A stretch of DNA of 64,000 nt from Vicugna vicugna. Taxonomy: Eukaryota. Where the stretch lies: the NCBI GenBank assembly GCA_013265495.1, contig MU057930.1:1690057-1754056 (forward strand), read 5' to 3'. The notes under the pieces are model-generated. The model had not been told where the DNA came from. It saw nothing but the letters and a program-made list of their open reading frames with translations, and made no database searches. Positions 1 through 64,000 of this stretch are shown in pieces. Position 1 is the first letter of the stretch. Every line of letters begins with the position of its first letter. Both the position numbers and the translations under genes were made by a program.

Positions 1-2954
1 GTCACAAATGTGAATATGTTATAAAGCATCCTCCAAACTTCAATCATTGTACAAACTTTCATCCAACTTTATGTCCAAATCTGTCTTGAGTAAGTCTTTT
101 GGGAGCGGAAAAAAACTCATAAAAAGGTGGTTCCCCCCCCCCCCCGTTTCTTACTGTTTTTTGCCTCCATCTCCAAATCCCCAGTTAGGATATTTTTGCT
201 TTCGGTACCATTTCTTTCTTACAAAACGTCACGACATACACCCATTTCAATGAATGCTTATTAAGTAGCCGTGGCTGCCTGCAGCAGCGTTTATACGAAG
301 GCAGAATAAAGCCCCTAAAATCACAGAAATCAGAACGGACGTCTTCACACGCATCCCTAACCAAAGGTGACAGCCTTCCCAGGAGCTCTCGGGGAACCAG
401 CTTCTCAAACCTGAAACAAAATCCGAACGGAAAGGGTCTCACATCCGTTAAGGGAACAGGGCTTCGCAGAAGTTCGCCGAGCACCTACCTGTGCAAAGTG
501 GAATACGGGAGCCAAAGGGGATTAGGAACCAATGGCCTGGCTCAAAGGAAAGCAGCAGGAAGGGGTGGTTTTTGTCATTGTGGTTGCCGTCCCGCAGTCA
601 TTAGGGCTCACAGCCCCACAGCCTGAGATGCCACATGACAAGGTTGCACGTTCAGGGCTCATCCCACAAATCACACGCTGTCTCAAGCTCACGGGGGCGG
701 ATGTGGGCTTGGCTGTGAGGAGCGGGCAGGTTCAGACATTACCAGGCGCTCCCTTATTTAATTAGCAATTACTAATTGGTGCTTCCTGCCCGGGAAATGT
801 TCCGGGTCCCCTGCATTCATCCCTCTGTGCTCTACACGCTTTTCTGGTAAAATGGATCGCGGCCTGCTTGGGAGAAAAGCCTCTTTCACGCGGCTTTATG
901 CAGGAAAACGGGCCGATAATGGCCGTTTGGGTGCCGGGTAATCACCCCAGGACAAGCCTCTCTCCCCTCATTAAGGAAAAGAGGTGATTAACGTCTGCAG
1001 GCTGCAGACCCTTTCCGGCAGCGTTTGCTCCGGCCGCCTCCCTCCCTCCATCTGCTGCCCCGCAGGCGCCTATCTGCCCATTGTTTGCTGCGCAGAAAGG
1101 CCTGAGCATTTGCAACGTGTGCTAAATCCACCAGCTTCTATTCAACCAGCGCCCCTCCCTCCCCGGCAGAAACCTGACTGCCGTCACCTCCCCGAGGGCA
1201 GTCTTATTAACATTCGGTGCCCTGGCAAGTCCCACTTCTTGAAAAGATCACGCCACTGGAAGGTCTGGTCTTCGGGATTCTGACCTCTTTCCAAAAGTCC
1301 CCAGTGAAACAGCTCCCCAGGCGCGTCTCTGAAGTTGAGCAAATGAACCTGCTTGGGGTTGTTTTTGAAGCTGGGGTTTCCACAGCATCTGCCCTGGCGT
1401 CTTCACATACTCAAACACCCAGGGGTTAATTATGTTTTGTTTTACTGCTTTTTTTTTTAAATTTAAATGATCAAGGGGTCCAAGTCCCCATCGCAGGTGC
1501 AGAAGGAGTGCAAGGCATTGGATTTATTTTCTCTATGAGAGCAAATGCCTTTTCTCTTCTGATGGTCAAAATGCAGTGCTTGAGATAATGGAGACATGGG
1601 ACGCATGTGGGGTTTCCCAGCATCGACTGTCGGATCGACATGTGAGCAGCTGATCGATTTGCAGACAGCCACACACTTGTGACCAAAGACAGAGACGTCC
1701 CTAGAAGTCAGTTTCTCAGATGAGTATATGAGGTTCTTTACACGCCGTAGACGAATTCGTGGAAGCGGCCCCTTGCCTGGCTGAAACCAGAGATTTTTCA
1801 ACAAATGGCTCCTTTCATGGACAGGCATTCTCGGCTCCAAAATCCTCTGAGCATGTCAGCTGATGAAACATTGGCTTTTGAGATTTACTGTCTCTGAAGC
1901 GAAGCTTGTAGATCAGTAAGCGTCTGGCCCCCGCCCCCAACAACTGAACAATGAACGACGGACACAAAAGAGACCATTTGAATTCAGACAGATTAGTGAC
2001 CAGATGGATGCCGGGCTTCACTCAAAGCAGTGGAAGGAACAAGACACACACACACAAACACACAACTTTTAAACATGGTTCATGGAAAAGATGCTGGAAA
2101 AACCCAAATCCCATTTCCCCGCCTACATGTTAAATGAAATGAGTATCGTGAGCTTTTGTTTGCTCTTCCTATCACTGTGGAATAGAATGTGGCAGGCTTT
2201 TAGGAGAGGTAATCATGACCTAAATGCCCCTCGCTGTTTTGCACTGCAAGAGCTGAGGTGCACGGCTCCAGGTCACGTGGCTTTGCATCCACTTCAAGGC
2301 AACGGTAGGGAATGCAATGGGGTCACACGTCTTTAATGCCCCAAATGACTGCCTTTCTTTTAGGGGATAATTCATTCCATAAGCACAATGGGCATTTTTT
2401 TGGGGGGGTAACCATTAACCAGAATACAATTACTAAGTGAATATATATATATATATCTTTTACATGTTCAGGCTGTATATGCAGCAGAAATTGGCAGCAT
2501 TAACTTACGGTTTCAACTGTGTTTCTATAAGGACTCTACATACACGTACCTGTATCTCCATACGTTTACTTTTGCAGAATGACCTACTTTTTACAAATTT
2601 TGTTTCTTCGGGGTGGTGTGAGGATTCGCAACAGATAGCAAATCCCAGCCTTTATTACATCAGAACCCGTCCCTCTTACCTGTATATACATACATGTATC
2701 TGTGCACGAGTGTGCGTACACACGATGTTTAAATTTAATGGAGTACAAGCAAAAAGGAGATGTTTCAATAAAAATTTGTTTCAGTGAGGAGAGACAGACT
2801 TGACTTGAGGTCACACGCATGAAGCCCAGACAGAAATCTGCGTGATGACAATCAGGGCAGAGGTAGAAATACGAAAAGCACTCAAAAGGGTGGAAGGGAC
2901 AGAAAGCTCTATATTATATTAATGATGGGCCTCCCTGCATTATTGTCATGATGG

Positions 2955-3080
2955 TTTCTTGCAGGATGTTGAATGTCACTCCCTTTACTATACAGTAGGA
3001 CCTTGTTGTTTATCTGTTTTGTATATAGTGGTGTGTATCTGCTAATCCCAAACTCCTAATTTTTCCTTCCCCACCCCTCA
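2955..3080 (-). mobile_element. LINE-1 3' UTR fragment
   Basis: 'tatacagtaggaccttgttgtttatctgttttgtatatagt...ctaatcccaaactcctaat' matches the L1 3' UTR copies at 33640-33720 and 57510-57590. Confidence 0.8.
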
Positions 3081-4488
3081 GCATTTAAAAAAATTTTTTA
3101 AATATCTGTATTTCCTTCTAATTTATAGATTTTTTTTTTAGCAGTCACACACAGACACACAGACACACGCACACAATATACCAAGTCTCTTTTAAGTCAG
3201 ATGCATTTGTGGGACTTCTACGAACCCGTGACCCCATCTTCACATCTCTGGACACACCCTGCCCGCATCCTTCAGCCGGCGAGTCTACCCCATTGCACAT
3301 AACTGCCCTGGGGTGTGCCTTGCGTTTCTATATTTTGTTGCCTTTTTATATGCAGTGCTCTCCAGCCAGGATGCCGTACACAGGGGCGCCACGGTCCTGT
3401 CATCTGCCTTCTGCCTGTACGTATGGCCTCACGCCAGACCACACTGTTTGTCCGGGGTCCAGCCCCTTAGGCAGGAATCCCCTGCAGACACAGACACAGG
3501 CCGTGCCCTTCCAGCTCTCACCCGCTACCCACGCGGTCCCTTTCCCAGTCGGTCCTCATGGTCTCAGTTCTCTCACGACAGCAAACCCGCTCTAAGTGAC
3601 TTTCTGTTACAGACCTTACCGCCCTATGTGAAGGCTGTCTGCTCAGAGGTCAGCAGCAGGGTTACTGGCTTCTCTAGATTCAGAGTCCGTCAGCCTCGGA
3701 TGTGAATCCACGCCAAAGGCTTGGGCATGTTACGCCAGAGGGCAAAGCCCCACTTTTGTCAACTGTGGGACTGAGAAACGATGCAGATGGTAAAGAAAAC
3801 GCGTATGCTCTGTAAGTGCAGAGGGGGTGGTGAATAACTTTGCATGAAGGTGGAACATACTTATTTATTCAGTTTGTTTATTAAGTGTTGACTACGAGCT
3901 TAGAGTCTAAACAGAAAGGCAGGACAAAAATATGTCACACTTTCAATCACGCTGGGAAAATCAAGGAGATGCTTATTCATCCAATATTTACTACATACAC
4001 ACAACGACCCAAGTAATGTGCTCAAAGCTGAGGGACAATGATGCATTATTTGAGTGGATTTCTGTAGACATTTTGAAAACCTACCTGAAACTTATTTAAA
4101 AATTGTGGGCTGCAATTTGTTTTCAGTAAGAATACTGTAAAACTTACTAGAATCAAAACTCGTACATTTTGCCATCAAAGTTTACTTATAGGGCATACAG
4201 AAGATACAAATTTTGTCCCTCTGTGGTGTTCAGGTCACTATGAACTGCATATAAGAAAAGCGAGGACTTTTACAACTTGATGTTACAAATGATGAAACAT
4301 AATTTTTCTAATTCCTTTTAAAAGGGCACACATTCAAAACACGCTGCTCTGTTTAGATACACTCACCTACCCGCAACTGCAAAACTAGAGTGATGGTGGT
4401 GGTGTTTCCTGGGACTTACTGTAAGATACTCTATGTGGGCAGACAACAATTAACCTGGTTTGTTTTAATTTTTCCGTGAGATGATCAG

Positions 4489-5442
4489 AAACAACCCAAT
4501 CCAAAAATGGGCAAAAGACTAAACAAGCAATTCTCCAAGAAAGAAATACAAATGACCAATAGGCACATGAAAAAATGCTCAAAATCACTAATTACCTGAG
4601 AAATGCAAATGAAAACTACAATGAAGTATCACCTCACACCAGTCAGAATGGCCATCATTCAAAAATCCACAAATGACAAATGCTGGAGAGGCTGTGGAGA
4701 GAAGGGAACCCTCCTACACTGCTGGTGGGAATGCAGGTTGGTGCAGCCACTGTGGAAAACAGTATGGAGATTCCTCAGAAGACTAGGAATATGCTTACCA
4801 TATGACCCAGGAATCCCACTCCTGGGCATATATCCAGAAGGAACCCTACTTCAAAATGACACCTGCACCCCAATGTTCATAGCAGCACTATTTACAATAG
4901 CCAAAACATGGAAACAGCCTAAATGTCCATCAACAGATGACTGGATAGAGAAGAGATGGTGTATTTATACAATGGAATACTATTCAGCCATAAAACGATA
5001 ACATAATGCCATTTGCAGCAACATGGATGTCCCTGGAGAATGTCATTCTAAGTGAAGTAAGCCAGAAAGAGAAAGAAAAATACCATATGAGATCGCTCTT
5101 CTGTGGAATTAAAAAAAAAAAAAAGAACATAAATACAAAACAGAATCAGACTCACAGACATAGAATACAAACTTGTGGTTGCCAGGGGGCAGGGGGTGGG
5201 AAGGGACAGACTGGGAGTTCAAAATTTGTAGATACTGACAGGTATATGCAGAATAGATAAACAAGATTATACTGTATAGCACAGGGAAATATATACAAGG
5301 TCTTGTGGTAGCTCACAGCGAAAAAAAATGTGACAGTGAATACATGTATGTTCATGTATAACTGAGAAACTGTGCTCTACATTGGAATTTGACACCACAT
5401 TGTGGAATGATTATAACTCAATAAAAATGTTTAAAAAAAAAA
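4489..5442 (+). mobile_element. 5'-truncated LINE-1 (ORF2 C-terminus, 3' UTR, poly(A))
   Basis: ORF 4603-5001 has the L1 ORF2 cysteine-rich motif [18 protein letters not shown] and [16 protein letters not shown] lies at about 5420 and an A-tail at 5433-5442. Confidence 0.97.
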
Positions 5443-6320
5443 GAACAACTGAATGTAATAAAAACCACACATTCTTTTTCAACTCTATCACAATCCAGGG
5501 ATGTCTACCAGCTCACATAATCTTTTTTTGTACTCAGAAATAGTCCTGAGCTTTCCAACACTGGTTTTTCTCTGGGAAACTTGCAACATAATTAAGAAGA
5601 CTGTTCTAATTACAACAAACACTGGGAAGATCTTCCAGGAGATAACACACAGATTAGCAACAAGTGAATGGGGTGACCTGCAAATGAGTGAAAATCCGAA
5701 GAGGATGGTTTCAGTACTAGAAAGGGTTATCGAAGAAAGAAGATGGTATTTTCCAGCACTGAGTGTGAGCAAATTGGGAATATATCTTCTGTGCATCACA
5801 CACTAAATCTGTCCCTTTGGGTGAATGCTTTGACCAGGCTCCCTGTCTCATCCACTTCTCAATTATTAAACAGGACGTGTAGAATTGTTCGAAGACCACT
5901 ATTTTTGTAAAGTTTTTGCTATTTTTCTTGCCAAAGATGTCAGGGTCCTATGCCCATGACTCTCGAGTCCCTGTCACCCTCAATCATAATGCATCCTTGG
6001 GTTGGATCTTCATTCAAATCATTTTCCTTCTTACAAGACCCCGAATGGTAGCTGATTTCAAAACCCGATGGAAGACACTGGAAGAGGATTCCACCAACTG
6101 CGGAAGATGAGATCGTTGCATGTCTGTTTTCACGCAACAGGAGACACACCTGGCTTGTGATCGGTCGTAAAATCCCCTTGTCTCCCTCACTGTGCTAAGC
6201 TGTATTGTTAGAACCAGCATTGTCATTTATGTTAACTGTGTCCTCATGACACATGAAGATACAGGCAAGACTTTACTGAGAAATTAGGAGGGCAGGAATT
6301 AACGATTCCTCTCTGAGCAC

Positions 6321-6462
6321 AGGGAGGGCCTAGCTCAAGTGGTAGAGCGCATGCTTAGCACACACAAGGTCCTGGGTTCAATCCCCAGTGCCCCCTCTAA
6401 AAATAAATAAGTAAACCTAATTATCTCCCCGCCAAAAATAAAAAAATAAATAAAAAAATAAA
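6321..6462 (+). mobile_element. tRNA-Ala-derived SINE (Vic-1-like)
   Basis: A-box 'tagctcaagtggtag', B-box 'gggttcaatcccc', then 'aaacctaattatctcccc' and an A-rich tail. Degenerate TSD (aacgattcctctctga / aaagatttacctctga). Confidence 0.9.
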
Positions 6463-6620
6463 AGATTTACCTCTGAAAAGAAAAACATTAATGTAACAAC
6501 AACAAAAAAATTAAATGTATCACATACCAAAACAGTTAAGGGCAAATTCATCCCCCAAAAGAAGATAAGCCTCTGTTTTTAAAGATTAGACATTAATCAA
6601 CTCTAATTGTGCCAATTCTC

Positions 6621-6866
6621 TTTTTAAAAAAATTTTGGGGGGAAGGTAATTAGGTTTGTCTGTTTATCTGTTTATCTGTCTATGTGTCTAATCTATGTAT
6701 ATTTCTTTCTTTCTTTCTATCTATGTACCTATCTACCTACCTTTTCATCCACCTAACCACACATCCATCCATCCATCTATCCGTCCGTCCGTCTGTCCAT
6801 CCATCCATCTAATCAATCTATCAATCTATCAATCAATCTATCTATCCATACATCCAACTACCCATC

Positions 6867-6919
<53 letters not shown>

Positions 6920-7014
6920 ATGTATCTATGTTAATGGAGGGACTGGCAATTGAGCCCAGGACCTCGTGCATGGTAAGTACACACTTTACCACCGAGCTAT
7001 ACCTTCCCTCCCCC
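6621..7014 (-). mobile_element. tRNA-derived SINE (Vic-1-like) with internal microsatellite expansion
   Basis: SINE head at about 6935-7014 and SINE tail at 6621-6657. TSD ctaattgtgccaattctc (6603-6620) / ctaattgtcccaattctc (7015-7032). Confidence 0.9.
6658..6930. repeat. (TCTA)n/(TCCA)n compound microsatellite
   Basis: Visible tetranucleotide arrays. Confidence 0.95.
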
Positions 7015-7546
7015 CTAATTGTCCCAATTCTCCATGTAACAACTTTTATCTCACAAACTTTTGCTTAAACAAAGCAATTCTCCAGAGTCAAAAACATCTA
7101 GTCTCCCATACCCACACAGCGTGTGGAACACCTCTGGTCTGTTCCGTTTCGCCCATTACCCTTGTGTTAAATTATCGTTAACTTTGCAATGGCCAAAAAG
7201 CAAAAGCCGAACAGTCGTTGGAGTCCACCGTGGGGGAAAAGTACCGATTTTAAAATAATGACAATGTAGTAAAGATAAAATATTAACAAACACATGGAGT
7301 TAGCTGAATGCTCATTCAACAGATCCTTTATGGACATCTGGAATATTCCAGGCACTGGTTGTCCTTACAGTGAAGAGAAAGCCACGAACGGATACACTAG
7401 ATCTCTGACTGCCTGAAACTTCTATTCTAGTGTGTGTAGACTGACAATATACACATGAAAACCAAGTACTGCATGTTCTATGAGTTTCCTATTGCTGCTG
7501 TAAGAAATTAGCCCCAACCTAGTGGCTTCATACACACCTATTTCTT

Positions 7547-8019
7547 TTTTTTTTTTAATTGAGTTATAGTCAGTTTACAATGTTGTCTCAATTTCTGGTG
7601 CACAGCGCAATGCTTCAGTCATATATGAACATACATATATTCATTTTCACATTCTTTTTCATCATGAGTTACTATAACATCTTGAATATATTTCCCTGTG
7701 CTAGACAGTATAAACTTGTTTATCTATTGTATATATACCTGTCAGTATCTGCAAATCTCAGACTCCCAGTCTGTCCCTTCCCACCCCTCTCCCCAGTGGC
7801 AACCATAAGTCTGTGTTCTACGTCTGTGACTCTGTTTTTGTTTTATATATAGGTTCATTTGTCTATTTTTTTTTAGATTCCACATATAAGCGATCTCATA
7901 TGATATTTTTCTTTCTCTTTCTGGCTTACTTCACTTAGAATAACATTCTCCAGGGACATCCATGTTGCTGCAAATGGCATTATGTTGTCATTTTTTATGG
8001 CTGAATAGTATTCCACCAC
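7547..8019 (-). mobile_element. 5'-truncated LINE-1 inserted in MLT1
   Basis: T-tract then the L1 3' UTR in reverse. Perfect 15-bp TSD acacacctatttctt (7532-7546 / 8020-8034). Confidence 0.95.
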
Positions 8020-8330
8020 ACACACCTATTTCTTATCTTACAGTTTTGGACATCAGAAGTCTAAAACACTTCTAAAGGGATGTTTTCTTTCTGAACCGTA
8101 GTGGAGAACATTTTGTTTGCCTTTCCCAGCTTCTACGAGCCCTGGAGACTCCTTGTCTCCTGGACTCACTTTCATCTACCATGCCGCTTTCAACTGAATT
8201 CCGCTTTCAACTTCAGCTCCTCTCTGGGTCTGACCCTCTAGCCTTTCTCCTAGAAGGATTTTTTATTATTATTACATTGGGCTGACCTGAACACCTGAGG
8301 AAGCTCTCCTCAACTCAAGACCCTTATCTT

Positions 8331-8831
8331 TTTTTTATATGAAAAATACTTACTTATGTTTAGTAAGTCCTCTATTTTAAAGACAAAAATACACAATCCC
8401 AACACTTATTGAACCATTACTATGAAGCAAGCACTATGATAAGAAGTTTATCCATACTATCTCATTTAATCCTCAGAAACATCCTATGAAAGATGCATTG
8501 TTATCTTGATTACTACAAATGAGGAAACTAAGATGCAAAGAGGACCCTAAGGAAGTGACGTTGCTGGAATGTAAGTCTGGCTCTACCAACACCAAATTCT
8601 ATGTGTTTATCCATCATGTTTTGCTGAGTACAGTGGTTCTGTTCACAAGGATTTACAGGTTTATTCATTTGAGTTTGGTAGTATGAAGAAAGCTACTTTC
8701 TTTGGTTCACGGAATTATATATATTTTTTATTAGAGAATAAGACTGTATAATGCTTGTTTTGCCTTGTTTCCTTACAAAGGCAAAACCAAGTTTTGGTAA
8801 CTGCGTTTAGCCTGTTCCCAATTTCCACTGT
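8331..8831 (-). other. TSD-flanked poly(A)-tailed retrocopy of non-L1 sequence (orphan transduction or 3' UTR retrocopy)
   Basis: TSD aagacccttatctt (8317-8330) / aagaccctcatctt (8832-8845). T8 tract at 8329-8336. No L1 sequence inside; it contains a MIR. Confidence 0.75.
8400..8620 (-). mobile_element. MIR SINE (inside the retrocopy)
   Basis: 'aacacttattgaac...atctcatttaatcctca...acaaatgaggaaactaag' is the typical MIR core. Confidence 0.85.
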
Positions 8832-9461
8832 AAGACCCTCATCTTAATACATTGCAAAGTCCCTCTTCCCGTGTATGGTTGACCAGGAAACCCCTCTTAT
8901 TAATACACACCCCCAGGTTCTGGGGGTTAGGATGGGGACATACTTAGGGGGCTGTGATTCTGTCTACCCCAGGCTGCGATCCTGGTTGAGTTGGGTACAC
9001 CATCAACAGTCCTCTGACTACGGCAAACTGAATCCAACCCAGGTGGTTTCTTTGTTTTATTTTTTTTAAACTCTGAATGGTGGGCTTCTCCCATTCGACC
9101 ATCATGCAAGGAAAAGGTCAGTTAAACTTTTTCAGTCGATGACACAAAATAAGGATGCATATGAAAGCACGTCTGTGTTACAAAGCTCCACGTAAGTGTG
9201 AGTAGCTATTGTCATCTCTGTGCTGCAAAATACTTGTTAAGGGCTTGGGGGTGATGATGATTACAAATAAAAAGCCTATAGTATATCCTGTTTAATTTAC
9301 CTTCAGTCAAAGGCACAATCAGTACTTTCAAAGCAGGGAAAATTTACCCGAGGGCTGTAGTCTACAAGAGTCTAGGTTTCAAACCATACACAGTAAATTA
9401 AAAAGATCTTCTAGTTAAAAAAGAAATTATATATATATATATAAAATGATTTGAAAAATTT

Positions 9462-10475
9462 CATTATGTCATCATTTTTTATGGCTGAGTGGTATTCCAT
9501 TGTATAAATAAACCACCTCTTCTTTATCCAGTCATCTGTTGATGGACGTTTAGGCTGTTTCCGTGTCTTGGCTATTGTAAACAGTGCTGCTATGAACATT
9601 GGGGTGCAGGTGTCTTTTTAAAGTAGGATTCCTTCTGGATATACACCTAGGAGCTGGATTCCTGGGTCATATGGTAAGTCTATTCCTAGTCTTTTGAGGA
9701 ATCTCCACACTGTTTTCCACAGTGGCCGCACCAAACTGCATTCCCACCAGCAGTGGAGGAGGGTTCCCCTTTCTCCACAGCCTCTCCAGCATTTGTCATT
9801 TGTGGACCTTTGAATAACAGCCATTCTGACTGGTGTGAGGTGATGCCTCACTGTAGTTTTGATTTGCATTTCTCAGATAATTAGTGATATTGAGCATTTT
9901 TTCTTATGCCTATGGATCATTTGTGTGTCTTCCTTGGAGAATTGCTTGTTTAGGTCTTCTGCCCATTTTTTGGATTGTGCTCTTTGCTTTGTTCTTATCA
10001 CGTCATATGAGCTGTTTATATATTCTGGAGATCAAGCCCAAGATGGATGTCCCTGGAGAACATCATTCTAAGTGAAGTAAACCAGAAATAGAAAGAAAAA
10101 TACCATATGATTATCACTCATATGTGGAATCTAAAAAAAAAAAAAAGGACATTAATGAACTCATCTGCAAAACAGAAACAGACTCACAGACATAGAATAC
10201 AGACTTGTGGTTGCCAGTTGGGAGGAGGGTGGGAAGGGACAGACTGCGTGTTTGAGATTTGTAGATACTGTCAGGTATATATATATAGAATAGATAAACA
10301 AGTTTATACTGTCTAGCACAGGGAAATATATTCAAGATCTTGTAATAGTGAAAAAGAATTGAAAATGAATATATGTACATTCATGTATGACTGAAGCATT
10401 GTGCTGTACACCAGAAATTGACACAACATTGTAAACTGACTATAACTCAGTAAAAAAACCCCTCAAAACCAAAAA
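9462..10475 (+). mobile_element. 5'-inverted (twin-primed) LINE-1
   Basis: 9462-~10038 is minus-strand ORF2 (ORFs 9411-9599 and 9618-9869). About 10043-10458 is the plus-strand ORF2 end and 3' UTR, continuing from where the inverted piece stops. Confidence 0.9.
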
Positions 10476-11203
10476 ATAATTTCAAAAGATAATACATAGC
10501 ATAGAATTATTTCATTATCATCCCATCCATTTCAAGGTTGCCACACCTGACAGCCAAGGGCAGAAAATGCTAAAAATAGGAATTCAGTGGGAACCATGTT
10601 CAGTCCTCTTCCCAGTCTCCTGACCTGGAGCTGCAGCTCAAATCTGACTCTGCTACGTTGCAAAGGAACCCGGGAGGGAGGTGCCACTGAGTTCCTTCAG
10701 GTGCAGATTCTCTTTGTCTCCTCAGCACATTTAGCAAAGGCAGCTCTACCCAGGGGAGCTTGGACCATCCTCTCCCAGGTTGCATGATGCTTTGAGTCGG
10801 GGAGGGTGGGGCCATCTCAGAACGTGGGTCAGGGATACCCCTGCACAACCCTGAGTTCTCAAAGCAAAAATGGCAATGGGTGCACTCCATCCCAGACCAC
10901 AGGATCAGAATCTGATGCTCCAATCCTGGGGTAGATGGGAAAATCCAAAAGGGGTCCCCAGTCAGAGGGGCGCTGCTCCCCACAGTGGCACTGGGCATCT
11001 GCAGCTCTCCTGGGGTTGGTCTTTTAAGAATCAACTTAGCACCGCCAAGGTAGGATTCTTCCAGGTTCAAGAGTGTCCACAGTCATAACCTGAGAGGCAG
11101 AGTCTCTGCTCAGGGAGGTCATTGCCAACTTTGGTATATGATTCTTTTTTTCCCCCCGGTGCTTAGTGGCAGTTTGTTTGTTGTTTATTCATTCATTCAT
11201 TAC

Positions 11204-11989
11204 TTTTTTTTATTCAGTTATAGTCAGTTTACATTACAATGTTGTGTCAATTTCTGGTGTACAGCACAGTGTTTCAGTCATGCATAAGCATACATAGATT
11301 TGTTTTCACATTCTTTTTCACTGTATGCTTCTACAAGATATTAAATATAGTTCCCTGCGTTCTACAGTATAAACTTGTTTATCTATTTTATATATACCAG
11401 TCAGTATCTGCAAATCTCAAACTCCTTGTTTATCCCTTCCCACCCCCATCCCCCCTGGTAACCCTAAGTTTGTTTTCTATGTCTGTGAGCCTGTTGCTGT
11501 TTTGCAAATAATTTCACTGCCATCTTCCTTTCATATTCCACATATAAGTGATATCATATAGTATTTGTCTTTCTCTGACTAACTTCACTTAGTAGGATAA
11601 TCTCTAGGTCCATCCATGTTGCTGCAAATGGCATTACTTTATTCTTTTTTATGGCTGAATAGTATTCCATTGTATAAATATACCACCTCTTCTTTATCCA
11701 GTCATCTGTTGATGGACATTTAGTCTGTTTCCATGTCTTGGCTGTTGTAAATAGTGCTGGTATGAACATTGCAGTGCAGATATCTTATTCAATTTGAGTT
11801 TTCTCTGGATATATGCCCAGGAGTGGGACCGCTGGATCATAGGGTAAGTCTATTCCTAGTCTTTTGAGGAATCCCCATACTGTTTCCCACAGTGGCTGCA
11901 CCAACCTGCATTCCCACCAGCAGTGTAGGAAGGTTCCCTTTTCTCCACAGCCTCTCCAGCATTTGTGATTTGTGGACTTTTGAATGATG
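11204..11989 (-). mobile_element. 5'-truncated LINE-1
   Basis: ORFs 11554-11769 and 11785-12003 encode ORF2 C-terminal motifs. 3' UTR and T-tract at about 11204. Confidence 0.95.
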
Positions 11990-12656
11990 ATTCTTAATGT
12001 CATCAGTGAATCTTCAAGCCACTGCAGAAAAAAAGAGCATGGAACCTCCCTTCACCCATGCTATTTTATCGCCAACCCCATAACTGCTCTTTATAAAGAG
12101 GCAGAGGGAAAAGGGAGAAGCTCTCCCTTGCCAGACATAAAAATCCTGGAACCAAATGTGTTTCTCTCTCTCTCTCTCTGTCTCTTTCCCTTCTGCTTCA
12201 AGTGTCAGAAATTGTGACCAAATTCATGCTTGACTCAAGTACCTGAAAATCTCTGCCGTTTTTATTTCTCTGAGATAGAACCTGGCCTCTTTTTTAGGGA
12301 AAAATGTAGGGGTGCTGCCATCTGATGCTTCCTCCCCCTGTCCTTACATTGAACAAAACTGAAACAATCACTTCAAGATACAGATTTAAGTGTATTCTAT
12401 GCATCTTGCTGTATTGGTCATTGCTAAGTGTACAATTCAACAGGATTAATGACATTCATGACACACAACCATCACCACTGTCTTTTTGCAAAACTTCTTC
12501 ATCATCCCAAAGGGAACGTCTCTAATGATGAGGCAATGAGTCCCACTGAATTGTGGAGTTCAGGAGATGTGTTACCTACACGCTGGGCTGAACATGCTTA
12601 CTTAGCTATGACACCTGTATTTCATGACCAGAGCCATTCCTCCTACCACTCCTCCT

Positions 12657-13003
12657 TGCAATGGACTGAATCTTTCTGCTCAGATTCCAAGTGTTGAAAT
12701 CTTGACTCCCAGTGTGATGGTACTAGGAGGCGGGGCCGTGGAGGGGGTGATAAGGCTGTGAGGAGGGAGCCCTCACAAGTGGGATGCATGACCTTTCTAA
12801 GAAGACACCCTGGAGAACTAGCCATATGAGGATACGCCTTCAAGGGGTTGGCAGTCTGCAACGTCCAAGAGGGTCCTGCCCGGAACATGGCCATTCTGGA
12901 ACCGTCATCTTCCAGCCTCCAGGATGGTGAGGAATAAATGGCTGGTTCTTATCAGTCACCCAGTCTGTGGGATTATTGCGGCAGCACCATCAGTCGGGGA
13001 CAC
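12657..13003 (+). mobile_element. MaLR LTR (MLT1A/B-like)
   Basis: 'atggactgaat...cccagtgtgatggtactaggaggcgggg...ttccagcctccagga...aataaatg...cccagtctgtgg'. Confidence 0.85.
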
Positions 13004-13009
13004 TTGGAC

Positions 13010-13671
13010 TGTGTGAAGCTGAGCAGGATGCTGTGCGCCTTCCCAGGGGCAGACGCCTCCCCCCGCCCCTGCCTGTTATGTCCCCCACCTCTTGCAGAAA
13101 AGCTTCAGCCTCCCAGGGCCTCCCTGAGTTCCAAAGAGACGTCATCACAGAAGTGAAGCAAGACAGAAACAGAGGGAAGCAGTCAAGCAAGACAAAAATA
13201 GTCATAGTTTAGCCATGAAACAAAGTCAAGGACCTTTAGTTCCTCCTCAAGGGCTACAGAGAATATTCTGAGCCACGTCCTTCGAGCTGTTTTGCAGATA
13301 CTAAAATCCCCACCAGGTGGAGGAAGTCACCTGCATGCTGACCACCGGCACACAGAGCCCAGACCAGCTGGAACCAGAAGGCCGATGACTGCCATTCCTG
13401 AAACATCACCCTGCGACCCCACCACCAAGCAACCCGAGAACTGTGCATGAGCTGATCGCGTGCTCAGCAGCCCACACCCCTAATGCTGCCTTGAAAAACC
13501 CTTCTCTGAAAGCCACCAGGGAGCTCAGGTCTTTTGCGCATGAGCCGCCCATTCTCCTTGCGTGGAGCCCTGCAATAAACGCTGCACTCTCCTTCACCAC
13601 CAGGTGGTGTCAGCAGACTGGCTTTGCTGTGTGTGTCGGGGGAGCGGGCCCAGAAGTTTGCTTCAGTAACA
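13010..13671 (+). mobile_element. ERV1 solo LTR (MER41-like)
   Basis: TG...CA termini, a TATA-like 'ccttgaaaaaccc', 'ccctgcaataaac' poly(A) signal and the ending 'aagtttgcttcagtaaca'. Confidence 0.8.
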
Positions 13672-13732
13672 GGCCCTTGCTGGCTAGGAGATCTGAACAG
13701 CCATTTCTCCAACTGAAAGTAAAGGTCGTTTA

Positions 13733-13823
13733 CTGAAGCATTATGCCGTACACCAGAAAGTCACACAACTCTGTAAACTGACTATGCTTCAATTAAAAAA
13801 AAAAACATACATACACACACAAA
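13733..13823 (+). mobile_element. Extremely truncated LINE-1 3' end
   Basis: About 60 bp of L1 3' terminus plus an A-tail. TSD aaagtaaaggtcgttta (13716-13732) / aaagaaaaggtctttta (13824-13840). Confidence 0.85.
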
Positions 13824-14409
13824 AAAGAAAAGGTCTTTTAAAACGTTCGCCATAACTCAGCTTGGAAGATCCCTTCGCATGACTTTATTGGACTTGTGAG
13901 TGTGGTTTTGTAACCTTTATCTAAGTGGAGCAACTGTGAAACATGTTTACCTTAACTGGGGAGATAAGACACCGTTGATGGGAAATAGGACACATTTTGT
14001 CTAATTGTCCACTGGTTTAAAATTGAACTAATATTCTGCACCCTAGCGAGGCCTGAGGTCAGCCAAGATGCTTCTACGTCCACGGCAATTTGCTGAATGT
14101 GGAAGCAGGGCTCATTTTTTCAAGGAGAGGACTCTGAAATGTGACATAATGTCCAGTTTCCAAGGAAGATCCCCTTATATTGATGCCATGACATTTTTTC
14201 CCCCATAGCTCAGTTCTACACTGTTGCACATTTAAATGCTTTCAAGGCAAGGAATAAAATGGAAGAAAATATTTAACAGACCATCTTATTTAAATAGAAA
14301 CCTCAAAAAACACCTGACTTTTTTTTTTTTAGCACAAAACACCTTATAATGAACAAAGCACACCTTTATTTTTACACCTTACTTTATTTGTGCTGCTGAA
14401 AATGAGCTT

Positions 14410-14630
14410 CCTTTCAGCTATCCGTATTTCTGGCTTCTTGACAGGTGGATGGTGGTATCTCTTTGATGTTGAAATTTGCATTTTTCCAATGACATATGAT
14501 CTAACACATCTCTTCATGTGCTTATTTGCCACCTGTGTCTCTTCTTTGGTGATGTGTCTGCTAAACTCTTTGTTTCTTTCTTTTATTAATTAATGGTTTT
14601 CTTACTGTTGAGTTTTAAGAGTTCGTTGTA
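14410..14630 (-). mobile_element. Old LINE-1 (L1M-type) ORF2 fragment
   Basis: ORF 14344-14532 'MANKHMKRC...MQI...RYH' is a degenerate ORF2 motif. Confidence 0.8.
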
Positions 14631-16934
14631 AGCAATGAGCTTTTATATTGAGTGTCATGATGAAAATGTGGATGGTAATATATTCATCATGTTCCAACTG
14701 AGCAAACTGGTTATTGTTGTGAATGTTCAAATTGCCTCATTGTTGCTAACCAGGGTCCTTCCAGTTGACTTTTGGGGTCTCTGTGTTTCTCTTGTTTTCT
14801 TCATACACTCATACACATAGACACATGCATATATACATATATACATAAATGAATTACTAATAATGATTTTACATGTTAAAATAATTCTCTTCTTTGTGCC
14901 CTTTGCCATATTAAACTTACACAGCATTCAACACGCATTGCTTTTCAGCAACGAGATGACTAGAGAAATATAAAATGAAGGACAAGAAGGTGCCACCATC
15001 TGAAATGGAATTCAGGCTGACAGTTCCCACCTGGTGTTTCATGGTCTTAGAATTCTGAGTTTTGGGAATCACCGACAAGGCACTCAAATGACTGCCGTTG
15101 GGTTTCCGCAGGCAGATTTGATCAACGGCTCTGCAGCCACTGTGGGAGCGAACGGAGGAGCGGAAGCCCGTGTCAACAAACTTCAAGGGAAAAAAAAAAA
15201 ATCACCAAGTATTAAGTGTGGAACTCAGCCGAAAGCAAGTATTTCTAGCAGATGGAGAGCACAGGTGGATCAATATTTTTTTCACCTGCAGCCTCATAAA
15301 TGTACCAAGGGGAGCATAAAAGTGGATAGAAGAGGATTCACAAAAATTCCTGCAGCTGGAGAGTGAATCTTTTCCAAAAGGCAGTGCGACAACGTGACTG
15401 TGTGAGCTCAGCAGGACGCGCATGTCCCACGCTCCCGCCACCTGCCGTCTGATGACCATTCCCGCCGAAAATTTGAAGGAATCCCACGGGCTCCAGTTTC
15501 AAACCTCCCCACGCATCGCGGAGTTTTTGCACTCAGACGTCCTACGTTCCCGTAAAGGGTGTCCCACGTGGAGCCGAATGTCTTTATTTCTCACACGCCA
15601 GTCTTCTTTCTTACTTCCTGTGTCCCCATCACAACCATGTGCCCAGATGTATAGGTGGAAACATTTGAATTCTTACTTTTGCCATGGCTTTCCCTTTTAA
15701 AAATCTCAGTCTTTGGTGAACACGGGAGCCGAGTTGATTTTTCCCTCTCACAATGTTTACTGCCTCCATCCTTCTTCATTTCGACACCCATCTTCAAGTC
15801 CAGAGCAAAGACCTTTATTCGGACCTACTCAGTGATTCACAGACTCCCCCATTCTAAACATTTCTCAACTCCCAGACATTGTTTACTATCCTCAAACTAA
15901 TTCTGGCTGAAAACGTATTTTCCCCAGAATCCTTTAATACTTGCCCTGTATAAATAGGATGAGGCTTCCAGTCTTGTCTTTTGAAGCTAGACACACAATG
16001 GTGTCATCTAACATTTACTGTCCCTTCTGCGTTCAGCCAGGTTATTGCTATAAACAATATGTTCCCACATTCATGTTACACCCATTTGATGCCCTCATTA
16101 CATGAATGTTGAATGGATAAATCAATGTCCTCTTAACAGGTGACAGGTGGCCATTTCTCCCTTCCACACAATCAGGTTTCCAGGATCGGGGTGATCTGAG
16201 CAGACGAAGAGGACGGGGGTTGATGGATAGGAAGACAGAGGTGATTAAACTGGCAACGGCGCACCCATATTTTGGACCGTTTGCTTGCCAGAGTCATCTG
16301 TTTTCCACAGACGACACGGAGCAGACCTTTAGAAATGTGATTCATGGACTGTGCAATTACGTATTTCACAGGAATGGGTGACATGCCTCTATGGCAGGGA
16401 TTTGCAGCTGAAAATGCTGTATCTGGTCTTTGCAGAAGCCCCCGGGAGCCCCGCCTTCTGTCGGCAATGAGACACTAGGGGTAGAGCTGGCTACATTGGA
16501 AGGAGAAGGCCCTTTCAAAAACATCACCCGAGCGTTGTCACAAAGTTGCCTCCTTTTTTTTTTTTTTAATCAACCTTGAGCCACGATGTAATCTATTGTA
16601 CGGAAAATGCAAAGCTTGGCTTTGTTTCAGAGATACAAGTGTGTCCATTTTGAAACAAAATGTATACGAGTTTTGTCAATAAACGACTCTATATTAACTT
16701 TTGTTTAATAGATGGAGAGATAATAAATACTATACATACCTTGCTACATAGCATAATGTTTCATAATATATACATATATTCATGTATTACATTGATACGC
16801 CACACGATTAGCTGATGTGTAGGAACAGGGAATTATATGACAAATATCACTAAGTGGGCATCTCTTTATAGTTGGAGGGTGGAATAAATTAAATGTTAGT
16901 TTAATATAACACAGATGCAGATTCTGAGAGAGAG

Positions 16935-17435
16935 AGGAGGAGCAAGATGGGGGTGGGGGATTAAGAGGTACAAACTACTGTGTATAAAATGAATAAGGTG
17001 CACGGATTTAATGTACATATTTTATAAAAACTGTATCTTTTTAACGTTTTGGTGCTAAATAATTAACGGAATTGTCTAACTAACTCGAAATGTAATCTAT
17101 AATTCTTTTAAAAAAATTTTAATGGGTGTATAGTGACTTACAATGTGTCAATTTCTGGTGTACAGCATGTTAAAGTCACACATATACATACATATATTCA
17201 CTTCCCTATTCTTTTTCATTAAAGGTTAGTACAAGGTATTGAATATCGTTCCCTGTGCTGTACAGAAGAAATCAGTTGTTTATCCATTTTGTATATAGTA
17301 CTAGTATTTGTAAATCTCGAACTCCTATTTTATCTAGAATAATTTTAAATGCAGTTTAATCTGTAAAAATGTTGAATCACTACGTTATACACCTGAAATC
17401 TAATGGAATATAATTCAGCAACAACAACATAAAAG
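16935..17435 (+). mobile_element. Older LINE-1 3' UTR with a nested minus-strand L1 3' end (about 17105-17335)
   Basis: 'gattaagaggtacaaactact...' resumes after the inner copy as 'gaatcactacgttatacacctgaaa'. Confidence 0.75.
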
Positions 17436-17559
17436 TAACTGGTAGTTGACCAGCAACACAAAGGAGATGACAATCACAACTCTTATGGTATCAGAGGGTT
17501 ATACACGGCACTGCTCAAAGAGCATCCAAGAGCTGCCATTCACTACGTCATAGGGCAAC

Positions 17560-17685
17560 TTGTTACCCGCGGTCACCTTCAGGTCACACCTCACAGTGAC
17601 TGAATCCAAACTGCGGAGGAATGTGCTCAGGAATCTGCATTTCAATCAGCCCTTCAGTAGATGCTGACAAACGCTGAAGTGTTCT
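17560..17685 (+). mobile_element. hAT-Charlie fossil (MER5-like) fragment
   Basis: 'actgaatc...caggaatctgcatttcaa' motif. Confidence 0.55.
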
Positions 17686-17854
17686 GGTAGGGAGGAGCCG
17701 TGGCCATAACTATCATTCTATACCACCTGTAACTACATGATCAGGGCAATAACCCAGTGGAAGATTTGGGTAAATGTATTAAAAAGACACTTGATGGACC
17801 CACTCGTTGACTAGAGTTCTACAAATGAGATAAGACATGAGTGTGACGTGACTA

Positions 17855-18068
17855 ACGTACATAAAATAGAGGAACAACAAGTTCATCCTGTACAGCACAG
17901 GGAACTCTATTCAATATCTCATAGTAACTTATGGTGAAAAAGAAAACGAAAATGAATATATGTATCTTCCTGTATGACTGAAGCATTGTGCTGGACACCA
18001 GTTGACACAACACTGTAAAGTGACTATGCTTCAATAAAAATATATAAAACATAAAATAAAATAAAACC
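17855..18068 (+). mobile_element. LINE-1 3' end
   Basis: 'gtacagcacagggaactctattcaatatct...gactatgcttcaataaaaa'. Confidence 0.9.
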
Positions 18069-18689
18069 AACTTGAAAGAAGAACATGAGTGTGAGAATGT
18101 CTTCCAATGTATGAATGCATGTGATGGCTGTATCCAGTGCCGCTGGGGAAGCAGGGCCGCTCCCTCCTCCAGATGGTACAAACTGAACCTGGCATGTGTA
18201 TGAGGTGTATGGGAGTGAGTGATGAGAGAGCCACCTTCGTGAAGAAGACATACTCAACAATCCAGAAACACTGGTTTTACCTCCATGGCAGAATAAAAAG
18301 AATTTGCTCCAAACATACTGGTTCCCTTGTCAAGTTCCCTGCCTCCTCCTTCACCGTGCTTTATCGTGCATTCCGAGGTTCTGGGTCCTAAGGCTTTACA
18401 TCTTCCTCTTGGCCAACCTTCTTCAGACTTCCAGCTCAATGACCCACCCATCACGAGAGACTCTACACCCACTGCAGTAAGTGTTCCATCACTCCAATCC
18501 AAAAATCAAGGAATGTTATATATATATATTGCCCTATCTTATGGAAAGAGGTAACATATTCTCCTACAAATCAATAGTTTCCTATAGTTGTTATTTTTTT
18601 GGAGGAGGGGAGACTGGGGAAGGGACACAAAATGGGGCAAATATGCCTTCTCCAGGTCATCACAAGTCTTTTGTTTAAAAAAAAACCAT

Positions 18690-19245
18690 ATGGCCTTATG
18701 CTAAGTGAAGTAAGTCAGACAGAAGGACAAATACTGTACAATATCCCTTATATGTGGAATCTACAAAATGCAACCAACTAGTGAATATAACAAAAAAGAA
18801 GCGAATTAACAGATACAGAGAACAAACTAGTGGTGACCAGTGTGGAGACAGAGAAAGGTTAGGGCAATATACGGGTAGAGGATTAAGAGGTACGGACCAT
18901 TATGTATGAAATAAGCCACAAGGATGGATAAACAACAGGGTCCTACTTTACAGCACTATACAGCACTGTTCCCACTATACACAGTATCTTACAATAGCCT
19001 ATAATGAAAAGGAATATGAAAGTATGTGTATATATGTCTGAACCAACTTGCTGTACATCAGACGCTAATACAACATTGTAAATCAACTCTACCTTAACAA
19101 CAACAACAAAAAAATAAGCTACAAGGATATATTCCACAACACGGGAAATATAGCCAATATTTTACAATAACTATAAATGGAACATAATCTTTCTGTACAC
19201 CTGCCACTTATAATATTGTACAGAAGCAACTATACTTTAATAAAG
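18690..19245 (+). mobile_element. LINE-1 3' end hosting a second L1 3' end (18926-19111)
   Basis: The inner copy is flanked by aaataagccacaaggat (18909-18925) / aaataagctacaaggat (19112-19128). Confidence 0.85.
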
Positions 19246-20526
19246 AAGAATCATAAGGCAGTCAAAAGTGTAATGAGTGATTTGAACACACGTAACCTTT
19301 ATTGTCACAACTGCAAAACTGTCATTGTGAACACATAAACAGCTTGGTATCCAGTCACAGGTATGACACAGGATGATGAAGGTGCAATTCTAATCCTGAG
19401 CATTTGGAAACTGTCCCTGGGTTTCTGTACTTGGGGTTCCTTTCAGAAACAGATCAAAGCCCTTTAGAAAGTTTTTAGCAAATGAATACATCATCAGGAT
19501 GTACACTTGATGGTCTGGGCAATCCTCCTCACTGATGTATTAAGTCACTACGACCCATTAAGTCGGGGCTGGGATGAAAGAAACTAGCAGACAGTCAAAC
19601 ACTTCACCACGTTTCACTCCACTCTACTCAAAACTCCGTGGGGAGAAGGGTAAGCATTTGTTTGGACGGTTTTCACACTTTCCTTCCATAGGAAACACAC
19701 ACAAGACAGGAAACATAAGGACCAATTAAGACATGCTTTCTCCTCTTTGTGAGATGTTGAATTTTATGGAACGATGCTTTCTGCCCAAAATGAGGAGTGA
19801 CAGGAGTTAAGACAAAGCGTCAATTTGCTGAAAGAGGAATACAGTAACGGCAAAGTCAGTCATCTCTAAGCCACCCTGGGGAGAACAGAGGTGGCGATGT
19901 CCCATATATGGCAGACGGGAGTGGCTGCAACTTCGGGCAGACAGCTCCCACCGTAGCAAGAAGACGCCAGGTGGGAGGAGCGTCTGAGGTTGGCTCTTGT
20001 CTCTCCCCATCGATGCCTTGACTTAATCACTGTCAACCCCTCCTCTCTCTCCTCCACTCCACACTATGCACAAATCTCGAAGAGCACCCAGGCAGAGGGA
20101 CCCTCGGAGGTCAGAGGAAAGCTTGTATGGATTGAGGCGCTGATTGAAAAATACAAAGAGACACCAGCCACTTACGGGCAGTGAAGAGCATTTCCTATTT
20201 TACCCGCTACCTGTCCACACTCCCAGGGCTGGTGAAGAGCCAGCGAAGGAACCTGCCTTTTCCCAACACAGCTTTTCCCAAGGAGCTGAAAGCTAAATGT
20301 TGAATGAGAAGCTTTTTCGAATAGGTTTTCAGGTCAGCAAGGGCATCAAGCCATCATTTGTTGTCTGTTGACCTCTTACAAGAAACGCACAGACTTGGAC
20401 CTGACCCCAGGGGACAGCAAATCCACCTGTAGGGGTAGCTGGGTCCATCCCCTTAAAGGGAACTTAATCTCAAAGGCGAAACAGTGACTATAAACAGTAA
20501 TTAGAAACTGTAAACTCAAACAGCTA

Positions 20527-20527
<1 letters not shown>

Positions 20528-20557
<30 letters not shown>
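20528..20557. repeat. (CA)n microsatellite
   Basis: Perfect CA run. Confidence 0.95.
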
Positions 20558-20559
<2 letters not shown>

Positions 20560-20639
20560 TCATCTAAACAGAAAAAGGTCTTCTACATGAGACAAAATTA
20601 TTGGAACAGACCAATGAAGAAATTTCAGTAGATAAAACA

Positions 20640-21125
20640 GATATGTTTGCTTATTATTTACTACATTAAAGGTTAAAGAGAAAAACAAAGATCACCTTAA
20701 GAGGTGAAGAAACTGCTTCAGCGAAACAGATTTATGAATTTATACACATCAGATTAAGAAACGGAAATAAAACATTTCTTAATCTGGAAAAAGGTCACTG
20801 GCCCATAGCCTGCTCCAAATATTATTCATCATGATACAATGTTAGACGCTTTTCCTCTAAAGGAAGAAGGCAAGGAAACCCAGTCTCATTTTTATTCGAC
20901 ATAATATTCAGATACTCTAATTACCTCTGTAAGAAAAACAACGAAAACAGTGCGACAGAAAATGAGAATTCCCTGAAGTGTCATAACACTATAGAGACAT
21001 CATATTCCACAGTACATACGAAACCCGATCACTTAAAAATTATTAAAACTAATGGTAACATATATCAATATACCTAACAGAATCAACATATGAAAGCCAA
21101 TATTCTTCTTATATAACAGCAACAC
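20640..21125 (+). mobile_element. Ancient LINE-1 ORF2 (RT region) relic
   Basis: A-rich degenerate motifs 'gcttttcctctaa...gcaagga...ttttattcgacataatatt...aaaattattaaaactaat'. Confidence 0.6.
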
Positions 21126-21163
21126 AGTTCAGGAGGGGAAATATTATTATTTTTCTTTATTTT

Positions 21164-21317
21164 GTTTCATTTGTTTATTTAAAAACATTTTTTGGCAGAG
21201 GGGAGGTAATTAGGTTTATTTATTTATTTGGTTTGTCAGTGGAGGCACTGGGGGTTGAACCCAGGACCTCATGCATGCTAAGCATGCGCTCTACCACTTG
21301 AGTTACACCCTCCCTCC
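21164..21317 (-). mobile_element. tRNA-derived SINE (Vic-1-like)
   Basis: Reverse complement of the SINE at 6321. Perfect 16-bp TSD tatttttctttatttt (21148-21163 / 21318-21333). Confidence 0.93.
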
Positions 21318-21339
21318 TATTTTTCTTTATTTTAAATAC

Positions 21340-21540
21340 CCTACTGCTAATATTTGCCTCTCTCCCCTCCCCTCCCCACACTGGACAGCACTAGTTTGTT
21401 CTCAAAGCCTGTGAGTCTGCTGCTTTTTTGTTTAATTCACTGGTTTGTTCTACTATTGGGATCCCACATATACCTGATATCCTACAGTATTTGTCTTTCT
21501 CTGTGTGATTTGTTTCATTTAGCATAATGCCCTCCAAGTG
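21340..21540 (-). mobile_element. LINE-1 3' fragment (older)
   Basis: 'atcccacatatacctgatatcctacagtatttgtctttctctg...tttcatttagcataatg'. Confidence 0.8.
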
Positions 21541-21573
21541 TAAGATGTCATTTACCAAAATAAGAAAATATAA

Positions 21574-22154
21574 CCTGCACCCCAGTGTTCACAGCAGCAT
21601 TATTTACAGTAGCCAAGACATGGAAACAGCCTAAATGTCCATCAACAGGTGACTGGATGAAGAAGACATGGTATATTTATACAATGGAGTAGTATTCAGC
21701 CATAAAAACCGACAACATAATGCCATTTGCAGCAACATGGATGCTCCTGGAGAACGTCATTCTACGTGAAGTAAGCCAGAAAGAGAAAGAAAAATACCCT
21801 ATGAGATCACTCATATGTGGAATCTAAAAAAAAAAAACCCCACAAATGAACTTAAATATAAAACAGACACAGACTCACAGACATAGATACAGACTTGTGG
21901 TTGCCAGTGGGGAGAGGGGTGTTAAGGGACAGACTGGGAGTTTGAAATTTGCAGATACTGACAGGTATATATATAGACTAGATAAACAAGAGTATACTGT
22001 ATAGTACAGCGAAATATATACAAGATCTTGTGGTAGCTCACAGAGAAAAAAAATGAAAACGAATAGATGTATGTTCATGTATGACTGAAAAATTGCGCTG
22101 TGCACCAGAAGTTGACACAACATTGTAAAGTGACTATAACTCAATAAAATAAAA
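21574..22154 (+). mobile_element. 5'-truncated LINE-1
   Basis: ORF2 end, 3' UTR and A-tail. TSD aagaaaatataa (21562-21573 / 22155-22166). Confidence 0.95.
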
Positions 22155-22459
22155 AAGAAAATATAAATGAAACTGGACAGTGTGCAAGCTCTAAATGGAA
22201 AAAGTATAAAACTACTTGTTAAAAATTTTTATGGTCAAAAAAATCATCCAAAAATTTTTAAAGCTCACGGGAATGTACACTCAAAATCGGTACATCTTTA
22301 AAAAGATACACAAGTTTACAGTCATGAGATTAAAAAAAAATTTTTAAACAGCATTAGTCTCATGCAGATAAAGAACAGTGAAAATCATATCCTGTTCTCG
22401 TGAGGACAGATGTGCCAAGTACGGAAAAGGTTTTGACATTCAAAATATGCATGTAAAGA

Positions 22460-22640
22460 AAAAAAAACAAGAAAAAAGAAGACACTCATGAACTCATCTG
22501 CAAACAGAGACAGACTCACAGACATAGCAAACAATCTTATGGTTCCTGGCGGGGGAAGGAAGCAGGAAGGGATAAACCGGAAGTTGGAGATCTGCAAGTA
22601 TTAACCACTATGTGTAAAATAGATGAACAATAAATTTCAT
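22460..22640 (+). mobile_element. LINE-1 3' UTR fragment
   Basis: 'gaactcatctgcaaacagagacagactcacagacatag' is shared with other L1 copies in the window. Confidence 0.85.
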
Positions 22641-25089
22641 ATAAACACATAAATATTTAAATGGGGAGGGGTTACCACAAATATTTCCAATAGGGATATT
22701 GTGAAAAATATGAACACTGGGATGGGGCACACATGCACACACGCGCGCACACACACACACAGACACACCATCTCTGTAGCTCCCAATGGGCTGGTCGAAC
22801 AAGAGGCTCAATTCGCTTTTAGCTACAAATGGGTCACAATATCCATGTTCCATCAAGTAAATCGGCCAAATCATTATATTTATAGAACATTCTTTCCCTG
22901 ATATCTTTTGTGCACCAAAAATGGACCACCACAACGAAAACTAAAAAATAATCTTTCCCTCTCATGCCTAATTATGCTAGCGTTGATGTGTTTCAAGATT
23001 TTCAGAAAAATACACACTGGTGGTGATGAAGGGTTTCCTCTTTCTACGTGTTTTTTTTTTTTTCTAATTACGATTTTCAATCATAATAATGCAAGTGGTA
23101 AGTATCCGCTGTGGTGTTCTCAGTTTCCAGTGATGCTCCGAAATTAAAATAACACAAGGAGAAAAATGTCAGGGAGAAACACCTACAACAGTTGGGTTCA
23201 CTTAGCGACAAGAACCATAGAGGATCAGCAAGCTCTCTTATTTTTAAGTACCTGGAGGCTCTTTCTGCTTAGACGTTAATGTTCACAGGCCTCCCTGGAC
23301 ACCTGCATTTGCTGCCCAGCTCAGAGAGCCCTGAAATACAGACGGAAGCCCAGAGTCACCTGGCGATGGGCAAGGGTGTGCAGAAACACCCAAGATGTCA
23401 TCTCTTCACTTCTCCTGCCTGAGTTCAAGGTTAAATACGCCAAAATACACTGCTTCGCATGCCTTTCTTCTATTAAGGACTGCATTTCATTTAGGGGAAA
23501 AAATTTAAAAAAAAGAAAAGAAACCCTTCTGTCTGTCACTCATTCATAAAAATGAAGTCATACTTTGGGAATCAATCAGTGCCTGTAAGTTTATTTTAAA
23601 TGTATTCGACTCTCTTGTACCAGTGGCGGATTAAAAAAAAGTCACGTCCGTATCTTGGAACCACAGGTTTTATTACAATTCCTATCTGAGGCTAATTCTT
23701 AATTGAACTGTGATTTAAGAGAGTATTTCTGAGGGCTAAATAGGTGGGTCAAACCCTTTCTTACAGCGTGTCTTCAAATCGCTGTCTTATAAGAAGCTAA
23801 TTTTGTTGCCTGTAGGAAAACGGCTTAATAGCTATTGTGCTGTTAATCAACGGGAAGAGATGGCAGAATCCAATTTTTTTTTGTGAGGATTCAGTGCTGC
23901 AGAGTATTTCCATTAATGTTCAACAGACTTAGTTCTATCTTCTAGGAAAAACAATTCTTTTTTTTTTTTAGCTGAGCAAAATGGGATTTGCAGTCAGAAA
24001 TGACTTTAAACTACCTTTCTTCCACGACTCTGTTGTAACCTACCATGGCCCTGGAGAAGCTGTTTCCACACGAGGACTTCAACGTGCACGTCAACAAAGC
24101 CAGGCTGCTGCGAAAGTCTGCGCGAGGCGTCCCGGGGCAGCGGACGTCTCAGACAGATACAAAGATGCAATGTTTGTCTGGATGTGACGCTGACATTTTA
24201 CTATTGTTGTGGTGGTGGGGAGAGGTAAAGGAAGACCATTTTTGTGTCCCAAGCCCTATTCCCTGAGAAATTGCAATGAAGGTACCAGAATCACCTAGGC
24301 GGGAACCCAAACCAGCCAGTGAATATGCAGAAAAGGTAACATCAGAAGATGTTGGCAGGTCAGATGGAATTTTGCAATTGGCTGTGCTTGGAGAGCTGTC
24401 TTGAACTGCAAAATGACTTGGAACAAAACGGGTAAGGACACAGATGGGAGATAACAGGGCACTGACGCTGAATTTCACTGAGGAAACGTGGTAAATGTGA
24501 ACAGTTTGGACATCTGGGGCAGAGCAGGGGAGAAAAACGCAGAGGCGGTTTCTTCCTAAGAACAGAAGACTCCCAACGTACAGAGTGACCGCCCAAGGTC
24601 TTGCCTTGTTCTCTGATGGGACCGCAATCTGCTTAAAAATGCAAAGGTTGCCAAACGGCTGATTCCCGGAAATGCGTCCGCCTCTGGCGTCATTGCTGAC
24701 CTTGATGGAGGGAAAGATGTAACCTGTGATGACCCAGTGGGACAGACGGAACAGTGTGGGAATTCAAGGACACTGAGTGACCAAGTCCCCTTTAAGGTGA
24801 GCTGAAAATCATACCCTAAATAGAAATATGTAAATCATCACCGCCGTGTTGTTCGAGCGGGTTGATTTCAGGGTGCAGAATTTTGAGAAGACAGTAAACA
24901 GACAACAAAGTCAAGGGGTGAAAGGAGGTATTTTGAGTCTTTTAAATAAGAAGGCAGATATAATTGGGGTGGTGGCCAGCCATGTCAGAAAAGAGTGGAG
25001 AACTTAATTGTCCCAGATTACAGGCAGTGCCACCTGAGGATTGTTACCTGGAAGGGGTCAGGGCATGAACACAGGAGAATCTTCCTTAT

Positions 25090-25235
25090 CTTCCATATGA
25101 GCGATCTCATATGGTATTTTTCTTTCTCCTTCTGGCTGATTTCACTTACAATGACATTCTCTAGGGGGCACCCATGTTGCTGCAAATGGCATTGTGTTGT
25201 CATTTTTTATGGCTGAGTAGTATTCCACTGTATAA
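25090..25235 (-). mobile_element. LINE-1 fragment (ORF2 end)
   Basis: ORF 25018-25203 'LENVIVSEISQKEKEKYHMRSLI'. Confidence 0.9.
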
Positions 25236-25239
25236 ACAG

Positions 25240-25870
25240 ACTAGTGTCTTCCTGGTTATTCAATCCAACATGAGTCTAAGGGCTGTTGCGGAGGGACTTT
25301 GCAAATGGGATTAAGGGCGTTAGGCAGCTGACCCGAAGGTAAACCAAGTACCCTGGAATATCTAAGCGGGTGCAAAATACATGGGTCTTTAAGAGCTGAA
25401 GATACAGACAGAACCATCAGTCAGAGATGCCAGGGAAGACGGGCAGAGACAGAAGAGCTACCAGGGCTGTCAGAGGGACTGGAACTAAGAGAAACCACCA
25501 CTGTGGCTTTGGAAAGAGAGAGGAAAGGGGCCAGCAGGGAAGAGATGCTGAGGTCTTCAAGACACTGAGAATGACCCTCGGCCAAAAGCCATCCAGGAGA
25601 GGAGAATCGTAAGCACCACATGGAACTGAATTCAGCCAATGAACCCAATGTTCTTGGATGTTCAGTGTGTCCTTAGAACATCCTTGGATGTCTCAAGTAA
25701 GGAACACAGTCCAGCACACACACACACACACATTGATTTCAGCTTTGTGAGGCTTAACATCAAGAAACCACCCAGACAGCTCAGATTTATGCTGTACGGA
25801 GCTGTGAGAAGACACACTAGTGTTCTCTGAAGACAGGAAGTGTGGGGTTCTTTGGTATAAGCAGATATAA
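25240..25870 (+). mobile_element. MaLR LTR (MLT1F/G-like)
   Basis: 'tcttcctggttattcaatc...gggactttgcaaatgggattaagg...ttgatttcagctttgtgag...gctgtgaga'. Confidence 0.65.
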
Positions 25871-27179
25871 ATTCAGGGAAATATAGGTTGCGATGACCTT
25901 GAACTTGCAAAGACGGGTTTTGGAGAAATACACATTGAAATGTTCAGAAGAATATTTCCATGGACTCTGAGACTCTCCAGACCCACTGGGTGGTGAATCT
26001 TCCTTCAAAGGTAGAGAATTTAAATATATAGAGTCACCAATTGTTCCTAAGTCATTATGCCTTCCCAACGAGACAGCCATCTGGATTACAAAATAACATG
26101 AATCTTGGCAGTTTGCCGTCACTGTTTTGGGACAGAAACGTCTCATGACTACATACCTCACTGATAATCCCCGGATGAGATCCAGGGACTGGAAAAGATC
26201 AGGGAGGATTGGAGAGGAGGCGCCAGCTCTGACCATAAAGGTTACAAATGCACTCTTTATCTTGACTTGACGGAGGTGACCCAGAAGTTCCATGAAGAAA
26301 CCCACCGAGTTTGGGGGCACCCTAACTTCAACAACCAACCCCCAACGTTGAGTGAACGAGAGCAGCTCAGATCACCTGACTTGTCCCTGAAATTTGTGCT
26401 TTGTTCCAATGCAGAGAGTCACTGCCAGCCTAGCCCAGAGCGGAAGCTTCCCTCGCTTCTGTAGGAAGGTTCAGAGTCACGTCTGGGAAGCACACAGGCG
26501 AGCTGCTTTATTCTCTTGTCCTGCAGTTGACCGCGCCCTCGGCCCCGCCATGCATCAGAACCCCGAAGCAGCCCTTCGCCATCAGTTCACGACGAGACAC
26601 AAATGAACAGAGCATTCGAACCCCCCCCCCTTTAGGAAGACCATCCCACCGGTGGGTCACTCCAACCCTGGAAACCCCTCTTGCCTACAAGAAGAAATTG
26701 GCCCAAGGAGGTTGGACCCTTGGAGCGCTGTTGAAGAGTCATTTTTAGCAGGAGGATAGCCAATCGCATGGAAAGGACAGTGAGTTTGGGGCCGGAAGAT
26801 AGATTTCAGATGCCCAGGGTTGTTGACCCCCAGGTGGAGAAGTCCTGGCAGATTATGAAACATTCTCTTGTCACGCCAAAGATGACGGTAATGATAATTA
26901 ATACCTTCCCGTGGAGGGAATGCTGAGGGAACGGGTAAGAAGAAGGCAATGTGGAGCATGAGCCAAAATGGGACAAATTCTCGTGTCCCATTATAAATGT
27001 AGGAGGCGTAGGCATTTCGGAAAATTGTGCAGAATGAAGGTGATGTTAAAAATACGGGGAACGTTCGATGTGGTCTGAGAGAGCTGTGCTTAGACGCACA
27101 TCTGGGTAACTACCGGACATCTCTCCTCACTGTCCGACACGCCAGGGTCACAATAAGTAATGACACGTGCCAAGCAGAG

Positions 27180-27514
27180 GGAAAAGCCATAAATAGCCTG
27201 GCCGTGCAGACAGAAGACCAGGGCAGCAGCAAGCGGTTTACAGCAAAGGCTGCAGGCCGTGGCGAAACGGATGGGCTGGGTCAGGGAGCATCCTTGTACG
27301 AAACCGCTCTGAGGAAGCACCGCTCGTGAACTCAAGGGAAAACACTGAAAGAGATGTGCAGCGCGAGTCCGGCTCCCGGAATAAAACAAAGTGGCATATG
27401 CGACGGGAAGGAGGAGGGACGCGGGATTCATCTCGCCCGCGGGCCCAGCAGAAGGAAGGCGGCTGCCTGACCGCTCTGCTGGTCCGCCTGGAGCGAGCTC
27501 AGCTGCAGGTGAGT
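27180..27514 (+). promoter_or_regulatory. Candidate promoter or non-coding first exon
   Basis: Local CpG cluster, TATA-like cataaata (27188-27195) and a consensus donor CAG|GTGAGT at 27508|27509. Confidence 0.3.
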
Positions 27515-27846
27515 TTGGAGAGGGTTAAAAAAGGAAATTTTTTCACCATTTACCATTTCAGGGTCATGGTCCCGAAGGCGTGGAGTCCGGAAACACGTGT
27601 CCCCAGGGAATTTCACAGGCACCATGTTGTTATTAACATGGAAGATTCTGGAAAGCACCCTGACCGATCTTCACCTCTCTGCTCCAAAGAGCAACCGCAT
27701 AGGCACACGGGCAAAATGTTAGTCTTGAATTCCACGTAACCAAGGATTTATTTCCTCCCGTAATTGTTTTTTAAAATCAGGCATTAACCATGCAAGGAAA
27801 AAGCACTTCAAAGGTGTACCTTGTCCTCAGCTGTACCATCCTAGAC

Positions 27847-28061
27847 CACTGATCCTCTGTCTTGCCACCAGCGACATCTGGAGATGGATACCTCCTTGTC
27901 GAGGTGGGGGTGTGGCAGGGGCCGTCCTGGGCAACGTAGGATGTTTACCCGCATCTCTGTCCTCTGCCCTCTAGACGTCACCATCACCCGCTTTCCAGTC
28001 TACCTGGGGCAATCGGCAGTGTCTCCAGATGTCGACACACTTCCCTGGTTGGGAACCATCG
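27847..28061 (-). mobile_element. hAT-Charlie fossil (MER20-like)
   Basis: 'gtaggatgttta...cctctgccctctaga...gtctccaga...ggttgggaacca', with CCTAGAC on both flanks. Confidence 0.75.
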
Positions 28062-29679
28062 CCTAGACAATTAGATATCTATTTACCGTCTTTCATACTT
28101 TTAAGTTATTTTTCAAAAATGTAATCTTCTTTGTAAGTGCCGAATACCATTACATATCCCAAATATATATATTTTTTACAGTCTTTGTGCATGCCCTGAA
28201 ATAAAAGAGAGCCTGGCAGTACTGTAGAGACAGAATTAAATTCATAAGTAGTGATTCTGTGGCTTATAGAGAATTCAGTGGGGCCAAGAAGCATAGCAAA
28301 GCAGGAAGGAGTGAAGGCACAAACAGACTGACTGCCTTATAAGCATGGAAAAAAACTCATTTTTGAAATTTAGGAGAGTGTCTCTAACGCTCAACAAAAG
28401 TATGTTAATATCATGGATAAAGATACATCATTCAGGATGAGGTGAGGATTCAGAGGGATAAGGGAGAGATTCCAGAGTGTTCCAGGTCCGAGGTACAAAA
28501 ATGCAAGAAAATTCATGAAACGCTTGAAAAAAGGAAATGGGAAGTTCTTTACAGAAAGAGAAGTAGCTTCAAGTGACTGTTAGACTGAGGGGCTGGCTTG
28601 ATACTGGGGACAGAGGATCTGTCTTTCCAAGCCTGGGAAGGATCTGTATTCGGTGGCTATAATGACATTTAGATGGAGCAGTCATTTTTCAGAAGTTAAA
28701 GGTATCTCACACACATAGGTATGTATATATAAGCATACACACAAATGTGTATGAAATATCTCATATATATCCTTTACAAATAAACGTGTGTATCTGTTTG
28801 AGGTTGTCAAATGGGAAAGTTATACACATTTACGAAAAGACATAAACATTCTGCAAAGTGCAAAGGATACAGATACCCTTTCTTTATTCTTGTCTTATCT
28901 GTAGAATGTGTGTGTGGACAACTTTGAGCCTGAAAATGGAAATGTGTATCTGTACGTAGACAACGAAATAAATGTGTAACTTGAATACTTGCTAGGCAGA
29001 GAGAGACCGAAAAGAACTTGAAGGAAATGTTTCCAGCTTTATAGGAACATTCCCGAATAGGTGAGAAGAACTGAATCGGAGTCAGCAGAAGCAATTTAAC
29101 AGACATGAAGGGAAACTAGTTGAAAATTCACTTTGAAAGCAAAGATAGCTACAACCTGCATGTTTTGTAAACCGTTATTTTCTGTGGGACTATAATTTGC
29201 AAATTCGTAAGGTAAAGAAATCAATCTTGCTATGACTCCAACAATGGGAAAGGCATGGACTGTAAGACAAAACAAAAATGGTGTTGACAGTTCACACGGA
29301 AGCACAGTGAAAAGAAATAAAAAGGAATCTTATTATAATTACATCTGTGACCTTTGGCTATACAGTGGAAATTATTTTAGACTAAGATTATAAGTAACAA
29401 ACACCTCTGAAATTCACGTTAACTGTTATTTTCCTTAGTGACTATTAATGACAAATATGTTCATTGGGACGGCACCCTTCTATTTTACAAGACAATACAA
29501 ATCGATGTGAAATTGTACAGCACGAAAAGCTCCCCCCCCACCCCCGTAAGAGTCTCATTAAGTCGGTCTTTCATGGAATTCTTTTGATTCATCCTATTTT
29601 GACAGTCTCCAATTCCCTTATCTGTCCTTCATGGCCATAACCCTCTTCCCATGACCGGCTTCCATCAACCATCTGGTCC

Positions 29680-30200
29680 CAAACCAACACCATCTATTTC
29701 GGGTTTTTGTTACGACAGCATCTCACTTTTGCTTTCAATTTCTTTTCTGGTTTAGCTAATGCTGTGTAACAAATGAGCCTGAAACCTGAGGCTCTAAACA
29801 ACAGTCTGTGATTCTCTCTCATGATTCTGTGGATTGACTGGGTTCAACTGGCAAGTTCTCTCTTGACATCTTTTGGGTTCAGCTCAGCTAGATGTTAGGG
29901 ATGGAACCATTTGAGGGCTCAAGCAGGTGGGCTGCCCCGGGTGGTGCACTTCCATGGTTGGTAGTGAATGCTGCTGTCCACGGTGTGCAGCCGAGGTTCC
30001 TGAAGGGAGCAAGACACTGGGCCTCCCTGATTTGGTGTCTGGGTTCCAGGAGTGATGGTCCCAAGGGCCAGGGTTCTTAGTGGTCTGAACAGAAACCTCA
30101 TGGCTTCTTATTATCCAGCCCTGGAAGTCCCGGCACCTTGCTTCAAGAAACTTCTACTAGTCAAGAAAGCCACCCAGATCCAAACAGACTTCACCTCCAA
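29680..30200 (-). mobile_element. Old MaLR LTR (MLT1-type) with adjacent internal remnant
   Basis: 'agctaatgctgtgtaacaaa...ctctcatgattctgtggattgactggg'. Confidence 0.65.
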
Positions 30201-30439
30201 GTTGGAAAAACAGCCTAGTAGGAATGTTTTTTGGTCAATTTCTATCTATCTCACCTAGTATGTGACATCTGCTTAACGCCATGTGATGACTCCAATAGGT
30301 GGGTAACAGGGGCTGTGAGCAGCAGAGTTCATCTCCTGACTCGGATAAATGCTGCATTAAATTAGGGATGTCTGCCAGGAAGAATAAGGAAGAGTCTGTC
30401 CACTGAAGACTCTGATTTATTCTAAAGTTCTCCCTTATC

Positions 30440-30675
30440 GGGAGTTCAGGACTTGCAAATACTAACTACGATATAAAAAATACATAAACAACAGGGTCCT
30501 ACTGTATAGCACAGGGAACTATATTCAATATCTTGTAATAGCCTACAATGATAAAAGAATATAAAAAGAATATACACACATACACATATAACTGAATCAC
30601 TTTGTTGTACACCACAAACTAATACAACGTTGTAAATGAACAACACTTCAATTAAAAAGAGTAAAAATAAATAAA
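30440..30675 (+). mobile_element. LINE-1 3' end
   Basis: 'cagggtcctactgtatagcacagggaactatattcaatatc...caattaaaaa'. Confidence 0.9.
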
Positions 30676-31524
30676 GTCATCTCTTTATGCACAGGAAACT
30701 AAACACTTAGCCCAGATGAGTGAGTATCTGGCCCTCACGCTGCCCGAAGTCATACATTATCCATCAAATCACACATAGATCACTGAACAAAATAGAACTC
30801 AGGCTTCCATTAAGTAACCATGTGTGTTCCAACTTCTCATACTAACCATAAAGTTCAACCACATTGCTGTTGAAATACCATAGATTAATTTCTACAGTAG
30901 TAGTAAGGATATGGATGACTTTTGACAAAAGTTCATGGGTGTTTTTTTTTTTTTAATTATAGACAGCCATATATACTTGTATCTTCCGTGATACTTGCAG
31001 GTGTAATTTTTCAAATATGAATTCAGCACAGTTGATGGAGTATTGTATCTGCTACATTTGGGGCACCCTTCTAGGCATGATGGTTGCCTGGATCATGCAA
31101 AGGGGAGGCACTGGGGTTATTATTGTGAAACTTAACCACCAAGAACAGAAGCCAGATACATACTAGAGACTAAAAGCACCACGGCAGATGTGAGGTTGAC
31201 GTACAGGGTAGTGGAGGCTTAGCTCAGAAAACCTAGAGTACACAGAAAGAAGGGGTAATGGTCTGGGACACGGCAAAACAGCTTAGCAAGGAAGAGACCA
31301 TTCTGAGTCTTGAAAACCACGTGGAGTTATGACCACCCTGTTGTAAAGGCGGATTCCAAGATGAGTTTCCATCATGCATTGCATAAAACGTTAGGTGGTC
31401 TTTCTACAAGTCAACTGATTTGTTGGGGCAGGAGTGGATGTCTAGAAACCAGTCAGGACAGCGTGCCTGATGTGTAAGAGAGAAAGGGTGATGGATAATG
31501 GTGGAAATGTCCAGACTCTAGTAC

Positions 31525-31840
31525 CATGCTTTCCAAGATGGCACCCATCACCAGAGCTGGCTATTGAACCCTTGAAATGTGGTCTGTTCAAATCTGGATG
31601 CATTGCGCATGTGAAATACACACCGGATAGCATGTATTTAGCAAAAAAAAAAAACATGCAAACTATCTCATTCATAGTTTTGTCTCTATTACATGTTGAG
31701 TTGATAATATTTTGGAAATACAGGGATACACTACATGTAGCATTAAAATTAACCCTACCTGTTTTTTTTATTTTTTTGCTCTCTCTTTGATGCCTTTACT
31801 AGAAAACTTGGAACTTATGACACGTCTGTGGGACACTGCT
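31525..31840. mobile_element. hAT-Charlie fossil (MER33/MER3-like)
   Basis: 'ggctattgaacccttgaaatgtgg...gtgaaatacacaccggat...attacatgttga...attaaaattaa...actagaaaa'. Confidence 0.75.
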
Positions 31841-33179
31841 TCTCCAGAGAAAATGTGTGGTTCTTAGATGTCTTGGTTTGCAAACAGTGTAGACATCCCG
31901 GGTGCTGGAGTGAACCGTGAACCACGGAAGTACCTGGGATGTGTTCTGACCTGACTTCATTCTCAGAAGGGAGGATGGAGAAAGAACAGTTCCTCCCAAG
32001 GTGAGTGTTGAGGCTCCGATTCTTCTTAAGGCTCAGATTGAGTGCGGTTTTCCTACGTTCTCTCGCTTGCGTTTCTGTCGCTGCAAATCAGAATGAACTC
32101 TGAGAGTCATAATTAACCTCTAATAAGCAGCATTGCCTCTGTCCAAGGTAGTATGTTTCTTTCTTTCCCGACGGCGAGTGCTGCAATGACTCACAGTGCT
32201 CTGCACAAATCATTCCTTTACAGAAGATGCTCTCTCAGTCCGTAGGAGGACCACCTGCCCCAAATTCTCAGGCACCAGGGACGCTATATTTATTTACAGA
32301 GCAATAAAACAGGAACTTCCTCCTGGTCCAAGATTGAGCCAGAATCTGGCCCTTTTCTTTTTTCTACTCAAAAAATCCCAAAGTGTCATGCGACTTGTTT
32401 TTCTGACATTTGAGCAACTGGACCCTTGATCAGATGGACCAAGAGTATTAGAAACAGAAAGCAGCTGGTGTGTTCCACCCGGTAGGCAGAAAGGCACTGC
32501 ATGTAGACACACGAAGCCCTTCCCCTCCTAGTCTCTCTGATGGGAGAACAGTGTGCGAGCAGCACCTGATTCCAGGTGTTTATAGACTCCATCCCTTTCC
32601 ATTAATTCTGCAGACAATTCCAACCTCACTGCTGTCCCGAATGCTTCAAAAGGATTTCTGAAGTCCTCCCAGAGCATGGGGGTTGGAGCCCAAGGGTGAA
32701 TTTTGGCAAGAGGAGCCTGACAGAGTGGTGAGGGATATATACAGATCTGAGTGGATTCAAGAGAGGACCCGAGGAGAGGAACTGAGACAGTGACGGGGGA
32801 GAACTCTTCCAAGAGACAGACGCTACAGGAACAAGGACAGGAGACCAAAGTGTGGTTAGCTGTTTGCAAACAGGATCCACAAGAGAGCGTTTGCATATCC
32901 TTCTTGCCAGGTATATCCCGTGGATACAAAGAAATAGGAGACTTAGGGTTGGGGGAGGATAGTGGAGGCAAAGTTCTTGAGTGGGTGTGAGAAGGATGGG
33001 GTTTCCAACATAAGATCGTCTATGCGTTAGGTGTCCATGCCTTTATGTACCGTGCTTTATATGTTATTGCTGTTGGATCTCTTTCGGAGTCGACGTGTGC
33101 ATTTGTAACACACACTCGCCAGACAATGAGTTATATTTCACGGTAAGTTACTCCAAGTTCTCTGAAAACCGTACAATAA

Positions 33180-34047
33180 GAGTGGGTACCAAGGTTCACC
33201 CAAGTTCTTTGTGAGATGTATGAACCCTATCAGCTGATTAAAACCATCTATTTTAAGGAAATGGCTTCTGCAATGGAGGGGGTTGGCCGGTGTGAAATGT
33301 GTAGGGCAGGCTGACAGGCTGCAAATTCAGGCAGGAGTCGATGCTGCACACTTGAGGCAGAATTCCTTCTTTTTGGGGAGGCCTCGATTTTGTAATTAGA
33401 GCCTCAACTGATTGGATGAGGCCCACCCACCTAATGGAGGGTGAGTTGCTTTATTGAAGTCAACCAATTTTATTTTAATTTATTTTTAAAAAATTTTTTT
33501 GAAGTATAGTTGATTTACCATGTTGTGTTACCTGCTGGTGTACAGCACAGTGATTCAGTTATATATATATATTCTTTTCCATATTCTTTTTTATTACAGG
33601 TTATTAAAAACTATTGAATATAGTTCCCTGTGCTGTATAGTAGGTCCTTGTTGTTTATCTATTTTATATACAATAGTGTGTATCTGTAAGTCCCAAACTC
33701 CTATTTTATCCTTCCCCACCCCCCACTTCCCCTTTGGTAATCATAAGTTTGTTTTCTATGTCTGTGAGTCTCTTTCTGTGCTAAGTGCTATCATATGGTA
33801 CTTTTTTTTTTGGTCTGGCTTACTTCACTTAGTATGATAATCTCTAGGTCCATCCATGCTGCTGCAAATGGCATTAATTCATTCCTTTTTTATGGCTGAA
33901 TAGTATTCCATTGGAATCAATGGATTTTGACTTTAGATATTAACCACATCTACAATATGACCTACCCAGCAACACCTAGATTACTAGCTGATGAAATGAC
34001 CAGGTACTACTGTCTAAACGAGGTGTCATGTACAACTGAGCATCACA
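33180..34047 (-). mobile_element. ERVL LTR (MLT2-type) split by an L1
   Basis: 'caactgattggatgaggcccacccac' lies before the L1, and 'ttaaccacatcta...agcaacacctagatta' follows it. Confidence 0.8.
33475..33912 (-). mobile_element. 5'-truncated LINE-1 in MLT2
   Basis: T-rich start, L1 3' UTR, ending at 'tatggctgaatagtattccatt'. Confidence 0.92.
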
Positions 34048-35066
34048 CAGGGTACAAATGAAAATTCCATTATCACAGGTGAGCTGTGCAACTTTGGGTG
34101 CCTCTGGTAAGTTACTAACCATATTACATGAAAGAATGCCTGCTGTTTCTCACCTTACCGTTTGCCGTGATGTACCACAGGGGCAAGAAATAAGACCATG
34201 CCACACTTTACCCCTGAAGAAAATTTGTATCTGCCGCACACTCTATGTTCAATATACATTGGTCTAATATTAAGCAACATGCCTATTTTTTCCTGCCTGT
34301 GAGTTAACAGAGCAACAGAAGTTACCTTGGTGTATTTGTGTGTATCATATAAAGTTCCACGTGATAGATACAAGCTCAGGTTTGTGCTATTTTGAGAGAT
34401 CATCTGGGTTCCTCTTTCAGCACCAGATTTGAAAGCCCAGTTTCTGGGGATGGGGAGACGGTGCGATCAGAAAGTCAAGTCAAAGACATCACTGTGTTTA
34501 TCGGAAGAGCAAACTTCTAGAATTTAAAAGTGGGAGCTCTCTGTTTTAGGTCAGAGCTACCGAATTCTGACGAATAGGCTGGAAGACGACTCTTCTCTCT
34601 TCCTACTTTGCAAATGCAATGCTGCGAGTCGTTTCTATCCTGGGGAAAAAGGGTGTTGGAACACTTGGTGCATGTTTCCACCATGGTGCTATCGCGCATG
34701 ATAGTACTGGGGGCCTCAACCTCGCTTTCATGGGGTGGGAATCTCAAAGGGAAGATGCCGTTTCTGCCAACGAGCCAGGCTGCGGAAAGTCTCTAGTGGA
34801 TTCCGGCTATACGTGCTCAGCCTGATAAAGTTTTAATTTATGCCCACACCCCAGAGCCCAGAGAAGAGGGAAGCCCTGACGTTTTGCCAGGCAATGTGGA
34901 CAGCTGTTGGGAAAACCCAAATTCTGAGCTCTCGTTCCCATTATTTATCTGGGAAATTTAGAGGGGAAAAAATAAAATCAATGTTAGGAATTAATTAGGA
35001 ATCAAAGTTTAGGAAGATTGCGAGGTATTTGGGAGAACAGAAACAAGAGAAGAACCAGCCCACAGT

Positions 35067-35170
35067 GGAGTGGTGATAGCTCAGTGGTAGACCGCATACT
35101 TAGCATGCAGGAGGTCCTGGGCTCAATCCCCAGTACCATCATTAAAGAAATTAATAAAAGGAAAAAAAAA
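35067..35170 (+). mobile_element. tRNA-derived SINE, short form
   Basis: tRNA-Ala-like head followed directly by an A-rich tail, with 'cccacag' on both flanks. Confidence 0.85.
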
Positions 35171-36323
35171 TCCACCCACAGCATTGGCAATTCCCAGCTA
35201 AAATCCCACCTCCCTCTACCATTCTCCTCAAACGGTAGTGCAATTTTAAAAGACGTATCAGCTGTCTGGGTCTAACTTAGCATCTGCCACTTGAAAGAGC
35301 CTTGAGGATCATTTGTGACCTCCCCTTTGTCCCTTCTGTTCTGTTTTTCATTTTTGAGTTTGACAAGCACTTATAATTATCACCAGGAGAGACTCAGCTT
35401 CAAACAACATTGTAACTAGTATCATCAAGTCCCTGTCACCAGTTGCCCCTTCTGTTCATCAGATACGTTGCCAGCGACTGTTCTGAACCGTTAAAATGCA
35501 CGAAAATGAAATACGCCATAGGTGCTCAAGAAATTGATGATAGTATCAGTCAATTAAATCAGATCCTTTGAAGAATATAAACTTATTCTAAAACAAAGTT
35601 TATAAGCTTGCAAAGGTGCACTGGACTTTGCATCTCAAAGACCCCAGAGACCCAACAATTATCAGCTTATAACGCAAACCCTTATCAACCACGAACACCT
35701 CGGGGTGTAGCTCAAACTAACTAGCTTGTGGTCCAGCCATCCACTTAGCACCGAAAGACAGCCCTTCATTTATTTGTCAGTCACTGGTGCAGGAATGCTT
35801 CACTGATTTTAGCCACAGCTGGTGTGCCAGGTAAGAAAATCAATGAATCCACCACCAATGAGAATTTAAAAACCTCATCTTGTACAGATCGATATTTATT
35901 TAGTTTCATCCAAAACGTACCCAAATCACAAAAAGAAATATGTATCCTTTAAGAAGTTAAGCATCAGCTGAAACAGTGGGAAAAAATGGTCATTTCTACA
36001 CACATAGGGAAGAAAAGAAAAATTTAGTCTCTGACGAAACAAGTGTCCAGTTAAATAAAAACAGTTCCCAGGGCTGGAATCAAAAGAGGATCTGAAATAA
36101 TAATATAATACAAAATAGGCAAATAGTGCCAGAAACGTATTTAATCAGAACGTTTAAGAAATTCTGAAAGCATAGATTTTTTTTTCCAGAAATGAATGTT
36201 ATGGCAAACATAATCCTGGCAAAGAAAACACTCATCACCAGTAAGAGCAGTCTTAAAAATCTGAAGTATATCAATATTCATTTAATTAAAAAGGACAAAA
36301 AGGACAAGTACAAAATAAAAGAA

Positions 36324-36400
36324 CAGAGAGAGAGACAGAGACAGAGAGAGACAGAGATGGAGAGACAGAGACTAAGAGAGAGACAAAAGAGAGACAGACA
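36324..36400. repeat. (GAGACA)n/(GA)n simple repeat
   Basis: Visible purine-rich array. Confidence 0.9.
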
Positions 36401-36900
36401 TCAATCATTTGTAACGGACATCCCACAACTACCTTATACCTCCCCAAGCATGCCTCTAGAATCCCGGTTTTCAACCAAGGCCAGTTACTGATTTAAAATG
36501 CAGTCCAGTCTATAACCACCTGCCTTTGAATGTGCAAATAAATAAGATACTAACACGTGCTTTAGGACACCCTCTGTCTGGAATGGAGTCTGCTTTCAAG
36601 TGTTGCTTCTGATGGCCATTTTGAGCACCGTACTTGCAGGGAGAAACCACAGGGAAGAGGAAGTCCCAGGTTCGGGACTTACGGGATTTTGCACACAAGT
36701 ATGGTTCACTCATTCTTATATTTGACATGCATCAGATGAGGACACCACCTTTCGGTTGATACAGTCAGGATCAAAGCCCTTTAAGAAGTCAAGTATTGGC
36801 TGAGCCAGTGGAAAAGAATGGTAATTTCTATGCACAAACGGAGGAAAGAAAATTTTAGGCTCTGGCTTCATATCTTGGAGGAAAAAAGAGTTAATAATAA

Positions 36901-36902
<2 letters not shown>

Positions 36903-36960
<58 letters not shown>

Positions 36961-37273
36961 CCTACCTACCTATCTATCCATCCAACCATCCATCCATCCA
37001 ACCATCCATCTTATCTATCTATCTATCTATGTCTATTCATCCATCCATCCATCTTCTCTATGTATCCATCTGGCCATCCGTCTTATCTATCTATCCATCC
37101 ATCCAACTATCCATCCATCCAATCTATCCATCCATCCATCTCTGTCCATCCATCCATCCATCTTATCTATCTATCTATATCTATTCATCCATCCATCTAA
37201 CCATCCATCTTATCTATCTATCCATCCAGCCAGCCATCTCTATCTATGTATCCATCCATCCAACCATCCATCT

Positions 37274-37318
<45 letters not shown>

Positions 37319-37367
37319 CATCCATCCATCTCTATCCATCCATCCATCTATCCATCCATCTACCTAT
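36903..37367. repeat. (TCTA)n/(TCCA)n compound microsatellite
   Basis: Pure TCTA runs at both ends with a mixed TCCA core. Confidence 0.97.
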
Positions 37368-38259
37368 CAAGAAAGTGTGTCATGATGTGGAATATTCATT
37401 CAAACATCCTTAATTCCACACCGTCATCCCCCACCCCTGGCTTAGCACCTCCCATGTACGTACCCAAGCAGCCATTGGTCAAATGTGTCTAATTCCCCAG
37501 TCCTGTTCGTGGACCGAACAACAGAGCAAGGTCCGGGTGAAGTAAATGCACAGGTCTTGCAAAGATTTTGGGATTTTATGAATTTCGTGGAATCACTTGC
37601 TGAGCTACTAACAAACAGAGACGTGGCTGGGTCACGAGGTCACATCCGAAAAACAATCCACGTCAGTGACAGTGCTCAAACACCACCAGTCACCCTCTGT
37701 TGTCTAAGAGTTTTCATTTTCACATCGTTTCATGTGTAACAACTTTTCCTAAACATGAGACGAGCTTAATTCCATAATGTCACCATTCAAAAAGCATTTT
37801 AGACAAACTTTTTCTCCATGTTGGAGGGAAATAAAATGTTGGTTCTTTCTTTCTTTTTCTTTAAGTGAGTTACTTATAAACGGTCTTTTCCTGGCTTTTA
37901 TTACCCTTGGTTCACGAGAATGATTTTATATATTTAACATAACAACACGTTTTGCATTCTCTGCCACAAGGTAAAGCTTCTATTGAACCAGTCTTGTAGA
38001 CTACATCTGAGGGACGTGTGAAGTGCAGTTGAATGATAATGGCCGAGAAAGGCCCTAAAATCTTGGCTCTATCAGCAGTGGAGGTTGCAGAGCAGCAAGG
38101 GGAAAAAGTTGAACATTTCTATGAGAAGAGCATACATGTATTTGACAAGGGTAGCAGTAATTCCAGATCTTTTACAGACTTCTGGATGAAAGAGTACAAC
38201 ATTAAATATATGAGAATGAGTTTAAATAGATATTATCTTCCATAAACCAGTGTTATTAA

Positions 38260-39370
38260 CTATCTGTTTACCCATCTACCCACCTATCCACTGATCCATA
38301 CAGCCATCCATCTATTCATTCTTCCATCCACCCATCCACACATCCATCCATCGATGTACCCACCTAGCTACCCATCCACACATCCATCCACCCACCCATC
38401 CATCTACCCATGCACCCAACCATCATCCACCCACCCACCCACCCACCCATCCATCCAAATATCCATTCATGTACCCACCTACCCACACATCCACACATTC
38501 ATCCATTCATCCATCCATCCACTCATCCACCCACGCACCCAACCATCATCCACCCACCCACTCATCCATCCATCCATCTGTCCACATGTCCATCCACCCA
38601 ACCATCCATCCACCCATGCACCCATCCACACATCCATCCATCCATTCACCCACCCACCCGTCATCCACTCATCCATCCATCCACCCATCCACCCACCCAT
38701 ACACCCAACCATCCACCCACCCATACACCCATCCACCCATCCGTCATCCATCCATCCACCCAGCCATACACCCACCCATCCATGTACCCACCTACCCATC
38801 CATCCACACATCCATCCATCCATCCATCCACCCACCCACCCATCCACCCACGCACCCAACCATCATCCACCCACCCACTCATCCATCCATCCATAAATCC
38901 ATCCACATGTCCATCCACACAACCATCCAACCACCCATGCACCCATCCACACATCCATCCATCCATTCACCCACCCATGCACCCTCCCATCATCCATCCA
39001 TTCACCCACCCATACACCCACCCATCCATGTACCCACCTACCCACCCATCCACACATCCATCCATCCATCCATCCATCCACCTACGCACCCAACCATCAT
39101 CCACCCACCCACCCATCCATCCTTCCATCAGTCCATCCACATGTCCATCCACCCAACCATCCATCCACCACACACCCATCCACACATTCATCCACCCACC
39201 CACACACCCACCCATCATCCATCCACCCACCCATCCACACATCCATCCATCCACCAACCCGTCCACCCAACCATCCATCTACACGTCCACACACCCACTC
39301 ACTCATTCACACATCCATCCATCTATCCATCCACCTACCCACACATCCACTCATCTACTTACCCATCCCT
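38260..39370. repeat. (CCAT/CCAC)n array with higher-order units
   Basis: About 1.1 kb, almost G-free on the + strand, with recurring landmark words. Confidence 0.97.
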
Positions 39371-40874
39371 CTATATTTCTTTCTTTCAATCTATTATTAA
39401 ATGGAGGCAGTAGAGATTGAGGAAGAAAATGTACAATGACCAGAGCTGCAGAATGATGAACACTGCATTTTCACAGCCTCCTGCTTAAGTATCATGAAGT
39501 GGTTAAAAGTTTTTTTTTTTCTTTTAAATTTTTTTTCTGCTATGAGGGGTCTAAGGAGCTGTGCTAAGAGCAAGAAGGCCATGGCTTCTGCAGATCACAC
39601 TGAATGCCTAACATATCATTAGCACAACCTTAAACATGGTTTTCTAAAATAATTAGGTCTCCTAAATTTGTAATGGAACATGAGTATCTGTACCATTCTG
39701 GCTCACATTCAACACAGCTGTCTTAGCTTTTCCCTAAACTATCCCTCCACATAATTTTATTCCTCCTCTCACTCTGTCATGATTTATTTAAGATTTGCCT
39801 GCAGCCAATGCAGGCAGCATTTCCCGATCTAGAAAGGAGATGGTGGAAAGCCAAGATGTAGAGTACAGTGCAATTTTATGTCAGCTGGCTGAGTTTCATT
39901 CTGTGCAGCCCCTGGGACAGCCCCGGGTCAAACTGTGAACTCAGTGATGCAAAGCTCCCTAAGCAAATTTGTTTATGCATAATTCCTAGGTTCATTTTGG
40001 TTTGTAACAGGACCTCCCCAAGTGAAGGAGGTGATGAAAAGCTAATTCTCCCTTTCCTATACGTCTTGAACCCAAATCTGTTCCACATACAGCGACCTAC
40101 CAGATGCCCACAGCAGACACAAAAACCAGTCGATGTGAAATGCCTTACAAACTTGTAAGACATCCAAGCTCTACCCTGTTCCTCCTCTAACTTTCACCTC
40201 TCTGAGGACAGCTCCAAGGAGTGGTCTTTTCACTTTACAGTAAGCATCAGGAAAAGAGGAATTCTCCTTCATCAGTGAATTTGCTCAGCACTAGTGACGT
40301 TTCAAGTCACTTGGGTGGGACCATGTCAAAAATACAGACAGCTCTGGATTTGTACACCTTGACCATGCAAGTGGAGATACTGTCCGTGAAGTATTTCAGC
40401 CAATCGATCTATCTTGAGTATCTTTAATCTCACCATTGAGAGTGTTCTGCACACCCATACAGTTATCCTGACTTCACAAGCAATTCATTTCACGAATGCA
40501 GTGCGTCTCTGACATGCTAATTACACGCAGCTTAGCTGACTGCCAGGTGGACAGCTGAAACACTACAGTGTGAGTTTTCTGATGTAGGGCTATCTGATCA
40601 CTCCTGGAGAGTGGATATGCCATTAAAGCAATTGCATCCTCCTTATCATAACTAGCACATGCATAACATCATACTGTCTATGCTGTTCTTTTAAATTACC
40701 TCAACTTCCCTTTCAGTTGTAGAGATACGTCGATTTCACATCATAGAAACTTCAAGACATAAGGCAAGGGTAGAAAAAGAAATCTGCCAGGTCCTCTTTT
40801 AAAACCTAAATATGAAATATTTTAGGGGTGTGGGGCTCAAGACCCTTAAGTAATGTTTTTTTGGGGTGTCTGGT

Positions 40875-42066
40875 TTTTATTTTTAGTTTTGATTGATTGA
40901 TTGAAGATGGTTGATTTACAACATTGTGTTAGTTTCCAGTGTACAGAAAAGTGATTCACCCACTCCTGGACATATATTCAAAAGGAACCCTAATTCAAAA
41001 AGACATCTGTACCCCAATGTTCATAGCAGTACTATTTACAATAATCAAGACATGGAAACAACCTAAATGTCCATCGACAGATGACTGGACAAAGAAGTTG
41101 TGGTATGTTTGTACAATGGAATACTAATCAGCCATAAAAATGGTAAAATAATGCCATTTCCAGCAACATGGATGGATCTAGAAATTATCATTCTAAGTGA
41201 AGTAAGCCAGAAAGAAAAAGAAACATACCACATGATTTCACTCATATGTGTAATCTGAAAAAAAAAAGACAAATGAACTTATGTATAAAACAGAAACACA
41301 CTCACAGACGTAGAGTACAGACTTGTGGTTGCCAGGTGGGGAGTGGGGTGGGAAGGGATAAACTGGGAGTTCAAGATTTGCAGATACTGACTGGTATATA
41401 CAAAATAGATAAACAAGTTTATACTGTAGAGCACAGGGAAATATGTTCAATATCTTGTAATAGCTCATGGTGAAAAAGAATATGAAAATGAACATATGTA
41501 TGTTCATGTATGACTGAAGCATTGTGCTGTACACCAGAAATTGACACAGCATTGTAAACTGACTCTACCTCAATTTAAAAAAGGAAAAGTGATTCAGATA
41601 CACACACACACGCACACACACACACACATTCTTCTACAGATTCTTCTCTATTATAGGTTATTATAAGATACTGAATATAGTTTCCTGTGCTAAATAGTAG
41701 GACCTTGTTTATCTATTTTATGTATAGTAGTTTGTATCTGTTAATCCCAGAATCCTAACTTATCCCTCCCCTCCCTTCCCCTTTGGTAACTGCAAGCTTG
41801 TTTTCTGTGTCTGTGAGTCTTTTCTGTTTCGTAAATACGTTCATTTGTGTCATTTTTTTTTTAGATTCCACATATAATGGATATCATATGATATTTGTCT
41901 TTATCTGACTTACTTCACTTAGTATGGTAATCTCTAGGTCGATCTATGTTGCTACAAGTGACATTGTTTTATTCTTTTTTATGGCTGAGTAGTATTCCAA
42001 CGTATGTATACACCACATCTTCCTTATCTGGTCATCTGTCAGTGGACGCTTAGGCTATTGTAAATA
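40875..42066 (-). mobile_element. LINE-1 3' end (outer element)
   Basis: The minus-strand 3' UTR is interrupted at 40958 and resumes at 41597. Confidence 0.9.
40959..41583 (+). mobile_element. LINE-1 nested head-to-head in the outer L1
   Basis: Perfect TSD gaaaagtgattca (40946-40958 / 41584-41596). ORF 40939-41127 carries ORF2 motifs. Confidence 0.95.
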
Positions 42067-42403
42067 AGGGAGTGTTTTTGCTATTTTTTCGGTAGTGATG
42101 CCATTTGCTTATTTTGTTGTGATTTATATTCCTACCCCAAGGCACTGCCAACCTTGCACGAGGAAGATCAGTCTACATTTTATTGGTAACAAAAAAAGTT
42201 ACCTGTGGAGACCTGAGCAAACTGACAGCGTATGTCCAGTTTATTCCAGTGACGTGATAATGTGTCACCAAGACTGTGAGAGGACTGAGTCCTTAATCGC
42301 TTCTAATTATTTGTGGAGTTATCATAAGGTGAAAAAGTATACAAGGTGGGGTTTCATTGCAACAAATGTACACAAATGCCCCCACACAAGGGTTAAAACA
42401 AGA

Positions 42404-42777
42404 TGTTAAGAAAAAAAAGACAACGGGTCCAGAATGGAGTCACTTATGCTAAGGTCCAGGTCACCAAGGCAACACTTAATTACAGTCTAGACTCTCCCAG
42501 AAATAGAATGTTAAAACCATTCAATCAACACTAGTTAGGCAACCTGCCTGATACATCCTGCCACCCATTAAAAGCAACTAACTTTGCAATAACCAACCTG
42601 CTTTATTGCCCAGTAGAACTTCTTTGCTTTGTTCCTTCTGGATATGAGAATCTTTTCTTTCATACATCCCCTCAGAGTTCCTATCTATCTGTTAGGTTAG
42701 ATGCTGCCCCATTTAAATCCACTTTTTGCTCAAATAAACTCTTGGAATTTTAATACACCTCAGTTTATCTCTTAACA
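42404..42777 (+). mobile_element. ERV1 solo LTR
   Basis: TGTTAAG...CTTAACA inverted termini, 'aatggagtcacttatgctaag' and 'tgctcaaataaactct'. Confidence 0.85.
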
Positions 42778-44926
42778 CAGGGGAGCAGTTAAATAAATTA
42801 CAAAACATTAGCTTGACTAGTATGCAGTTGTTTGAAAATGATTGACTTCTGTAATCTTCCATAATGAGAAATAGATTTTAGCGAACAGAGCACGTTGCAG
42901 AATAGTATGAATAAGATGATCTCAGTTTTATGAGAAGACACTAAAGAAACAAACCTGTGTGTGTGTGGTGTGTGGTGTGGCTGTCAAACAGCTGTATGCG
43001 ATTCAAGGAAGAACTGGAAATATATCAGAAAAAACTGATGGAAGAATTTCACTGTGTATGCTACACATTTCCGTATTGTTTGAACATGCCTACAAATTAA
43101 CATATTTTAAAGGGGCAATTTAAAGAACATAACCAGATAATACCACAATGGAAGTCAGCAATAATGAGCGATGGGAATGCCAAAGGATGCCTCATTTTGA
43201 CTGAGAACAAAGAATTTATCTTGATTATGCTGTTGTCTTTAAAACATTGTCATAAAATAACATAAAGCATGGGTGAGAGGTTTAATTTACTATCTCTTCT
43301 ATGTAGCACATTAATCAGTAGCCTTCCAAAGACAGGATTCCTTAAAACAAAATAATGACAAAATTGAGGACAATTTCAGATAAAGTAGCTTCTCAGGAGA
43401 GGAGGCTTTTGGAAAGTAAGTGTATATTCCTTGTGGAAAAAATTCATGTGTGTGTGTGTGTGTGTGTATAAAATTTATATGTGTATATATATATATTTTT
43501 TTTTTCCTTATCCTCTCTAGCCAGGATGTCAACTGAGTCAGATCACAGGGTCCAACAATTAGTTCATAATTAGTGAAAATGTTCTATCAAGTTAGTGGAA
43601 TTTATACTGTCCTGTGAATATTCTCCATTACTGTGAATATTTTCCATAACTTACGATATCATTTCAAAACTATTTTCTTCTGAAAATGCTTAACATTTTC
43701 ATATTGGTAATAAACTTTAGACTTCAGGAGGCAGATTTTATTGTATAGAAATGCACAAGAACACTGGACAATCTTCTTTGCAAAAATAAGTTAAATTTTT
43801 GGATAATGATTTCTTTTAAACAAGAGGTTGGCTTTCAGAGTCTAACCGATATTTTGGTAGCCTTGTAACAGTGGTCAATGAAAACCTTATGAAGCTGTCA
43901 GTAGACACCTATTCTTACACCATTAGCAGTCTTTGACTTTGAAAGCAGTTCTTATTCAAGAAAATTATAATAATTCCTTCAGAATTTCCAGTTTGCTCTC
44001 AATCGGGATAGATACGCCTTCATGGGCGTGCTAAACTCCTGACTTTGAAATCCACACGCGTAGAAAACCTAGCACAGTCTGGATGGTTGTCAACATCTAT
44101 ATTTTAACACCATACCCCTTTAAGATCTAAAAATGAGAATGTTAACTTGTTTTATATTAGGTTCCATGACATTTTCTGGAATCTTCAGTTCCATAAAAGT
44201 CAGCACAGCCATTTACATAAGACACGGGAGTTTAAACAGCAAAAGCTAATTCTGATGTACTAAAATGTCAATGTCAATTTGAAATCCTATTAAGGTTGAG
44301 AAAGACGTCCTTTGCCATGGATACTGGAAAATGTGAGTCATTTCAAACTTTAAAACGTTTTTACATCTTGGTGAGCCTCTGAGGTATCTTGAGGAGGATT
44401 TATCACCTGAATGTCTTACAACATACAATAGTATATGGTGTTGAACCGCGCAGAGGTGGTATTTAAGGATGGGCTTATTTCAACTACAGCCTCAGAAGTA
44501 GGCATGCATCACCTCTCCAAGGCATGGGATAAGCCGAATGGAGAGAAACTTGGAAGATTCGTGCGCATTTTACCCCATGCCACCTTCTACCTGCTTCCCC
44601 TTCTGTTCAACATCAGGTGTCTCTGTCTCATGTTCATGTCGATGTGAATCCAAAACTCATTTTACCTTGAGCTCCCAGGAGGAGGGGTTTCAAAGCAACA
44701 CGCTGGAAAGAAAATGTGCTTCTCCAAATCGGCCAATAAAATAATCCATACCATGTAACGTTAAGTATTTGTATATGTTTCCAGAGAAAAAGGAAGCAGA
44801 GAGTCAAATGAGTCATAATAAGGCTGAATGCTGGGGCACCAGCATTCTCTACTCAAAGATCCGCATACTAGACAGATTTTTCCATGCATCACCTTACAAG
44901 CTGGATAGGACCAGGGTCACTGCACT

Positions 44927-45448
44927 TGAAAAGTTGCAGAACAAGCCACCCCGAAATGTGCGTTTGGGTGTATGGATTATTTAGAGCTGATTATTTTGAG
45001 AAACTGGAGACACTGAAGCGCTGAACACAGAGCAGAAGTTACTCTTATGTAAGAGATAATTACAAGAGAAATCCTCATTTGTAAAAGTGTTTCCCCCTCT
45101 GTACCAGGGAGAGAAGGATGTCTCTATATAACCAAGAAACTCATCCCTGAGAAAGGCACTTAAATCTGCTTCACAACTTTACTCTGATTCAGTGTATTTA
45201 TGCCTGGTCATCTCCCCCAAACTGGCCTCCCTCGGCTTCTGCCTTTTGCTGAAGATGGTGTGTGAGCCTCAATTCTAAGCCACCCCTTGCAGACTTACTC
45301 ATTTTCCCTGAGTTATCTCCCACACACACATGAGGCACACATGTTCAAAAACTTCTGGTTGATTTTTTCCCCCCTGTTATTTTGTCTTTGGTTTACAGGG
45401 GCCCCAGCCAAGAACCTAGAAAAGTAGAGGAAATTTTTTCTCTATACA
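44927..45448 (+). mobile_element. ERV1 solo LTR (MER34/MER39-like)
   Basis: 'gccacccgaaat...ggattatttagagctg...gctgaagatggt...ccagccaagaacctagaa'. Confidence 0.75.
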
Positions 45449-46476
45449 TTCATTTGAAGACTCCAGAGACCAAGTTCTCAAGATACTGGGTAACTTCCCC
45501 ATGATCACATAAACTCAGAGATGAGAATTTCAGAGAACCAAAAGCCACACTTTGGCCAATACATTGTAAGATAATTATGGATCACTACATACATTCATTT
45601 TTTGAATAAAGATTAACATAGCTCAAGTAAAAGGTGTAGAACCAAAAACACACTTGAGTGTATTTTAATTTAAAAAAGCACAGAGTTTACAGATTTCCAT
45701 ACCTTCCTTATAACATTTCCTTAGCTTTATAATATCTAAAAAGTGAGGATAAGATGAATTTTATCTTAAGACCGATACAAGGAAGTTCCTTTAATAGAGT
45801 GTGCAGGGAATGCCATGCATAGTGGCAGAGGTGGGCAGAGAACTCACTTCTCAGTAACTTGCCAACCATGCAAAAATAAATGAGAGGAAATCCATTCCAT
45901 GGAGGAATTCTTGATTTAGAGGGCTGCTAGCACATTTCGGTGATAGACATGTCCAACATAAATCATTAAAATATAATGCAAAGTTACTAAAATAAGTCAC
46001 TATACTGGACGCACAGAATGGTATCATTTATTCTAGTCCTAGGTGTTCTAAAAGGATTATAACTCAAAATAAGAATGGGCTGCCACCCAAAGTGTGACAG
46101 AGGAAAAAGCGAAGCAGGGTTGAATTGGCAAATTAATTTCTCTGGAGAAGAATGCAGTCTGGCCACTGTTTTTCATTTCAGAAGTAGGTCTTCTCTACTA
46201 AAATGTAACGTGGTGCATGTAGATACACTAATGCTATGCAACTTCAAAAAGAAGACAGAGTTGTCTAGATAAGGCTTCCCATAACAATAGTTAAAATTTA
46301 TTTTTAAATGAGAATTTCCCAGTATCTATATGAAATGCTATATATATAAAACATCAAATAGGTCTAAATTACAGGTCACTATGATACACGGACCATGACG
46401 GTAATACAGATGCTGAGTTGAAGCAAGAGCTAACTGGACACTAGTTGAAATGCCTTCTGACAACAACCTATGTAAT

Positions 46477-47284
46477 TGCTGTAGACTGAATGTCTGTGTC
46501 TCCCTCCCAAATTCATATATTAAAATCTATTCCTCTGAGAGAGAGTAGAGTATGTGACCCCCCAACATGTGCTGCTTTGCCATGTAGATTATTTGGAGGT
46601 GAAAACAATCAAGCCACAACAGACTCCGGAGGAAGAGCTGTTTACCTTCCCCTTAAGTGCCTAAAAGAATTTAGAGTGGGGGCCTGTACCCGGAGAGAGC
46701 TATTACCAGAGGTAACATTTTATATCAGAAAGACTTGTCTGCATGTCTCAGCATAGACTTGTTCACCAAACATTTACTCTTCTCACCTTCCTGTGAGCTG
46801 CCTTTCTCCCCTTTGAAGCTCCTGACCCCTTCCCCCTTATTCTTAGCTCAGGATGGCGTAGAAGCCTCAATGACCTATTTTGGGATCTCATATCTTTGGG
46901 GCTTTTGTATGTACAAAATGTTCCTCCTGTTCATCTGCCTTATGTCAGTATAATTATTAGACCAGCCAAAGAACCTAGAAGGAAACAATTTTCCTTTCCT
47001 CCACCACTAATGTGGCAGTATCAGGAAGTGAGGGAGGTCTCTGGGAGGTCATGAAGGTGGAGCCCTCATGAATGGGGTTAGTGGCCTTCTAAAAGAGACC
47101 CCAGAGGGCTCCCTTGTCTGTTCCACCAGCAAGAACTAGGAAGTGGGTCCTCGGGAGACAGCAAATCTGCCACCACCTTGATCTTAGACTTCCAGCCTCC
47201 AGAGCCGGTGGGAAATAAATCTGTGTTGTTCATACGCCACTCAGTCTCTGGCTCTGTTTATAAGAGGCTGCACAAACTAAAACA
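46477..47284 (+). mobile_element. MaLR LTR (MLT1A-like) hosting an ERV1 LTR
   Basis: 'tagactgaatgtctgtgtc...aaattcatat' resumes as 'ggtggagccctcatgaatggg...ttccagcctccaga'. Flanks gtaat / gtaac. Confidence 0.85.
46536..47006 (+). mobile_element. ERV1 solo LTR (MER34-like) nested in MLT1A
   Basis: Shares its ending 'ccagccaaagaacctagaa' with the 44927 LTR. Confidence 0.75.
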
Positions 47285-50200
47285 GTAACTGGGTGGTTTA
47301 TCAGAGTGAGCAAAAGAGGAATCAGAGCAGTGTTGGACAAGCTTGACAATGAGTACTCATCCTTGGGCAAGACCATGCAAGCATCATGGTCAAACTTCTG
47401 ACCTCTACATCCAACCTGAAATGAGACAAGATGGATGCAGAGGTTAGAAAAAAGCACCACATGAGAAAATCACCAGGGTGCAGGTCGTTTATTTAGATGG
47501 AGGGAAGTCCATTAAGAGAGCGTGTATGAATGCATTTCTGATGTGGCCACCTGGAGCTCAGTTCCTCCGGAAAACCTCTTAGGAACACCTCAGAACGCAC
47601 CTGAGAACTGTCCCACTGAGGCTGAGTGAGGCATACCCTGACCTGAGCCACCTCCCAACCGCAGTGGTATTATTTCAGCGGCATTTCTGGGCTGTGCCCC
47701 CGAGAGGTGGGGGTGGGGTGGGGTGACGATGAATGGGAGTCTTTGGAACTGTCCGCTGGGACAGTGCTGAAATCGGGGCAGAAGGAGATGGCTGTAGGAC
47801 CACCACGCTTGCTGGCCTCATCCCTTCCCTGAGAAGGATACCTGCATTAGGTAAGTGGGGAAACCTCATTTCAAAGCAAACATTCTACAACTCCACGTAA
47901 CGATCACCCTCACTAAGCAAACGTATATTTGATGGCTTACATTTTACAGTGCCACTCAGCTTGAATGACAGGGAGAATTCCTTAAGCGTCAGCCAAACTC
48001 CATAAAAAAAACCAAGAAGCAGCTCTTAGTACCACTATCACTAGACCAGTTTTAACATCTTTTTCAGTTAATAAAATTGAATGCCTCGTTGGCTGTAAGG
48101 AGCCCTGGGAGCAGTGTGTCACAGTCTAAAGAAAAACAAGCCACCGCATGCCAGGACTCCTGCAAATGTTATCGATCACCGATCAACCTCTCCAGAGAAA
48201 CTGAAAGACATGGCTTTGAAATTTTTTTCGTAGTGGTGTTAAAAAAAAATAACAACCCAAAAGCATTCAGCAACATTTGCTCGTGGGAGTTCTCAAAAGG
48301 GTAAAAATGTGGTGTATCTTTTATTGCTCTTTTAATAGGCTGACACACAATCCGACAGACAGCTGGGGAGGGAAAGAAGCCGACCTGAGCCTGAGTAAGA
48401 TGTTGAGTCAAGCATCAGCGTAACTTCAACATTAATAAAACACTTACTAATTTAATCTTTTTGATCTTCCACTCACATGGCTTAATGTTTCATGGCATAG
48501 TTTGCGGCTTGTTTACAAAGCTGTCTAGGCTGTTCCTATGCCTCACAGCCCATGAAAAGTCAAGCAGAGTATGACTTGCATGACAAATGTGTAGAGAAGG
48601 TGTTCAGAGCAGAAGGGGGAAGGTCGGTGAGGACTCTATACTTTAGAACACGGAAAAGGGGTGATTGTCCAAACACCACATGGGTCGGGTATTATGAATA
48701 AATAACTACACTTAAAACCAAATAAATACAGCCACATGTCTATAGGATTAATACCACATTCAAGTATACTCTGCAAAGATGCTTCTGTGTGATGTCCAAG
48801 GAGAGGAAAGCATGATGATTATATATAAAATTTTAATTTTGAAATGACCTCTTTAAGATGGAGTTTCAGTGGCTAACGTAGGAGGTCCATCATTTAGTAA
48901 AAACGCCAAGGTTGACCTGAATGGCCGCAATGCAAATTAAAGCGATTTGGGAAACGTGCCATGGCCCAAACTGGAAATGAGGGAAGACCGTGGTGGTGAA
49001 ACTTGATTAATTAAAACTTGGGAGGGAAAAAGTCACTGCCTAATAAAACCAACACCTGCAACTGGATGAAAAATCCTAGGACCGTTTCTGTTTTTACTAT
49101 TTCCATAAAACATGGGATCGCTGCCCATTTCTCATCGTAACCCTAGATTCGGCAGGCTGACGGCCGCGAAGGCGATAAAGATTCCTATCACATGGGGGAT
49201 AAATTCAGTCTGCTGTAGGAGAAAAAGTTCGCGAGGACTTCAGCTGACAGAATGGGGCTGCTCCGTCCCGGGGGAGAGAGAGTAGACACCGCTGAATTTG
49301 GCTACCTTGGATGCAAATGGGGTCACACATCTTTCCCTCTCTAGCTCCTTGATCTAGGAAGAAATACGTTTTACAGCAAAATGCATTGATTTGTTTTAAA
49401 ATATGACCAAAGGGGTGACTGCCAGAGGACCATTTACAAAGTATTCATTGCTCATTTCATTAAAAAAAAAATCAACTATCTGAAAACACGAACGTGCTTC
49501 ATAATGGAAGCCCCCCCGGTAAGGATGGGAGAGAAGAAGGATGAAACATGGGTCTTTTCTGTCCACGTCCCAGTCCCTGTCTGGGTCTTGGTGTGTTTGT
49601 TCCCACAGCAGCCCACGAGAGGTCCCTGATAGAACCCAGGGACTTGAAGGTACGGAAGCCTCAAGAATTCAGGAAAAAAAAAAAAATGGAAAGATGGAGC
49701 CGTTCCACCTCCGTTCTCCTTCTGGGCAGGAAATCCCCCTGCCCCTCAGTTCTCCTCCCGGGAGTTGAATCTGGGTGTCTGAGAAACCGGTTCTAAGAAA
49801 AGGTGACACTTCATCTGCGTCAGCGAAGCCGTCTCTGGGGGACACGCCTGGGAGAGAAGCAGACCCAGGCTGGCTGTCCCTCCTGGAAGCCTCGGAAACA
49901 CTCCAAGCCAAGCTCGTGGAGGACACACAGGAAAGATGACGCCCTGTAACCTTTTTTTTTTTTTACCCGTGAGCACATCCCACCAAGGTTCACCTATAAT
50001 CTTCCTACTCCCCAGGGACTAAAGGACCTGTGATTTGCTAGTAAGTCAACTCCACCCCCATCACACACACACAGCATTCGTCCCCTCTTTTTATCTATTT
50101 AACTCCTAGAAGTCTTCACATTTGTAGCCTTGAAACCTGACTTCCCATCTGGTTTGGAAGTCAAGCAGTGTTTCATCCCATGCTCACCGCCGACTACAAA

Positions 50201-50630
50201 AAACAAAATCCATCTATCGATTCGCCTTCCCGTCCGTCTGTGACTTGAGCCTTTGGGAGGAGACGTGGCAAGCTAAGTGGCTGATCACTCCATGTAACTT
50301 TTTTTTACCCCCCATGCAGGAATCAGTGAACCCTGCTAAAAGGAAACTGGAAAAGCCCCCGTGTGGTAGTTTTATTGCGACTCTCCGCTCAGCACGCCCC
50401 GCTGCTCTGGACCTGTCACTCTTTCCTGAAAGGGACCAGGATGCGAACGGACACTCTACGTGGACGTCAGGATTGAAACAAGCTTAGTGGGAAGTTGATC
50501 CTTCTGCCCACTTCCTCCGTCAAAGTGCGTGCTTTTAAAGTGCCCCTGTGTGTTCTCAACTTGCCCCTCTGTTCCTGTTCATCTCTTTCTCTCGTCTGCA
50601 CCAACGGGATCTGGTAGCGTCATCTTGGGG

Positions 50631-51115
50631 TGTGATGGGGCTCAGGACATGACACACCCAAATACAGCACCTCTGCTCAGTGACTATGTTAAGGTGAGAG
50701 AATTTTAGGAAACGGCAGAGGCAGAAAGGTCACTTGGACCTCCCCCTTCTCCCCTACAATACGTAAGACCCTCGGGGGAGAGGTACCCTCTCTGGACCAG
50801 GATGAAGAACCATCCTTGTCTCCAAGAAAAGAGGACATGAGAAGAATCGTAACAAACAGGTCTTGCTAAGTTTCCCCCAGTTCACTACGCTGACCTCCCA
50901 CTCCTTAACCTCTCACCTGCCCCCACGACCATCCACTCTTCATCAAACCTGACACCGAATCCTCAGGTCCATCTCTCTGGGTCTTCTTTTCTTTACGAAG
51001 GCTCCCACGTCACCTAAAACTGCTAGATAAATCTGCATGCTTCCCTCTTTTCCATCTGTCTCTGTCCGTTTAAGTTTCAGACCCTGAGATATCAAGCAAA
51101 ACTTTTTCTTACGAC
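50631..51115 (+). mobile_element. ERV1 solo LTR (MER34/MER39-like)
   Basis: 'tgtgatggggctcaggacatgacacacccaaata...gcagaaaggtcact...aaacaggtcttgctaagttt'. Confidence 0.75.
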
Positions 51116-52222
51116 CCTGAGTATTTCTGCGTATATACACACTCTATCTAAAATTTCAATTTATTTGAAAAGAAAATCAACTCACATGGATGAATTCATG
51201 CATTTGAGTCACCATGCTCATCCAGAAGAGTTTATGAAATCTGGGTTCCAGAAATGCAACAAACAATGGCTTGTGTCTCTCTTTTTTTTTAAAGGTGCGT
51301 TTTTAATGGGTAGGTTTTCTGGACCTTTTAGGATCCAGCCCCTGAGATTTGGAGGCACTGAGAGAACACACAGCAAGTACCATTTCTGATGTAGAAGGGC
51401 CATCCCCAAGGAGCTGTTCCAGGAGCTGCTTCATGCATTCAACCCCCAGAGCCGTCCAAGCTTTCATGGACTTCTCCCCTCCATCCACGTCTTCCCTCCA
51501 GAACCAGGGGGGACACTGATGTCAGCTCAGTGCAGACGCGGACTGTTCCCAATGATTAGAATGACGGAGAGGAAAAAAAAATCTGCCTTGAAGTCCTTTC
51601 CAGGTAACAGTAACTAAATCCGAGGAGAAGCTGGACTTAGATGATCAACATGCAACTTCTTACATCCTTCAAGCCATTTATAAAAATCCTGTCTCTTCTC
51701 TACATATTTCTTCTCCTTTTTCTGGACTGAAGAGGAAGACTCCTTCAGCTCTACCTTAGGAAACACACTCTTCTTACCTTCCAAGTGTAAGTAACTGGAG
51801 TGACATATTCACGTCCAACAATGTGCATCTCTCACCTCCCCAGATGCCTCTGCTTTCAAAGGTGACATTTCATACCTGAATGCAATTTTCAATCATTAAA
51901 ACTGGCAATAATTAGAACCACGATGATGAGGGAGTTCTGGGTATTAAGGGACCAGACATTAAGAATCTTAGCATGATGATGAACCACAGGCCTCATTCAA
52001 TTCAAATCTTCTTCCAAAAGGAAGACTCCTCTTTGCTCCATCTTGGCTACTGTCTGTCCAGCTGCCGTTCAAATACCTTCAGTGATAAGGAATTCACTGT
52101 GTTCTGGGGAAATCCCATCCACGAATGGTGAGCTCCATTTAAGAAATGACTGAGAAACATTTAATAATTATTAGAAGCCAAACTATCCTTAGAAATAAAA
52201 TTTCTCTCATTAGAAATAATTA

Positions 52223-52593
52223 TGGTGCACAGCACAGTGTCCCAGTCATGCATATGCGTACATTTAATCATTTTCATATTCTTCTTCATTAAAGGTTATC
52301 ACAAGATATTGAACGTGGTTCCCTCTGCTCTACAGAAGAAACTTGTTTTTTAAATCTATTTATATATATAGTAGCGAATATCTGCAAATCTCAAAGTTCC
52401 AAATTTATCCCTTCCCACCCGCTTTCCCGCAGTGACCATAAGATTGTTTACTACGTCTGTGAGTCTGTTTCTGTTTTGTAGATGAGCTCCTTAGTGTCCA
52501 TTTTTCTTTTTTTTAAGATTGTACATGTGAGTGATACCATATGGTTTTTTACTGTTACTGACTGTACTTAACAAAATTTTTTTTTAGAAAGAA
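52223..52593 (+). mobile_element. 5'-inverted (twin-primed) LINE-1 with a very short sense piece
   Basis: About 52223-52550 is the minus-strand 3' UTR. About 52552-52576 is the sense terminus 'tgttactgactgtacttaacaaaa'. TSD agaaataattatgg (52212-52225) / agaaataattacgg (52594-52607). Confidence 0.8.
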
Positions 52594-54325
52594 AGAAATA
52601 ATTACGGGGGACCCTGCAGGGAGGCCGGGCAGAGGCTCTGTTTAAGGGCTGCAGACCACCCCTCCTTCTGCCTCTCAGGTGGTCCCCCAGATCACCAGGA
52701 TATAGACGTTTCCACCGTATCGGTCGCCAGATCAGAGCTTCTCAGCAGAGCAGCGCCAGCCTTTTCCAGACGAACAACTCCAGGGGCGGACCACAGCCCC
52801 TTCTTCCCAGGCCCTCTCCATGGGACCAGCCCCAGGACGGTTCTCTAACTCAGACGCCACCATCTCTGCCTCGTTCCAGGCTTGGCACACCACCAGCCGA
52901 GGTGCTGCAGAGGTTTTGGGAGCCAGCCGGGGAAAAAATAATGAGTCCTGTCCGCTGAGTCTTAAGGAAAGCCGTGCAGTTGTGTTTGCCACGATCTGCA
53001 AAGATTTTCACTGGGTCCTGCTCACACCAGCTACGACAAACCTGGAGTCATGGGTGTGAATCATCACCTCCTCTGTGACTTCGAAACAGCGCCCAACAGA
53101 AGGATCAAGTCAGTCACAACGGATCCCAGGATGACGCCACGGTAACTAGTGCTTCCCAGAAATGCTTTTCGGGGGGTAGACCGTCATTCAGCAAAGAAGA
53201 AGGGCATGGGGGTGATGCCAACTCTTGAGCCCCAGGAGTCACCATCACTTTCTCAGTGACACTCTCCTCTCTGCAAGGGGATGACACACTTCTTGAATCA
53301 GCTTCATCTTGGCTGCCTGTATCCTTTGGGCGTGACCCGCGCAGTAACAGAGAGAATGGGTTTTGGCAAAATGATGTGAGACAGAATTGGGATTTAAATG
53401 CAGCCTCTCCCCCACCAAACCCCACCCCCCGAATGCAGCCTCCCCACCACCAACCCCCACCCCCCGCCATGCTCTCCCGGTATCTTCTGTCTTGGGTCAA
53501 GGAGGTGAGATGATTGATTGGATCATGACGTGTGTCCTGAAAGCAAAGATCATTCTGGTAGGTGGGGAAAAAAAAAAAAGTGAAGTAGGACATGACTTCA
53601 AGAGGGCAACTTTACTATTATTTTTCAAAATTTATCTTAATGCTCATCTTTCTGGCCAGATGCCAGCACCTCTTTAAAGGTAATGAATTGATTTCTGCTG
53701 TGAGAGCAATCTGAAAACATCCTTAAGATAATGGTAATTTATAGCATCGCACTGTCTCCATGAACACTATCTGATGAATGGCAGATGTGTTTCATATACG
53801 GGACTAATGGAAAAGTTCACACCCCAGACCCAGATTGGGGTGTGCACCTGTGTCCACACTGTCTCACCCCATTTACGTGACGCACTACAAAGGCTTCAGA
53901 CTTGGCATACAGACGTAAACTCCCAAACTAGGAATACATAACTTGGAACATGTACCACGTTACTATATTAATTCAACTTAGGAAAGCAGTTCCCCAAATC
54001 TAGTTAATCTGCGCCTTCCTGAAGTCCTTCTCCAGTTTGGCGTTTACTCTTGAAAAACTGGCATTTGGAGACTAATTCCTTACTGCTGTCCTTCTTATAG
54101 TAAGAAACAAAGGATTTGCCACTAGAAGTCCCCAACCCAAAAAACAACACCCCGAGAAAAGAGTGTACTGCATACCTAAACAGTGATCCTTTACCAACAT
54201 ACATACAAAAACCTCAATAAAGTATTAAAATTAATGTAAAATTAATAGTTGATGTAGTTAGTCAACTGTATCTACTGCCTATTCTGGAAAATCTAAATAC
54301 ATGATTCTCATCAATTACGAAGTCT

Positions 54326-54965
54326 AGGAGATTCCTTAAAAAACTAAAAATAGACTTACCCTGTGATCCAACAATCCCACTCCTGGGCATATATCCAGAA
54401 GGAACCCTACTTCAAAAAGACACCTGCACCCCAATGTTCATAACAGCACTATTTACAACAGCCAAGACACGGAAAGAGCCTAAGTGTCCACCGACAGATG
54501 ACTGGATAAAGGAGATGTGGTATATTTATACAGTGGAATACTACTCAGCCATGAAAAAGAATGAATTAATGCCATTTGCAGTAACATGGATGGACCTGGA
54601 GATGGTCATACTAAGTGAAGTAAGTCAGACAGAGAAAGACAAATGCCAGATGATATCCCTTATATGTGGAATCTAGAAAAAAAGATGAAGCAAATGAACT
54701 TATTTGCAAAACAGAACATGGAAAACAAAGTTACAGTTTCCAAAGGGGAAAGAAAGGGGATAAATTAGAAATCTGGGATTAACAAATACAAACTACTATA
54801 TGTTAAATAGATAAATAACAGGGTCCTACTGCACAGCACAGGGAAGTGTATTCAATATCCTATAATAGCCTATAATGGAAAAGACCATGAAAAATTAACT
54901 CAATCAGTGTGCCGAAAACCAGCAGCTAACACAACACTGTAAATCAACCCTACTTCAATAAAAAA
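54326..54965 (+). mobile_element. 5'-truncated LINE-1
   Basis: ORF 54434-54676 is the ORF2 end, followed by AATAAA and an A-tail. Confidence 0.95.
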
Positions 54966-54966
54966 G

Positions 54967-54999
<33 letters not shown>

Positions 55000-55089
55000 A
55001 CACACACACATATATATATGAATGAATGGGTTTTGTACCAAACAGAGATGGAAGGCACCTGAAAGGAACCCTCAGGCTGTGTGGGTGGT

Positions 55090-55530
55090 AACATCCCCGG
55101 CTGCCCGCCCTGAGGTGATGATGAGACATCTAGACGACGTCACTTCCGTGCGGGAGAGTGCTGTCCTACCTCTGCCTTGGGGAAGCCTGTCAACAGGTGT
55201 TTCTCAATCCATGGCACTCCTGATGTCACTGCGCATCTACTGTGACCGCCCCACTGCGACGTCACACAGGAGGAAAGAGAAGCAGAGAAAAGGAAAACTC
55301 TGGCGGAAGGGAAGACATTCTAAGAGAACGGGAGAGCTGATGACTGGGCTTGGGAAGAAGAGGGGGCAGGTGCAGGGCTGTGTCTTCTTCCCTGGATGCA
55401 GATCGGCGGTGACGGCAGGGGCGGGGGATGCACGGTAAGAGGTGTATTTTAATCCCCACGGCGCCTGGCAGTGAAGGTGGGGGGCACAAGGAGTGACTGG
55501 AACCTATAACGGAAGTCTACACGTGTGTGA
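55090..55530. promoter_or_regulatory. Candidate promoter-like patch (ETS-CRE composite, GC box)
   Basis: gacgtcacttccg (55136-55148), a second gacgtca near 55258, ggggcggggg (55418-55427) and a donor ACG|GTAAGA at 55434|55435. Confidence 0.3.
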
Positions 55531-55669
55531 TGGTCTCAGTGACAATGCTTATAACCGATAATCCTGCTCAGGTGACTAAATTCTTTGCAACGTCAGTTTC
55601 GTCCTCTGTAAAGTGAGAATGTATCTCTAAGTAAGATGATGAGGATCCCATAAAGAGGCTGTTGGTTGA

Positions 55670-55806
55670 GGGGGAGGGTGCAGCTCAAGTGGCAGAGCAC
55701 GTGCTTAGCATGCATGAAGTCCTGGGTTCAATCCCCAGCACCTCCTCTAAACAGAAGTAAGTAAATCTAATTAATTACCTCCCCTACCAAAAAATTAAAA
55801 AATAAA
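55670..55806 (+). mobile_element. tRNA-derived SINE (Vic-1-like)
   Basis: A and B boxes plus the 'aattacctcccc' tail. TSD ctgttggttga (55659-55669 / 55810-55820). Confidence 0.92.
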
Positions 55807-55944
55807 GCACTGTTGGTTGAAAATCCTTAGAAATTTATAACAGTGGACACCAGTATGAGGTGCAGTTGTCTATTTCCACCCAGTTGTACATAAAACAGGA
55901 ATTTATAGGAAAGCCAGCTGTTGTAACACCTGGGACAACAGATC

Positions 55945-56450
55945 ATCACATTTGCAGGATACACAAGCATGCTTGGGTTTCAAATATATAAACAGCTCTC
56001 ACAAAGCAATCAGAGAAAGTTCAGCTACATTATGGGAAACGGGCAAAGGGTACAGATCGTTAACAGAAAGGGATGGATTTTAAACGCATGGGCAGATGCT
56101 CACATTATCCTACTAAGTTAAGTCACAGAGGGAAAGACAAATATCGTATGATGCCACCTGCACGTGGAATCTAAAAAAATAGGACAAAATGAATTTACTT
56201 ACCAAGCAGGAAGAGACTCACAGACGTAGAAAACAGACTTATGGTTACCAAAGGGGAAAGGGGGGAAGGAGGGATAAATTAGGAGTTTGGGATTAGCAGG
56301 TACAAACAACTACATATAAAATAGATAAACAACAAGGTTTTATTGCAGCGCACAGGGAACTGTATTCAAAGTCTTGTAATAACCTCTAATGGAAAAGGAC
56401 CTGAAAAAGATTTATATTCTAATGTAAACATTACTCTGATATGCACCGGG
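55945..56450 (+). mobile_element. LINE-1 fragments (older ORF2 piece plus 3' UTR)
   Basis: 'aagacaaatatcgtatg...ggagtttgggattagcag...gcacagggaactgtattcaa'. Confidence 0.85.
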
Positions 56451-57116
56451 AACCCCCCCAAATTCACAAGACTTGCTTTACTGCAGTCTGAACCCCCATT
56501 ATCTCTGAGGTGCGCCAGGGTTTCCCTGAATGCCTTTTATTCACTGGATTTTTAACTACGGGTACAATGAAATTTCCAGGAGCAAAAACAAACGCCTGGT
56601 GGGCTGAGATGAGAAGGAATTCCGATGTGGATTTGTGGACCACACTGGCGGATGCAGTGGAAGGAGCGAGCTTGAGAAACAGTCCAAAAGAAGAAAGATC
56701 AGTCAGGATTCTATCTGACGTCATGACAAGAATGACGTGAGGAGACGTCACGGCTGGCGAGGCTGAAGAGAAAGGAGGAAAGGGGCAGACAGAACATCTA
56801 AAGAGAAAAATGAACACACGAGTCTTCCTTTCGCCAAACCATATGGACTGATGCTGCGACAAATTAAAAATTCTTCTGCAGGGTATGGTGGACCAAGGGT
56901 TTAAATGATTAAGTGCAGTGGGTGCCAATTCAAATTCACTGGAGGAGAAAAGCTGTTTGCTTGCGGAGAACACCAACCAGGCATCTAAATCCCTTGAAAT
57001 ATTGCAAGGATTCTGTACAAGGGGGACTTAACGACAACTGAATAAAAAGTGGAAACACAATTCGGGTCACTCTGCCTGGCGATCTGGGGCAGAGGTCACA
57101 TTATAAAATTGTTCAG

Positions 57117-57261
57117 TGTGGAGAGGATAGCTCAGCGGTGGAGCGCGTGCCTAGAACTCACAAGGTCCTGGGTTCCATCCCCAGCACATCATTTAAAATT
57201 TTAATTAATTAATAGAACCTAATTTCCTCCCCCACCAAATAAAACAACAAATAAAAATTTA
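57117..57261 (+). mobile_element. tRNA-derived SINE (Vic-1-like)
   Basis: Same layout as the other copies. TSD aaaattgttcag (57105-57116) / aaaactgttcag (57262-57273). Confidence 0.9.
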
Positions 57262-57373
57262 AAAACTGTTCAGAAAGACTAAGTGTCATGTAAATTGCTT
57301 GATAAAAGATAAAGCTTGCTGTATGTTAAAAGAAAAAGCCTGCTAGTTTTATTTCTTAACTGAATCTTCGTAA

Positions 57374-58197
57374 TTTTTTAATTGGAGTACAGTGGATTTA
57401 CAACGTTGTATTAGTTTCTGGTGTACAGCATAGTGATTCAATTATACACATGTTAATGTTCTTTTTCATTATAGGTTATTACAAACTATTGAATATAGTT
57501 CCCTGTGCTGTACAGTAGGTCTTTGTTGTTTATCTATTTTACATATAGTAGTTTGGATCTGTTAATCCCAAACTCCTAATTTATCCCTCCCTTCCCCTTT
57601 CCCCTTTGGTAACCATGTTTGTTTCCTATGTCTTGAGTCTCTTTCTGTTTTGTAAATAAGTTCATTTCTATCATATTTTAGATTCCACGTGGGAGTGATC
57701 TCATATGGTATTTTTCTTTCTCTGTCTGACTTACTTCATTTAGAATGATCATCTCCAGGTCCATCCATGTTGCTGCAAATGGCATTATTTCATTCTTTTT
57801 CATGGCTCAGTAGTATTCTATTGTATAAATATACCACTCTTCTTTATCCAGTCATCTGTTGATGGACATTGAGGCTATTGCCATGTCTTGGCTGTTGTAA
57901 ATAGTGCTGCTGTGAATATTGGGGTGCAGGTGTCATCCTGAAGTAGGGTTCCTTCTGGGTATATGCCCAGGAGCAGGATTCCTGGGTCCTATGGTAAGTC
58001 TATTCCTAGTCTTTTGAGGAATCTCCATACTGTTTTCCACAGTGGCTGCAGCAACCTGCATTCCCACCAGCAGAGTAGGAGGGTCCCCTTTTTCTCCACA
58101 GCCTCTCCAGCATTTGCCATTTATGGACTTTTGAATGAATGGCCATTCTGACTGGTGTGAGGTGACACCTCACTGGGGATTTGATTTGCATTTCTCT
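57374..58197 (-). mobile_element. 5'-truncated LINE-1
   Basis: ORF 58006-58209 'REMQIK...HLTPVRMA' plus a full 3' UTR. Confidence 0.95.
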
Positions 58198-59919
58198 GAG
58201 AATTTTCATATTTTTATCTCATTCCTCTATTTTACCATAAGACTCAAACCGAAGCAACAAGGGCCCCCTAGTTGCAGACACCCTCCCTCCGGTCCCCCTC
58301 CTCCTCCTCCTCCTGGCCACACCACCTGTCCACCAAGCCATCTCCAGCCATTCTTCATCGACCTCACAACTGAAATGTCCCTTTTGGGAAAGTCTGTTGA
58401 CCAAGGAAAGAGGGATTGGCAATTGAAAACTCCGATAAGGAGAAAGGAATGTCTACGGTTACCACGGGATTAAGCAGGAGCGTCTTCCCATCGGTATCCT
58501 CACTGAATTCGTACTTAAAATGTTTCCAACAAACACAGAGTCTATTCTGGGAATACTGCACTTTAAATTGCAAACACATGAGTGCATCCCTTGGGTAGAT
58601 ACAAATGGGCATGATCTTGCCTGGTAACCAAAGGCCGCCACACTGAGAGTAGAAGATGGAAAGTCTGAAGGCTGAGATACAGATCTTCTGGCAAAAGGAG
58701 TCCATGCAAGAAAAACATGAAGGTGAGGATTTTTCATGCTTCTCATGCTAAAGCTCACGTGGTAACTGAAGGGATTTCCTATTACCCACAGGCTTCTTTC
58801 CTGCTCTGAAATCACTCCTTCTGGGAGAGGAAGTAATAGACACTGAAGAGTCTTCCGCTTTGGTTAATGTGTTTCTCTGCTTTTGTATTGCTCTCAAGGA
58901 AAGAAAATGAACGGTCCCCTGCCACGGTTCTTCTGCTTAGATTAGAGCACTGGAAAGTGAACAGAGAACTTCCAACTCAACTCTCTTTCCTCTTGACTGC
59001 ATGCATGACTGTGCTTTGGGAGATCTCCATGTTAGGGTGTTTAAGGCACTTCATTTTAAGTCTCCAAAGCCTTTCGGAAAGATAAAGAGTAAAATCTGTC
59101 TCCGTCTCCTGGCTCTTGGCTTCCAGAGAAACAGGTCAGATGGAGGAACATTCCAATTATGAGTTTTCCTCATGAGGATAAAAGGAAGATGAACGATTTC
59201 ATAAAACTTCTGAAGGGGTCCTATGTGCCTGTGGTATTGAAATATTTTTTTAAAAGTGTCCAATAGTGCTGTGCTCATACATTCGAAGAATATTAATAAA
59301 CACATATTTAGCGTAGGTCATTTTCTCAAAGGTGGTCTCGCGGAAGGGAATGTTAAATTCCCATTAACATAGACTATTTAAAGAGAAAGGTCCAACGTAT
59401 CTCCATAAATCCGCTTCTGTTCCAATCCCCAACAGAAGTAGTGAAGCAAAACTGCCTTTTATAAGGTAAATGATGACACAATTTATTTTCTTTCATAGAT
59501 GACACAGAAGAGAATGGGATGAAACTAAAATTGCTTCACTAGACATAATTTTCTAGATATGCCAGGCTTCATAGTGAGAGTAAGGGTCAGGGAGAAATAA
59601 AGATACATCGGCCAAGTTTATGCCTCCATAAAGCTGAAGGAAAAAAAGGAAATACTGGCACAGATACAAATATCTACCCACTACATATTGGTAAAATATT
59701 TCAGTAAGAAAGTCCTGAAATATGTAACAAATATTCCTGGATAAATAAATAATTTCAAAATAATCTAGACGCTCTCGACTTGACAAACACCTGGGAGCAG
59801 ATTTCTGACAGTCACTTGCTTTGTGGCACATGTTTACCCTTCAAAGGTTACAAAGTATTAAAAGTTCTGAACCCATCTCACTTAAAACATCTTCCAATGA
59901 ACACATGCAACTGGATTTC

Positions 59920-60044
59920 TTTTTTTTTCCCTTTTATCCTGATTTTTTTTTAACTAATTAGACTTTACCTTTTAGAGCAGTTTCAGGTTCACAGCAGAAT
60001 TGAGCAGAAAATACAGAGTTTGCAGACAGCCCTCCCCACCCACA
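59920..60044 (-). mobile_element. Short old-type LINE-1 3' end (L1MB/MC-like)
   Basis: 'tagactttaccttttagagcagtttcaggttcacagcagaattgagcagaa'. TSD gcaactggatttc (59907-59919 / 60045-60057). Confidence 0.75.
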
Positions 60045-60244
60045 GCAACTGGATTTCAAAACAAGATTTAATAAAAAAAATCATAGGATCAAGCATACTA
60101 TCAACATTGCTATATTTTAATTTTCTGCATGATTAAAAATGCTAATAAAATAGAAAATTTACAGGCAAAAAATTAACTGCATTTTTGGGTGCAAACCAGA
60201 TTTACTATTTAGAGTATATACCTAGATTTAAATAGACTCTATTT

Positions 60245-60985
60245 GGCTGTGGAGAAAAGGGAACCCTCCTGCACTGCTAGTGGGAATGCAGTTTGGTGCA
60301 GCCACTGTGGAAAACAGTATGGAGAGTCCTCAAAAGACTAGGAATAGACTTACCCTATGACCCAGCAATCCCACTCCTGGGCACATATCCAGAAGGAACC
60401 CTACTTCAAAAACACACCTGCACCCCAATGTTCATAGCAGCACTATGTACAACAGCCAAGACACAGAAAGGACCTAAATGTCCATTGACAAATGACTGGA
60501 TAAAGAAGAGGTGGTATATTTATACAATGGAATACTACTCAGCCATAAAAAGGAATAAAATAATGCCATTTGCAGCAATATGGATGGACCTAGAGATCCT
60601 CATTCTAAGTGAAGTAAGTCAGACAGAGAGAGAAAAATGCCATGTGATATTACTTATGTGTGGATTCTAAAACAAAAGAACATAAATACAAAACAGAAAC
60701 AGGCTCACAGACATAGAATATAGACTTGTGGTTGCCAGGGGAGAAGGGGTGGGAAGGGACAGACTGGGAGCTTGAAATTTGTAGATTCTGACAGGCATAT
60801 GCAGAATAGGCAAACAAGATCATATTGTATAGCACAAGGAAATATATACAAGATCTTGTGGTAGCTCACAGTGAAAAAATGTGACAATGAATATAGGTAT
60901 GTTCATGTATAACTGAAAAATTGTGCTCTACACTGGAAATTGACACAACATTGTAAACTGACTATAACTCAATAAAAAATTTTAA
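60245..60985 (+). mobile_element. 5'-truncated LINE-1
   Basis: ORF 60293-60670 is the ORF2 C-terminus. TSD aaatagactctattt / aaatagactctcttt (60230-60244 / 60986-61000). Confidence 0.97.
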
Positions 60986-63009
60986 AAATAGACTCTCTTT
61001 ATGTTATTTTAATAGTTCAAAGTGTATGATTTTAGGCTAGAAATGACCACTCCTTCAAAAGTTTTTCCCTGCACTGACCTGGCATATATGTTGTCAGATT
61101 TTTCACTATCCAGTTTACATATTCATGTATCAAATTATGTTTCTGCGATGGATTGGAAATACAAGACAAACAACCAAAAAAACCCCAAAACTAAAACTCA
61201 TTATCCATGACAGAGTGGAAGCATTGTGCTATGAGATTTTCTTGAGAAAGAGGAACCTTTCGCAATCTTCCCCATTTCCAAAGTATCTGTGAACGTCCTG
61301 ATAACATCTTAGTTTATTCTTCTTTCTGCTTGTCATTGAACACCTGGTAAAACGGTCAACTCCCGCTCCCCTGAGCTGGTGAATGAGTGTCATAACACAA
61401 TTGGTGTCTCCTGTCTTGTACAGTTGATGTGGGTCCACTGCGCGAGTGTCTCACCCACGTGAACTGAAATTCCCTGCTACTGAAACACGGTCAATGCTGC
61501 AGGATTTGAAAGTCGATTTGTATTTCAAGTCGGTCAACTCAATTGTGACAGGATCCCAAGCAGGGCCAGATCTTCAAAAGGATCGATACAAAAGCCTAAT
61601 CTGCATTTCCTGGAAAATGCGTTATTGTTCCTTTATCAATAAATTTTACTTTGGGCATAAAATACACCATTACTCATTTTCTCCTGCACCTGGATTTCAA
61701 ACATAATTGCACTGCTATGGGACAGATCGTAGATCTACGGTGACAATAACCATTATTTATGGATTATTTAATATAGATGACGAAGCTGGCTAAGTCCAAG
61801 GAAAGGCACGGTGTTGTGTATCCCTCATAGTCACTCTGCAAATTAGCTACTGTTAAATCAGGTAACTCACATACAGCAGCTGGTGGTAAATGCACCATAA
61901 ATCTTTGAGGTCAATGATCTTACATAAAATTATGCAAATATGAAGGAGGGCATTTTGATGGGGAAAATTTAAATACCTGAATTTTAAATGAAACCCTGGC
62001 TCTAGTAATTTCTACTTAAAACACCTGTGTGTGTATTATTATAATGGCTCTTCACCATGCATTTTAAAAGATGAAACACTCTCAAATAAAGCTACAGCCA
62101 AACTCTGATTTCCCAGGAAACACTCCAATATTGATTGAAAAGTAGAAAGAGACTTGTGAAAAACCAAGAGTGTGACTCAGCGTTTCACAGAGAAATGTTA
62201 ATGAAAATATCTTCTCATCCATAACTCCAACAGTAACATAAATCCTAATTAAAATCCAACTAGCATGTGCTGTCTTGTTAAATGATGATGAACTGTCTGA
62301 GATTTCTTTGAAGTTTGAGTTGCTAGGAATAAGACTGCCTATTTAATGCCTGGAAAATAAAGCAGTCATTCTCTGAATTCTAAACTACTCTAAAGAGACT
62401 ACAGCTCTAATACAGTATTCTGCATTATCACTATCAATTGGTGTCTCCTGTCTTCTTATTCGTGTTAAGATCAGAATAAATCAGACACTGACATTGTGTG
62501 GGAACAGACTTGGGTATTCAAACCCCCTTTTTGAGAACAAGTTAAAATTTGCATGGTCCAAAACATCTTAAAAATCCAGAACTGAAATCACATTCACTGA
62601 TTACAGTATCAACACTGATGAGAAAGTGATGAGAAAGGCAGGTAGACCAGCAGGACACTCAGCACACAAAGCAGCTTTGCCCCAAAGAACTCTCCATTCA
62701 GGAAGAAAATGTTGCAGAAAGGAACAGGTGCCACAGCCCACTCTCTGTTGAAAGTATGCCATCTAGTAAGTTCCCCCTACTATTTCCCTCCCTCCACGGG
62801 CTTCACCCTCAGGGCAAGTGGGAAACACGTGCAAATTCAGGCTTCCTAGGGGCTTGAAGGTGACCGCCACCATATCTAAAAAAAATCAGAGAACAGCAAG
62901 TCTTGATGGATGAAGGAAACTGGAGTTTTTATATCCATAGGTCACCTGCCCTGGAGTGAGAAACCATTAATCCAAGTATCAACTTTATTACTATTAATGT
63001 TTTGTTTTT

Positions 63010-63605
63010 CAAGGGAGCCCTCCTCCACTGCTGGTGGGAATGCAGTTTGGTGCAGCCCTATGGAAAACAGTATGGAGATTCCTCAGAAGACTAAAAATGG
63101 ACTTACCATATGATCCAGCAATCCCACTCTTGGGCATATATCTGGAGTGAATTCTAATTTGAAAACATACATGCACCTCAGTATTCACAGCAGCACTATT
63201 TACAATGGCCAACACATGGAAACAACCTAAATGTCTATTGACAGATGACTAGATAAAGCAGCTGTGGTGTATTTATGCAATGGAATACTACTCAGCCATA
63301 AAAAAGGATAAAATAATGTTATCTGAAGGAACATGGAGGGACCTGGAGATCATCATTCTAAGTGAAGTAAGCCAGAAAGACATAGAAAAATACCGTACGA
63401 TATCACTTATATGTGGAATCTAAGAAAAAAAAAAAGGAAAAAAGGACACTATGAACTCATCTACAAAACAGAAACAGACTCACAGATATAGTAAACAATC
63501 TTATGGTTATCAAGGAAAGGGGGTGGGAAGAGATAAATTTGGGACTTTGAGATTTGCAAAGGTTAACCACTATATATAAAAATAGATAAAAAACAACAAA
63601 AAAAT
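63010..63605 (+). mobile_element. LINE-1 ORF2 end and partial 3' UTR
   Basis: Matches the L1 copies at 4489 and 60245. Confidence 0.93.
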
Positions 63606-63619
63606 CTTTTCACATACAA

Positions 63620-63985
63620 TGATCAGTTCACAAAGATAACCAAGCATGTAAAGAAAGAAACAAGAAGCCACAGATAAGACGTAACAGAAATAAGTCACTA
63701 AAACAGGATGCCCTGTGCAAATAAGAGTGCATGATAGCCCAGTTTTTTTTTTGAAAAAAAAATTTCAAAGAATTTCAAGAACTCTGCAGGGAGTGAAAAA
63801 TGATTCCAAAACAGGGTAAAAGATATCTTAAAAGATCAAGTGGAAATTCTGGATGACAGTATCCGAAGAAAAGCAAATTCAGCACAGTGGGTCAGCGTCA
63901 GACGAGATGAGAAAAAGTTGAAGAGAAAATGAGTGTATTTATGGAAAGGTGAGAAGAAATGACCCAGAATGTGTCATGGAAAGAT
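63620..63985 (+). mobile_element. Possible ancient LINE-1 ORF1-region relic
   Basis: Very A-rich, with 'gaagagaaaatgagtg...agaagaaatgacccagaatg' resembling old L1 ORF1 coiled-coil DNA. Confidence 0.4.
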
Positions 63986-64000
63986 TTTTTTTTTTAAGAT

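Follow-up and report, generated by a model that had tools for sequence, protein, structure and literature searches.

The window, a stretch of 64,000 nt of mammalian DNA with abundant L1 3′ ends, LTRs and tRNA-headed SINEs (self-BLAST, Rfam), holds at 8331-8831 a real, old and apparently fixed retro-insertion, the source of which was demonstrated for 357 of the 495 bases of its body. According to our analysis, the insert was very probably copied from RNA by the L1 machinery, and it probably represents the 5′-truncated, L1-made copy of the end of a polyadenylated host RNA. It belongs to a well-known class that has already been described, and is an ordinary genomic fossil. No genes were identified in the 64-kb window, and there is no sign of a function for the insert.

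Junctions and setting of the insert

The insert sits between two copies of a direct repeat that differ at one of 14 positions (Table 1). The repeat cannot be extended on either side, and a search of both strands of the 64 kb found no further such place. When 8331-9400 was shuffled 3000 times, such a copy arose only twice, with an analytic expectation of 3e-4, and 4 of the 151 T6+ runs in the window, the insert's own T run included, had such a flanking repeat within 2 kb. The 14-bp duplication with 13/14 identity that had been proposed from the letters alone (hereafter, the sequence-only reading) was thus borne out, and so was the proposed minus-strand target TT/AAGA, since the nick context on the + strand is TCTT/AA, an L1-endonuclease-type site. 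TCTT/AA is among the sites of validated new mouse L1 insertions, which have duplications of 13-19 nt (PMC9719517). The body of the insert (8337-8831) is 495 bp long with a GC content of 34%, compared to 44% and 51% in the flanks, and self-BLAST gave no match between the insert and the window's many L1 copies, in agreement with the AT-rich body of about 495 bp without L1 described earlier. Self-BLAST also found no second copy of the insert within the 64-kb window. The longest stop-free stretch in six frames was 58 codons, and the fold at neither end of the insert went beyond that of shuffled sequences (z -1.6 and -0.2).

Table 1. Positions of the insert, its parts and its surroundings in the window, with the contigs of the second locus.
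Feature	Position	Strand	Remarks
Host solo LTR, 3′ piece (ends approximate)	7473-7546	-	7474-7527 aligns to repeat at 29741-29793, z 7.8, 100 shuffles
5′-truncated L1 3′ end in same LTR	7547-8019	-	own 15/15 duplication 7532-7546 / 8020-8034, T12 run
Host LTR, middle piece, with left duplication copy at its end	8035-8330	-	marginal alignment to LTR 25809-25539, z 3.6
Target-site duplication, left copy	8317-8330	.	13/14 identical to 8832-8845
Poly(A) tail remnant	8331-8336	-	4-6 T absent from second locus
Insert part matched to second locus	8337-8710	-	8354-8710 aligned; 8337-8349 by loose end
ACTAAA, candidate variant poly(A) signal (weak)	8359-8364	-	22 nt from 8337
Decayed MIR-like SINE, passenger (ends approximate)	8402-8620	-	pile-up 8426-8499; z 4.7 to window 55669-55554
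Stretch without listed insert/second-locus difference	8572-8604	.	33 bp; contigs break here
5′ end of insert	8711-8831	-	121 bases; no long second-locus piece among those listed
Target-site duplication, right copy	8832-8845	.	13/14 identical to 8317-8330
Host LTR, 5′ piece (end approximate)	8846-8971	-	other-locus contigs on 8905-8941 in X1, X16, X20
Second-locus contigs, X1	records 1 and 7		3724 and 1028 bp
Second-locus contigs, X16	records 9 and 15		2668 and 857 bp

A run of eight T is present at 8329-8336, and the sequence-only reading took all of it as a minus-strand poly(A). The T run is real, but two T belong to the duplication, and the orthologue in sequencing run X20 has C at 8336, like the second locus described below, while 8335 also fits the second locus (by eye), so that only 4-6 of the eight T are non-templated. 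Homology between insert and source stops at about 8335-8337. Pure A/T runs at all 13 L1 ends examined in the window were 4-12 nt long, and thus the short tail of the insert is normal in this window. However, 4-6 non-templated T is far below the tails of 10-40 A carried by young human cases (PMC5110952), which counts against an L1-made copy of a host RNA. The ACTAAA that had been claimed as a poly(A) signal does lie at the claimed distance from the tail, but it is weak evidence, because 221 of 465 36-nt segments of the insert contain at least one of 13 variant signal hexamers and ACTAAA alone is therefore near chance and adds little. ACTAAA is a minor variant poly(A) signal, accounting for 670 of the 14,740 sites in a human collection (PMC6612895). 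TGTA was found 53 nt from the end of the insert's body. Two AATAAA are located 323 and 390 nt upstream and, like the non-canonical ACTAAA, count against the host-RNA reading.

The insert interrupts a solo LTR, which we take to be of the MaLR/MLT1 type, and contains a SINE with approximate ends that is presumably MIR. What the analysis shows of the host LTR and the MIR-like part is the behaviour of dispersed repeats, along with weak alignments to further copies within the window. The internal LTR and MIR copies are mostly too diverged for family names or junction continuity, with scores near the shuffled null, and none of the six internal references gave a z above 3 with the LTR piece that follows the insert. 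Rfam detected only three tRNA-like SINE heads in the window, all outside the insert locus. The truncated L1 at 7547-8019 is a second minus-strand insertion in the host LTR, about 300 bp from the insert. A hotspot of Alu insertion has been described at MLT1C positions 183-186 (Levy et al., PMC2836564). Within the LTR 5′ piece, about 25 bp at 8880-8904 partly repeat 8836-8851, and loose ends of other LTR copies jump from the equivalent of ~8880 straight to 8905; 8880-8904 looks like a local duplication.

Source locus, MIR passenger and age

A run search with 8331-8831 (46 sampled words) listed 24 runs. Between 0.67 and 0.98 of these words are present in 18 of them, which are DNA or untyped and come from seven studies and five organism labels; no RNA run was listed as containing the insert. 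Contigs of four runs (X1, X16, X19 and X20) were aligned on 8040-9400 at 80% likeness, and the records listed, on which the figures given here are based, comprise 25 of the 65 pieces, 15 of the 47 loose ends and 40 of the 80 rows of differences. X1 is a DNA run, possibly from the window's own source, and X16 is a DNA run with another organism label and study, while X19 and X20 are RNA only by guess. Because records can be dropped by a filter, no weight is given to gaps in the cover of the window's own locus by X1 and X16.

A second locus was seen in both DNA runs, as single-copy contigs matching 8354-8710. It differs from the window at 29 of 248 positions over 8354-8601 and at 18 of 136 over 8575-8710 with no gaps, which gives a divergence of 47/357 or 13.2% (95% interval 9.8-17.1%; JC 14.5%), and the second-locus letters listed agree between X1 and X16. 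Beyond 8354, a loose end in X1 matches 8337-8349 by eye in 11 of the 13 letters once it is offset by 4 nt. Past this point the same loose end, the only one listed for the source at this junction, has neither a T run nor any likeness to the duplication. The second locus that had been predicted was therefore found in X1 and X16, without duplication or tail in the X1 loose end, and its presence in both DNA runs excludes the case of no paralogous source locus. At 8572-8604, single contigs reach only about half of the implied depth (25.2 versus 14.2 and 10.4 in X1; 14.5 versus 7.4-9.9 in X16), which fits exactly two copies. Among the pieces listed for X19 and X20 there was no long second-locus piece, and this carries no meaning for expression. 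A 21-mer common to insert and source was absent from the viral and prokaryote collections scanned. An exact scan with it gave one metagenome match, whose likeness is limited to about 23-34 bases and which we attribute to chance.

The second locus includes the MIR-like part, on which short pieces from other loci stack in both DNA runs, plus unique DNA on both its sides. Because the match spans these unique flanks, MIR arrived as cargo, and the proposal that MIR and its flanks came into the LTR by copying is upheld. MIR has been placed among the oldest elements and MLT1B at an intermediate age (Giordano et al. 2007, PMC1914374). Under nested-element chronology, in which newer elements enter older ones (PMC1914374; PMC2836564), MIR inside MLT1 seems out of order; however, the MIR of the insert was copied with its unique flanks and without transposition of its own, so that the age conflict is removed and the rule stays intact. 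The insert illustrates how an old SINE can come to lie in a younger LTR with no breach of nested-element dating, and is of little importance alone.

The filled site was observed at both ends of the insert in more distant runs. X19 covers 8549-8960 through the 5′ junction with 25 differences, and X20 covers 8303-8719 through the 3′ junction with 28 differences and 25 gap bases. X19 and X20 are 6-7% diverged from the window, compared to 1.7% for X16. At 33 listed differences between window and source, X20 has the window's letter at 22, the source's at 9 and a third letter at 2, as expected with the second locus as outgroup, which indicates that the insertion predates the split from the X20 lineage. 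A filled site in lineages 6-7% diverged makes the insertion old and probably fixed. No joint across the insert, and thus neither an empty site nor presence/absence polymorphism, was found in any of the four runs aligned, in which contigs drop rare alleles.

The ratio of the source distance to that of the 6-7% lineages was 2.1, which places the insertion at about twice the age of the split from those lineages, given equal rates. Judging by distance, X19 and X20 may be Old World camels, and a range of 11-25 million years has been published for the split of Old World and New World camelids (PMC4884201). If they are, the insertion would be 34-42 million years old with a split at 16-20 million years and equal rates, and 45-56 million years old if the source evolved half as fast under the same split assumption. 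PMC8605555 added nothing on L1 ages. The insert could be a presence/absence marker for the camelid stem.

A bias in base composition was also observed between the two copies. Over 8354-8710, the window has G/C and the source A/T at 24 listed sites, and the reverse holds at 7 (p 0.003). Of the changes assigned to the window lineage, 8 of 9 were from A/T to G/C (33 of 47 differences listed). This suggests GC-biased gene conversion in the region of the insert, and the pair of copy and source offers, on a small scale, a natural test of AT-to-GC substitution bias in the region.

Template, mechanism and rival explanations

The duplication, the endonuclease-type site, the non-templated T and the intact donor together match the insert to the class 1 templated insertions (class 1 TSIs), which have been attributed to L1 ORF2p acting on non-L1 RNA (Onozawa and Aplan 2016, PMC5110952). 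In the course of events that we propose, an RNA transcribed from the source locus in the germline or the early embryo would have been cleaved and tailed near 8335-8337. ORF2p would then have nicked the + strand of the already old LTR at TCTT/AA, with the T-rich end at the nick priming on the RNA tail. Synthesis of cDNA would have halted after about 500 nt, repair would have yielded the 14-bp duplication, and the tail may later have shrunk to a few bases.

Which RNA was copied is judged mainly from human base rates. In 1,019 human genomes, 216 of 292 polymorphic processed pseudogenes were mono-exonic, compared to 48 orphan transductions (Schloissnig et al. 2025, PMC12350158), and on this ratio we consider the likely template to be a host transcript, be it a 3′ UTR, a long non-coding RNA or a cryptic transcript, rather than L1 read-through. 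An orphan L1 3′ transduction, in which a source L1 reads through its own poly(A) site, is tailed downstream and leaves a copy truncated before the L1, would produce junction hallmarks identical to those of the host-RNA reading, and the missing match to the window's L1 copies is what it would also leave. Furthermore, the distance of 13% between source and copy falls within the 9-18% found between the L1 at 7547-8019 and the eight copies closest to it in the window, meaning that L1 was active at that age. Against it stand the lower human frequency and the X1 source contig, which extends 892 bases past 8710 at single-copy depth and hints weakly that no young high-copy L1 lies directly upstream. 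We regard this origin as unlikely.

Break repair at the DNA level, of the class 2 TSI type, would make the direct repeat and the T run coincidental. Such repair would sit well with the very short non-templated run, the weak signal and the 121 bp at the 5′ end that are left unexplained, but class 2 events come without duplications or tails (PMC5110952), and here the 14-bp duplication, the endonuclease-type site and the non-templated T coincide at one junction, which makes break repair very unlikely. There may also have been no insertion, with the MIR-bearing DNA in place and the LTR pieces inserted separately, as the lack of an empty site in the four aligned runs would allow, or the insert may be a member of a new multi-copy repeat family. 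The second locus with different flanking DNA, a single long second-locus match per DNA run among the pieces listed and the two-copy implied depth speak against these readings, and we give both together hardly any credence.

The 5′ end of the insert was considered separately. The source is collinear and gap-free over 8354-8710 and the match stops at 8710, before an AT-rich run; no joint was listed at this position. The AT-rich run just past 8710 has indels in X16 and X19, and the lack of a match for 8711-8831 is most likely due to an indel or insertion that arose later in one of the copies; possible alternatives are a template switch, a 5′ inversion or an exon located upstream. A further, rather doubtful reading takes 8711-8831 from a separate exon or locus, so that the insert would be what is left of a germline transcript that ended in MIR, was spliced or chimeric, and is unannotated or lost in camelids; if this were true, a non-canonical poly(A) site would have been kept in the insert for tens of millions of years. 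The bin depths of both DNA runs imply a piece of ~31-43 bp near 8760-8790, which was compatible with chance and was set aside. An imperfect 13-bp inverted repeat is located at 8745-8792 in this unmatched part (fold z -1.6).

Relation to described insertions and other features of the window

Like class 1 TSIs, the insert consists of sequence other than L1, copied from an intact donor far away. Class 1 TSIs are flanked by duplications of 5 bp or more and have a TTTT/A-like site and a tail, and the insert correspondingly has 14 bp, TCTT/AA and 4-6 T; their cryptic signal lies 10-30 nt before the tail, where the insert has the weak candidate ACTAAA at 22 nt (PMC5110952). In contrast, the described cases are polymorphic human events with 10-40 A, whereas the insert is 13% diverged from its donor and apparently fixed. 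Like mono-exonic processed pseudogenes (PMC12350158), the insert is tailed, aligns to one other locus and has no retroelement body, although that study defines processed pseudogenes by an alignment of at least 75% to annotated exons, compared to 357 of 495 bases (72%) aligned to the source in our case, exon status aside. With the orphan L1 3′ transductions of the same study it shares the tail, the lack of an L1 body and a source elsewhere in the genome, while assignment to that class requires that a source L1 lie upstream or that the source be non-exonic. The locus was absent from the camelid retrocopy literature by title or start of abstract, a narrow check. Once the source is placed, the insert could record one ancient poly(A) site.

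Several other features of the window were observed. The first part (1-2600) is CpG-rich and repeat-poor, with AT-rich motifs resembling conserved non-coding elements. Two L1 pieces in opposite orientation (9430-10040 and 10039-10490) meet at about 10039 in the arrangement of a 5′-inverted L1 insertion. Long degenerate (ATCT)/(ATCC)/(ACCC) tandem arrays occupy 36900-37360 and 38270-39390, the second of which has a strong C skew.
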